A DNA stretch of 43,607 nucleotides from a bacterium. GTDB lineage: Bacteria; Zhuqueibacterota; Zhuqueibacteria; Zhuqueibacterales; Zhuqueibacteraceae. The stretch covers positions 1 through 43,607 of the forward strand of contig JBIOXB010000041.1 in NCBI GenBank assembly GCA_044869275.1. The letters are read 5' to 3'. The translations under genes and the position numbers were made by a program. The notes beneath the pieces were generated by a model. That model saw only the letters and a list, made by a program, of their open reading frames with translations, searched no databases and was not told where the DNA came from. Shown piece by piece: positions 1 through 43,607 of this stretch (its first letter is position 1; the number at the start of each line of letters is the position of its first letter).

Positions 1-2
1 CC

Positions 3-140
3 TTCATTCAAGTCTTCAATATCGGCAATCGCAAGAACGTCTGGTTCGTCGAGTATCAGCCCACGAACGGCTTGATGCAAGTCGACGAATTCAACATGTT
101 TCCCTTGCTGCCGACGATTGGGGTGAATTTCAAATTCTGA
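3..140 (+). CDS. C-terminal fragment of a probable TonB-dependent outer-membrane receptor (5' end outside window)
   Basis: Manual translation FIQVFNIGNRKNVWFVEY...NMFPLLPTIGVNFKF* ends in an alternating beta-strand with terminal Phe and lies upstream of a DUF4249-like lipoprotein, a common pairing. Confidence 0.7.
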   Translation, partial: FIQVFNIGNRKNVWFVEYQPTNGLMQVDEFNMFPLLPTIGVNFKF

Positions 141-238
141 GCAGGAAATTGAATCTTCAACCTGTCATTCTAAAAGAATCTTCCTCAGCGCTGGCCTCGT
201 AGCTCAGCGTGGTTCTGTGCCGAATGCGGGGGAGGATT

Positions 239-357
239 CAGACTGTGTGAAAACATGGGAATGCCGCACCCTGAGCTTGTCGAAGGGTGCTAAGCGCAAA
301 AAATCCGGCTTCGACAAGCTCAGCCGGCGTTGAAACCAAGCGATTTCACACAGTCTG
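239..357. mobile_element. MITE-like element (119 bp) with 14-bp terminal inverted repeats and an internal REP-like doublet
   Basis: cagactgtgtgaaa (239-252) / tttcacacagtctg (344-357); ATT on both sides (236-238, 358-360); internal ctgagcttgtcgaag ... cttcgacaagctcag inverted pair. Confidence 0.7.
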
Positions 358-400
358 ATTCTTACACATTGACTGGTTTGATGTTCTGAAAGGATAAATC

Positions 401-1336
401 GTGAGCAAATCTACCTTCTTCATGCTCCCCTTGCTGTCCGCAGCAATGCTCTCCTGCGGCAAAGGCGTCGTCGAAGTGACCAATGAAAGTTTCCAGCCGC
501 AAATCGTGGTGGAAGGTTTTTTGATCGCCGGCAAGAACGTTGACAACATTCATATCACCAAAAACTTCAGGCTCGACGCCAATCTAAGAAATACCGACTT
601 GGTGGTTTCTGATGCACAGGTTACAATTATCGACGAAAGCACTGGCAAAAGTTATCCCCTGGCGTTCCAGGATTCGCCTTTTCCGCCGGGCGATCCGAAT
701 CGGAACCGGCTGAATCAGGCGCATTATCGTTACACGGGCAATGATCTCATCGTCGAATATGGCAAGACTTACGCGCTCGAAGTTCGCGCCGTGGTGGAAG
801 GGAAATCTTTGCAAACGCGCGCTCGCACCACTGTGCCGCAACAGGGATTTCGCATCTCCGGTCTCAATCACGATAGCCTGCAATACCGGCAACGCGATAC
901 CGCCGGAGAAGTGATGCATTTTCAGCTTGCGCTCGAGCGCTCCCCCGGCATTGATTTTTACGTCGCTGCGCTGCGGCCGAAAACGGCTTCGACGGAGAAT
1001 TTCATTTACGACAACCCTTATACCGAAGAAACGCCGGAGGGTGTCGAGGATAATTTTGGCGACTACACCAACTCGGTTTTATGGATTCAGGATACGCCGA
1101 TAGTTTCGGGGCAATCTTTGTTCGACATCTTTTGGTGGGAGCTTTGGTTTTACAGCGAGTATGAAGTAGTCGCTTACGCCGCGGACAAGAATTACACGGA
1201 TTTCATGATCACCTACCAAGACGTGCAGGAAGAAGACGGCAACTTTCACGAAGCCAAATTCCATTTGGAGGGCGACGGCATCGGCGTGTTCGGCGCGGTG
1301 GTGGCGGATACGGTGCGGATCAAGGTGCTCAGATGA
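401..1336 (+). CDS. DUF4249-like lipoprotein
   Basis: GTG start, lipobox-like LSC-GKG, 'PQIVVEGFL' near the N-terminus and 'GDGIGVFGA' near the C-terminus, downstream of a receptor gene. Confidence 0.7.
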   Translation: MSKSTFFMLPLLSAAMLSCGKGVVEVTNESFQPQIVVEGFLIAGKNVDNIHITKNFRLDANLRNTDLVVSDAQVTIIDESTGKSYPLAFQDSPFPPGDPNRNRLNQAHYRYTGNDLIVEYGKTYALEVRAVVEGKSLQTRARTTVPQQGFRISGLNHDSLQYRQRDTAGEVMHFQLALERSPGIDFYVAALRPKTASTENFIYDNPYTEETPEGVEDNFGDYTNSVLWIQDTPIVSGQSLFDIFWWELWFYSEYEVVAYAADKNYTDFMITYQDVQEEDGNFHEAKFHLEGDGIGVFGAVVADTVRIKVLR

Positions 1337-1363
1337 ATCTGAGGTCCTTCAAGGCAAAAGCCA

Positions 1364-1458
1364 TTGAACACGGAGGGCGCGGATTTGACGGATGAACGCG
1401 GATTTTTCAAAGCTTTTGATCCGTGGAAATCCGCTGAATCCGCGTTATCCGTGTTCAA
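1364..1458. repeat. Inverted array of ~9-bp units (cgcggat type); a related half-copy lies at 5103-5132
   Basis: ttgaacacggagggcgcggatttgacggatgaacgcggat ... atccgtggaaatccgctgaatccgcgttatccgtgttcaa. Confidence 0.75.
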
Positions 1459-1463
1459 ATGTT

Positions 1464-1492
1464 GTAGGGGCGAGCGGGCCGCTCGCCCCTAC
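1464..1492. repeat. GTAG-type REP palindrome
   Basis: gtaggggcgagcgg-g-ccgctcgcccctac, perfect 14-bp arms. Confidence 0.8.
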
Positions 1493-1611
1493 GGTTATGC
1501 GGCCTCGTCGGGGTGCATGGCCGTGCTCCCCGACCGCATGTTGCGCCAAACGCGGTAGCCTTTCCCTGCCGAGATTGAATTTCGCACTGACAACCATCGG
1601 CGCTGCAATCC

Positions 1612-4188
1612 TCAACGCGCCAGCAACATTTTTCTCGCCAATGTTTGCTGCTGCGATTTCACCACGCAGAGATAAACTCCGGTGGCGGCTGCATTGCCGC
1701 CCTCGTCTTTACCTTCCCACAACACCGCATGCCTGCCAGCGGGCCTCATTTCGTCGAGCAGGGTGAGAACTTTTCTGCCGGAAATATCATAAATGCTTAT
1801 CGTCACTCTCCCGGCGACGCGCAGGCTGAATTCCACCGTGGTGGCAGGATTGAAGGGATTCGGATAATTTTGTAACAAGCGGAAGTCCGGTTGCGGAGAG
1901 AATTTTTCTTGCACCGCGCTGGTAAATTTGCCACCCGGCTTGCTCAAAAATCCGAAAGCGGCGGCCGCCGTGCCAATGGATTCATGCACAGTAAATTCAT
2001 TGGTCGGCGGGCAATATCTGTTTTCAAACCACAACTCATGCGACGGCCACAGCTTCGCTTGCGGATACGCCGTCTTCATGCCCCAGCGCGCGTCCCAGGG
2101 CCCGCCTGGTGTTCCCTCCTCATGCCAATAAGGCCCAAAAGGAATAATCCCGGGCACCATGCCTTTTTCGGTGTTGTAGAACCATGAATCGAGATGCATG
2201 AATTCTTCCGGATGCTTCTTGCCCATGCCCGACACCCAACACATGTTCAGCGGATTCGCGCCCAGGATATAATCGCAGGTGGTGTAACAGTAGGAGAGAT
2301 ATTTCTTGTTGCCGGTGATGGCATACGACACCATGAGCGGAAAAATATTCGGGCGGGTGGCGGTGCCATACATGATCGGATACCACCAGTCGTTGCCATA
2401 ACGGTAGCCGCGGCGATCGGCAGCGCTGATATGATCCGTGTAGGCCCAATTCTCCACCGCTTTTGCCAGCATGCTTCTCAAGCTTTGATCGATAGCCGGC
2501 TGCCCGGTCATCACGTACGTCCACGTGCCCCATTGCTGATCATGCGACTCCCACAATTCCAGCTCGGTGGACGCGGTTTTGATCACGTTGTCTTTTTTGA
2601 ATTGCTCCTGAAACTGCGCTTCGCCGGTGATTCTGAACAGCCACGCCGCGGCATGATGCCGCGCGTCGCGAACTTTGATTTCATCACCCGGCAAAATGTG
2701 CTGCGCAGCCCAGTCGTAAGCTTGGCGCGCGGATTGGAGATATTCCGACTTGAATTCGGCGTGCCCCGCCATTTCCAGACAATGCGCCATCTGGCAGGCG
2801 ACGGCGGCATAGTGAAAAGAAACCTGCGGATCAGGCGCGTAGGCATACCATTGATCCGTATCCGTCACGCAGCTCACCCCGGTTGCCGGATGCCGCCAAG
2901 TCTCCATGCCGCCATGGATGGCGCCGTCGTCTTCCTGCATGCGCTCGAAGAAATCCACGCCCCAGCGCGCTTCATCCAAAATATCCGGAATGCCGTTGCC
3001 GCTTTCAGGAATGTTCAGTTCATCGTCTGAAAAATTCTCCGGCCGCAGCTCATAAGCGAGCAGCAGCACTTGCGCCGTGTTCAGGTGAAATGCGTTGCGA
3101 TCCCAGTCCGCGGCGTCGTGCCAGCCGCCCCAAAACGGTTTCTTTTGTGGCGTGGCATATTGCGGCAATTGCGTGAACGCGTTGCCGCCGTCCAAGTAGC
3201 GCCAGTTGGAAAGAATCACCGTGTCCGTTTCCGCGGGATGATGGCAGCGTGGCCGCGTCCATTGCGTGTAAGGCGCTTCCAAAGCGACGCCGCAGCGCTG
3301 ATGATACAGCGCGCGCATCGTCGTGTAAAACGCTTCGCGATAAACATCGTCATCAATGTGAAACGGATAGGAACAACCGATGCGCTCCACGAAGAGCCGA
3401 TACTCTCCGGGCCGGGTGAAATCTGAAAAATTCGCCACCCACACATCGGCGCCGGTGAAGCTGCCAAAAGGCGCATGCGTTTCCCACCCGCTGTCCGGCC
3501 CATCGTTCTGCAGCGATTTTCGCAAGCCGATGGTTCCGGAGTAAAACACCGTTCGCGTTTTCTCTTCGACAATGTAAAAGGTCGAGGCGGCATAGCCGTC
3601 GAAAGCAAGCGGGCCGAGATCGCCCATCCAATGCGACAGGTAGGCATATTTCGCCGGCGCTTGCGGCGCATAGCCGGTTTGATTCACATGAATGGTTTCC
3701 GAGCGCATCACGTATTCATCATAGACGAAAGCCGTGTCGCTGCGCGTGGGATCCAAATAAGGAAATTGGAGACGATAGGTTTTTCCGCGCTTCAGAGGAT
3801 AGGGCAATTCCAAATAAATGAAATGTTCGAGGACGTAGGGATAATTAGAAGAAGCGATCGAGCTGAAATCCTTCCCCTTGCTTTTGCGGCCGACTTTGAG
3901 CGGAGAGCGTGGCGTCGCATAATCCGGATCGCTGGCGCTGCTTAGAGTGTAAGTGGCGGTTCGCATCGCCCAAATGAGCAAGAGCTCGGATTTGACGACT
4001 TGATCATCGTTGCCGCCTTGCCCGAGGCCATAGTGTTGGACATGGCCGTCGTCAAAATGGAGCATGAGGATTTTGTCGGTGACCGGCAGAAGCTGCTTGA
4101 GCTTGGAGGCCGTGGCATTCCCGCCGAAAAGCGCCAACGCAATGGCGCAGAGCAGCGGGAGCAGGGTCGATCTCGAGGGAATCTTCAT
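1612..4188 (-). CDS. Secreted glycoside hydrolase family 9 protein with N-terminal Ig-like domain and C-terminal T9SS-type-A/FlgD-like domain
   Basis: Signal peptide; IHVNQTGY Ig domain; YHQRCG, GGWHDAAD, YILGANP and TNEFTV GH9 motifs; LLQNYPNPFNP tail. Confidence 0.85.
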   Translation of the reverse strand: MKIPSRSTLLPLLCAIALALFGGNATASKLKQLLPVTDKILMLHFDDGHVQHYGLGQGGNDDQVVKSELLLIWAMRTATYTLSSASDPDYATPRSPLKVGRKSKGKDFSSIASSNYPYVLEHFIYLELPYPLKRGKTYRLQFPYLDPTRSDTAFVYDEYVMRSETIHVNQTGYAPQAPAKYAYLSHWMGDLGPLAFDGYAASTFYIVEEKTRTVFYSGTIGLRKSLQNDGPDSGWETHAPFGSFTGADVWVANFSDFTRPGEYRLFVERIGCSYPFHIDDDVYREAFYTTMRALYHQRCGVALEAPYTQWTRPRCHHPAETDTVILSNWRYLDGGNAFTQLPQYATPQKKPFWGGWHDAADWDRNAFHLNTAQVLLLAYELRPENFSDDELNIPESGNGIPDILDEARWGVDFFERMQEDDGAIHGGMETWRHPATGVSCVTDTDQWYAYAPDPQVSFHYAAVACQMAHCLEMAGHAEFKSEYLQSARQAYDWAAQHILPGDEIKVRDARHHAAAWLFRITGEAQFQEQFKKDNVIKTASTELELWESHDQQWGTWTYVMTGQPAIDQSLRSMLAKAVENWAYTDHISAADRRGYRYGNDWWYPIMYGTATRPNIFPLMVSYAITGNKKYLSYCYTTCDYILGANPLNMCWVSGMGKKHPEEFMHLDSWFYNTEKGMVPGIIPFGPYWHEEGTPGGPWDARWGMKTAYPQAKLWPSHELWFENRYCPPTNEFTVHESIGTAAAAFGFLSKPGGKFTSAVQEKFSPQPDFRLLQNYPNPFNPATTVEFSLRVAGRVTISIYDISGRKVLTLLDEMRPAGRHAVLWEGKDEGGNAAATGVYLCVVKSQQQTLARKMLLAR

Positions 4189-4297
4189 TTTGTGCGTTCA
4201 GTTTTTTCTCTTACTTTTGCTCCTACTCCTAATGCGAATGACCAGTTAAAATATGTCAAAGCCTAAAGCTATCAGTCAAAATGATTTGAGTCAAAAT

Positions 4298-4326
4298 GTA
4301 GAGACGTCCCGCCGGGACGTCTCTAC
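4298..4326. repeat. GTAG-type REP palindrome
   Basis: gtagagacgtcccg-c-cgggacgtctctac, perfect 14-bp arms. Confidence 0.8.
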
Positions 4327-4345
4327 GGCATACTCACATCAAAAT

Positions 4346-4677
4346 TTAGAAAGTGGAGAATGCGTCTTCTAAATTGAGCGCCAGTACAACCTTTTCACTG
4401 ACTTTCTTCATAGTATCATCGTCGAGCGTGCCGAGATATTTATCAAGCCGCTGTTTCGGGATGGTTTGAATATTATCGAGCTGCACGAAAGAGGGTGTGG
4501 GCAAATTCGTGTTTTGATCGATATCCACTTCGGTGGGATAGCCTTGTTTTGGGAGGTGATTTCAGCCACAGTAAGCTTGTTAAGGTAGGGAATGACTGCG
4601 CTTCGCGTCAGAATCACGATTGGACGCTTCCCCGCCTTTGCGCCCAAATCCGCCTGCCAGATTTCACCCCGTTTCAT
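4346..4677 (-). pseudogene. PemK/MazF-family toxin with a 1-bp frameshift near 4542 (pseudogene or sequencing error)
   Basis: MKRGEIWQADLGAKAGKRPIVILT...ITSQNK in one frame continues as (G)YPTEVDIDQ...SFVQLDNIQTIPKQRLDKYLGTL in another; adding one G restores a 110-aa ORF. Confidence 0.85.
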
Positions 4678-4907
4678 GCCGCGGTCCAGGCTTGCGTCTC
4701 CAGCCATTCCTCGGCGCGGTTGGCTTCATCTGGATTTTTCTTGAGAACCGCAATCCATTCCTGTTCGAAACGTGTTCCCTCGCGGCGTTTGAGCCAGGCC
4801 GCAAGCGCTTCGCGAACGATCTGGGCAATATCTTGTCCGGCCGATTTGCCGGCTTGGCGGATTTCCGTCAGCATTTGCTCGTCAATGGCAATTTGAATGT
4901 TCGTCAT
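4674..4907 (-). CDS. Ribbon-helix-helix (CopG-like) antitoxin
   Basis: 77 aa, MTNIQIAIDEQML...IVREALAAWL pattern; its TGA overlaps the toxin ATG (ATGA). Confidence 0.75.
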   Translation of the reverse strand: MTNIQIAIDEQMLTEIRQAGKSAGQDIAQIVREALAAWLKRREGTRFEQEWIAVLKKNPDEANRAEEWLETQAWTAA

Positions 4908-5331
4908 GGCGTGTTCAGAAAATGTTTGGCGTGTGATGTGTTTGAAGCCGATTTAGCAATTCTACAAGAGATGAAGCACATTTGCAAGCCAGATTTTTGC
5001 TTTTGAGGAAAAGATACGCATCGTCCTGACTTGAAAACTCAATTTAAGGTTCGCAATGCCTTGCTTAATTCCTCCACCTCCGGTTTGCGCCGGCCGTAGC
5101 CCATCCGTCAAATCCACGCGATCCGCGTTCAACAGAACAGAATGAACCGAGTATAAGCATCGACACTTGAAAAATCAATTGGCGTTTACATGCGGTTAGG
5201 GCAAGCAAACAGTGCCCGCGGCCAAAGTCGGCCCTTGCACTTTGGCATTTTTTTGAGTTTTTTGAATCCGTTTTGTTAAAAAACGAAATTCCACATGTCT
5301 GTATTACAAAGTTGCACGAAAGGAGCATGAA

Positions 5332-5868
5332 ATGATGCACCGCCTCAAATCAATTCTCACTGTTTTTGCTTTGCTGGGCTTGGCGACGGTTGCTCTCGCG
5401 CAAGAAGATTTGGCCGAGCCGCTCAAAGCCTTCAAGCCGTTTCTCGGCAAAACATGGAAAGGCCAACTCAATCAATCCGGCGAGGGCAAGGCTACCATTG
5501 ACATATCGCGCTGGGAACGCGCGCTCAACGGCCAGGCGATTCGCGTGCTGCACTCGGTCAACGACGGCGAATACGGCGGCGAGAGTATCATGTTTTGGGA
5601 CAAGCAGAAGAACAGTCTGGCGTTTTATTACTTCACCACGGCGGGGTTCTACACGCACGGCACGATGAAATTTGAAGAGGGCAAATTCATCAGCCACGAA
5701 CACGTCACCGGCAATGCCGAGGGTGTCACCGAAGTCAAAGGCAGCGGTGAGGTGACGGCGGACGGCAAGATGATCAGCAAATCACAATACTTCAAGGCCG
5801 GCAAATGGGTGGAGGGGCACGCCGCGGTTTACGTGGAAGACCCCACGGCGCAGGTGGTGTTTAAATGA
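5332..5868 (+). CDS. Secreted hypothetical beta-rich protein
   Basis: AGGAG RBS, signal peptide ending ALA, FKPFLGKTWKG and beta-strand-rich body. Confidence 0.7.
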   Translation: MMHRLKSILTVFALLGLATVALAQEDLAEPLKAFKPFLGKTWKGQLNQSGEGKATIDISRWERALNGQAIRVLHSVNDGEYGGESIMFWDKQKNSLAFYYFTTAGFYTHGTMKFEEGKFISHEHVTGNAEGVTEVKGSGEVTADGKMISKSQYFKAGKWVEGHAAVYVEDPTAQVVFK

Positions 5869-5880
5869 TTCAGCGTTCGT

Positions 5881-5935
5881 CGTAACGCCTTCAGGCGCCT
5901 GGCGCTCATCGCTCAAAATGCCTGAAGGCATTACG
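5881..5935. repeat. REP-like inverted repeat between convergent genes (possible bidirectional terminator)
   Basis: cgtaacgccttcaggcg ... tgcctgaaggcattacg; the right arm contains the stop codon of the minus-strand gene. Confidence 0.7.
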
Positions 5936-6776
5936 CCGAACAAATGACCTCATTTTCGGTAACGATGAAATCCACGCGCTGGTCGTGCGCGGTCTTGGGA
6001 ACGCGTTCCACAACTTGTGTGGCGAAGGCCAAACCGATCTTCGGCATGCGGGATTCGGCGAGAAAACGATCGTAATAGCCCGCACCATAGCCGAGGCGAT
6101 GGCCTTCCCGGTCGAACGCCAATCCCGGAATGAGCACGAGATCAAAAGCATTTTTTTCCGCCACTTTTCTTGCGCCCTTCTCCTCGCTGGGTTCCAAAAT
6201 CCCGTAGGCGCCAGCCTCGAGCGCTGAAAAATCATCTATAAAATAATGCACAAGCGTGCGCGCGGCGCGTTGTACTTTGGGCACAGCCACGCGGCGGCCG
6301 GCCTGCAAAGCTTCACTGATCACTGCGTGCGTGTCGACCTCATCTTGCCAGGAGACGTAGGTGTGAATGGTGCGCGCGCGCTGATAAGCTTCGAGCGCTG
6401 TAAGATTTTGTTTGATCATCGCACTGGCGCGTGCCCGCTCCGCCGGAGGCACTGCACGCCGCTGCTGGCGCATTTGTGCGCGCAGAGTTTTTTTCAGCAT
6501 GCCCTGCGCCAAATTCTGATCCGTTACCGCCATCACGCCCACTTCTTTGCGGCCCCAGTATTCTCCCCACTCCGTTTTCGTTCCGAGGCAAATGCGCGGC
6601 ACGCCGGCATATTTTTCCGTCCAATGTTTCTGTGTTGAATTGGAAAAATCCTCGGCCAGAATCAAGAGCGCAGCTCGGCGTCTCGCCAGGGCCTCTTGCG
6701 CCGCCTCGCTGCCGAGCGCAATTTTGCGCGCCCGCCGCGCGAGGCCAATGAGGTTTGTCAATTCTTCAGGCAACAT
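5931..6776 (-). CDS. Fusion protein: N-terminal L7Ae/YlxQ-like RNA-binding domain plus C-terminal 5-formyltetrahydrofolate cyclo-ligase (YgfA-like)
   Basis: aa ~1-92: LIGLARRARKIALG...LLILAEDFS...GVMAVTDQNLA; from aa ~93: KKTLRAQMRQQR...EVDT...DLVLIPGLAFDREGHRLGYGAGYYDRFL...HDQRVDFIVTE. Confidence 0.85.
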   Translation of the reverse strand: MLPEELTNLIGLARRARKIALGSEAAQEALARRRAALLILAEDFSNSTQKHWTEKYAGVPRICLGTKTEWGEYWGRKEVGVMAVTDQNLAQGMLKKTLRAQMRQQRRAVPPAERARASAMIKQNLTALEAYQRARTIHTYVSWQDEVDTHAVISEALQAGRRVAVPKVQRAARTLVHYFIDDFSALEAGAYGILEPSEEKGARKVAEKNAFDLVLIPGLAFDREGHRLGYGAGYYDRFLAESRMPKIGLAFATQVVERVPKTAHDQRVDFIVTENEVICSA

Positions 6777-7056
6777 GTTTCTGAATATAATCCACGACCT
6801 TCACATAATCTTCTGCAGAAACCGGCGCGCGCAAACCGTGCTGCAAAGCCTTTTTCTTGACCAAGAGCTGCGCGCACGCAGAAGCCGGGCAAACATACGC
6901 GCCGCGGCCGGGCAAACGTTGTTGCACGTCTATCGTCACTCGCCCGTCTTGATGGCGGCACAGACGCAACAATTCCGCTTTCGCGGTTTTGCGGCCGCAC
7001 GCCAGGCAGGTGCGCTGCGGAACATGGCGCGGTTTGATTGTTGGCAATGAATTCAT
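6766..7056 (-). CDS. ylxR: YlxR/RnpM (DUF448) RNA-binding protein
   Basis: HVPQRTCLACG...KAELLR...PGRGAYVC motifs; overlaps the downstream gene by 11 nt. Confidence 0.9.
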   Translation of the reverse strand: MNSLPTIKPRHVPQRTCLACGRKTAKAELLRLCRHQDGRVTIDVQQRLPGRGAYVCPASACAQLLVKKKALQHGLRAPVSAEDYVKVVDYIQKHVA

Positions 7057-7226
7057 GCAAACGTTTTATTAAAATACGGTCGGGGTCATGCAAAGTCAAG
7101 CTGAAAGCTGGAGGAAGCATAAAATTTCCAATTGCAAATCAAATCAGAGCATGGTAAGTTGCATCCAAATGTTTTAACGCAGAGACACAAAGCTTCACAG
7201 CGCGGCTGAGCTGCAACCAAAATGGT

Positions 7227-7293
7227 TCCACGCGGATCAAAAAACCACACGGAAATTTCTGGACTATCCGCGTGGTTTCTTAATCCGCCTGGA
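7227..7293. repeat. Degenerate inverted repeat of the cgcggat family
   Basis: tccacgcggat...ccacacgga ... tccgcgtgg...atccgcctgga. Confidence 0.55.
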
Positions 7294-7338
7294 GCTAGTG
7301 TTTGCTTTTTTGCAAGGATCTCACTTATAGCTGATTAA

Positions 7339-7473
7339 GAGCCTATCCCAAAACCTCATTATGTCATGCTGGAAGCATCTTGGTAGATTCAGTATCAGCC
7401 TTGGAAACATGTATTGTGCTGGATTCAACCAAGATCCCTACGGGATGACATATTAGGTTTTTGGGATTGGCTC
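7339..7473. mobile_element. MITE-like element (135 bp) with ~18-bp terminal inverted repeats and an internal REP-like pair
   Basis: gagcctatcccaaaacct / aggtttttgggattggctc; TAA on both sides (7336-7338, 7474-7476); internal tgtcat...atcttggt ... accaagat...atgaca. Confidence 0.7.
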
Positions 7474-7543
7474 TAAGCCAGAAACCCTGCTAAAAAAGCT
7501 AAGTTTTGCAGGTTTGTATTACAGAGAGCCACAGAGAAAAACG

Positions 7544-10500
7544 ATGTCCGTGCTTTCCTCATTTCACCCCGCCGTGGCGCAATGGTTCACGGAAAACTTC
7601 AAGCACCCCAGCCCGCCGCAAGCAAAGGGCTGGCCGGTTATCGCTTCCGGCCAGCATACGCTCATTCTCGCGCCCACTGGTTCCGGCAAAACCCTCGCGG
7701 CTTTTTTGTGGTGTATCGATGATTTGTTTCGCCGCGGCTTGGAAACGGACGAAAAGAATTTCAGCCGCAACCGTGAAGGCGTGCACACGCTTTACGTCTC
7801 GCCGCTGAAAGCGCTGAATAACGACATTCATCGCAATCTGCAGGAGCCGCTGCACGGCATTCGCGCCACGGCGCAGGCCTCGGGGTTGCATCCGCCGCCG
7901 ATTCATGCCACGGTGCGCACCGGCGATACGCCCGCCAACGTGCGCCAGAGCATGCTGCGCAAGCCACCGCATATTTTGATCACCACGCCGGAATCGCTTT
8001 TTCTCCTGCTCACTTCGCCGCAGGGCCGCGAGATGTTCCGCCAGTTGCGTTATTTGATCATCGACGAAATTCACGCCGTGAGCAACAACAAACGCGGCGT
8101 GCATCTCAGCTTGTCTTGCGAAAGATTGATGGCGTTGTGCGCTAAAGAACCGGTGCGCATCGGGCTTTCCGCCACGCAAAAACCGCTGGAGCGCATTGCC
8201 GCGTTTCTAGGTGGCCAGACAATTTCGCCGGAAGGGATTCCCGCGCCGCGTCCCGTGACCATTGTCGATTGCGGCCAGCGCAAGGAAATGGATTTGCTGA
8301 TTCTTGCTCCAACAGAAGATTTCGGCGATCTGCCGGAGGCGAGCATCTGGCCGAAGGTGATCGACAAGCTTTACGCATTGATTGCCGGCCATCGCACGAC
8401 CCTGGCCTTCGTCAACATGCGCGCACAAACCGAGCGTGTTGCACGTCTGTTAAATGAAAAACACCGTGAGCGCACCGGCGACCAGGAAGCGGTGCTGGCG
8501 TTGGCGCATCACGGCAGTATCTCACGCGAGGCGCGTTATGACATCGAAGCGCGCCTGAAGCGCGGCGAGATTCCCGCGGTGATCGCGACTTCTGCTTTGG
8601 AATTGGGCATAGATATTGGGAGCATCGATCTTGTGGTGCAGCTGGAATCGCCCAAAAGCGTGTCCGCGGCATTGCAGCGCGTGGGCCGCAGCGGCCACGT
8701 GCTCTCCGCCACCAGCAAAGGCCGCCTCATTCCGCTGTACCCCAACGATCTCGACGACGCCGTTTGCCTCGTGCGCAACATGCTGCACGGCGACATTGAA
8801 GAGACTTACGTTCCGGAAAACTGCCTCGATGTGCTGTCGCAACAGATTGTCGCCGAGGTGGCGATGCGCGAATGGCCGCGCCTGGATTTGTTCCATCTGG
8901 TGCGCCAAAGCTATTGTTATCGCCATCTCACCCCGGCGGTTTTCAACAACGTCCTAGAAATGCTCTCCGGCCGTTACGCCTCCGCGCCCATGCGCGCGCT
9001 GCAGCCGCGCATTTCATGGGATAGAGTGAACGACAAGCTCATCGCGCTGCGCAGTGCGCGCTTATTGGCGGTGATGAGCGGCGGCACCATTCCCGATCGC
9101 GGCTACTACAGCGTCTATCTCGCAGACAGCAACGCCAAGCTCGGCGAGATGGAGGAAGAGTTCGTCTTCGAATCGCGCGTGGGGCACGTGTTCTTTCTCG
9201 GCAACAACGAGTGGCGCATCGATCAAATCCTGCACGATCGCATCATCGTATCGCCCGTGCGCGCGGTCAAGCCGCGGCCGCCCTTTTGGAAAGGCGATTC
9301 GCTGTATCGCGATTACGACACCAGCCTGCGCGTCGCCGCGTTTCGGCGGGAGTTGTTGGAGAAGATCGACCGGCGCGAGGCCGAGAGCTGGCTGCAGCAA
9401 GATTGCCGTGCCGATGCGGACATCGCCAGAAATTTGCAGGAATATTTGCTGCGCCAGCATGGGCACACCGGCGCGCTGCCCACGGATCGCCAGTTTATTC
9501 TCGAATCTTTTTATGATAGTGCGCATGAACCGCACGTGGTGTTGCACACCTGCTGCGGCGGCCGCGTGAACGGCGCGTGGGCCCTGGCCTTGGCAACCGC
9601 GATGGAGCGGCGCCATCACGCCGAGGTGCAGTATTCTTTCAATGACGATGGCATCGTCATGCGCCTGCTCGACGCCGGCCAAACCGCGTTGCTGCTGGAA
9701 TTGCTCAAACTGCCCGGCGCGGAAATCGAACAGCTGCTGCTCGAAGCTCTGGCCGATTCGCCTTTGTTTGCGACGCGCTTTCGTTACAACGCTGCCTCGG
9801 CGCTGCTTTTGCCGCGCTCGCGCAATGGCAAACGCATTCCGTTGTGGCTGCAACGCCTGCGCGCCGCCGATCTTTTGCAGGTGGTGCGGCGGTTCCCGGA
9901 TTTCCCCGTGTTGCTGGAAACCTATCGCGATTGCGTGCAGGATGTTTTTGATTTGCACGGCCTGCTCCGCATGCTGCAAAAATTGCAAACTGGCGAGATT
10001 CAGATTCATAACGTCGAGACGCCCTTTCCCTCGCCCATGGCCTCGGGTTTGATGTTCAATTTTCTCGCCAGCAATTTGTACGGCGACGATCGCGCGCGCT
10101 ATCCCGGCCACGTTGCCGAGGTCAGCAGCGAGTTGCTGGCCGACATCTTGGCGCGCGAGCATATTCCGGCCATTGTGACCGCCGAGCTGGCCGCCGAAGC
10201 CGAGGCGCGCTGGCAGCACCTCGCCGTGGAAAGACAAGCGCGCGACTCAGAAGAGCTGTTCGCGGTGATTGAAAAACTCGGGCCGCTTTCAGAGGAAGAT
10301 TTGCGCCTGCGTGCGAAGGAAGACTTTTCCGCCTGGCTGCAGCAGTTGCGCGCGGCCGATCGCGTTGTGCTCTTGTCGGGAAAGTGGCGGGGGTGGGTGG
10401 CGCGCACCGAAGTTGACTTGTTCGAAAATCATCTCCATGAAAAAAACTCGCGCGCATTGCTGCTGCGCTACATGGCCGCGCGCGGCCCGGTGACAGCGGC

Positions 10501-12040
10501 AGCGCTGCAGCAAGCCTTGCAGTTGCCGGTGGAGAGCGTAAGCAAAATTCTCGCGGATTTGCACGCCGAAAAGAAGCTCGTGCGCGGCGAATTGGTGGCC
10601 GGCGTGCAAGGCGAGCAATGGTGTGATCGCGAGAATTTTGCCGAGTTGTATCGCCGTGCGGTCGCTTTGCGGCGCGCCACGGAGGCCCCGGCCGGGCGCG
10701 ACACATTTTATCGTTTCCTCTTGCGCTGGCATAAAATTGCCATGCCAGGCCAATCGCTCACGGAGATACTCCAGCGTTACCGCGGCGTGCGTTTGCCGGT
10801 GCACTTTTTTGAGCGCGAGATTTTGCGCCCGCGTTTCGCCGCGGCTGAACTCGAGGTCCTGAGTGGGGCATTCGACGATTTCGAAGGGAAAATCGCCACG
10901 GGCGAAATCATCGTGCAGGCCGATCGCAACGGCGAAGAAGGCCGGCGGCATTTGAATTTCTATCTGCGCGGCGAGGGCGGCCTGTTTTTTTCTCGCGCGG
11001 AATTGCTCGAGCTGGCGCAAGCGCTCGCAGAACCGGCACGCTCGGTTTTTGCATTTCTCAAAGAAAACGGCGCAAGTCTCTTGCGCGATCTCACTGCCGG
11101 AACCGGCTTGGGTTCGGCGCAAGTTGAGCAAGGACTGACGCAGCTTGCCAATCTCGGCCTGGCAAGCTGCGATCATTATCCCTCCTTTCTGAAACTATTG
11201 CAGCCCGCCAATGCGGCCGCACGCGTGGAGCCTGATCTTAATGATTGGCCGCTCACGCGCCCGGCCTGGCAAATTCGTGAACGCCAACGCCGCGAACGCT
11301 ATGGCTTGCGGCAAAACATTCGCGAACGTCTAGCCTTGCAGGAAGGCCGGTGGTTTCTCATAGACTCTTTCGCCGTCATGGGCAAGGAGGTGGATGAAAC
11401 GCAGCGCGCGGAGCGGCAAGCGCGTTTGCTCTTGCAGCGTCACGGTGTCGTGGTGAAAGATTGGCATCGCCGCGAAAATGGCTTGCTGCCCTGGCCCAGG
11501 CTTTTTCAAGTATTGAAACGGCTCGAATGGCAGGGCGAGATTCGCCGTGGATATTTTGTGGAAGGCTTGTCGGGCATTCAATTCGCGCTGCCGGAAGCGG
11601 TGGAAATGCTCGCGCAGTTGCAATCTGAAAAAAAGAAGGTAATTGCCGCGCCCGCTCTCATCAGCACGGCAGATCCGGCCTTGCCGTTTGGCGACGCCGT
11701 GCCTTGGAATTTGCGCGACAGCAATGGCAACAGTCTCAGCATCGTGCGTGCGGCAGGCAATCATTTGTTGCTCGTGGAAGAAAATCCCGTGCTCTACGGC
11801 GAAAACTACGGCGCGCGTTTGTGGACGCGGCCGGATTGGCGCGCCGAGTATGTCGAGGCGCTCATCGCGCATTTGAAAGTCTGGCTGCAACTGCCTGCCG
11901 CTCTTCGCCCACGGCCGCGCCTTGAAATTCTGGAGGTGAATGATGCGCCTGCGGCAGAATGTGTATTTGCCGGCACGTTCGTGCAAGGCGGCTTCGAGCG
12001 CGAAGGCGAAAAGCTGGTGCTGTGGCCATCGAAGGTTTAA
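7544..12040 (+). CDS. lhr: Lhr-family SF2 ATP-dependent helicase, full length with C-terminal winged-helix/glycosylase-like region
   Basis: APTGSGKT, SPLKALNND, TTPESL, DEIH, GLSAT, HHGS, LELGIDIG, QRVGRSGH, GGTIPDRG; C-terminal LLQRHGVV...GEIRRGYFVEGLSGIQFA; ATG 7544 preferred over TTG 7514. Confidence 0.92.
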   Translation: MSVLSSFHPAVAQWFTENFKHPSPPQAKGWPVIASGQHTLILAPTGSGKTLAAFLWCIDDLFRRGLETDEKNFSRNREGVHTLYVSPLKALNNDIHRNLQEPLHGIRATAQASGLHPPPIHATVRTGDTPANVRQSMLRKPPHILITTPESLFLLLTSPQGREMFRQLRYLIIDEIHAVSNNKRGVHLSLSCERLMALCAKEPVRIGLSATQKPLERIAAFLGGQTISPEGIPAPRPVTIVDCGQRKEMDLLILAPTEDFGDLPEASIWPKVIDKLYALIAGHRTTLAFVNMRAQTERVARLLNEKHRERTGDQEAVLALAHHGSISREARYDIEARLKRGEIPAVIATSALELGIDIGSIDLVVQLESPKSVSAALQRVGRSGHVLSATSKGRLIPLYPNDLDDAVCLVRNMLHGDIEETYVPENCLDVLSQQIVAEVAMREWPRLDLFHLVRQSYCYRHLTPAVFNNVLEMLSGRYASAPMRALQPRISWDRVNDKLIALRSARLLAVMSGGTIPDRGYYSVYLADSNAKLGEMEEEFVFESRVGHVFFLGNNEWRIDQILHDRIIVSPVRAVKPRPPFWKGDSLYRDYDTSLRVAAFRRELLEKIDRREAESWLQQDCRADADIARNLQEYLLRQHGHTGALPTDRQFILESFYDSAHEPHVVLHTCCGGRVNGAWALALATAMERRHHAEVQYSFNDDGIVMRLLDAGQTALLLELLKLPGAEIEQLLLEALADSPLFATRFRYNAASALLLPRSRNGKRIPLWLQRLRAADLLQVVRRFPDFPVLLETYRDCVQDVFDLHGLLRMLQKLQTGEIQIHNVETPFPSPMASGLMFNFLASNLYGDDRARYPGHVAEVSSELLADILAREHIPAIVTAELAAEAEARWQHLAVERQARDSEELFAVIEKLGPLSEEDLRLRAKEDFSAWLQQLRAADRVVLLSGKWRGWVARTEVDLFENHLHEKNSRALLLRYMAARGPVTAAALQQALQLPVESVSKILADLHAEKKLVRGELVAGVQGEQWCDRENFAELYRRAVALRRATEAPAGRDTFYRFLLRWHKIAMPGQSLTEILQRYRGVRLPVHFFEREILRPRFAAAELEVLSGAFDDFEGKIATGEIIVQADRNGEEGRRHLNFYLRGEGGLFFSRAELLELAQALAEPARSVFAFLKENGASLLRDLTAGTGLGSAQVEQGLTQLANLGLASCDHYPSFLKLLQPANAAARVEPDLNDWPLTRPAWQIRERQRRERYGLRQNIRERLALQEGRWFLIDSFAVMGKEVDETQRAERQARLLLQRHGVVVKDWHRRENGLLPWPRLFQVLKRLEWQGEIRRGYFVEGLSGIQFALPEAVEMLAQLQSEKKKVIAAPALISTADPALPFGDAVPWNLRDSNGNSLSIVRAAGNHLLLVEENPVLYGENYGARLWTRPDWRAEYVEALIAHLKVWLQLPAALRPRPRLEILEVNDAPAAECVFAGTFVQGGFEREGEKLVLWPSKV

Positions 12041-12163
12041 ACCAACAATTTATAACGATAAGAGCTGCAATGGCACCAAGCATTCAAAGACAAGCGCGCG
12101 CTCGAGATTTGTTTGAAGGACTCTAGCCGGTCGCGTTGACTTCCATGAAGACCGTGCGCAGAT

Positions 12164-12511
12164 TTACCTGATCGACGAAAGTCGATTGATGCGAATAAGT
12201 TGGCCGGAAACTTGTGGGTTCTCTTGGAGAGCAGAATCGATTCGAGCCGCCAAGCCGGTAAAATCAGGATCAAAAGTACATACGATAATGCCGGCGTGAT
12301 TTGGCTGTTGTTGATGTAACCGGATAAAATGCTTGCGATTTAAAGTCAATAACACGAGAAGGTGGGCACGCGCGAAATCCAACACTTCTGCATCGGGGAT
12401 AGCTCGTCCTGCATTGCCGGCTTCGTGACTGGTCAACACCTGGTGTCCCCGCCGTCGCAATTCTTCTACCGCCGGCAATGGAAAATTTTCATTGGCATAG
12501 AATTCGGCCAT
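12164..12511 (-). CDS. DUF5615 PIN-like protein (putative toxin)
   Basis: FYANENFP...LRRRGHQV...IPDAEVL...LLTLNRKHF...HAGII. Confidence 0.8.
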   Translation of the reverse strand: MAEFYANENFPLPAVEELRRRGHQVLTSHEAGNAGRAIPDAEVLDFARAHLLVLLTLNRKHFIRLHQQQPNHAGIIVCTFDPDFTGLAARIDSALQENPQVSGQLIRINRLSSIR

Positions 12512-12517
12512 GATATT

Positions 12518-12847
12518 TTATGCTTCCTCATTCTCATGGATATGGCCATCTATTTCTTCGCGATGAGAGCGTACATAAGCCCAAGCATTCGCCAAATCTT
12601 CTGCTCGCAAAGAAGGATAAGAAAGCAGCAAATCGGCTTCAGCGGTTCCCAGCCTTCGCGCTTGCTCCAGCACCCACACCGGGATACGTGTACGCACGAT
12701 GCATGCTTCCCCTCCTGATACATTGGGATTGTTTTCAATGCCTGGAAAAGAGTCTCCCAAATCACGAACCACCCACTGCAACAGTTGCGCCTTTTCCGCC
12801 CGCGTCATAGCGGACAACAGTTTTTCTGCTTCCAGAAATGTGTTCAT
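12518..12847 (-). CDS. DUF433 protein (putative antitoxin)
   Basis: NPNVSGGEACIVRTRIPVW...LLLSYPSLRAEDLANAWAY; 6 nt upstream of the PIN-like gene. Confidence 0.85.
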   Translation of the reverse strand: MNTFLEAEKLLSAMTRAEKAQLLQWVVRDLGDSFPGIENNPNVSGGEACIVRTRIPVWVLEQARRLGTAEADLLLSYPSLRAEDLANAWAYVRSHREEIDGHIHENEEA

Positions 12848-13019
12848 GATTCTCTCGTCTTGTGAATATATTTAAAAAGTATGCCAGACTTCAGTCTGAT
12901 GCAAGCATTTTTTTGTGGGAATGATCATGACTGCACGCAAAAGGAATGTCTCTTTGACTATCACTGCCATGCAAGAATTGCGCTTTTTTGTTTTCAACTT
13001 GTTTGTTATACTTGCGGAT

Positions 13020-14069
13020 ATGGAACCGAAGACTTTTAAAAACCAAATTGAAAAGAACTTTTCCAACTTGAAAGAAAACGAGCTGCTGGCCCATCATACC
13101 ACTCTTGGCGTCGGCGGGCCCGCGCGCTGGTTCGCAACCGCCACGACGATCGAGCAACTGCAGTCCGGCTTGCAGCTCGCGTATGACCATGAGATTCCGG
13201 TTTTCATTTTGGGCTGGGGCAGCAATTTGATCGTTTCGGATAAAGGCTTTCCCGGATTGGTGATTCAAAATCGCGCGAAAAACTGGAAGCTGGTTGAGCC
13301 ACAGGCAGCATCGGACCGCTCGCAGAAAGATTCCGCAGCTTCGCCGGCGAGATTGGAAACGCTGGGCGAGCAATACTATCGCGTCGATGATTTGATGTAT
13401 TCCGAAGCAGATGCCCCCGTGGCCCTGGTGCAGGTCGAGTCCGGCGCGAAGATCGAGCCGCTGATGAAAGACTTATTGCGCCAGGGCATTACCGGCCTGC
13501 AATGGTTCGCCGGCATTCCCGCAACCGTCGGCGGCGCCGTTTACATGAACATGCACGGCGGGTATCATTTCTTTGGCGATCTGGTGGCGCGCGCATTGTT
13601 GTATAATCCTCGCGCAGCAGAAGACAAACTCAAAATCGTGGAACACAGTTATTTGCAATTTGCGTATGATTGCAGTGTTCTACATCAAACCCGAGAAACG
13701 GTGTTGTGGGCACAACTCGCGTTGCATTATGGCAATGTCGAGCGCGCGCGGGCAACGGCGGTGGAATGGGCGCGACGCAAGGCTTTGCAACCGCAAAAAT
13801 CCCCAGGTTGTGTCTTTCGCAATCTCTCCTCTGAGGAGCAAAAGCGGCTCGGCCTGCCCACGCCCTCGATCGGATATTTGGTCGAACACGTGCTCAAGCT
13901 CAAAGGCACGCGCCGCGGAGACGCAGTGATCTCGCCGCGGCACGCAGCATTCATTGAGAATCTCGGCAGTGCTTCGGCGCAACAAGTGACAGAACTCATC
14001 ACGCTGGTGAAAGCCAAAGCCAAGAGTGAACTCAGCCTCGAATTGATCGAAGAAGTCGAATATCTTTGA
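13020..14069 (+). CDS. murB: UDP-N-acetylenolpyruvoylglucosamine reductase (divergent MurB)
   Basis: LAHHTTLGVGGPARWF, ILGWGSNLIVSDKG, GIPATVGGAVYMN, SPGCVFRN, ISPRHAAFIEN, LIEEV; start placed at ATG 13020. Confidence 0.85.
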   Translation: MEPKTFKNQIEKNFSNLKENELLAHHTTLGVGGPARWFATATTIEQLQSGLQLAYDHEIPVFILGWGSNLIVSDKGFPGLVIQNRAKNWKLVEPQAASDRSQKDSAASPARLETLGEQYYRVDDLMYSEADAPVALVQVESGAKIEPLMKDLLRQGITGLQWFAGIPATVGGAVYMNMHGGYHFFGDLVARALLYNPRAAEDKLKIVEHSYLQFAYDCSVLHQTRETVLWAQLALHYGNVERARATAVEWARRKALQPQKSPGCVFRNLSSEEQKRLGLPTPSIGYLVEHVLKLKGTRRGDAVISPRHAAFIENLGSASAQQVTELITLVKAKAKSELSLELIEEVEYL

Positions 14070-14082
14070 TGGGAGATGATGC

Positions 14083-14862
14083 ATGCCGGGCCGGCCTTAT
14101 ATCTTAGCGGAAACAGCTTGGAAGATCGTGCGCGAGACGTCGTATGAAGTGGCCATATTGCCTTGGGGCGCAACTGAATCGCACAATTATCATTTGCCCT
14201 ATTCGACCGACACGGTTGAATGCGATCACATCGCCGCCGAAGCTGCGCGTCTGGCTTGGCAGGCGGGCGCGCGCGTCGTGGTGTTGCCGACCGTGCCTTT
14301 CGGCGTGAACACCGGACAGCTCGATCTCAAATTGACCCTGAATATGAATCCAAGCACGCAGTTCGCTGTGCTTGGCGACCTCGCCGCCAGCCTCGCGCAT
14401 CAAGGCCTGCGCAAGTTGGTGGTGTTGAACGGACATGGCGGCAACGACTTTCGCCCCTTCATCCGCGAATTGATGCCCAAGTACAAGCTGTTCATTTGCA
14501 CGCTGGACTGGTATCGCTGCCTCGATGCTGCCACTTATTTTTCCGAACCCGGCGACCATGCCGGAGAATTGGAGACCAGCTTGATGCAACTGTTCGCCCC
14601 GGAGCTGGTGCTGCCGCTGTCTGAAGCTGGCGACGGCGGCGAGCGCAAATTCAAAGTGCGGGCTTTGCGCGAGGGTTGGGCTTGGGCGCCACGGAACTGG
14701 CCAGAGGCGACGCAGGACACGGGCGTGGGTGATCCGCGCGCGGCAACTCCGGAAAAAGGGCAGCGCTATTTTGCTGCGGTCACGCAAAAGATTGCGGAAT
14801 TCTTGGTGGAGCTGGCCAGCGCCGAGGTTAATGATTTATATGAGAAAAGCAAAAATACGTGA
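14083..14862 (+). CDS. Creatininase-family amidohydrolase
   Basis: LPWGATESHNYHLP..TD, NGHGGN, DHAGELETS, GVGDPRAATPEKG. Confidence 0.9.
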   Translation: MPGRPYILAETAWKIVRETSYEVAILPWGATESHNYHLPYSTDTVECDHIAAEAARLAWQAGARVVVLPTVPFGVNTGQLDLKLTLNMNPSTQFAVLGDLAASLAHQGLRKLVVLNGHGGNDFRPFIRELMPKYKLFICTLDWYRCLDAATYFSEPGDHAGELETSLMQLFAPELVLPLSEAGDGGERKFKVRALREGWAWAPRNWPEATQDTGVGDPRAATPEKGQRYFAAVTQKIAEFLVELASAEVNDLYEKSKNT

Positions 14863-14917
14863 TCTCTATTGTTCAAAGAGTTGTGCAGGCTCATACTCGC
14901 ACAGCAGACTATGGCAG

Positions 14918-14955
14918 ATTGTCATTGCTACCCGCAGCCCCAAAGCAATGACAAT
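14918..14955. repeat. 12-bp inverted repeat (REP-like hairpin)
   Basis: attgtcattgct ... agcaatgacaat. Confidence 0.6.
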
Positions 14956-15058
14956 ACGTTCAGTTCTTTCGGCCCTTGCCAATTCACGCACAACTCTCTT
15001 TTGAGTTTTGGTTTTTGGGCTTTGGATTTCTTACTCTCCAAATTTGCCTTTCGATCTC

Positions 15059-16318
15059 ATGTCCAAATTTCTCATTACCGGCGGCCGGAAATTGGAGGGA
15101 GAATTTCTTGTCGCTGGAAACAAAAACGCCGCGTTGCCAATTCTCGCCGCCACGGTTTTAACGGACGAAGAATGCCTGCTGCGCAACGTGCCGCGCATCA
15201 CCGATGTCGAAACCATGCTGGCTTTGCTGGCCGATCTCGGCAAGACCGTCACGCGCAAAGCCGCGGGCGAGGTGAGCATCGGCGGCGCGGCCACAAAATC
15301 CGTTTTGAACAATGACTTGGTGCAGCGGCTGCGCGCGTCGATTCTTTTTCTCGGGCCGTTGTTGGCGCGGTTTGGCAAGGCGATGATCGGTCCGCCGGGC
15401 GGTTGCGTCATCGGCAAGCGCGCGGTGGGCACGCACTTCGATGCATTGACCGTACTGGGCGCGAAGATCATCGGCGCAGATGACAATTACGAGGCCACAC
15501 TCGCCGATCCGCATCCCGCCAGAATCCTTCTGGATGAAGTCTCCGTCACCGCCACCGAAAACGCCATGTTGTGCGCCGCGTCGATTCCCGGCGAGACCGT
15601 GATTGAGAACGCCGCGTGCGAGCCGCATGTAGCGGATCTTGCCCGGGTGCTCAAAAGCATGGGCGCCACCATCGCGGGCGAAGGCTCGAATCGCTTGGTG
15701 ATGACAGGGAAAAACAAGCTGCGCGGTTTCACACATGACATTTCACCAGATTTTATCGAAGCCGGCACCATGATCATCGCTGGTGCGTGCACGCAAGGTC
15801 ATTTACTCCTGCACCATATTCAAACGGTGGACTTGCAGCCAATCTTGCTTTATTTGCAGCGCTTGGGTGTGCAAACGCAATTCACCGGCGGCACCACGCT
15901 CGAAGTTTTGCCGGCAAAATTGTCTGCGGCCTCGCGCAAAATTCAAACGCGGCCCTGGCCGGGCTTTCCCACGGATTTGATGAGCCCGCTCATCGTGCTG
16001 GCCACACAGGCGCCGGGCACGACGCTCTGTCATGATTGGATGTACGAATCCCGCATGTTTTTCGTCGATAAATTGATCGCGATGGGCGCGAACATCACCC
16101 TGTGCGATCCGCATCGCGCGCTGGTCACCGGTCCGACGCAATTGCGCGCGCAGAAGCTCAGCAGTCCGGATATTCGCGCGGGTATTGCGCTCGTGATCGC
16201 GGCGCTCATCGCCTCGGGCACCAGCACCATCGATCACGCGGATTTGGTCGATCGCGGTTATGAAGACATCGCATGGCGTTTGCGGCAACTGGGGGCGGTC
16301 ATTACACGGGAAGATTGA
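15059..16318 (+). CDS. murA: UDP-N-acetylglucosamine 1-carboxyvinyltransferase
   Basis: GNKNAALPILAA, LRASILFLGPLLARFG, PGGCVIG (Cys type), SVTATEN, PWPGFPTDL, DIRAG, DRGYE; ATG 15059. Confidence 0.95.
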   Translation: MSKFLITGGRKLEGEFLVAGNKNAALPILAATVLTDEECLLRNVPRITDVETMLALLADLGKTVTRKAAGEVSIGGAATKSVLNNDLVQRLRASILFLGPLLARFGKAMIGPPGGCVIGKRAVGTHFDALTVLGAKIIGADDNYEATLADPHPARILLDEVSVTATENAMLCAASIPGETVIENAACEPHVADLARVLKSMGATIAGEGSNRLVMTGKNKLRGFTHDISPDFIEAGTMIIAGACTQGHLLLHHIQTVDLQPILLYLQRLGVQTQFTGGTTLEVLPAKLSAASRKIQTRPWPGFPTDLMSPLIVLATQAPGTTLCHDWMYESRMFFVDKLIAMGANITLCDPHRALVTGPTQLRAQKLSSPDIRAGIALVIAALIASGTSTIDHADLVDRGYEDIAWRLRQLGAVITRED

Positions 16319-16563
16319 GAATCGAGTTTCGTTTGCCGGCGGCCGCAAAATCGGCGCTTGCTTTTTTGAAATAATTTGCATATTTATGCGCGGTTCTAAT
16401 CGACCATGGCCTTCTTTTCGGGGTCAAGTTTACTCTCGCCTAATTCTCGAAGCCTCTGATCGAGCTTCGCTCGCACAAAAACGATCTTTTCCAATTTAAT
16501 CCTCTGCACTACACCTTGGCACGGGCTGCAGTTTTTTCACCTCTCTTCAAGTCAGGAGGCCTT

Positions 16564-18192
16564 ATGCCCGAGGTCGCCCATGCTGCTTTTGATCGCCGGC
16601 CAACAGATGAAATGTCTCCCGCGCCGCGCCGCGCTTTTCTGGGGTATGATCCCCGGCTGGAAAATTTATCCCGCGACGATGATTTCTCGCCAGCCATGAA
16701 AACCATCCTCGATCTGCCGCACCCACGCATGCCGCAAAACAGCGGTTCCTTCACTGCTTCCCAAGCCTTTGCTCATGTTCAACAAAACCCTGCGAATTGG
16801 GGCGCCGGACAAATCCGCCATTTGTTCAGCCGCACGAGTTTTGGCGTGAGTGTGGCTGACGTGCAAAGTCTTCTTTCTTTTGAGAAGGAAGATCTGCTCA
16901 ACGGTTTGCTGAGCGATGCGCCGCTGCCCGAACCGCCCGGGGCGTGGGTCACCGAGCCCTTTGATCGTCAAGCCTATGCCCGGCTGACGCGCGAAGAGCA
17001 GCAAGCCTGGCAGAGGCAGAATCGCCAGCGGCTCAATGAAGTGCGCGGCTGGTGGCTCGCGCTGATGCTGGCTCCGCTTTACACTCTGCGCGAGCGCATG
17101 ACGTATTTCTGGCACAATCATTTCACTTCCGACATTCGCACCGTGCAACTGGCGCAGTTCGTTTATCTGCAAAATGCCACTTGGCGAAGATACGCGCTCG
17201 GCAATTTCGGCGAGTTTTTAAAGGCGATGTACAAAGATCCAGCAATGTTGATCTATCTCGACGGCGGCCGCAACGACGCCCGGCAACCGAACGAAAATTT
17301 CGCGCGCGAATTGTTCGAGCTATTTACCATGGGCGTGGGCCATTACGCCGAAGATGACATCAAAGCGGCTGCGCGCGCCTTCACCGGCTGGCAAGTCGAT
17401 GCGATCAACTTGGCTGGCGTTTTCAATCAGCGCCGACACGACAGCGGCAGTAAAACGGTCCTGGGCCGCACCGGCAATTTCAACGGCGACGACATTATCG
17501 ACCTCATTCTCGCGCAACCGGTCACTGCGGAATTCATATGCCGCAAGCTATGCGCGGCGTTTCTCAATCGCGAAGTCAAAGATGAGTTCGTGCTGCAGCT
17601 CGCGCAAACTTTTCGCGCGTACAATTACGAAATCAAGCCGGTGCTGCATGAATTGTTCAGCAACGAAATTTTTTACAGCGATCAAGCCGTGGGCGCGCTG
17701 ATCAAATCGCCTATTGAAATGGCCGTCAGTAATGCACGTGTGCTGGCGGTGGATCGCGTGAATTTGCGTTATTTGCTTTCCGCGACCGCCGAGCTCAATC
17801 AAGATTTGCTGAATCCGCCCGATGTCGCGGGCTGGCCCGGCCAGCGCGATTGGATTTCACCCGCCACCTTCGTGAGCCGCAATGCTTTTTCGGAAACCTT
17901 CATCATCGGCGGCACGCTCGACAATCCCGGCAGCAACAACGGCTTAGCGCCTTTAAACGTCATGGCTTTCGCGCGCAGTTTCGGTCAAACCAAAGCGCGA
18001 CCATTGGCGCTGGCCATGGTTGAGCATTTGCTCGCCGTGTCGCTGGTGGAAGAAACCTTCGAAGCTTTACTGGTGCTGCTCGTGGGCAGCGCCGATCCCG
18101 AAGATTGGTCGCTGGATTATGCCGGCGCGGAAGAGCAAGTCAAGAGCTTTCTCATCGCGCTTATGCGGCAGCCGGAATTTCATTTGGTGTGA
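16564..18192 (+). CDS. DUF1800 family protein
   Basis: HLFSRTSFG, LRERMTYFWHNHF, DPAMLIYLD, PNENFARELFELFTMG, PPDVAGW; AGGAGG RBS before ATG 16564. Confidence 0.9.
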   Translation: MPEVAHAAFDRRPTDEMSPAPRRAFLGYDPRLENLSRDDDFSPAMKTILDLPHPRMPQNSGSFTASQAFAHVQQNPANWGAGQIRHLFSRTSFGVSVADVQSLLSFEKEDLLNGLLSDAPLPEPPGAWVTEPFDRQAYARLTREEQQAWQRQNRQRLNEVRGWWLALMLAPLYTLRERMTYFWHNHFTSDIRTVQLAQFVYLQNATWRRYALGNFGEFLKAMYKDPAMLIYLDGGRNDARQPNENFARELFELFTMGVGHYAEDDIKAAARAFTGWQVDAINLAGVFNQRRHDSGSKTVLGRTGNFNGDDIIDLILAQPVTAEFICRKLCAAFLNREVKDEFVLQLAQTFRAYNYEIKPVLHELFSNEIFYSDQAVGALIKSPIEMAVSNARVLAVDRVNLRYLLSATAELNQDLLNPPDVAGWPGQRDWISPATFVSRNAFSETFIIGGTLDNPGSNNGLAPLNVMAFARSFGQTKARPLALAMVEHLLAVSLVEETFEALLVLLVGSADPEDWSLDYAGAEEQVKSFLIALMRQPEFHLV

Positions 18193-18221
18193 AGGTGTCA
18201 ATGCTTCGAGAGTGATTGGTA

Positions 18222-18268
18222 TTACACCTTACACGTTACACGTGTAAAGTGTAACGTGTAAGGTGTAA
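18222..18268. repeat. Perfect 20-bp inverted repeat built from 7-bp tandem units
   Basis: ttacacc-ttacacg-ttacac / gtgtaa-cgtgtaa-ggtgtaa with a 7-nt loop. Confidence 0.85.
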
Positions 18269-18317
18269 GTAAATGGCTCGTGCATGAAAACCTCCATATT
18301 ATTTGAAGGAAATATCC

Positions 18318-19850
18318 ATGAAACGCCGAGATTTCATACAAGTGATGCTGCCTCTCGCCGGGCTGCCCGTGGTGTGGCCGATGTGGTCTTTCGCCAGACC
18401 CTTGTCGCGCGGGAAAGGGCAGCGCGCTTTTAATTATCCGGCTGACGGCCGCGTGCTCGTGCTCGTGCAGCTTGCGGGCGGCAATGACGGCCTGAACTGT
18501 GTCGTCCCTTATCGGAATGACATTTATTATCGGGAGCGGCCGCAAATTGCGCTTGCGGCCAATGAAGTGATTCCGCTCAACGATGAAGTGGGATTGAACA
18601 ATGCGCTCTCGCCTTTGCAGCCGCTTTATGACGCCGGAAACCTGGCCGTGGTGCAAGGCGTAGGCTATCCCAATCCTGATCGCTCGCATTTTCGCTCGAC
18701 CGATATTTGGCTTACCGGCTCGGGCTCGGAAGAAGTCGAGAGCACGGGTTGGCTGGGACGCTATTTCGATCTGGTGTGTCCCGACGGCGAAGCCTGCGGC
18801 ACCTTCGGCCCGCCCGCGATTCAGATTGGATTGAATTCTTCGTTGGCGCTATTGGGCCGCGATCAAAAAGGCATCGCGTTGCAAAATCCGCTGGAGTTTT
18901 ATCAGCTCGTGAGCCGGCAAGGAGGCGGTCACGATCCGCAACCGCAACCGGAGCCACTAACCCCGGCCGGCCGCGAGCTGGAGTTTTTGCGCGACACCGC
19001 GGCTTCAGCGTTTCAATTTGCGGGCGAAATCGTGCAGGCCTATCAAAGCAAAGAGAATTTAGTGGGCTATCCCGACGAATCGCTGGCGCAGCAACTGGCG
19101 ATTGTCGCGCGCATGATTGCCGGCGGCTTGAGCACGCGCGTGTATATCGTTTCTTTGCGCGGTTTTGATACGCATGCCAATCAAACCGGCGTGCATCGCA
19201 CACTGCTGAGCCGGTTGGCCGCTGCGCTTGCCGTTTTTCAACAGGATTTGGAAAATCTGGGCGTGGCGGGTCGCGTGGCCGGCGTTTGCTTCTCGGAATT
19301 CGGCCGGCGCGTGAAACAAAACGCCAGCCAGGGCACGGATCACGGCACCGCCGCGCCGATGTTTCTTTTCGGCCGTCCCGTGAGCGGGGGCGTGCACGGC
19401 GCGCATCCTTCGCTCGGCGCGCTCGAAAACGGCGATTTGAAGCATTTGATCGATTATCGCCAGATCTACGCCACGCTTTTGGATCAATGGCTGGCAGGCG
19501 ATCCGGCCGCCGTGCTCGAAGAAAATTTCACGCAACTGCCGTTATTCAACACCAGCACCCGCGTTGAGCAAACCGCGCCGGCGCCGGATGATTTTTATTT
19601 GGCGCAAAACTATCCCAACCCTTTCAATCCGCAAACCACCATTGCCTACGGTCTGCCGCGTCCGGCGCAAGTGAAGCTGGCGATCTTCAGCAGCCTCGGC
19701 CGGCACGTCGCGACTTTAGCTGAAGGCTGGCAAAACGCCGGCCGGCACACCGTCACGTGGGACAGCAACGGCCATGCGAGCGGCGCGTACTTCTTCAAGC
19801 TGCAAGCGGGTGGGTTCGAGCAAACGCGGAGGATGAGTCTCGTGAAGTAA
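18318..19850 (+). CDS. DUF1501 family protein with Tat-like signal and C-terminal T9SS-type-A-like domain
   Basis: MKRRDFIQ, LVLVQLAGGNDGLN, YPNPDRSHFRSTDIW, GFDTHANQ, SEFGRR, GTDHG; LAQNYPNPFNP tail. Confidence 0.9.
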   Translation: MKRRDFIQVMLPLAGLPVVWPMWSFARPLSRGKGQRAFNYPADGRVLVLVQLAGGNDGLNCVVPYRNDIYYRERPQIALAANEVIPLNDEVGLNNALSPLQPLYDAGNLAVVQGVGYPNPDRSHFRSTDIWLTGSGSEEVESTGWLGRYFDLVCPDGEACGTFGPPAIQIGLNSSLALLGRDQKGIALQNPLEFYQLVSRQGGGHDPQPQPEPLTPAGRELEFLRDTAASAFQFAGEIVQAYQSKENLVGYPDESLAQQLAIVARMIAGGLSTRVYIVSLRGFDTHANQTGVHRTLLSRLAAALAVFQQDLENLGVAGRVAGVCFSEFGRRVKQNASQGTDHGTAAPMFLFGRPVSGGVHGAHPSLGALENGDLKHLIDYRQIYATLLDQWLAGDPAAVLEENFTQLPLFNTSTRVEQTAPAPDDFYLAQNYPNPFNPQTTIAYGLPRPAQVKLAIFSSLGRHVATLAEGWQNAGRHTVTWDSNGHASGAYFFKLQAGGFEQTRRMSLVK

Positions 19851-19862
19851 GGTCAAATGACA

Positions 19863-19923
19863 CTGACCGGTCACGATAGCAGATTAACAACGCGGTAGAT
19901 CGCTTTAAAAGTGACCGGTCAGT
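19863..19923. repeat. Inverted pair of tgaccggtca palindromes (a third copy at 39663-39678)
   Basis: actgaccggtcac ... gtgaccggtcagt. Confidence 0.7.
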
Positions 19924-19930
19924 TGGCCTT

Positions 19931-20050
19931 ATGGGAAATGACCTGGACCGGAGAGGCGGTGGGTTCGTCCAGAAACGCCAGCAGACGTTTGGCCTGAATG
20001 CTAAGAAGTTATCACGCAGAGCATCCGAGCCACCCAGGCCGGATGCCCAA
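19931..20050 (-). ncRNA. Candidate structured non-coding RNA (unassigned)
   Basis: Three abutting stems, two of which pair fully only on the minus strand (G-U); possible TTGGCA/TAGAAT promoter upstream on the minus strand. Confidence 0.35.
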
Positions 20051-20112
20051 TTTGTTTCAGGATATTAATTCTATAACAGGTACAATGCGTGCCAAAAAAT
20101 AGAGGTTTTTAG

Positions 20113-20169
20113 ACCACGAAGACACCAAGTCACGAAGAAAAAATCTTTGTGTCTTCGTGTCTTGGTGGT
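20113..20169. repeat. Inverted array of 8-bp tandem units
   Basis: accacgaag-acaccaag-tcacgaag ... ctttgtgt-cttcgtgt-cttggtggt. Confidence 0.75.
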
Positions 20170-20206
20170 GAAGATTTGATTGCGGTTCGTGTTGGATAAT
20201 TTGATC

Positions 20207-21070
20207 ATGAAATCTTTTCTTCGAAAAAGCAGTATTTGCCTTTTCGTGCTGCTCGTGACGGGCGCGTATTCCCAGGAAAGTGTTCAGCCCTTTGTGGCGA
20301 CGCAAGACAATGGCGAATGGTTCATCCTTACCAAAGATGATCTGGCTGGTGGCACGCATCACACTCGCCATGCGGAGATTTTCGGCAAGTATGTGACCGG
20401 CTACAATGATTTTGTTCTACAAGGCATCGACAAAGTCCAGGCGACGGCCTTAGATGGTGGCGGTTATTTTATCGGCGTCAAAGCCGTGCCCGCCGAATCG
20501 CCGGTGGGATACCCCTTGCAGCTTTTTGGCCGCATGCTGTTGGCGCCGCCGCGAAGCACCAGTTATTGCAGCGGCGCGACGTATGCCGCATTTGTCGAGC
20601 AACTGAATCTCCTTTTTCAGGGAGGTCACGACCGCCTCGACGATGCGCGTTATGAAGCGCTCCGCATGCAGGAGCAAGACGGCGGGCGCCGGGAAGATAC
20701 CGTCAAATTCTGGGGCAAATGGAACGACGACGGCTTTGGCAGCCATTATGCACTGGTGCAATATGCTCGAATGGGTCAAGAGCTCAAACCTCACAACGCC
20801 CGCCCCGGCGATTTCATAAATATTTCCTGGACAAAGGGAGGAGGGCATTCCGTGATTTTTCTCGGCTGGTATAAAGATGAAAATGAGCAGAAGAATATCG
20901 TTTACTGGGCCAGCCAAACCCGTACCAATGGCTTTGGCGATGAGGTCATCGCGCTGGACCGGATAAAAGAGATCAAAGTGGTTCGTTTAACAGACCCGCA
21001 AAATCTCTTCAATTTTGAGGTGACCACGCCGGTGCGGCGGGATATTCCTGGCGATGCGATAGATTGGTGA
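20207..21070 (+). CDS. Secreted hypothetical protein, possible papain-like (NlpC/P60/CHAP-type) Cys-His hydrolase
   Basis: Signal peptide; SYCSGAT ... RPGDFINISW...GGHSVIFLGW. Confidence 0.6.
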   Translation: MKSFLRKSSICLFVLLVTGAYSQESVQPFVATQDNGEWFILTKDDLAGGTHHTRHAEIFGKYVTGYNDFVLQGIDKVQATALDGGGYFIGVKAVPAESPVGYPLQLFGRMLLAPPRSTSYCSGATYAAFVEQLNLLFQGGHDRLDDARYEALRMQEQDGGRREDTVKFWGKWNDDGFGSHYALVQYARMGQELKPHNARPGDFINISWTKGGGHSVIFLGWYKDENEQKNIVYWASQTRTNGFGDEVIALDRIKEIKVVRLTDPQNLFNFEVTTPVRRDIPGDAIDW

Positions 21071-21146
21071 CTGGTAGTGTCAAGACGAAGATGACGCTTG
21101 AAAGGAATAACGATTTGCCCTCAGCGATTTCCCATTGACGACTTGC

Positions 21147-21187
21147 GATTTCTTGGGCAAGCCGGGAACGGCTCTTGTCGCCGTTTT
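21147..21187 (+). repeat. Left copy of an imperfect direct repeat (partner at 22031-22071)
   Basis: 34 of 41 positions identical by manual alignment, beginning gatttcttgggcaa. Confidence 0.75.
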
Positions 21188-21355
21188 TTGGGCGTTGGGT
21201 GATTTTTCCCAACGACCTTTTTCGTTTCAACCTTTCCAGATTTTCAAAGCCGGCATTCGCTTTGCTTGCTTTTGCGCAATGTTCTGCCTATCTTCCCTCA
21301 ACAAATGACACCCGCTTGCCTGTGCTAAAAAAAACAGTTGTGACGTTATACGGCA

Positions 21356-21649
21356 ATGTATCAGATTGAATTCACGGCAGAAGCCCTTGACGACTTGCAA
21401 GCGCTCAGAAAATTTGAACAAAAGGAAGTGTTGAAGGGAATCGAATCGCAATTGCAACACGAGCCGACGGTTGTAACGCGTAATCGAAAAAAACTGCGAC
21501 ACAATGATGTTGCCGATCGGGAGCTTCGTATCGGCAGATTTCGAGTGTTTTACAACGTTGAGCAGGACACGAGGATTGTAAGCATTGAAGCAATCGGCTT
21601 CAAGGTTGGGAACCAGTTGTTTATTCACGGTGAAGAGACAGAACTATGA
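21356..21649 (+). CDS. RelE/ParE-family toxin
   Basis: MYQIEFTAEALDDL...RNRKKLR...ELRIGRFRVFY. Confidence 0.8.
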   Translation: MYQIEFTAEALDDLQALRKFEQKEVLKGIESQLQHEPTVVTRNRKKLRHNDVADRELRIGRFRVFYNVEQDTRIVSIEAIGFKVGNQLFIHGEETEL

Positions 21650-21936
21650 AAACAGTAACCGTATCTCCACGCGCCAAAACACTCCACGGCCTTCTCCGTA
21701 AGGCGCGGCGGAACGGAGTGATTCTGCAGTTGCCAGAGGGTGAGCGTTTCGTGCTGACTCCCATCGGAAACTGGATAGGATTCGATGTTGGCGAAAGCGA
21801 TGACTTCGCCAAAGAAGTCGCCCTGACGGTGAGGAACAAAAAATTGATGAAGTATTTGGCTGATCGTCGCAGTCACGGTACGCGGATACCGATTGAAAAA
21901 GTTAGGAAGCAACTTGGTCTTCACGCAAACTCATGA
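21646..21936 (+). CDS. Putative antitoxin (Phd/YefM-like), downstream of the toxin
   Basis: ATGA overlap with the toxin; LHGLLRKARRNGVIL...; C-terminal IPIEKVRKQLGL. Confidence 0.6.
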   Translation: MKTVTVSPRAKTLHGLLRKARRNGVILQLPEGERFVLTPIGNWIGFDVGESDDFAKEVALTVRNKKLMKYLADRRSHGTRIPIEKVRKQLGLHANS

Positions 21937-22030
21937 GCAAGCAAAGGACAAGGGCAGCAAATCGTATTTGTCAGAATTAAAAAGCTTCGCCCAGTACAAT
22001 CACGTATCGAAGAGCTTGCGATCACTGCGT

Positions 22031-22071
22031 GATTTCTTGGGCAAACCGGGGATGGCTTTTATCGGTGTTTT
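22031..22071 (+). repeat. Right copy of the imperfect direct repeat
   Basis: Matches 21147-21187 at 34 of 41 positions. Confidence 0.75.
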
Positions 22072-22170
22072 CGTGCGGGCGTTCGGGCATTCATCCGGCG
22101 CCTTTTTTTCGTTGCAACGTGCCAAAGGGGGAAGGACGGCAGCCGCTCATCAAATCCTCATGGAGGTGCG

Positions 22171-24528
22171 ATGAAACGATTGCTACCGTGGTTTTTTCTT
22201 TTACTGTTGCCTGTCACACTGCTGTCACAAACCTCTCCTCCCAAGCATGAGTTTCGCGGCGCGTGGATCGCCACCGTCATCAATCTCGACTGGCCCTCCT
22301 CTCCATTTCTCGCGCCGGAGACCCAACGCGTGGAGCTCGTGCGCATTCTCGACGAGCTGCAAGACGACGGCGTGAACGCCGTCGTCTTTCAAATCCGCTC
22401 GGAAGCAGACGCCATGTATTCCTCGGCGCTGGAGCCGTGGTCCTACTGGCTCACGGGGGGCCAGGGTGCGCCGCCTTCGCCTTTTTATGATCCTTTGGAA
22501 TTTGCGCTGCAAGAGGCACATGCACGCGGCATGGAACTCCATGCTTGGTTCAATCCTTATCGCGTCTCGCGGCAAGTGGGAAACTATCCCAACGACGCCA
22601 TGCACGTCTCTGTGCAGCATCCGGAGTGGGTGATTCAAATCGGCACGATCAAGATTCTCGATCCCGGCCTGCCGCAGGCGCGCCAGCACATCGCCAACGT
22701 GGTGATGGATGTGGTTCATCGCTACGACGTTGATGGCGTGCACTTCGACGACTATTTTTATCCCTATCCGCCCAATCAGATTTCCAATCAAGACGCCGCC
22801 ACTTTTGCGAGCTACAACCGCGGGTTCACGAATCTCGGCGACTGGCGCCGCGACAATGTCGCTCTTTTGATTCAGACGATTCACGACAGCATTCAAGCGG
22901 TCAAGCCGCACGTGAAATTCGGGATGAGTCCGTTCGGCATTTGGAAAAACGGAGTGCCGGCCGGCATTACCGGTCTGGACGCTTACAGCGTGATCTATTG
23001 CGACGCCGTGGCTTGGCTGCAGCGGCAGATCGTCGATTACATTACGCCGCAACTGTATTGGCGCTTCGGCGGCGGGCAGGATTACGGCATGCTCATGCCG
23101 TGGTGGGGCACGCAAACGAACAGCCGGCATTACTATCCCGGCCTGGCGCCGTTCAACATTGCGCCGCCGCAAAACTGGGCCGCGAACGAGCTGCCGCGGC
23201 AAATTCGCGCCAATCGCGGCAATGCCAACGTGCAGGGCAGTGTGTTGTTTCGCACGCTCACGCTGCGCGACAATCTCAAGGGTTTTACTGACAGCTTGAA
23301 GACGGACTTGTATCGTTACCCCGCGCTCACACCCAGCATGGCGTGGAAGGATCAAATTCCGCCGAACGCGCCGGCCCATCTGCGTTATGCACGTCTTCCT
23401 GAGCGGCCGATTAGCGGTTTGCTATGGGACCTGCCCGCGATCGCAGCAGACGGTGACACGGCCTCGCGCTACCTCATTTACGATTTTGATCACGCTGAGA
23501 TTCAACCCGGCGATTTGAATGATCCACGCAACATGGCCAAAATCGTGGGCGGGCGCAGCGCGCAAATCAAAAACACGAGCAAGCGCTACTTTGCGGTCAC
23601 CGCGCTCGATCGGAATTCGAATGAAAGCACGGCCAGCAATATTGTGCTTATCTCACCGCCGGCCGCACCGCTGTTGGTCTCACCGAATGATGGAATCCTC
23701 GATCAACCGGCACAAGTCGCTTTACGATGGAATTATGCCGCCGGTGCTGCGTACTACAATCTGCAAGTGGCGGCGGACTCCACCTTCAAAAGCGCTTTTT
23801 TGATCAATACCACCGGTTTTTTGGATACCTTCGCATTGGTCACGAATCTGGAGGGCCAGGCCACGTATTATTGGCGTGTGGAAGCCCAAAACGTCGCTGG
23901 TGCCAGTGGTTATACCACTTTTCGCCGCTTCGCCACCGGCTTTCCAGCCACGCCGCTCTTGGCTTCCCCCGGCAACAATACGGGTAATATCGCCCTGGAA
24001 CCTACCCTCATCTGGCGCCGCGCGACAAGCGCGACGGCTTATCGCGTGCAATTGTCAAAAAGCTTGTCGTTCGATTCTACGGCAATCGTCGCTGACGAGA
24101 GTACTTTGACCGACACCTCCTATGCCGTTGCAACTTTGGAACCGAATCGATTTTATTTCTGGCGCGTGCTGGCAGCGAATGTCATCGGTGACAGCAAATG
24201 GTCGGAGGTTTTTCGATTCAAAACCGGCAGCGGCACGACCGTCGCGGAAAATCCAAATGTGCCCCGCAACTTTTACTTGTATCAAAACCACCCCAATCCG
24301 TTCAATCCGGTGACCCTGATCCGTTTTGACTTGCCAGACGCTGGCGCCGTGCGCTTGCGCATTTTTGACTCTCTGGGACGGGAAGTGAGGACAATCTTGG
24401 ATCGAGAAATGCCGCCCGGCCAGCATGAAGTGCCATTCGACGGCCGGCGTTTGAGCTCGGGAGTGTATTACTATCGCCTGGAGTTTGGCAGCATGCATCG
24501 CATACGCCGAATGTTGTTGACCAAATGA
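22171..24528 (+). CDS. Secreted GHL10/YddW-like glycoside hydrolase with Fn3-like repeats and T9SS-type-A-like C-terminal domain
   Basis: EFRGAWIATVINLDWPS, ELHAWFNPYR, DGVHFDDYFYPY, SPFGIW, DYITPQLYW; YYWRV/YFWRV repeats; YQNHPNPFNP. Confidence 0.9.
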   Translation: MKRLLPWFFLLLLPVTLLSQTSPPKHEFRGAWIATVINLDWPSSPFLAPETQRVELVRILDELQDDGVNAVVFQIRSEADAMYSSALEPWSYWLTGGQGAPPSPFYDPLEFALQEAHARGMELHAWFNPYRVSRQVGNYPNDAMHVSVQHPEWVIQIGTIKILDPGLPQARQHIANVVMDVVHRYDVDGVHFDDYFYPYPPNQISNQDAATFASYNRGFTNLGDWRRDNVALLIQTIHDSIQAVKPHVKFGMSPFGIWKNGVPAGITGLDAYSVIYCDAVAWLQRQIVDYITPQLYWRFGGGQDYGMLMPWWGTQTNSRHYYPGLAPFNIAPPQNWAANELPRQIRANRGNANVQGSVLFRTLTLRDNLKGFTDSLKTDLYRYPALTPSMAWKDQIPPNAPAHLRYARLPERPISGLLWDLPAIAADGDTASRYLIYDFDHAEIQPGDLNDPRNMAKIVGGRSAQIKNTSKRYFAVTALDRNSNESTASNIVLISPPAAPLLVSPNDGILDQPAQVALRWNYAAGAAYYNLQVAADSTFKSAFLINTTGFLDTFALVTNLEGQATYYWRVEAQNVAGASGYTTFRRFATGFPATPLLASPGNNTGNIALEPTLIWRRATSATAYRVQLSKSLSFDSTAIVADESTLTDTSYAVATLEPNRFYFWRVLAANVIGDSKWSEVFRFKTGSGTTVAENPNVPRNFYLYQNHPNPFNPVTLIRFDLPDAGAVRLRIFDSLGREVRTILDREMPPGQHEVPFDGRRLSSGVYYYRLEFGSMHRIRRMLLTK

Positions 24529-24623
24529 AGAGACGAATTTCAATCCGCGGACGAGCTTTTCACTGCCTCCGCTAAAGATCTTTAGTGAATTCGGCTCAGT
24601 TTGGGGCACTCTTAAAATTCTGC

Positions 24624-24652
24624 TTGATCTTCTGAAAAGTTTTTTTTATCTG
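24624..24652 (+). promoter_or_regulatory. Possible sigma70 promoter
   Basis: TTGATC-N17-TATCTG just before a structured region and the lamin-tail gene. Confidence 0.3.
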
Positions 24653-24654
24653 TG

Positions 24655-24800
24655 GCTGCAAAATGGTGCGTCGCAGTGCCAGGCTATGGGAGAAAAACTC
24701 GCTCTGATTGTAAAAGTTTTTCTGTTCAAAATCTCAGCTTCCGGCGTCTCGGGCGGCCTTTCAGATTGCGCTGTAGCCGGTCGCTTGAGCATTTTGCAGC
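24655..24800 (+). ncRNA. Candidate structured leader or small RNA (unassigned)
   Basis: Nested stems gctgcaaaatg/cattttgcagc, ggctatg/tgtagcc and agaaaaact/agtttttct. Confidence 0.35.
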
Positions 24801-24854
24801 AACCAACCTTTTCATCTGCGCGCCTTCATTGTTAAAATATCGAAGGGGGTCAAT

Positions 24855-27800
24855 ATGGGGCGGAAACTATTCTTGGGCATTTGTGCTGTTCTGGCGGTGA
24901 GCGCGCACGCGCAGATCATTCTCACCGAAGTGATGTACAACCCGCGCGGCAGCGAGAATGACAACGAGTTCCTGGAATTGTACAACCTCAGCGAAACGGA
25001 TACCGTCTCTCTGTCAGGCTGGAGGGTGGGCGATCAAGACGCGCTCGACGAGATCATTTCACCTCAAACCGGCCTCAAAATTCCGCCGCTACACTACGCC
25101 GTCATTCTCGATCCCAGCTATTTTCAATCTTCCACGCAATATGATTCCCTCATTCCGGCCGAAGCCTTGCTTCTCACCGTCCCGGACAATACTTTAGGCA
25201 GCGGCGGTTTCTCCAACAGCACGGCCGAAACCATCATTTTAGTGGATGCGAGCGGCGATACCATTGCCAGGTACGCTTACTCGCCCGGGAATCCCGACGG
25301 CATTTCCGATGAAAAAATCAATCTCACGCAAGACGATGCTCCCCTAAACTGGGCAAACGCCCGGCGAGTGGAGGGCACGCCGGGCTTCACCAATTCGGTG
25401 AGACCGCGCCAAACCGATGGCGAGCTGGTGCCCACGAGCTTGCGCATCTCGCCCTTGCTTTTGCGCGAAGACTCGCCTGCGACGATTTTTGTCACCGTGC
25501 GCAACGCGGGGGTGAAGGCTTTGCAGCAATTCACGGTTGGCTTCGATTTGATTCCCGCGGGCAACGAATTTGGCGCGCCGGTTTATTTGGGCAATCTGGC
25601 TCCTGCACGCGTCTTGGCTGCCGCCGACACGATGCCATTGGAATTTCCAGGGTCCAATTTGCGGCCGGGAAAATATCGCCTGCTCGCGACGCTGTCGGTC
25701 GACCAGGATGAAAACGCGAGCAACGACACGGTCTCCATTCAAATTGCCATAGGCTGGCGGCGCGAGGTGATCGTCATCAATGAAGTCATGTTCGATCCCG
25801 CCAGCGGCGAGCCGGAGTGGATTGAAATCTACAACCCGCAGGACTTCAGCCCGCCGTTTGGAGAATGGCGTGTTGAAGACGAAAGCAGCAGCAAGAGCAC
25901 ACCTGCCCCACGCTTGGAAATTCCACCTCAAGGTTACCGCGTGCTCACTTCCTCCGCAGAAGTCGCGAGGATTTTTGGCCTGGCGGATACTTCCGTCATT
26001 CTGCTCAGCCGATTTCCCTCATTGAACAACAGCGGCGACGCGGTTCTGCTGCGTGATTTCAGCGGCGCGGTGATCGACTCGCTCGCCTATGAGGGCGATT
26101 GGGCCAGCTCAGGGAAATCGCTTGAAAAAATCTGGTATGAACGCGGCAATGACCAGCGCAACTGGCGGCCGAGCCGTGCGGCGCGCGGCGCGACACCGGC
26201 AGCTTGCAACAGTGTGAGCCCGCGCGGATATAATATGGAAATCGGCCCACTGCGCCTCGTGCCACAGCGCCCGCGTTTCGGCGAAAGCATTCTCCTGGAG
26301 GTGCCGGTTTTCAACGCCGGCCGCCGCGTGTTTTCGAGTTTTTCCGCTGCCGTTCTTTTCGATACGACCGGTGCACGGGATTGGAACAGTGCCGCGCTCT
26401 TGCGAGTTTTTCAAAACGACCGCGAGCTGGCTTCTGAGGATTCCATCGTATTTGTCACGACCTGGGAACGGCCGCCAGCGGGCAGGATCGATCTCGCCGC
26501 CATTCTTCACGCTGCGGGCGATGAGAGCGCGCGGGATGATTCCACTTTCGCTCAGGTGAACGCCAGTTTCGCGCTAAGCACAGTGGTGATCAACGAAATC
26601 ATGTACGATCCCGCCAGCGGGCTGCCGGATTGGATTGAGCTGTTCAATCCGCAGCCACAGCATATTTCCGTGGCAGGCTGGAGCATTGAAGATGAAACCG
26701 GCGGTCGCGCCACATTCAGTGCGGCGGCGACCCTCCCGCCGCAAAGCTATCGCGTCGTCACTTCTGCTCGCGAGCTCGCCGGGCTTTACCACTTGCCGGA
26801 TAGCGTGATCACGCTGACTGCAAGTTTTCCGGCTTTGAATCAAACCGGCGACGTAATCGTTTTGCGCGATACCAATGGCCGGGCTATCGACTCTCTGCGC
26901 TATGAAAATGCCTGGGGCCAGCCGGAAAAATCACTTGAGAGAATTTGGTTTGAAAGAGAGAATCTGCACAACAACTGGCTTCCGAGCCGCGCTGCGCCTG
27001 GTGCGACCCCAGCATCCTTCAATAGCGTGAGTCCACGCGAATTCGATCTCGCGGTTTTGACGCTGCAATGCTCTCCTGCCCGCCCACGCGCCGGCGATGC
27101 CGTCGAATTGAGCGCCAAGATTAGGAATCAGGGCAGGCGCACTCTCTCAACCTTCGCGCTCGCGTTTTACTACGAGGTGATTGGGCCGCAAGAGGAGGAA
27201 GCCCCGGTTTTGCTTGCAGAATTTCCGGTCACGCAGGAGCTCCATTCCGAAGACTCAATGCACGTGGCGATCTCGTGGCCCCAGCCGCCGTCCGGAAAAA
27301 TCGAACTCTGGGCGGAAGCGCACGAAACACGCGATCAAGTTGCTGAGAACAATCGCGCAGTTGCGCAACTGCCCGTGGGATATCCTGCGAAAACCATTGT
27401 CATTAATGAAGTTCACTATGCCCCCGCGAGCGGTGAAATCGAGTGGTTCGAGATTTTCAATCGCAGTGCGGCACCGGTCAATCTGTCTGCATGGCTTTGG
27501 CAAGAGGCAGATGCCGCCTCTCCTGCCGTGCTGCCGGAGATCACCCTCCTGTTAAACGCAGGGGAATATGCCGTGATATCAGCGGCAGGTTCGATTCCCA
27601 ATTTGCACGCCGCCGCGCTGCACGTGCTTTCAACCAGATGGCTGGCGTTGAATAATGACGAGGACAAAATCGAAATTTTCGATTTCAATCTGGACCTGCA
27701 GGATTCCCTGCGCTTCAGCTCGCGCTGGGGCGGGACCACCGGCGTTTCATTGGAACGCATCAATCCGAACCTTGCCACCTCGGACAGCGGCAATTGGAGC

Positions 27801-28193
27801 AATTGCGTCGATCCTTCCGGTTCGACGCCGGGCCGCGCCAACTCGATTTTGACGACCGCATTGCCAACGGCGGTCGCATTGAACGTCTCTCCCAATCCCT
27901 TCTCTCCGGACGAGGATGGTTTCGAAGACTTCGCTCTATTCCAAATCAATCTGCCCGTCACCACGGCTGCCGTGCAAGTGAAAATCTATGATCTGCGCGG
28001 CCGCCTGGTGCGGCACCTCTTGAACAACCAGCCGGTCGGCTCACAATATGCCGCGCTTTGGAATGGTCGTGACGATCGCGGCGAAAGCGTGCGCACCGGA
28101 CTCTACATTGTCTACCTCCAAGCCCTGCGCGCCGATCAGGGCGTGCTGCTGGACGCGAAATCCACCGTGGTCGTCGCCCGCCCTTTGAATTAG
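24855..28193 (+). CDS. Secreted protein with four lamin-tail domains, interspersed CARDB/Ig-like domains and an FlgD-like C-terminal domain
   Basis: Repeats ILTEVMYNP / VINEVMFDP / VINEIMYDP / VINEVHYAP, each followed by an E(D)-W/F-x-E-L/I-x-N motif; ATP/TPG..NS ends; SPNPFSPDEDG tail. Confidence 0.85.
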   Translation: MGRKLFLGICAVLAVSAHAQIILTEVMYNPRGSENDNEFLELYNLSETDTVSLSGWRVGDQDALDEIISPQTGLKIPPLHYAVILDPSYFQSSTQYDSLIPAEALLLTVPDNTLGSGGFSNSTAETIILVDASGDTIARYAYSPGNPDGISDEKINLTQDDAPLNWANARRVEGTPGFTNSVRPRQTDGELVPTSLRISPLLLREDSPATIFVTVRNAGVKALQQFTVGFDLIPAGNEFGAPVYLGNLAPARVLAAADTMPLEFPGSNLRPGKYRLLATLSVDQDENASNDTVSIQIAIGWRREVIVINEVMFDPASGEPEWIEIYNPQDFSPPFGEWRVEDESSSKSTPAPRLEIPPQGYRVLTSSAEVARIFGLADTSVILLSRFPSLNNSGDAVLLRDFSGAVIDSLAYEGDWASSGKSLEKIWYERGNDQRNWRPSRAARGATPAACNSVSPRGYNMEIGPLRLVPQRPRFGESILLEVPVFNAGRRVFSSFSAAVLFDTTGARDWNSAALLRVFQNDRELASEDSIVFVTTWERPPAGRIDLAAILHAAGDESARDDSTFAQVNASFALSTVVINEIMYDPASGLPDWIELFNPQPQHISVAGWSIEDETGGRATFSAAATLPPQSYRVVTSARELAGLYHLPDSVITLTASFPALNQTGDVIVLRDTNGRAIDSLRYENAWGQPEKSLERIWFERENLHNNWLPSRAAPGATPASFNSVSPREFDLAVLTLQCSPARPRAGDAVELSAKIRNQGRRTLSTFALAFYYEVIGPQEEEAPVLLAEFPVTQELHSEDSMHVAISWPQPPSGKIELWAEAHETRDQVAENNRAVAQLPVGYPAKTIVINEVHYAPASGEIEWFEIFNRSAAPVNLSAWLWQEADAASPAVLPEITLLLNAGEYAVISAAGSIPNLHAAALHVLSTRWLALNNDEDKIEIFDFNLDLQDSLRFSSRWGGTTGVSLERINPNLATSDSGNWSNCVDPSGSTPGRANSILTTALPTAVALNVSPNPFSPDEDGFEDFALFQINLPVTTAAVQVKIYDLRGRLVRHLLNNQPVGSQYAALWNGRDDRGESVRTGLYIVYLQALRADQGVLLDAKSTVVVARPLN

Positions 28194-28213
28194 CGCCAAG
28201 CTCAAGTTTTTCA

Positions 28214-28242
28214 TTGCATTTTTACGACTTCACAGCTATATT
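28214..28242 (+). promoter_or_regulatory. Possible sigma70 promoter for the yggS-divIVA cluster (near-leaderless mRNA)
   Basis: TTGCAT-N17-TATATT ending 8 nt before the GTG start; no obvious SD. Confidence 0.4.
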
Positions 28243-28250
28243 TTTGCATT

Positions 28251-28949
28251 GTGAGGTTTGGCGTTGAAAACTACAAGGCCGTGCAGGCGCGTATCGCTCT
28301 GGCCTGCGCGCGTGCGGGACGGGATGTTGCGGAAGTGACGCTGGTCGGAGTCACCAAGACCGTTTCGCCGGAAGATGCCGCCATCGCTTGCCAATATGGC
28401 CTGAAAGTCCTTGGCGAGAATCGCGTGCAGGACGCGGCGGCCAAGATCGAAGCCTTGCGACAAAAAGGCCTCGCACCGCAGTGGCATCTCATCGGCCATT
28501 TGCAGACGAACAAAGCCCGGCAAGCGGTCGAATTGTTCGATGTCATTCAGTCTGTTGACAGTATTCGCCTGGCCGAAACCCTGCAGCGGCATGCTGAAGC
28601 CCGCCAACGCCCAATCGAAATTCTTGTGCAAGTCAACACCTCCGGCGAGAGCACGAAATTCGGTGTGGCTCCGTCAGAAGCGATCAGCTTTATTCGCGAA
28701 CTCTCCGGCTATCCGCAGGTGCGCGTGACGGGCTTGATGACCATCGGCGCGCTGGACCCCGACAGCTCGAAAATTCGCCAATGCTTCCAGCGCCTTCGCG
28801 GGCTCGCTGAGAACGTCAGAGCACACCATTTTCAGGACGTCACTATGCGGCATCTTTCCATGGGTATGACCGACGATTTTGAAATCGCCATTGCCGAGGG
28901 CTCGACCATGATTCGCATCGGCCGTGCGCTCTTCGGAGCACGCCCATGA
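28251..28949 (+). CDS. yggS: YggS-family pyridoxal phosphate homeostasis protein
   Basis: VGVTKT, GENRVQ, WHLIGHLQTNK, GLMTIG, LSMGMTDDFEIAIAEGSTMIRIGRALFG. Confidence 0.95.
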   Translation: MRFGVENYKAVQARIALACARAGRDVAEVTLVGVTKTVSPEDAAIACQYGLKVLGENRVQDAAAKIEALRQKGLAPQWHLIGHLQTNKARQAVELFDVIQSVDSIRLAETLQRHAEARQRPIEILVQVNTSGESTKFGVAPSEAISFIRELSGYPQVRVTGLMTIGALDPDSSKIRQCFQRLRGLAENVRAHHFQDVTMRHLSMGMTDDFEIAIAEGSTMIRIGRALFGARP

Positions 28950-29076
28950 TTTCCGAATAAAGAACTTCACCGGAGCGCAAGCTGCAGTGCAGACTGCGGA
29001 AATTCCCGCTGCTGTCATGCGCAAATGAGCTCGTGCGAGCGTACTTATTTTCTCATACCAAAGTAGGAGCATCACC

Positions 29077-29853
29077 TTGCGTTTAACCCCCGTTGACATT
29101 CGCAAACAGGAATTCAAGCGCGCCGTGCGCGGCTACGATAAAGACGAAGTCGACACCTTTTTAGAGATGGTGGCGGAAGAGTTTGAAACGATGCTGCGCG
29201 ACAAGGAACGCATGCAAGAGGAAACCGTGCGTTTGCGTACGCAATTGCACGATTACCAGGAAATCGAGCGCACGCTGAAACTGGCCTTGAAGAACGCCGA
29301 CATCTCGCTGCAGCAAACGGTAGAAAATGCCAAACGCCAAGGCGACATGATCGTGCGCGAAGCCGAGATGCAATCCGAAAAAATCCTGCATGACACCAAA
29401 ACCAAGCTGTCCGATTTGAAAAACGAATTACTGCTGGTGCGCGCGCAAAAGGACTCGTTTGCGCGGCGTTTGCGCCATCTGCTGGAAAGCCAGCTCGAAT
29501 TGATTGGCGTGCTGGAAATGGATGATCTCGGTTTCGGCGAGCCCGATGCCGCGCCGCACGCCCTGCGCGCGAGCGCGGACCGCGCACCCGCAACCGTCTC
29601 GCCCTCTACGGGCGCTGAAGCGAGCGCACGTTCCGGCGCAAGCAAGAGTGCGCCGGCTGCCGATAAGACCGTGCCCGAGACTTTCCGGCCCACGGCCTTG
29701 CGCGGCGCAGAAGTGACGCGCCGCAACAACAGCCGCGGCCCCGTTGCAGAATTCCGTCCGGTGGCGGAAGCGGAATCTGCGCTCGGCGTAAAAGAACAAG
29801 CGTTGAACGGAGATAAGAAAGAAAATCGCATTTCAGATCATTTGATCACGTAG
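29077..29853 (+). CDS. divIVA: DivIVA-domain protein with low-complexity C-terminal tail
   Basis: LTPVDIRKQEFKRAVRGYDKDEVDTFL then coiled coil; TTG start with AGGAG RBS. Confidence 0.9.
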   Translation: MRLTPVDIRKQEFKRAVRGYDKDEVDTFLEMVAEEFETMLRDKERMQEETVRLRTQLHDYQEIERTLKLALKNADISLQQTVENAKRQGDMIVREAEMQSEKILHDTKTKLSDLKNELLLVRAQKDSFARRLRHLLESQLELIGVLEMDDLGFGEPDAAPHALRASADRAPATVSPSTGAEASARSGASKSAPAADKTVPETFRPTALRGAEVTRRNNSRGPVAEFRPVAEAESALGVKEQALNGDKKENRISDHLIT

Positions 29854-29867
29854 GCCGGACAAGCCGG

Positions 29868-29933
29868 AAACCCAAAAGTCAAAGCACAAAAACCAAAAAA
29901 GGAGTTGAATTTTGAGCTTTGGATTTTGAATTT
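29868..29933. repeat. Inverted array of 7-bp units (caaa/tttg type); related half-array at ~15000-15029
   Basis: cccaaa-agtcaaa-gcacaaa-aaccaaa ... tttgagc-tttggat-tttgaat. Confidence 0.65.
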
Positions 29934-30097
29934 CATTGCTAAAAAGCACGGATTGCACTGCTTATGGAATAACGGTCTTTGTTCTTTTTCATTTTTCGCC
30001 AAATTCGACAATTGGCAAGGCATCATTCAGGACAGTATTGGACCCGGCCTGCGCGCCGGATTTTCGTTATAGGACATCACTACAGGAGAACTGCATC

Positions 30098-30619
30098 ATG
30101 TCGAATTGGAAGTTTGCCCGGCGGCCTTGCAGCGTCGCCGTGTTGTGCGCGCTGACTTTAAGCTATTCCGCTTGCGCTTCCCGCATGGCGATGGTCGACG
30201 ATCGCGGCCAAGCCATTACCCAGCAGGAAGTCGACGCAAAAAAATCGAATAAAAATTTCTTACTCTACACCTTGGGCGGCGGCGCGCTAAGCTTCGGCGC
30301 CAGCTTTTTTGTGGGCTCCATGGTCGAACGCAACGCCGAGAGTGAGAACCGCACGGCATTGTGGGCAATCACCGGAGCGGGCACGGTGATTGGCACGGTT
30401 TTATTCGCGCACACCGGCCGCGTGCGCGACTTCAATCTCGCGGTTGACATGGTGAAAGACGAGCGCCAGGGCGCTTTGACCAAGGATATCGAGACAGAGA
30501 AGCAGAAACAAGATCGCATCACGGCAGAGCGCAGAAAGCTCGAAGAGGATCGCAAAAAACAGGAAGCCGAGCGCGAAGAGCTGTTGAAAAAAATCCGTGC
30601 CAAGCAAAGCAAAGAATAG
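30098..30619 (+). CDS. Hypothetical membrane or lipoprotein with two Gly-rich hydrophobic segments and a charged coiled-coil tail
   Basis: AGGAG RBS before ATG 30098; lipobox-like [19 protein letters not shown] and [17 protein letters not shown]-rich end. Confidence 0.7.
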
Positions 30620-30665
30620 GGACGCTGAAGCAGTTTCTTGGCCGGAGAGAGGGCGATTGCAACGC

Positions 30666-31487
30666 ATGGGAGCTTTAACGCAGCAGATTCAAGAAGCCGT
30701 GGCGGTGATCCGCCAACGCGCGAAATTGCAGCCGACTATCGGCATTATCCTGGGGACGGGACTGGGCGCGCTGGCGAAAGAAGTTCAAACGGAAGCGGTT
30801 ATTCCGTATTCCGATTTACCGCATTTTCCATTGTCCACGGTCGAAAGCCATGCCGGTCGACTTCTCTTGGGCACTCTGGCCAGCAAACAAGTCATGGTCA
30901 TGCAGGGCCGCTTTCATTACTATGAAGGTTATTCGATGAAACAAATCACCTTCCCGGTGCGGGTAATGAAAGCCATGGGCTGCGGCACGTTGATGGTCTC
31001 CAATGCCGGTGGCGGCATGAATCCGCTGTTTGCGCCGGGTGATCTCATGATCATGACCGACCACATCAATCTGCTCGGTGATAATCCGCTGATCGGGCCG
31101 AATGAAGAGGAACTCGGCCCGCGCTTTCCCGACATGTCCGAGCCCTACTCGCGCGAGCTGATTGCGCTCGCCGAGCAAGTTGCGCTCGAAGAAAAACTTC
31201 GTGTGGAAAAAGGCGTGTATGTAGCGCTCTCCGGACCGTGTCTCGAAACTCGCGCCGAATATCGTTTTTTGCGTGCCATCGGCGCGGACATCGTGGGCAT
31301 GAGCACCGTGCCCGAGGTCATTGCCGCGGTGCACGGTGGCATGCGCGTGCTGGGCTTTTCCGTGATCACCGACTCCTGCCTGCCCGATGCGCTGGAGCCG
31401 GTGGATATCGCCAAAATCATCAAGACCGCGGGCGAGGCCGAGCCCAAACTGACGTTGATCATGAAGCGCGTGATTGAGAGATTGTAG
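30666..31487 (+). CDS. punA: Purine-nucleoside phosphorylase (trimeric type)
   Basis: [53 protein letters not shown]. Confidence 0.93.
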
Positions 31488-31532
31488 CGACAACTTCTGA
31501 ATCCCTCCAAACAAACAAATCAGGCAGGACTC

Positions 31533-32165
31533 ATGGGCGTCGCGACATTAGAAAAAAGAATGCCAATGCCGCCAAAGCCGCGCTTGATGTCGGAAGAAGA
31601 ATTCGAAGCGTGGGGTGACGAAGATGTGAAAGCAGAATTCGTCGATGGGGAGGTGATTGTTATCGCTCCGGAATCAGTCGGCCAATGTTTCAACGAAACC
31701 GAGTTCGGCACGCTTCTGAACCTGTTTGTGAAAAAAAACGAACTCGGATTTGTGATGTCAACGGGCAACCTGCCGGTGCGCCTGCGCAAGGGATTGCGGC
31801 GTTGTCCCGATGTTATGTTTATTCAGAAATCTCGCGCCAACATCATTCGCAAGACTCACATTGAGGGCGCGCCGGATTTCGCTCTCGAATTCGTCTCGCC
31901 GGACAGCGTTATTCGCGACTGGCATGAAAAATACGTCGGATATGAGACTGCAGGCGTGCGCGAATACTGGATCGTGGATCTTACACAACAGCGGATGGCA
32001 GCATATGCTCTCGGTGGGGATCGGCGCTATCAAATTATAGCGCCGCAAGATGGCAAAGTACTTTCACGAGTTTTGCCTGGCTTCTGGTTCAAAGCTGAAT
32101 GGTTCTGGCAAGAGCCAAGTTTTGACGTATATGCAGTCGCCAAGGAGATTGGCCTACTCGCTTGA
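31533..32165 (+). CDS. Uma2 (DUF820) family endonuclease-like protein
   Basis: EFVDGEV, PDVMF, GAPDFALEFVSPDS, YETAGVREYWIVD, SRVLPGF. Confidence 0.9.
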   Translation: MGVATLEKRMPMPPKPRLMSEEEFEAWGDEDVKAEFVDGEVIVIAPESVGQCFNETEFGTLLNLFVKKNELGFVMSTGNLPVRLRKGLRRCPDVMFIQKSRANIIRKTHIEGAPDFALEFVSPDSVIRDWHEKYVGYETAGVREYWIVDLTQQRMAAYALGGDRRYQIIAPQDGKVLSRVLPGFWFKAEWFWQEPSFDVYAVAKEIGLLA

Positions 32166-32264
32166 ACCATCAAGACCAAGCATCAGAAATGGAATCAAAA
32201 GTGCCGCGATCTTCAGAACATACGGCCAATTCAATAGCTTAGACGAAGCTAAAGGCACCCTCGG

Positions 32265-35200
32265 ATGTATGACCCATTCCCACAAGAGTTGAACCTCCCT
32301 AAAATCGAAGAAGACGTTTTAGCCTTCTGGAAACAGGCTGATATTTTCAAGAAAAGCATCTCCTCCCGCCCCGCTAACAAACCCTTTGTGTTTTATGAAG
32401 GTCCCCCCACGGCCAACGGCAAGCCCGGCATTCATCACGTACTCGCGCGCACCATGAAAGATTTCGCTTGCCGCTTGAAAACCATGCAGGGCTATCGCGT
32501 CGAGCGCAAAGCCGGCTGGGACACGCATGGCCTGCCAGTAGAGATCGAAGTCGAAAAAGAGCTGAAATTTACCAAGAAGGATCAGATTCTCGCGTACGGC
32601 ATCGACAAGTTCAACGCCAGGTGCCGCGAAAGCGTATGGAAATACAAACAGCTCTGGGACGAGCTGACCGAGCGCATCGGTTATTGGGTTGACCTGGAAA
32701 ACCCGTATATCACCTACGAAAACTATTACATTGAAAGCATTTGGTGGATTCTGCGGCAATTATGGGATCGCGGCCTGATCTACCGCGGCCACAAGATCGT
32801 ACCCTATTGCCCGCGTTGCGAAACCCCTTTGTCGAGCCACGAGGTCTCGCTGGGCTATAATGACGTGGAGGATCCCTCCGTCTATGTCAAATTGAAACTA
32901 AAAAACGAACCGCAGACCTCGTTTTTAGTTTGGACGACCACGCCCTGGACGCTGATTTCCAACGTGGCGCTGGCGTTGCATCCGGAAGTGACATATGTGA
33001 AAGTCGCGCATCAAGGCGAGAGGCTGATTTTGGCGGAGCCACGCCTGTCCGTGCTCGAGGGTTCGTATGAAATCATTGAGAAGAAACCAGGCAGCGCCTA
33101 TGCCAATATTGATTACGAGCCGCTGTTCACTTTCCTGCGCAGCCCCAAGCGCTCGCATTATTCGGTGCTCGCGGATTTCGTCACCACCGAAGACGGCAGT
33201 GGCATTGTGCACCTGGCGCCGGCGTTCGGTGAAGATGATTATCAAACCGGCCTGAAACACGATTTGCCTTTCTTTCAGCCGATTGACAAAAGCGGCCGCT
33301 TCACCGCCGAAGTCACGCCCTGGGCAGGCATGTTTTTCAAGGAAGCCGATCCGCAAATCGTACGCACGCTGAAAGAAAACCGCCGGCTGTACAAGGTGGA
33401 GAAATACACGCACAGTTATCCGCATTGCTGGCGCGACGGCACGCCCCTGATTTATTATGCCAAAGAATCGTGGTATATCCGCACCACGGCTTTCAAGGAT
33501 CGGTTCGTCGCGTTGAATCGCGAGATCAATTGGTTTCCGCCCGAAGTCGGTACGGGCCGCTTCGGCGAATGGCTCGCGAACAACGTCGATTGGGCGCTGT
33601 CCCGCGAGCGTTTCTGGGGGACCCCGCTGCCGATTTGGCTGGATGAGAACGGCAATGGCTATTGCGTCGGCTCCGTAAATGAGCTGGCAGAATTGGTGGG
33701 TCGCGATTTGAGCAATTTCGATCTGCACCGGCCTTTTGTTGATGAGCTCACTTTTCAGCATCCGAAGACCGGCAAGCTCGCGCGCCGCACGCCGGAGGTG
33801 ATCGACGTGTGGTTCGACAGCGGCGCCATGCCGGTCGCGCAGTGGCATTATCCCTTCGAAAACCAAAAAATTTTCGCGCAGAATTTCCCTGCGGATTTCA
33901 TTAGCGAAGGCGTGGATCAAACCCGCGGCTGGTTTTATTCTTTGTTCGCCATTGCCGCCATGTTGTTCGACAAACCCTGCTACAGGAACTGCGTGTCGCT
34001 CGAGCTGGTGCTCGACAAAGACGGCCAAAAGATGTCGAAGTCGAAAGGCAACACCGTCGATCCGTTTCAGGTCGTGGGCGCACACGGTGCGGATGCCGTA
34101 CGGTGGTATTTGATGACCACCAGCCCGCCGTGGCAAACCACGCGCTTCGACCTGGAGGGCGTGAAAGAAGTGGTGAGCCGCTTTTTTGGCACCTTGGTCA
34201 ACACCTACGCTTTCTTTGCGATGTATGCCAACATCGATGAGTTTGTCTATCCGGAAAAGCCGATTCCGCTGGCGCAGCGGCCCGAGATCGATCGCTGGCT
34301 GCTGTCGAGCTTGAACAGCTTGGTCGCGCGTGTGGAAGAAAACTACAATGTTTACGACGTCACGCGCGGCGGCCGCGCGATTGCAGATTTTGTGGTGGAT
34401 GATCTCTCGAACTGGTACGTGCGACGCAACCGCAGGCGTTTTTGGAAATCCGGCATGGGCGAGGACAAACAGGCGGCATTTGAGACTTTGCATGAAGCTT
34501 TGCTCACGGTCAGCAAATTGATTGCGCCGCTCGCGCCTTTCCTCAGCGAAGCGGTCTATCGCCGCATGACGGCAGCGCAAAAGCACGCGGAGGATAGCGT
34601 GCATCTCTGCGCGTTCCCTTCCGCGAGCCATGTGGCCCATCAATTCCGCGAGCGGGACTTGGAAGCACAAATGGATGCCGTGCGCACCGTGGTGGTCGCC
34701 GGGCGAGGGCTGCGCAGTGCCCAGGCACTCAAAGTGCGCCAGCCCTTGCGCCGTCTCATCGTTGTGACACCGGAAGCCGGCAAGCGCGCCGCGATTCAAG
34801 CGGGATCAATTTTGATTCAAGATGAGTTGAATGTCAAGAAGATCGAATTCCTGGATTCTGCGGCGGCCTTGACCGTTTCGAAAGCCGAGCCAATTTTCAA
34901 ATCTCTCGGGCCGAAATTCGGCAAACGGGCGAATGCCGTGGCGGAAGCGATCCGCGCGTTGCCTTCTGCGCGAGTACGCGAACTGCAGGCGGGAGGACAA
35001 GCCGAAATCCAGGTGCAAAATGAAGCGCTGGCGATCTCCACGGATGACGTTCGCATCGTCGAACAACAATCCGAAGGCTTGGCGGTCGCTGCCGGGGCCG
35101 GCTACACCATCGCGCTGGACACAAAACTCGACGACGACCTGCTTGCCGAGGGCTTGGCACGCGATTTCGTCAACCGGGTGCAGAACATGCGCAAATCCGC

Positions 35201-35408
35201 TGGCTTCGAGGTCACTGATCGCATTCGCATCGCGTATCGCGCCACGCCCGCCACGCAGCAAGCGCTGCAAAAGCTCTCGGCTTATATTCAAAACGAGACC
35301 CTGGCGGACTCCTGCACTGCCATTGATTCCGACAGAAATCATCTCGCCCATCGCGAAGAATGGGAAGTAGGCAATGAAGAAGTGGCGATCAGCATCGCGC
35401 GAGTGTGA
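32265..35408 (+). CDS. ileS: Isoleucine--tRNA ligase, type 2 (IleRS2)
   Basis: FYEGPPTANGKPGIHH, GWDTHGLPVE, WTTTPWTL, WALSRERFWGTP, EGVDQTRGWFY, KMSKS, SNWYVRRNRRRFW; 1047 aa. Confidence 0.97.
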   Translation: MYDPFPQELNLPKIEEDVLAFWKQADIFKKSISSRPANKPFVFYEGPPTANGKPGIHHVLARTMKDFACRLKTMQGYRVERKAGWDTHGLPVEIEVEKELKFTKKDQILAYGIDKFNARCRESVWKYKQLWDELTERIGYWVDLENPYITYENYYIESIWWILRQLWDRGLIYRGHKIVPYCPRCETPLSSHEVSLGYNDVEDPSVYVKLKLKNEPQTSFLVWTTTPWTLISNVALALHPEVTYVKVAHQGERLILAEPRLSVLEGSYEIIEKKPGSAYANIDYEPLFTFLRSPKRSHYSVLADFVTTEDGSGIVHLAPAFGEDDYQTGLKHDLPFFQPIDKSGRFTAEVTPWAGMFFKEADPQIVRTLKENRRLYKVEKYTHSYPHCWRDGTPLIYYAKESWYIRTTAFKDRFVALNREINWFPPEVGTGRFGEWLANNVDWALSRERFWGTPLPIWLDENGNGYCVGSVNELAELVGRDLSNFDLHRPFVDELTFQHPKTGKLARRTPEVIDVWFDSGAMPVAQWHYPFENQKIFAQNFPADFISEGVDQTRGWFYSLFAIAAMLFDKPCYRNCVSLELVLDKDGQKMSKSKGNTVDPFQVVGAHGADAVRWYLMTTSPPWQTTRFDLEGVKEVVSRFFGTLVNTYAFFAMYANIDEFVYPEKPIPLAQRPEIDRWLLSSLNSLVARVEENYNVYDVTRGGRAIADFVVDDLSNWYVRRNRRRFWKSGMGEDKQAAFETLHEALLTVSKLIAPLAPFLSEAVYRRMTAAQKHAEDSVHLCAFPSASHVAHQFRERDLEAQMDAVRTVVVAGRGLRSAQALKVRQPLRRLIVVTPEAGKRAAIQAGSILIQDELNVKKIEFLDSAAALTVSKAEPIFKSLGPKFGKRANAVAEAIRALPSARVRELQAGGQAEIQVQNEALAISTDDVRIVEQQSEGLAVAAGAGYTIALDTKLDDDLLAEGLARDFVNRVQNMRKSAGFEVTDRIRIAYRATPATQQALQKLSAYIQNETLADSCTAIDSDRNHLAHREEWEVGNEEVAISIARV

Positions 35409-35641
35409 TCTGCACCCGGTCGTTCGGCCAGGAAAATTCTCACGGAGCGAATCTTTTTCCACCTGCGGTGAACGCCCAGAATCCAGACGGATTTGGAAGG
35501 GGCGGGAAAAACTCAAAAATTAGACTTGAGATTGACGCAAAAAGCTTTTATTCTTTAGGATTAACTTCTTCGGCTCTTCATCACGGAGTCTCAGGCTTTC
35601 ATGATCGCAATTTTGGAAGACTAACTCATAGGAGGGCACTC

Positions 35642-36025
35642 ATGCAGGCACCAGACTTGCAGTTTTTCAAAAATCTGTTGTTGGAACGCAGGAACGAGCT
35701 GCTGCAAGAATTGGAAGCTTTCAAAAACGGCGACAATAGCTCGACGATAAAGGACGCCTCCGGGGAAAATTCCTCCTACTCGTTTCACATGGCCGATCAA
35801 GGCACGGATCACATGGAACGCGAAAAGGCGTACTACTTCCACACGCGCGAGGGCCGCTTGCTGTATCATGTCGATCAAGCGCTCGAGCGCATCGAAGACG
35901 GCACCTTCGGCAATTGCCACCACTGCGGCCAGCCGATCAGCCGCGACCGTCTGGAGGCCGTGCCCCATGCCCGTTTGTGCATCGATTGCAAAATGAAAGA
36001 AGAAAGCGGCGTGCCCTGGCAGTAA
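35642..36025 (+). CDS. TraR/DksA C4-type zinc-finger protein
   Basis: GGAGG RBS; HMADQGTD, ALERIEDGTFGNCHHCGQPISRDRLEAVPHARLCIDCK. Confidence 0.9.
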   Translation: MQAPDLQFFKNLLLERRNELLQELEAFKNGDNSSTIKDASGENSSYSFHMADQGTDHMEREKAYYFHTREGRLLYHVDQALERIEDGTFGNCHHCGQPISRDRLEAVPHARLCIDCKMKEESGVPWQ

Positions 36026-36138
36026 TGCGTGGCGCAGCTGCGCCTTTGGGGTGTGCATGCTCCCGAGCAACGCAGCCGTTGACGAGGCTTGCTTACGCTG
36101 TACGCTTTACGGTCTGCGGAAGAGGAGCTGTGTGAGAA

Positions 36139-36714
36139 GTGAATGCTGAATCTGGAATCACTATGTTGGATCGCATGCGAATTTTGAGTATTTCTGTAAT
36201 GATCGTCGTGCTTGATCAAATCACCAAGCTCGCCATCAAGGCGCGCTTTTTTTTGAGTGAGTCTGTCGAGTTGTGGGGCGATTTTCTACGCCTAACCTAT
36301 ATCGAAAATCCCGGCATGGCATTTGGCATTCGCATCGGCGGCAAGTATTTCTTTACGATTTTTGCGACGATTGCGACCCTGGTCATTCTTTACTATCTCC
36401 ACCGCATTCGCCACGAGCGCTTTGCCTCGCGCCTGGCGCTGGCGTTGATTTTGGGCGGCGCCATCGGCAATCTCATCGATCGCTATGCTTACGGCCAGGT
36501 CATCGATTTCATCGACGTCGGCATCGGCAGCACGCGCTGGCCGGTGTTCAATGTCGCAGATAGTGCGGTCACCGTCGGCATGATTATGCTGATCGGGTTC
36601 GTTCTGCTCGAGCGCGAGACCCCGCCGGAAAAGAACAAAATTCCGGCATTTGTTGCCAGCGATCCCGCGCCCAGCGACGAGAATGATAATTGGCGTGACG
36701 CGCGCAAATCTTGA
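36139..36714 (+). CDS. lspA: Lipoprotein signal peptidase II (exact start uncertain)
   Basis: DQITK, ENPGMAFG, GGAIGNLIDR, VIDFI, FNVADSA. Confidence 0.95.
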   Translation: MNAESGITMLDRMRILSISVMIVVLDQITKLAIKARFFLSESVELWGDFLRLTYIENPGMAFGIRIGGKYFFTIFATIATLVILYYLHRIRHERFASRLALALILGGAIGNLIDRYAYGQVIDFIDVGIGSTRWPVFNVADSAVTVGMIMLIGFVLLERETPPEKNKIPAFVASDPAPSDENDNWRDARKS

Positions 36715-36843
36715 GAGCGGGTTGTTGCGCGCCTCGTTTTGAAGTCATGCCCGCGCCCGCACGCCTCCCGCAACTTCGGGAAAAAACGGATTCCTCCCGC
36801 CGCGGGACGAGTATGACCTCAAAAGAAACCTAAGTTTCTCCTC

Positions 36844-37806
36844 TTGCAAATCACCATTCCTTCCCATCAAGGCAAAGTCCGGCTGGATAAATTTCTGGCC
36901 GCGCAAGTCGCCGACATCTCGCGCGCGCAGTTGCAAATTCTCATCAAGCTCGGCGCCATCACCGTAAACGGCGTAGCCACCAAAGCCAGCCATCTGGTGC
37001 TGCCCGGCGAAGTGATTTTCATCGACTTTCCTGAAAAACCACCGGTGGATTTGATCCCCCAGGAATTGCCGTTGCAGATTATTTTTGAAGACGAGTATCT
37101 CGCCGTGGTGGATAAACCCGCCGGCCTGGTCGTGCACCCTGCTTATGGCCATCCCGACTCCACGCTGGCGAACGCGCTGCTGTTTCATTTCAAGAAAATT
37201 TCAAAAACCAATGCCGCACGGCCCGGCATCGTGCATCGACTGGACAAAGATACCTCGGGTTTGCTGGTGGTGGCGCGCGACGAGCGCACACATGCGGCGC
37301 TCTCGGCGCAATTCAAAGCCAAAACCACGCAGCGCGAATACCTTGCTATTATCTGGGGTGTTGCGAAGCCGAAAAAAGGAACGATCTCAACCTTTTTGAC
37401 CAGGAGCACGAAAGACCGGCGGAAAATCGTGGCGAGCCAACAGCGCGGGAAGTGGGCCGTGACGCATTATGCAACAGAAGAATCTTTCCGCACGCACAGC
37501 CTGTTGCGCTTGCGCCTGGAAACCGGACGCACACATCAAATTCGCGTGCATTTGGCACATCTCGGACATCCGGTGTTCGGCGATCCGGCATACGAAGGCA
37601 GGAAAAGCCAGTTGCAGGGCTTGAACATGGCGGACCAGCAATTCGCCGCGGCATGGCTCGAGCGCTTTCCGCGCCAGGCACTGCACGCGCACACGCTCGG
37701 TTTCATGCATCCCGCGTCGGGGGAATCGCTTTGCTTTCGCAGCGCATTGCCGGCAGATATGAAAGAACTAATCGAGGCTCTGCGGCAACGCGGAAAAACC
37801 GCGTAA
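36844..37806 (+). CDS. rluD: RluA-family (RluD-like) pseudouridine synthase with S4 domain
   Basis: RLDKFLA, VDKPAGLVVHP, GIVHRLDKDTSGL, LETGRTHQIRVH, RQALHA. Confidence 0.9.
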   Translation: MQITIPSHQGKVRLDKFLAAQVADISRAQLQILIKLGAITVNGVATKASHLVLPGEVIFIDFPEKPPVDLIPQELPLQIIFEDEYLAVVDKPAGLVVHPAYGHPDSTLANALLFHFKKISKTNAARPGIVHRLDKDTSGLLVVARDERTHAALSAQFKAKTTQREYLAIIWGVAKPKKGTISTFLTRSTKDRRKIVASQQRGKWAVTHYATEESFRTHSLLRLRLETGRTHQIRVHLAHLGHPVFGDPAYEGRKSQLQGLNMADQQFAAAWLERFPRQALHAHTLGFMHPASGESLCFRSALPADMKELIEALRQRGKTA

Positions 37807-37821
37807 ACCGCAATACCTCAA

Positions 37822-38595
37822 CTACTTCTCACCAGCTTCCAAAATCTCTTGCACCGCCGCTTCCACCTCCCGCACCGTGTAGTTGATCCGCTGTGTCGAA
37901 GTGCCGTAACGATTTCCCACGAATGGCGCGTGCAGCACAATGCCCTGCGGCGACAGCAGCCAGATCACCGGCACGGAATAGCTTTGCTGGTCCGTGCTCG
38001 GCTTGAACCTCCCCATCCACGGCAAAACCGGATCGGAAAACGCAACGCCATTGGCATGTTTCTTGTAATTGAACGCCAAACGAAATTTCGGATCGAAATA
38101 GACTTTCTCGAACGGTATCACGTGGTTGCCCTGCAAATCATAGGACGCCTGCACGAAACGGGCAAATTCATCCTTCCATGTTTGTGCCGTTTCAGGCTGA
38201 GGCAAAAAGGTTCCGGCAGTATAGCCATACTCATCTTCGCCATAGACCGGCGGGCACGCCACCGCCAGGACTTGCACGCCTAACTTCTTGTATTTGAGAT
38301 AAATGTAATTGGACACGGACATATCGTTGAATGAATCCACGCACCACAATCCACCATGGCTGCTCGCGGGATTCATGCTCGGCCCGCCGAACAGCAGCAG
38401 GTAGATCAACTTGGTGTCTGCGTTCTTGAGCTCGAGCAGGCGCTGCTTTTCGCCCGTCATATCATATACAAAAACGCCGGAGGCGATCGTGTCGCCGACT
38501 TGATAGCAGGGTTGCGGCTTGTCCTGGGCAATGAGAGCCCGCGTTGTGATCGCGAGCAAGGCCAAGGGTAGGAAAACGAAACGAAATGGCTTCAT
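37822..38595 (-). CDS. Secreted hypothetical protein, possible thioredoxin/peroxiredoxin-like fold
   Basis: Signal peptide from ATG 38595; YQVGDT...LIYLLLFGG...WCVDS...GVQVLAV...VPVIWLLSPQG. Confidence 0.55.
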   Translation of the reverse strand: MKPFRFVFLPLALLAITTRALIAQDKPQPCYQVGDTIASGVFVYDMTGEKQRLLELKNADTKLIYLLLFGGPSMNPASSHGGLWCVDSFNDMSVSNYIYLKYKKLGVQVLAVACPPVYGEDEYGYTAGTFLPQPETAQTWKDEFARFVQASYDLQGNHVIPFEKVYFDPKFRLAFNYKKHANGVAFSDPVLPWMGRFKPSTDQQSYSVPVIWLLSPQGIVLHAPFVGNRYGTSTQRINYTVREVEAAVQEILEAGEK

Positions 38596-38774
38596 ACACT
38601 GCAAAATAGTTATGGTTTTGAATCTGCGCCGGAATGGCAATGCCTGAAATTAGAGAAAGAAACGTTGAATGTCAATTTGAAATCCGCAAGAATGGGGCTG
38701 TCGATTTTCAACTTGCGCGGCGAAAACTGGCTGCTTATCATGAAATTGTACTTCACAAAAACTGAGGAGGAAGC

Positions 38775-39668
38775 ATGTGGAGAATTCTAATCGCTACATT
38801 TGTCATGCTATTCGCACTGTCGGCGGTTCCGGTCCTCCAGCAGCAGGATTTTTCCAGCGTCGAAATCAAAACCGTTCCGGTGCGCGGCAACGTTCACATG
38901 CTGGAAGGCCGCGGCGGAAACATCGGCGTCTCGGCAGGTGAAGACGGGATTTTGATTGTCGACAGCCAATTCGCGCCACTGGCGGAAAAAATTCGCACCG
39001 CGTTGAAGAATATCAATCCTGGCAAGCTGAAGTTTTTGTTGAACACCCATTATCACGGCGATCACACCGGCGGCAATCGCATATTGGGGTCGGAGATGAC
39101 GATCATCGCCCACCGCAATGTGCGCCAGCGCTTGATGACGGAACAAAGTCGCGGCGACCAGCCCATTCCACCCGAGCCCAAAGAAGCATGGCCGGTGATC
39201 ACGGTCGAGCAGTCGCTATCGGTTCATTTCAATGGCGAAGAAATCAAGGTCATGCACTTTCCCAGCGGCCATACCGACGGCGATTGTGTCATCTTCTTCA
39301 CCGGCGCCAACGTCGTCCACATGGGTGATGATTTCTTTGTGGGCAAATTTCCATACGTCGATTTGCGCGCCGGCGGCAGCGTGCAGGGATTGATCAAGAA
39401 CATCGCACAAGTCATCGCGCAGCTGCCGGCAGACGTCAAAATCATTCCCGGCCACGGGTCGGTATCGGCGCTGGACGATCTCAAAGCGTATCACCGCATG
39501 TTGCTGCAGACCACGGATTTCATTCAACAGAAGATGAAGGCGGGAAAGGACTTGAAAACCATTCAAGCGGAAGGCTTGCCGGCGGAATGGAAAGGCTGGG
39601 GCTCGGAATTCATCCCGGCGGAGCGGTGGATCGAGACGGTGCAGCAAAGTTATGCTGCGAAAAACTGA
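38775..39668 (+). CDS. Secreted MBL-fold metallo-hydrolase
   Basis: THYHGDHTGGN, GHTDGD, VHMGD, IIPGHG. Confidence 0.9.
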   Translation: MWRILIATFVMLFALSAVPVLQQQDFSSVEIKTVPVRGNVHMLEGRGGNIGVSAGEDGILIVDSQFAPLAEKIRTALKNINPGKLKFLLNTHYHGDHTGGNRILGSEMTIIAHRNVRQRLMTEQSRGDQPIPPEPKEAWPVITVEQSLSVHFNGEEIKVMHFPSGHTDGDCVIFFTGANVVHMGDDFFVGKFPYVDLRAGGSVQGLIKNIAQVIAQLPADVKIIPGHGSVSALDDLKAYHRMLLQTTDFIQQKMKAGKDLKTIQAEGLPAEWKGWGSEFIPAERWIETVQQSYAAKN

Positions 39669-39672
39669 CCGG

Positions 39673-40086
39673 TCACTTGCTTGATCCCAAATCGATTTTT
39701 TGTTGGAGTAATTTCACCAATTGCCAGGTCAAGTCCAAATCCGCTTTTATTTCTTCACGGCTATACTCGACCGGTGGCCCGGGAGGATATCTATCTTCAA
39801 GGTAGAATCCCGTTGCCTTTTCGCAAAGCTCGATATACTACACTGGATAGAGCTCGGAATCAAACTTTTCGATCTGGGTCAACAGGGTATCCAATTCATG
39901 AATCCATGGTGGCTCGATTCCGTGAAGGACAAGATAGCCTTTTAAATATTTTTCGATTGCCTGTTGGATATGATAAGCAATGGCGTCTGCATGCCCGTGA
40001 TTATCATATATGAGTTGCGCCGTTTCAACTTCATGATCACCGTGGTCGAACCATTCGAGCGCCTGCCGTCTCAGCTTGTCATCCAT
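39673..40086 (-). pseudogene. HEPN-domain protein interrupted by an in-frame TAG at 39838-39840
   Basis: YHIQQAIEKYLKG...IHEL; past the TAG the frame stays open for 54 codons (YIELCEKATGFYLEDRYPPGPP...) to TGA at 39673-39675. Confidence 0.8.
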
Positions 40087-40411
40087 ACAGGACTTTTCCC
40101 TTTTCCAATACCTGCCGTATAAAAAAGTCGTTGATAGAAAGCCGGTAACTCAATTCTGCCGGCGTATAAACCAAAGGAGAGACCGATACCGCACGGTTGC
40201 GATCTCGCAACATGCGTTTGACTTCCATCCATCTGTCGATGGGGCGTTTGTCTGTTTCCTTGATGATCAAAAGATCAATGTCGCTGTGCTCATGCGGCTG
40301 GCCATACGCATGCGAGCCAAAAAGAATAATCTTTTCCGGCAAGTATTCAGCGGCAATTTTTTGCGTAATCTCACGAATGATTTCAGGCTTTTGCACGGAG
40401 GCCCGTTCCAT
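40079..40411 (-). CDS. Minimal nucleotidyltransferase (MNT), partner of the HEPN gene
   Basis: IILFGSHAYG...SDIDLLII; overlaps the HEPN start by 8 nt. Confidence 0.9.
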   Translation of the reverse strand: MERASVQKPEIIREITQKIAAEYLPEKIILFGSHAYGQPHEHSDIDLLIIKETDKRPIDRWMEVKRMLRDRNRAVSVSPLVYTPAELSYRLSINDFFIRQVLEKGKVLYG

Positions 40412-40534
40412 TTTAACTTACCATTGTTTGTGATTGGAGCATGAAAAGATACAACCATGCAACTGCATTTGCAACGCGTTTTTCCATCCTCTAGCTGTGA
40501 TCCCCAGTTTTCACTTCGCGAGGCTTTTTTCTCT

Positions 40535-41749
40535 TCAATGCTGATTGACTGCCGGCAGTTTTTCTTGCAGATGCAAGACTTGATAGCGCTGCAAAATCTC
40601 CAGAGTCCTGTCCAGGGGAATGGCCTCTCGTACGTGTCCGCTGCGGCCTTTGACGGTCGTGGCCATGAACAAAGAATTATAAACCGCCTCTTCCGTCGCT
40701 TCGACCACAGCGAGAAACAGCGGCGTCATCATCTCATCATGCAGCAGAGGCCCCGGAGGCAATAAACCCGCGCCGCTTTCAGATCGCGGCACGGCATGCG
40801 GGATGCGATACGCCGTCGTGAAAGCGATGACGTAATCGCCGCTGCCGTTGGCCATGACGCTGCCGGTGCGCGCCAGGCCTAGCACGGCGCGCTGCGCCAA
40901 GCGCTTCAAATTGCGCACGGAAACTGGCGCGTCCGTGGCGGCGACAATCATGCAAGAGCCGCCCTCCTGGGGCGGTGTGTGCTCTTGCAGGTAAAACTTA
41001 CCCAGCTCACGCCCGGCCGGCGCCCCGTTGATGGTCAGAATGCCGCCGAAATTCGTTTGCACCAAAACGCCCACGGTGTATCCGCCCAAGGCTTTCGGCA
41101 AAAACCGCGAAGCAGTGCCGATGCCGCCTTTGAAACCAAAACAACTGGTGCCGGTGCCGGCACCCACTGCGCCCTCCGCCACTTGCCCGGCTTTGGCATT
41201 TTGCAAAGCTTGCAACACGTGCTCATCTTTCACGTGCATGCCGCGAATATCGTTCAGCCAGCCGTCATTGGTTTCGCCCACCACCGCGTTCACGGAGAAT
41301 AAGTCTTCATTGCCCGGCTGTGCCAAGGCGTGTTTCACCAAGGCCTGCACCGCGGTGGCAACGTTTAGTGTATTCGTCAGTGCAATCGGCGTTTCGATCG
41401 TGCCCAATTCCTCCACCTGCGTATAACCCGCCAGCTTGCCAAAGGCATTGCCGCAATAAATCGCCGCTGGAATTTTTTCTTGAAAAAGATTGCCGTCGCT
41501 TGGCACGATCACGGTTACGCCCGTGCGCACGGAGTCGCCCTGCCACACGGTGCAATGCCCGACTTTCACGGCGGCAACGTCGGTGAGCGCATTCGATGGG
41601 CCCGCAGGCAAAATGCCGACTTGCACGCCGAGATCACGCGCACGCAGGCGCGGTTCCGCGGTTTGCGCCGAGGCCATTAAAATTCCGGCCCCAAAATTGA
41701 GCAGCATCAGCCCCGCGGCAAGAGGCCACCAACTGTCCTGCAAAAACAT
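40535..41749 (-). CDS. DmpA-like P1/S58 aminopeptidase
   Basis: RARDLG, NALTDVAAVKVGH, RTGVT, VVGETNDGWLND, GAVGAGTG, KGGIGTASR, GSGD. Confidence 0.9.
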   Translation of the reverse strand: MFLQDSWWPLAAGLMLLNFGAGILMASAQTAEPRLRARDLGVQVGILPAGPSNALTDVAAVKVGHCTVWQGDSVRTGVTVIVPSDGNLFQEKIPAAIYCGNAFGKLAGYTQVEELGTIETPIALTNTLNVATAVQALVKHALAQPGNEDLFSVNAVVGETNDGWLNDIRGMHVKDEHVLQALQNAKAGQVAEGAVGAGTGTSCFGFKGGIGTASRFLPKALGGYTVGVLVQTNFGGILTINGAPAGRELGKFYLQEHTPPQEGGSCMIVAATDAPVSVRNLKRLAQRAVLGLARTGSVMANGSGDYVIAFTTAYRIPHAVPRSESGAGLLPPGPLLHDEMMTPLFLAVVEATEEAVYNSLFMATTVKGRSGHVREAIPLDRTLEILQRYQVLHLQEKLPAVNQH

Positions 41750-41844
41750 GGTATTGCTTCTCCAAATTCCACCTTGCAGATTCGCCGAGTTTTTTGCATT
41801 ATAACCTTGCGAACTTACTTTAGCAAGTGGCGAGGAGATAAAAA

Positions 41845-42285
41845 ATGCAATATCTCGGCCGGTCGGCGTGGCGCAATCAGTGGGGTTTGCTGTCGCTGTG
41901 CTTGATTTTGGCCGGCGTGATGATCATCACCACGATCGACGCCAAGCGCATGGCCAGCGCGCGCAATGCCGTTTTCGTGCTCGCGTGGCTGGGAATGCCG
42001 CTGGCGGTGTTGATTTCAATCATCGCCTATCGCCATTTTTCCTGGCGCTTCAGCATAGAAAACGGTGTGATCGAAAGCCGCCGCGGCCTCATCGCGCGCG
42101 AAGTGCGCTCCGTGCGCGTCGAAGACGTGCGCAGCATCAATGTGAAGCAGTCTATTTTGCAGCGCTTGCTGAATCTCGGCGACATCGAATTCAGCAGCGC
42201 GGCCAGTGATGCGGCCGAAGTAGTTTTCGAGGGAATCTCGAACCCGATCAAAGTGAAGAATGAGATTCAAAGCCTAATGGGTTGA
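41845..42285 (+). CDS. Membrane protein with bacterial PH (bPH_2-like) domain
   Basis: Two hydrophobic segments then RRGLIAR...VKQSILQRLLNLGDI. Confidence 0.8.
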   Translation: MQYLGRSAWRNQWGLLSLCLILAGVMIITTIDAKRMASARNAVFVLAWLGMPLAVLISIIAYRHFSWRFSIENGVIESRRGLIAREVRSVRVEDVRSINVKQSILQRLLNLGDIEFSSAASDAAEVVFEGISNPIKVKNEIQSLMG

Positions 42286-42299
42286 AATAGAAAGAATAT

Positions 42300-43607
42300 A
42301 TGCCCTTTCAAACTTTGGGTGATTTTGCGCGTTCTTTGGAAAAAATCGGTGAGCTGCAGCGCGTCAAAGTCGAAGTCGATCCGGTCTTGGAAGTGACGGA
42401 AATCGCGGTGCGCGCGCTGCAGGAAGGCCGGCCGGCGTTGCTCTTTGAAAACGTCAAAGGCGCGCAGTTTCCGCTGGCGATTAATTTATTGGCGAGTGAA
42501 CGACGCATTGAATGGGCTTTGGGAAAGCATCCGGAACAACTGGGCGAAGAATTGATTCACTTTGTCGAGCAAGCCATGCCGCCCAAGCCGCGTTTGGTCG
42601 TTGACCACTGGCCGATGGTCAAGAGATTTCTGGCCGCACGGCCAAAGCGAACCCGGCACGCGCTTTCGCAAGAAGTGACCGAAGAGCCTCGCCTTGATTT
42701 GTTGCCGATTCAACAATGCTGGCCGGAGGATGGCGGCCGCTTTCTGACGCTGGGACAGGTGTTTACGCAAGACCCCCGTGATGGCAAACGCAACGTGGGT
42801 CTGTACCGCATGCAGGTTTTCGATGCGCGCACCACGGGCATGCATTGGCAGATTCAAAAAGGCGGAGGCTTTCATTTTTATCAAGCGCAAAAGCTTGGGC
42901 GTGAATTTGAGATTGCAGTTGCGCTGGGCACCGATCCGGCCATGCTGCTGGCGACGATCGCGGCACTGCCGGAGGGCATCGACGAAGTGATGTTCGCCGG
43001 ATTTTTGCGCAGTACGCCCGTGCCCATGACGCCAGGAAAATCAATCCACATGCTCGTGCCGGCGCATGCGGAATTTATTCTCGAAGGCAGGGTGCCGCTG
43101 CACGAAACGCGGCCGGAAGGCCCGTTCGGCGATCACTTCGGCCATTATTCTCATGCCGCACCTTTCCCGGTATTTCATATCAACAAAATCACGCGCCGCC
43201 GCGAGGCGATTTACCCCGCCACCGTTGTGGGCATTCCGCCGATGGAAGACAAATTTCTCGGCGATGCCACGCAACAGATTCTCGGGCCGCTCGCGCGCTT
43301 GATTCACAAGGAAATCAAATCGGTGTGGGCCTATTACGAAGCGGGATTTCACAACCTGCTCGTGGTGAGCGTCGAGCAGCGCTATCAAAAAGAAGCGATG
43401 AAATCCGCGCTGGGGTTGATGGGCACGGATCAGCTCTCCCTCACCAAATGCATTGTCTTGGTTTCGGAAAATGTCCAGGTGCGTGACTTTGATGCGGTGC
43501 TGCGCGCGATCAAAATGAATTTTGATCCACACTATGATTTCGTCATGATTCCCAAAGTGCCGCTCGACACCCTGGATTTTACTTCGTTCAAAATGAATCT
43601 CGGCAGC
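42300..43607 (+). CDS. ubiD: UbiD-family decarboxylase, probably menaquinone-pathway type (3' end outside window; absent from the ORF track because it has no stop)
   Basis: Manual translation MPFQTLGDFARSLEKIGELQRVKVEVDPVLE...ALLFENVKG...CWPEDGGRF...RNVGLYRMQ...MHWQ...EGPFGDHFGHY. Confidence 0.9.
   Translation, partial: MPFQTLGDFARSLEKIGELQRVKVEVDPVLEVTEIAVRALQEGRPALLFENVKGAQFPLAINLLASERRIEWALGKHPEQLGEELIHFVEQAMPPKPRLVVDHWPMVKRFLAARPKRTRHALSQEVTEEPRLDLLPIQQCWPEDGGRFLTLGQVFTQDPRDGKRNVGLYRMQVFDARTTGMHWQIQKGGGFHFYQAQKLGREFEIAVALGTDPAMLLATIAALPEGIDEVMFAGFLRSTPVPMTPGKSIHMLVPAHAEFILEGRVPLHETRPEGPFGDHFGHYSHAAPFPVFHINKITRRREAIYPATVVGIPPMEDKFLGDATQQILGPLARLIHKEIKSVWAYYEAGFHNLLVVSVEQRYQKEAMKSALGLMGTDQLSLTKCIVLVSENVQVRDFDAVLRAIKMNFDPHYDFVMIPKVPLDTLDFTSFKMNLGS

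Follow-up and report, generated by a model that had tools for sequence, protein, structure and literature searches.

A bacterial ylxR gene is followed, at the locus described here, by a 281-residue open reading frame (positions 5931–6776, reverse strand) in which an L7Ae/YlxQ-like domain and a complete YgfA-type 5-formyltetrahydrofolate (5-formyl-THF) cyclo-ligase are encoded in a single stop-free frame. The fusion is real and recurrent, it joins two known families, and it is apparently undescribed. We consider it likely that it reflects the repeated fusion of tightly packed operon neighbours by stop-codon loss, rather than a new machine. Unless a contig or locus is named, positions refer to the window, meaning the whole 43,607-nucleotide stretch of DNA that was analysed. 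The features of the operon are as follows.

7071..7099 (-): candidate promoter of sigma-70 type, TTGACT-17-TATTTT, immediately upstream of ylxR (9/12 matches)
6766..7056 (-): ylxR (RnpM-like), 96 residues, with a GRGAY motif and two cysteine pairs; the operon's first gene (PF04296, NF047356; single copy)
6495..6776 (-): YlxQ (L7Ae-family) half, approximately residues 1–94 (PF01248 at residues 6–88, 3v7q match, alignments)
6489..6500 (-): fusion junction M-L-K-K, with a predicted unbroken helix at residues 87–107 (AlphaFold2 model; DNA alignment with G001)
5931..6494 (-): YgfA / 5-formyltetrahydrofolate cyclo-ligase half, residues 95–281, complete (PF01812, TIGR02727, 25 conserved positions, 2jcb fold)
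5875..5941 (.): inverted repeat with 22-nt arms (91%), between the end of the fusion and a convergent 178-residue gene

The sequence-only reading of this DNA had proposed that roughly the first 92 residues of the frame are L7Ae/YlxQ-like and run, with no intervening stop, into a complete YgfA-type domain, and Pfam scans bore out both assignments: PF01248 matches residues 6–88 with 27.5 bits (cut-off 22.1), and PF01812 matches residues 95–274 with 164.7 bits across its entire profile (1–186 of 186). The frame scores 175.9 bits against TIGR02727 (curated cut-off 84.9) and 47 bits against NF005825, the NCBIfam YlxQ equivalog, which is below the cut-off of 113. The solved structure closest to the N-terminal half in a sequence search is B. 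subtilis YlxQ (3v7q, E 1.1e-8), which is also among the L7Ae-fold matches to that half in a fold comparison; a profile of 30 YlxQ relatives matches 3on1 and 3v7q at E ~1e-20. The YgfA half resembles B. anthracis 2jcb in fold (Foldseek E 1.5e-17, rmsd 1.9) and retains K95/R99, E146 and the motif PG.AFD..G.RLG.G.GYYD, with 25 conserved positions that recur in no fewer than 90% of the 41 linked sequences and 80% of the 79 from the outgroup. These positions presumably have ATP- and folate-binding roles. Two further conserved histidines, H138 and H177, are specific to the clade. In its full-length domain, its score, its fold and its motifs this half is like other YgfA/MTHFS proteins (TIGR02727), from which it differs by its N-terminal L7Ae domain and by lying behind neither 6S RNA nor zapA. 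Annotation pipelines name such fusions plain cyclo-ligases, overlooking the L7Ae half.

The ylxR frame overlaps the fusion frame by 11 nt, in agreement with the earlier reading, and its product matches PF04296 with 81.2 bits (cut-off 26.9) and NF047356 with 77.7 bits, marginally below the cut-off of 80. The operon is flanked by lhr, which is divergent, and by the convergent 178-residue gene, for whose product no Pfam match was found; the inverted repeat between that gene and the fusion is a possible terminator or repeat element. Promoter-type sites are not above chance here (2 found, against 1.2 ± 1.1 in shuffled sequences), and the candidate upstream of ylxR, if real, would leave a leader of ~10 nt, too short for a riboswitch. 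Repeat-like palindromic elements, with a 60-nt inverted repeat, occupy 7194–7300 and 7331–7481 in the interval between ylxR and lhr, and many contigs stack at 7194–7300.

The gene order differs from that of better-known relatives. In B. subtilis, the operon is described as rimP-nusA-ylxR(rnpM)-ylxQ(rplGA)-infB in the part of PMC10853771 consulted, and a zapA-6S-ygfA synteny is described in the corresponding part of PMC9788540. As in the B. subtilis rnpM-rplGA operon, ylxR here overlaps and directly precedes ylxQ, and both families are recognised; unlike there, the two genes lie apart from nusA-infB throughout the phylum as sampled, with ygfA behind or fused to the pair in some families. In this genome, which is 94% complete, ylxR, ylxQ and ygfA each have one match, all at the fusion locus. 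The question of whether the nusA-infB and 6S loci lack ylxQ and ygfA could be answered affirmatively: nusA is followed by infB on contig C77 across a 109-nt spacer that holds neither ylxR nor ylxQ, and a 6S-like RNA (E 4e-49) lies on another contig, away from ygfA and zapA.

G000:C90:3228-3414 (-): 6S-like RNA, detected with a profile based on sub-threshold Rfam matches in relatives

That profile was built from 4 of the 14 sub-threshold family matches; scans of this genome (G000) with RF00013 and RF01685 gave no match, and RF01685 matched none of the controls. The 6S-like RNA is seen at sub-threshold scores in 14 of 19 genomes of the family (loci L206–L209). On contig C109, zapA and rny are adjacent with no ygfA between them. 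A long hairpin (-77.6 kcal/mol, z -4.8) occupies the zapA-rny spacer at L203:1316-1475 (-) and has no Rfam match at gathering level. RNase P RNA of Type A is present in the genome (212 bits).

We surveyed 145 genomes of the phylum with a completeness of at least 80%; two unpublished genomes, G001 and G014, are included in the tallies and trees. ylxR was found in 108 of the 145, and ygfA in 35, 32 of them from five families of one class. A separate ygfA lies directly behind ylxQ in 27 of these 35 genomes; two (G000 and G021) have the YlxQ-YgfA fusion, one (G094) a YlxR-YgfA fusion, and five have ygfA elsewhere, two of those on contigs of ~2 kb. In 23 of the 27 unfused cases the ylxQ stop is at most 60 nt from the first conserved YgfA codon, and G001, from the same genus as our genome, has the same genes on either side of two separate frames. 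Every link of the cassette breaks somewhere: ylxR is on another contig in all five genomes of genus g3, where the ylxQ-ygfA link is retained, ygfA is away from the cassette in G004 and G007, and ylxQ was not found in G094.

Neither nusA nor infB was found near ylxR or ylxQ at 67 loci from 66 genomes or at 20 further loci, the only two matches in these 87 being weak GTPase matches at lepA; separation from nusA-infB is widespread in the phylum as sampled, regardless of ygfA. Neither ylxR nor ylxQ was seen near any of 86 ygfA loci from other collections, 79 of which had 450 nt or more of upstream sequence, as judged with profiles built from this phylum that may miss distant YlxQ; this suggests that the link is class-specific and old within the class. 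Contig scans of genomes and metagenomes returned distant single-domain YgfA loci only, and the ESM Atlas only YgfA clusters under 0.9. A region search with residues 1–105 of fusion P0121 matched only itself, so that index is insensitive to the YlxQ half and says nothing on fusions in other phyla.

The same two-domain architecture, which the earlier reading had suggested seeking in related genomes, recurs there and has arisen more than once. Seven further fused clusters (P0002–P0008) align over 96–100% of their length at 48–73% identity, and both domains were recognised by Pfam at E <= 0.001 in six of them; in the seventh, P0008, the N-terminus is cut short, and both are present in P0264, a member of the same cluster. 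A larger library search added the fusion P0121, the fragment P0136, and the cluster members P0264 and P0265; the protein search covered 1.84 billion sequences, with the best 150 matches listed. It had also been considered that relatives might encode two separate proteins and that the fusion might be unique to this assembly. Most relatives do encode two (27 of the 30 genomes with cassette-linked ygfA), and the supposed uniqueness is contradicted.

In quick trees, a single fusion clade of 10 rows was rejected with both halves (p-AU 6.6e-8 for YgfA and 2.1e-7 for YlxQ). Eleven fused rows require five changes on the YlxQ tree, at least three of them forced by strong branches. A single origin for the six fusions of genus g1 was not rejected (p-AU 0.65 and 0.69), nor was a common origin of G021 and P0121 on YgfA (p-AU 0.42), and we therefore count at least three lineages, rather than five, in which the fusion appears from these trees to have originated independently. 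The spacer from the conserved Asp of YlxQ to the first conserved Lys of YgfA is 8 residues in P0001–P0005, 20–22 in P0006–P0008 and P0264, and 33–34 in P0265 and P0121. In the unpublished genome G001, ylxQ ends L-K-K-M-K-stop and the ygfA domain starts L-K-K-S-L-R; aligned with that DNA, the window has a gap of ~110 nt between the two L-K-K stretches. We infer that an in-frame deletion at this micro-homology produced the fusion here.

Five AlphaFold2 models of the fusion, from 9 sequences, range in pLDDT from 51.7 to 87.7; the best (pTM 0.79) has one helix at residues 87–107. The long-linker fusion P0121 gives a pTM of 0.60, about that expected from its larger domain alone, and its linker is disordered. 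As the zero-linker form is modelled as one rigid helix and the long-linker form as unpacked, rigidity seems to come from the merged helix rather than from an interface between the domains, in models that rest on shallow alignments. The zero-linker form is retained in five clusters at 66–73% identity. Among the five closest fusions the YlxQ half is 73–80% identical and the YgfA half 64–72%, and the dN/dS of YlxQ against unpublished G001 is ~0.18; these alignments show both halves to be maintained under purifying selection.

The best reading of the YgfA half is that of an ordinary folate-salvage enzyme, as predicted from its conserved positions. According to the portion of PMC3223725 consulted, formiminotransferase can replace YgfA in the disposal of 5-formyl-THF. 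That enzyme was found in 122 of the 145 genomes. Those without a match number 12 among the 35 genomes with ygfA and 11 among the 110 others (3 misses come from family tallies), and the Fisher p of 0.002 for this pattern is overstated because related genomes are not independent. In family f5, YgfA is present in 14 of 18 genomes and formiminotransferase in 6 of 18. The partly complementary distribution fits a working salvage enzyme. Both G000 and G021 keep the fusion despite having formiminotransferase.

From these results we propose the following course of events. The locus is a small and presumably co-transcribed ylxR-ylxQ-ygfA operon of one bacterial class, with ylxR-ylxQ outside nusA-infB throughout the sampled phylum. 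In several families ygfA came to be placed directly behind ylxQ, probably with translational coupling, and in at least three lineages an in-frame loss of a stop codon or spacer would then have created YlxQ-YgfA. At this locus, a deletion of ~110 nt between the two L-K-K-coding stretches may have run the final helix of YlxQ into the first one of YgfA. Each half most likely retains its own function: YgfA would convert 5-formyl-THF, an inhibitory by-product of serine hydroxymethyltransferase, to 5,10-methenyl-THF at the expense of ATP, and the YlxQ half would stay an RNA-binding accessory. The fusion would fix expression at 1:1 and be tolerated, perhaps neutrally, with no new pathway needed.

Several points count against such a passive origin. 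At least three YlxQ-YgfA fusions and one YlxR-YgfA fusion form a pattern that often marks functional partners; in addition, the ylxQ-ygfA link survives the move of ylxR to another place in g3, that link is specific to the class and old within it as judged from the 86 outside loci, the fusion is kept beside formiminotransferase, the zero-linker form persists in five clusters and is modelled as one rigid helix, and the YgfA halves are more basic in fusions (median net charge +5.5 when fused, +2 when adjacent and 0 in 12 others, a comparison confounded by kinship). The earlier reading had suggested that this may be an undescribed module tethering a folate-salvage enzyme to a structured RNA or ribonucleoprotein. 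The architecture did prove real, recurrent and absent from the literature searched; a dedicated tether found no support. In its general form, this idea is that YgfA is anchored by YlxQ, alone or together with YlxR, to the ribosome, RNase P or some other structured RNA. There the enzyme might clear inhibitory 5-formyl-THF or supply methenyl- or 10-formyl-THF for the formylation of initiator tRNA, or its activity might be switched when RNA is bound. We regard it as unlikely. Fusions have converged on either RNA-binding protein, the YlxQ half is the better kept of the two, YgfA carries the clade-specific H138 and H177, and RNase P RNA is present in the genome, YlxR being reported to bind that RNA in B. 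subtilis and Synechocystis in the portions of PMC10853771 and PMC11622646 consulted. Against this, the genes are mostly unfused and separable, most genomes of the phylum have ylxR without ygfA, the cassette also joins unrelated downstream genes, including DNA-repair genes, and the long-linker fusion shows no fixed packing between its domains. An Rfam scan of window positions 4200–8000 gave nine matches, all below gathering scores, and no Rfam RNA was matched in 20 operon loci. No SAM-I riboswitch was seen in G000 among 150 of 483 candidates scored, and TrmFO, a tRNA enzyme that uses folate, was present in 0 of 108 genomes of the class, on which ground co-distribution with it was rejected.

A related and rather doubtful proposition is that YgfA was recruited as a partner of YlxR/YlxQ, in a ribonucleoprotein where 5-formyl-THF is removed or sensed, and that the old operon link and the four or more convergent fusions to YlxQ or YlxR reflect this. 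If true, it would connect the control of folate damage with the maturation of tRNA or the initiation of translation and give a first functional handle on YlxQ, a protein without an established cellular target, making the fusion a bacterial analogue of the RNA-binding MTHFSD. That eukaryotic protein joins an MTHFS-like domain to an RRM and forms a paralogous subfamily for which, to our knowledge, no cyclo-ligase activity has been shown. The likeness is that of a cyclo-ligase-like protein called RNA-binding (in the section of PMC8935057 consulted); the RNA-binding domain differs, and the two are likened by description only. For the ylxQ disruptant of B. subtilis, no effect was found in the assays described in the part of PMC6200986 consulted.

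It is quite improbable that the YlxQ half instead binds its own operon's mRNA and makes the dosage of ygfA depend on how much YlxQ is free, perhaps under feedback from folate. The YlxQ/L7Ae family is reportedly the subject of a 2012 study by Baird on k-turn RNA binding. Archaeal L7Ae, as described in an excerpt of PMC6298567, binds a k-turn in its own 5' leader, which offers a precedent, and the three genes form a tight operon. Opposed to this are the very short leader left by the candidate promoter, the lack of conservation of the DNA upstream of the operon with same-genus, unpublished G001, the absence of Rfam matches from the 20 loci, and the fact that k-turn-reading residues are not kept: N33, E34, K37 and R41 of archaeal L7Ae (given in the portion of PMC3884654 consulted) align to E24, A25, E28 and R32, with numbering transferred by motif. 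In the same alignment, three of the four are likewise absent from B. subtilis YlxQ, so the missing residues do not show that binding has been lost.

Two remaining explanations concern the junction itself. The earlier reading had noted an internal ATG at the domain boundary; its position (6500–6498) and the junction sequence are as that reading gave them, but Met93 is not the original start of ygfA. By alignment, Met93 is a YlxQ residue: in unfused relatives its place falls at G-[IM]-L within the C-terminal helix of YlxQ, and it is replaced by Ile in P0002–P0005, all four of the closest zero-linker fusions. The in-frame ATG could nevertheless suggest that separate products are still made, through internal initiation at Met93 or proteolysis, leaving the fusion nominal. 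This is very improbable given that replacement, the lack of a clear ribosome-binding site at the usual spacing, the lack of a stop of YlxQ's own, and a junction predicted to be ordered and helical. A misassembly, to which a 7-base homopolymer at the junction and a genome in 255 contigs might point, is of negligible probability and is refuted by the seven other fused clusters, of which P0002–P0005, from other sources, share the zero-linker junction, and by contigs of other runs that cross the junction without differences: an independent assembly of the same study's second run covers 6360–7095 with 0 differences, and a contig from a different study extends 32 and 49 letters to the two sides of codon 93, also with 0 differences. 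An RNA-library contig (6368–6518) was rejected as evidence of a joint transcript, since it passes codon 93 by 18 letters (31 needed) and has one difference.

The fusion of operon neighbours that we favour has parallels among the same genes. The YlxR-YgfA fusion of G094 (L065:2512-3378) is also present in another assembly (P0266) at 99%; that genome gave no formiminotransferase match. YlxR-YlxQ fusions occur in other classes of the phylum, and PRK09190 (NCBIfam YlxR-L7Ae, 227 positions) is likewise a fusion of neighbours in the same cassette, with the difference that both of its halves bind RNA, whereas the C-terminal partner here is an enzyme. YlxR, which has been called nucleoid-associated, is fused to HhH-GPD, an endonuclease III-like glycosylase, in all seven genomes with a long frame that were examined from the 13 of family f12, and Pfam confirmed this in each of the four sequences submitted.

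L183:109-1140, L186:2641-3699, L188:2298-3260, L189:2896-4095: YlxR-HhH-GPD loci, family f12

Most of that family is without ylxQ, and in G125 (L190) ylxR and the HhH-GPD gene are separate and adjacent. A YlxR-YlxQ-MutL frame of 793 residues (L071:2576-4957) in G065, whose relatives have ylxR-ylxQ apart from mutL-miaA, may be an error or the result of one lost stop codon. If the tether is false, the locus would be a cautionary case for Rosetta-stone inference, with the same cassette joined to a glycosylase and to MutL as well as to a folate enzyme. Fused, coupled and separated forms occur naturally in this lineage and can be compared.

We found no published description of the operon or the fusion in a search of article texts drawn largely from outside the subscription journals; in the part of PMC3814617 consulted, genes of this cassette appear only in separate tables. 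Other YgfA fusions (P0146, P0228, P0118, P0041 and P0260) include PurD, FolD, formyltransferase and BKACE domains; one has an N-terminus without a Pfam match, which we take to resemble TatB. Elsewhere in the window, at 4408–4907 (-), a ribbon-helix-helix gene is followed by another frame that presumably resembles MazF/PemK, and the two are a probable toxin-antitoxin pair.
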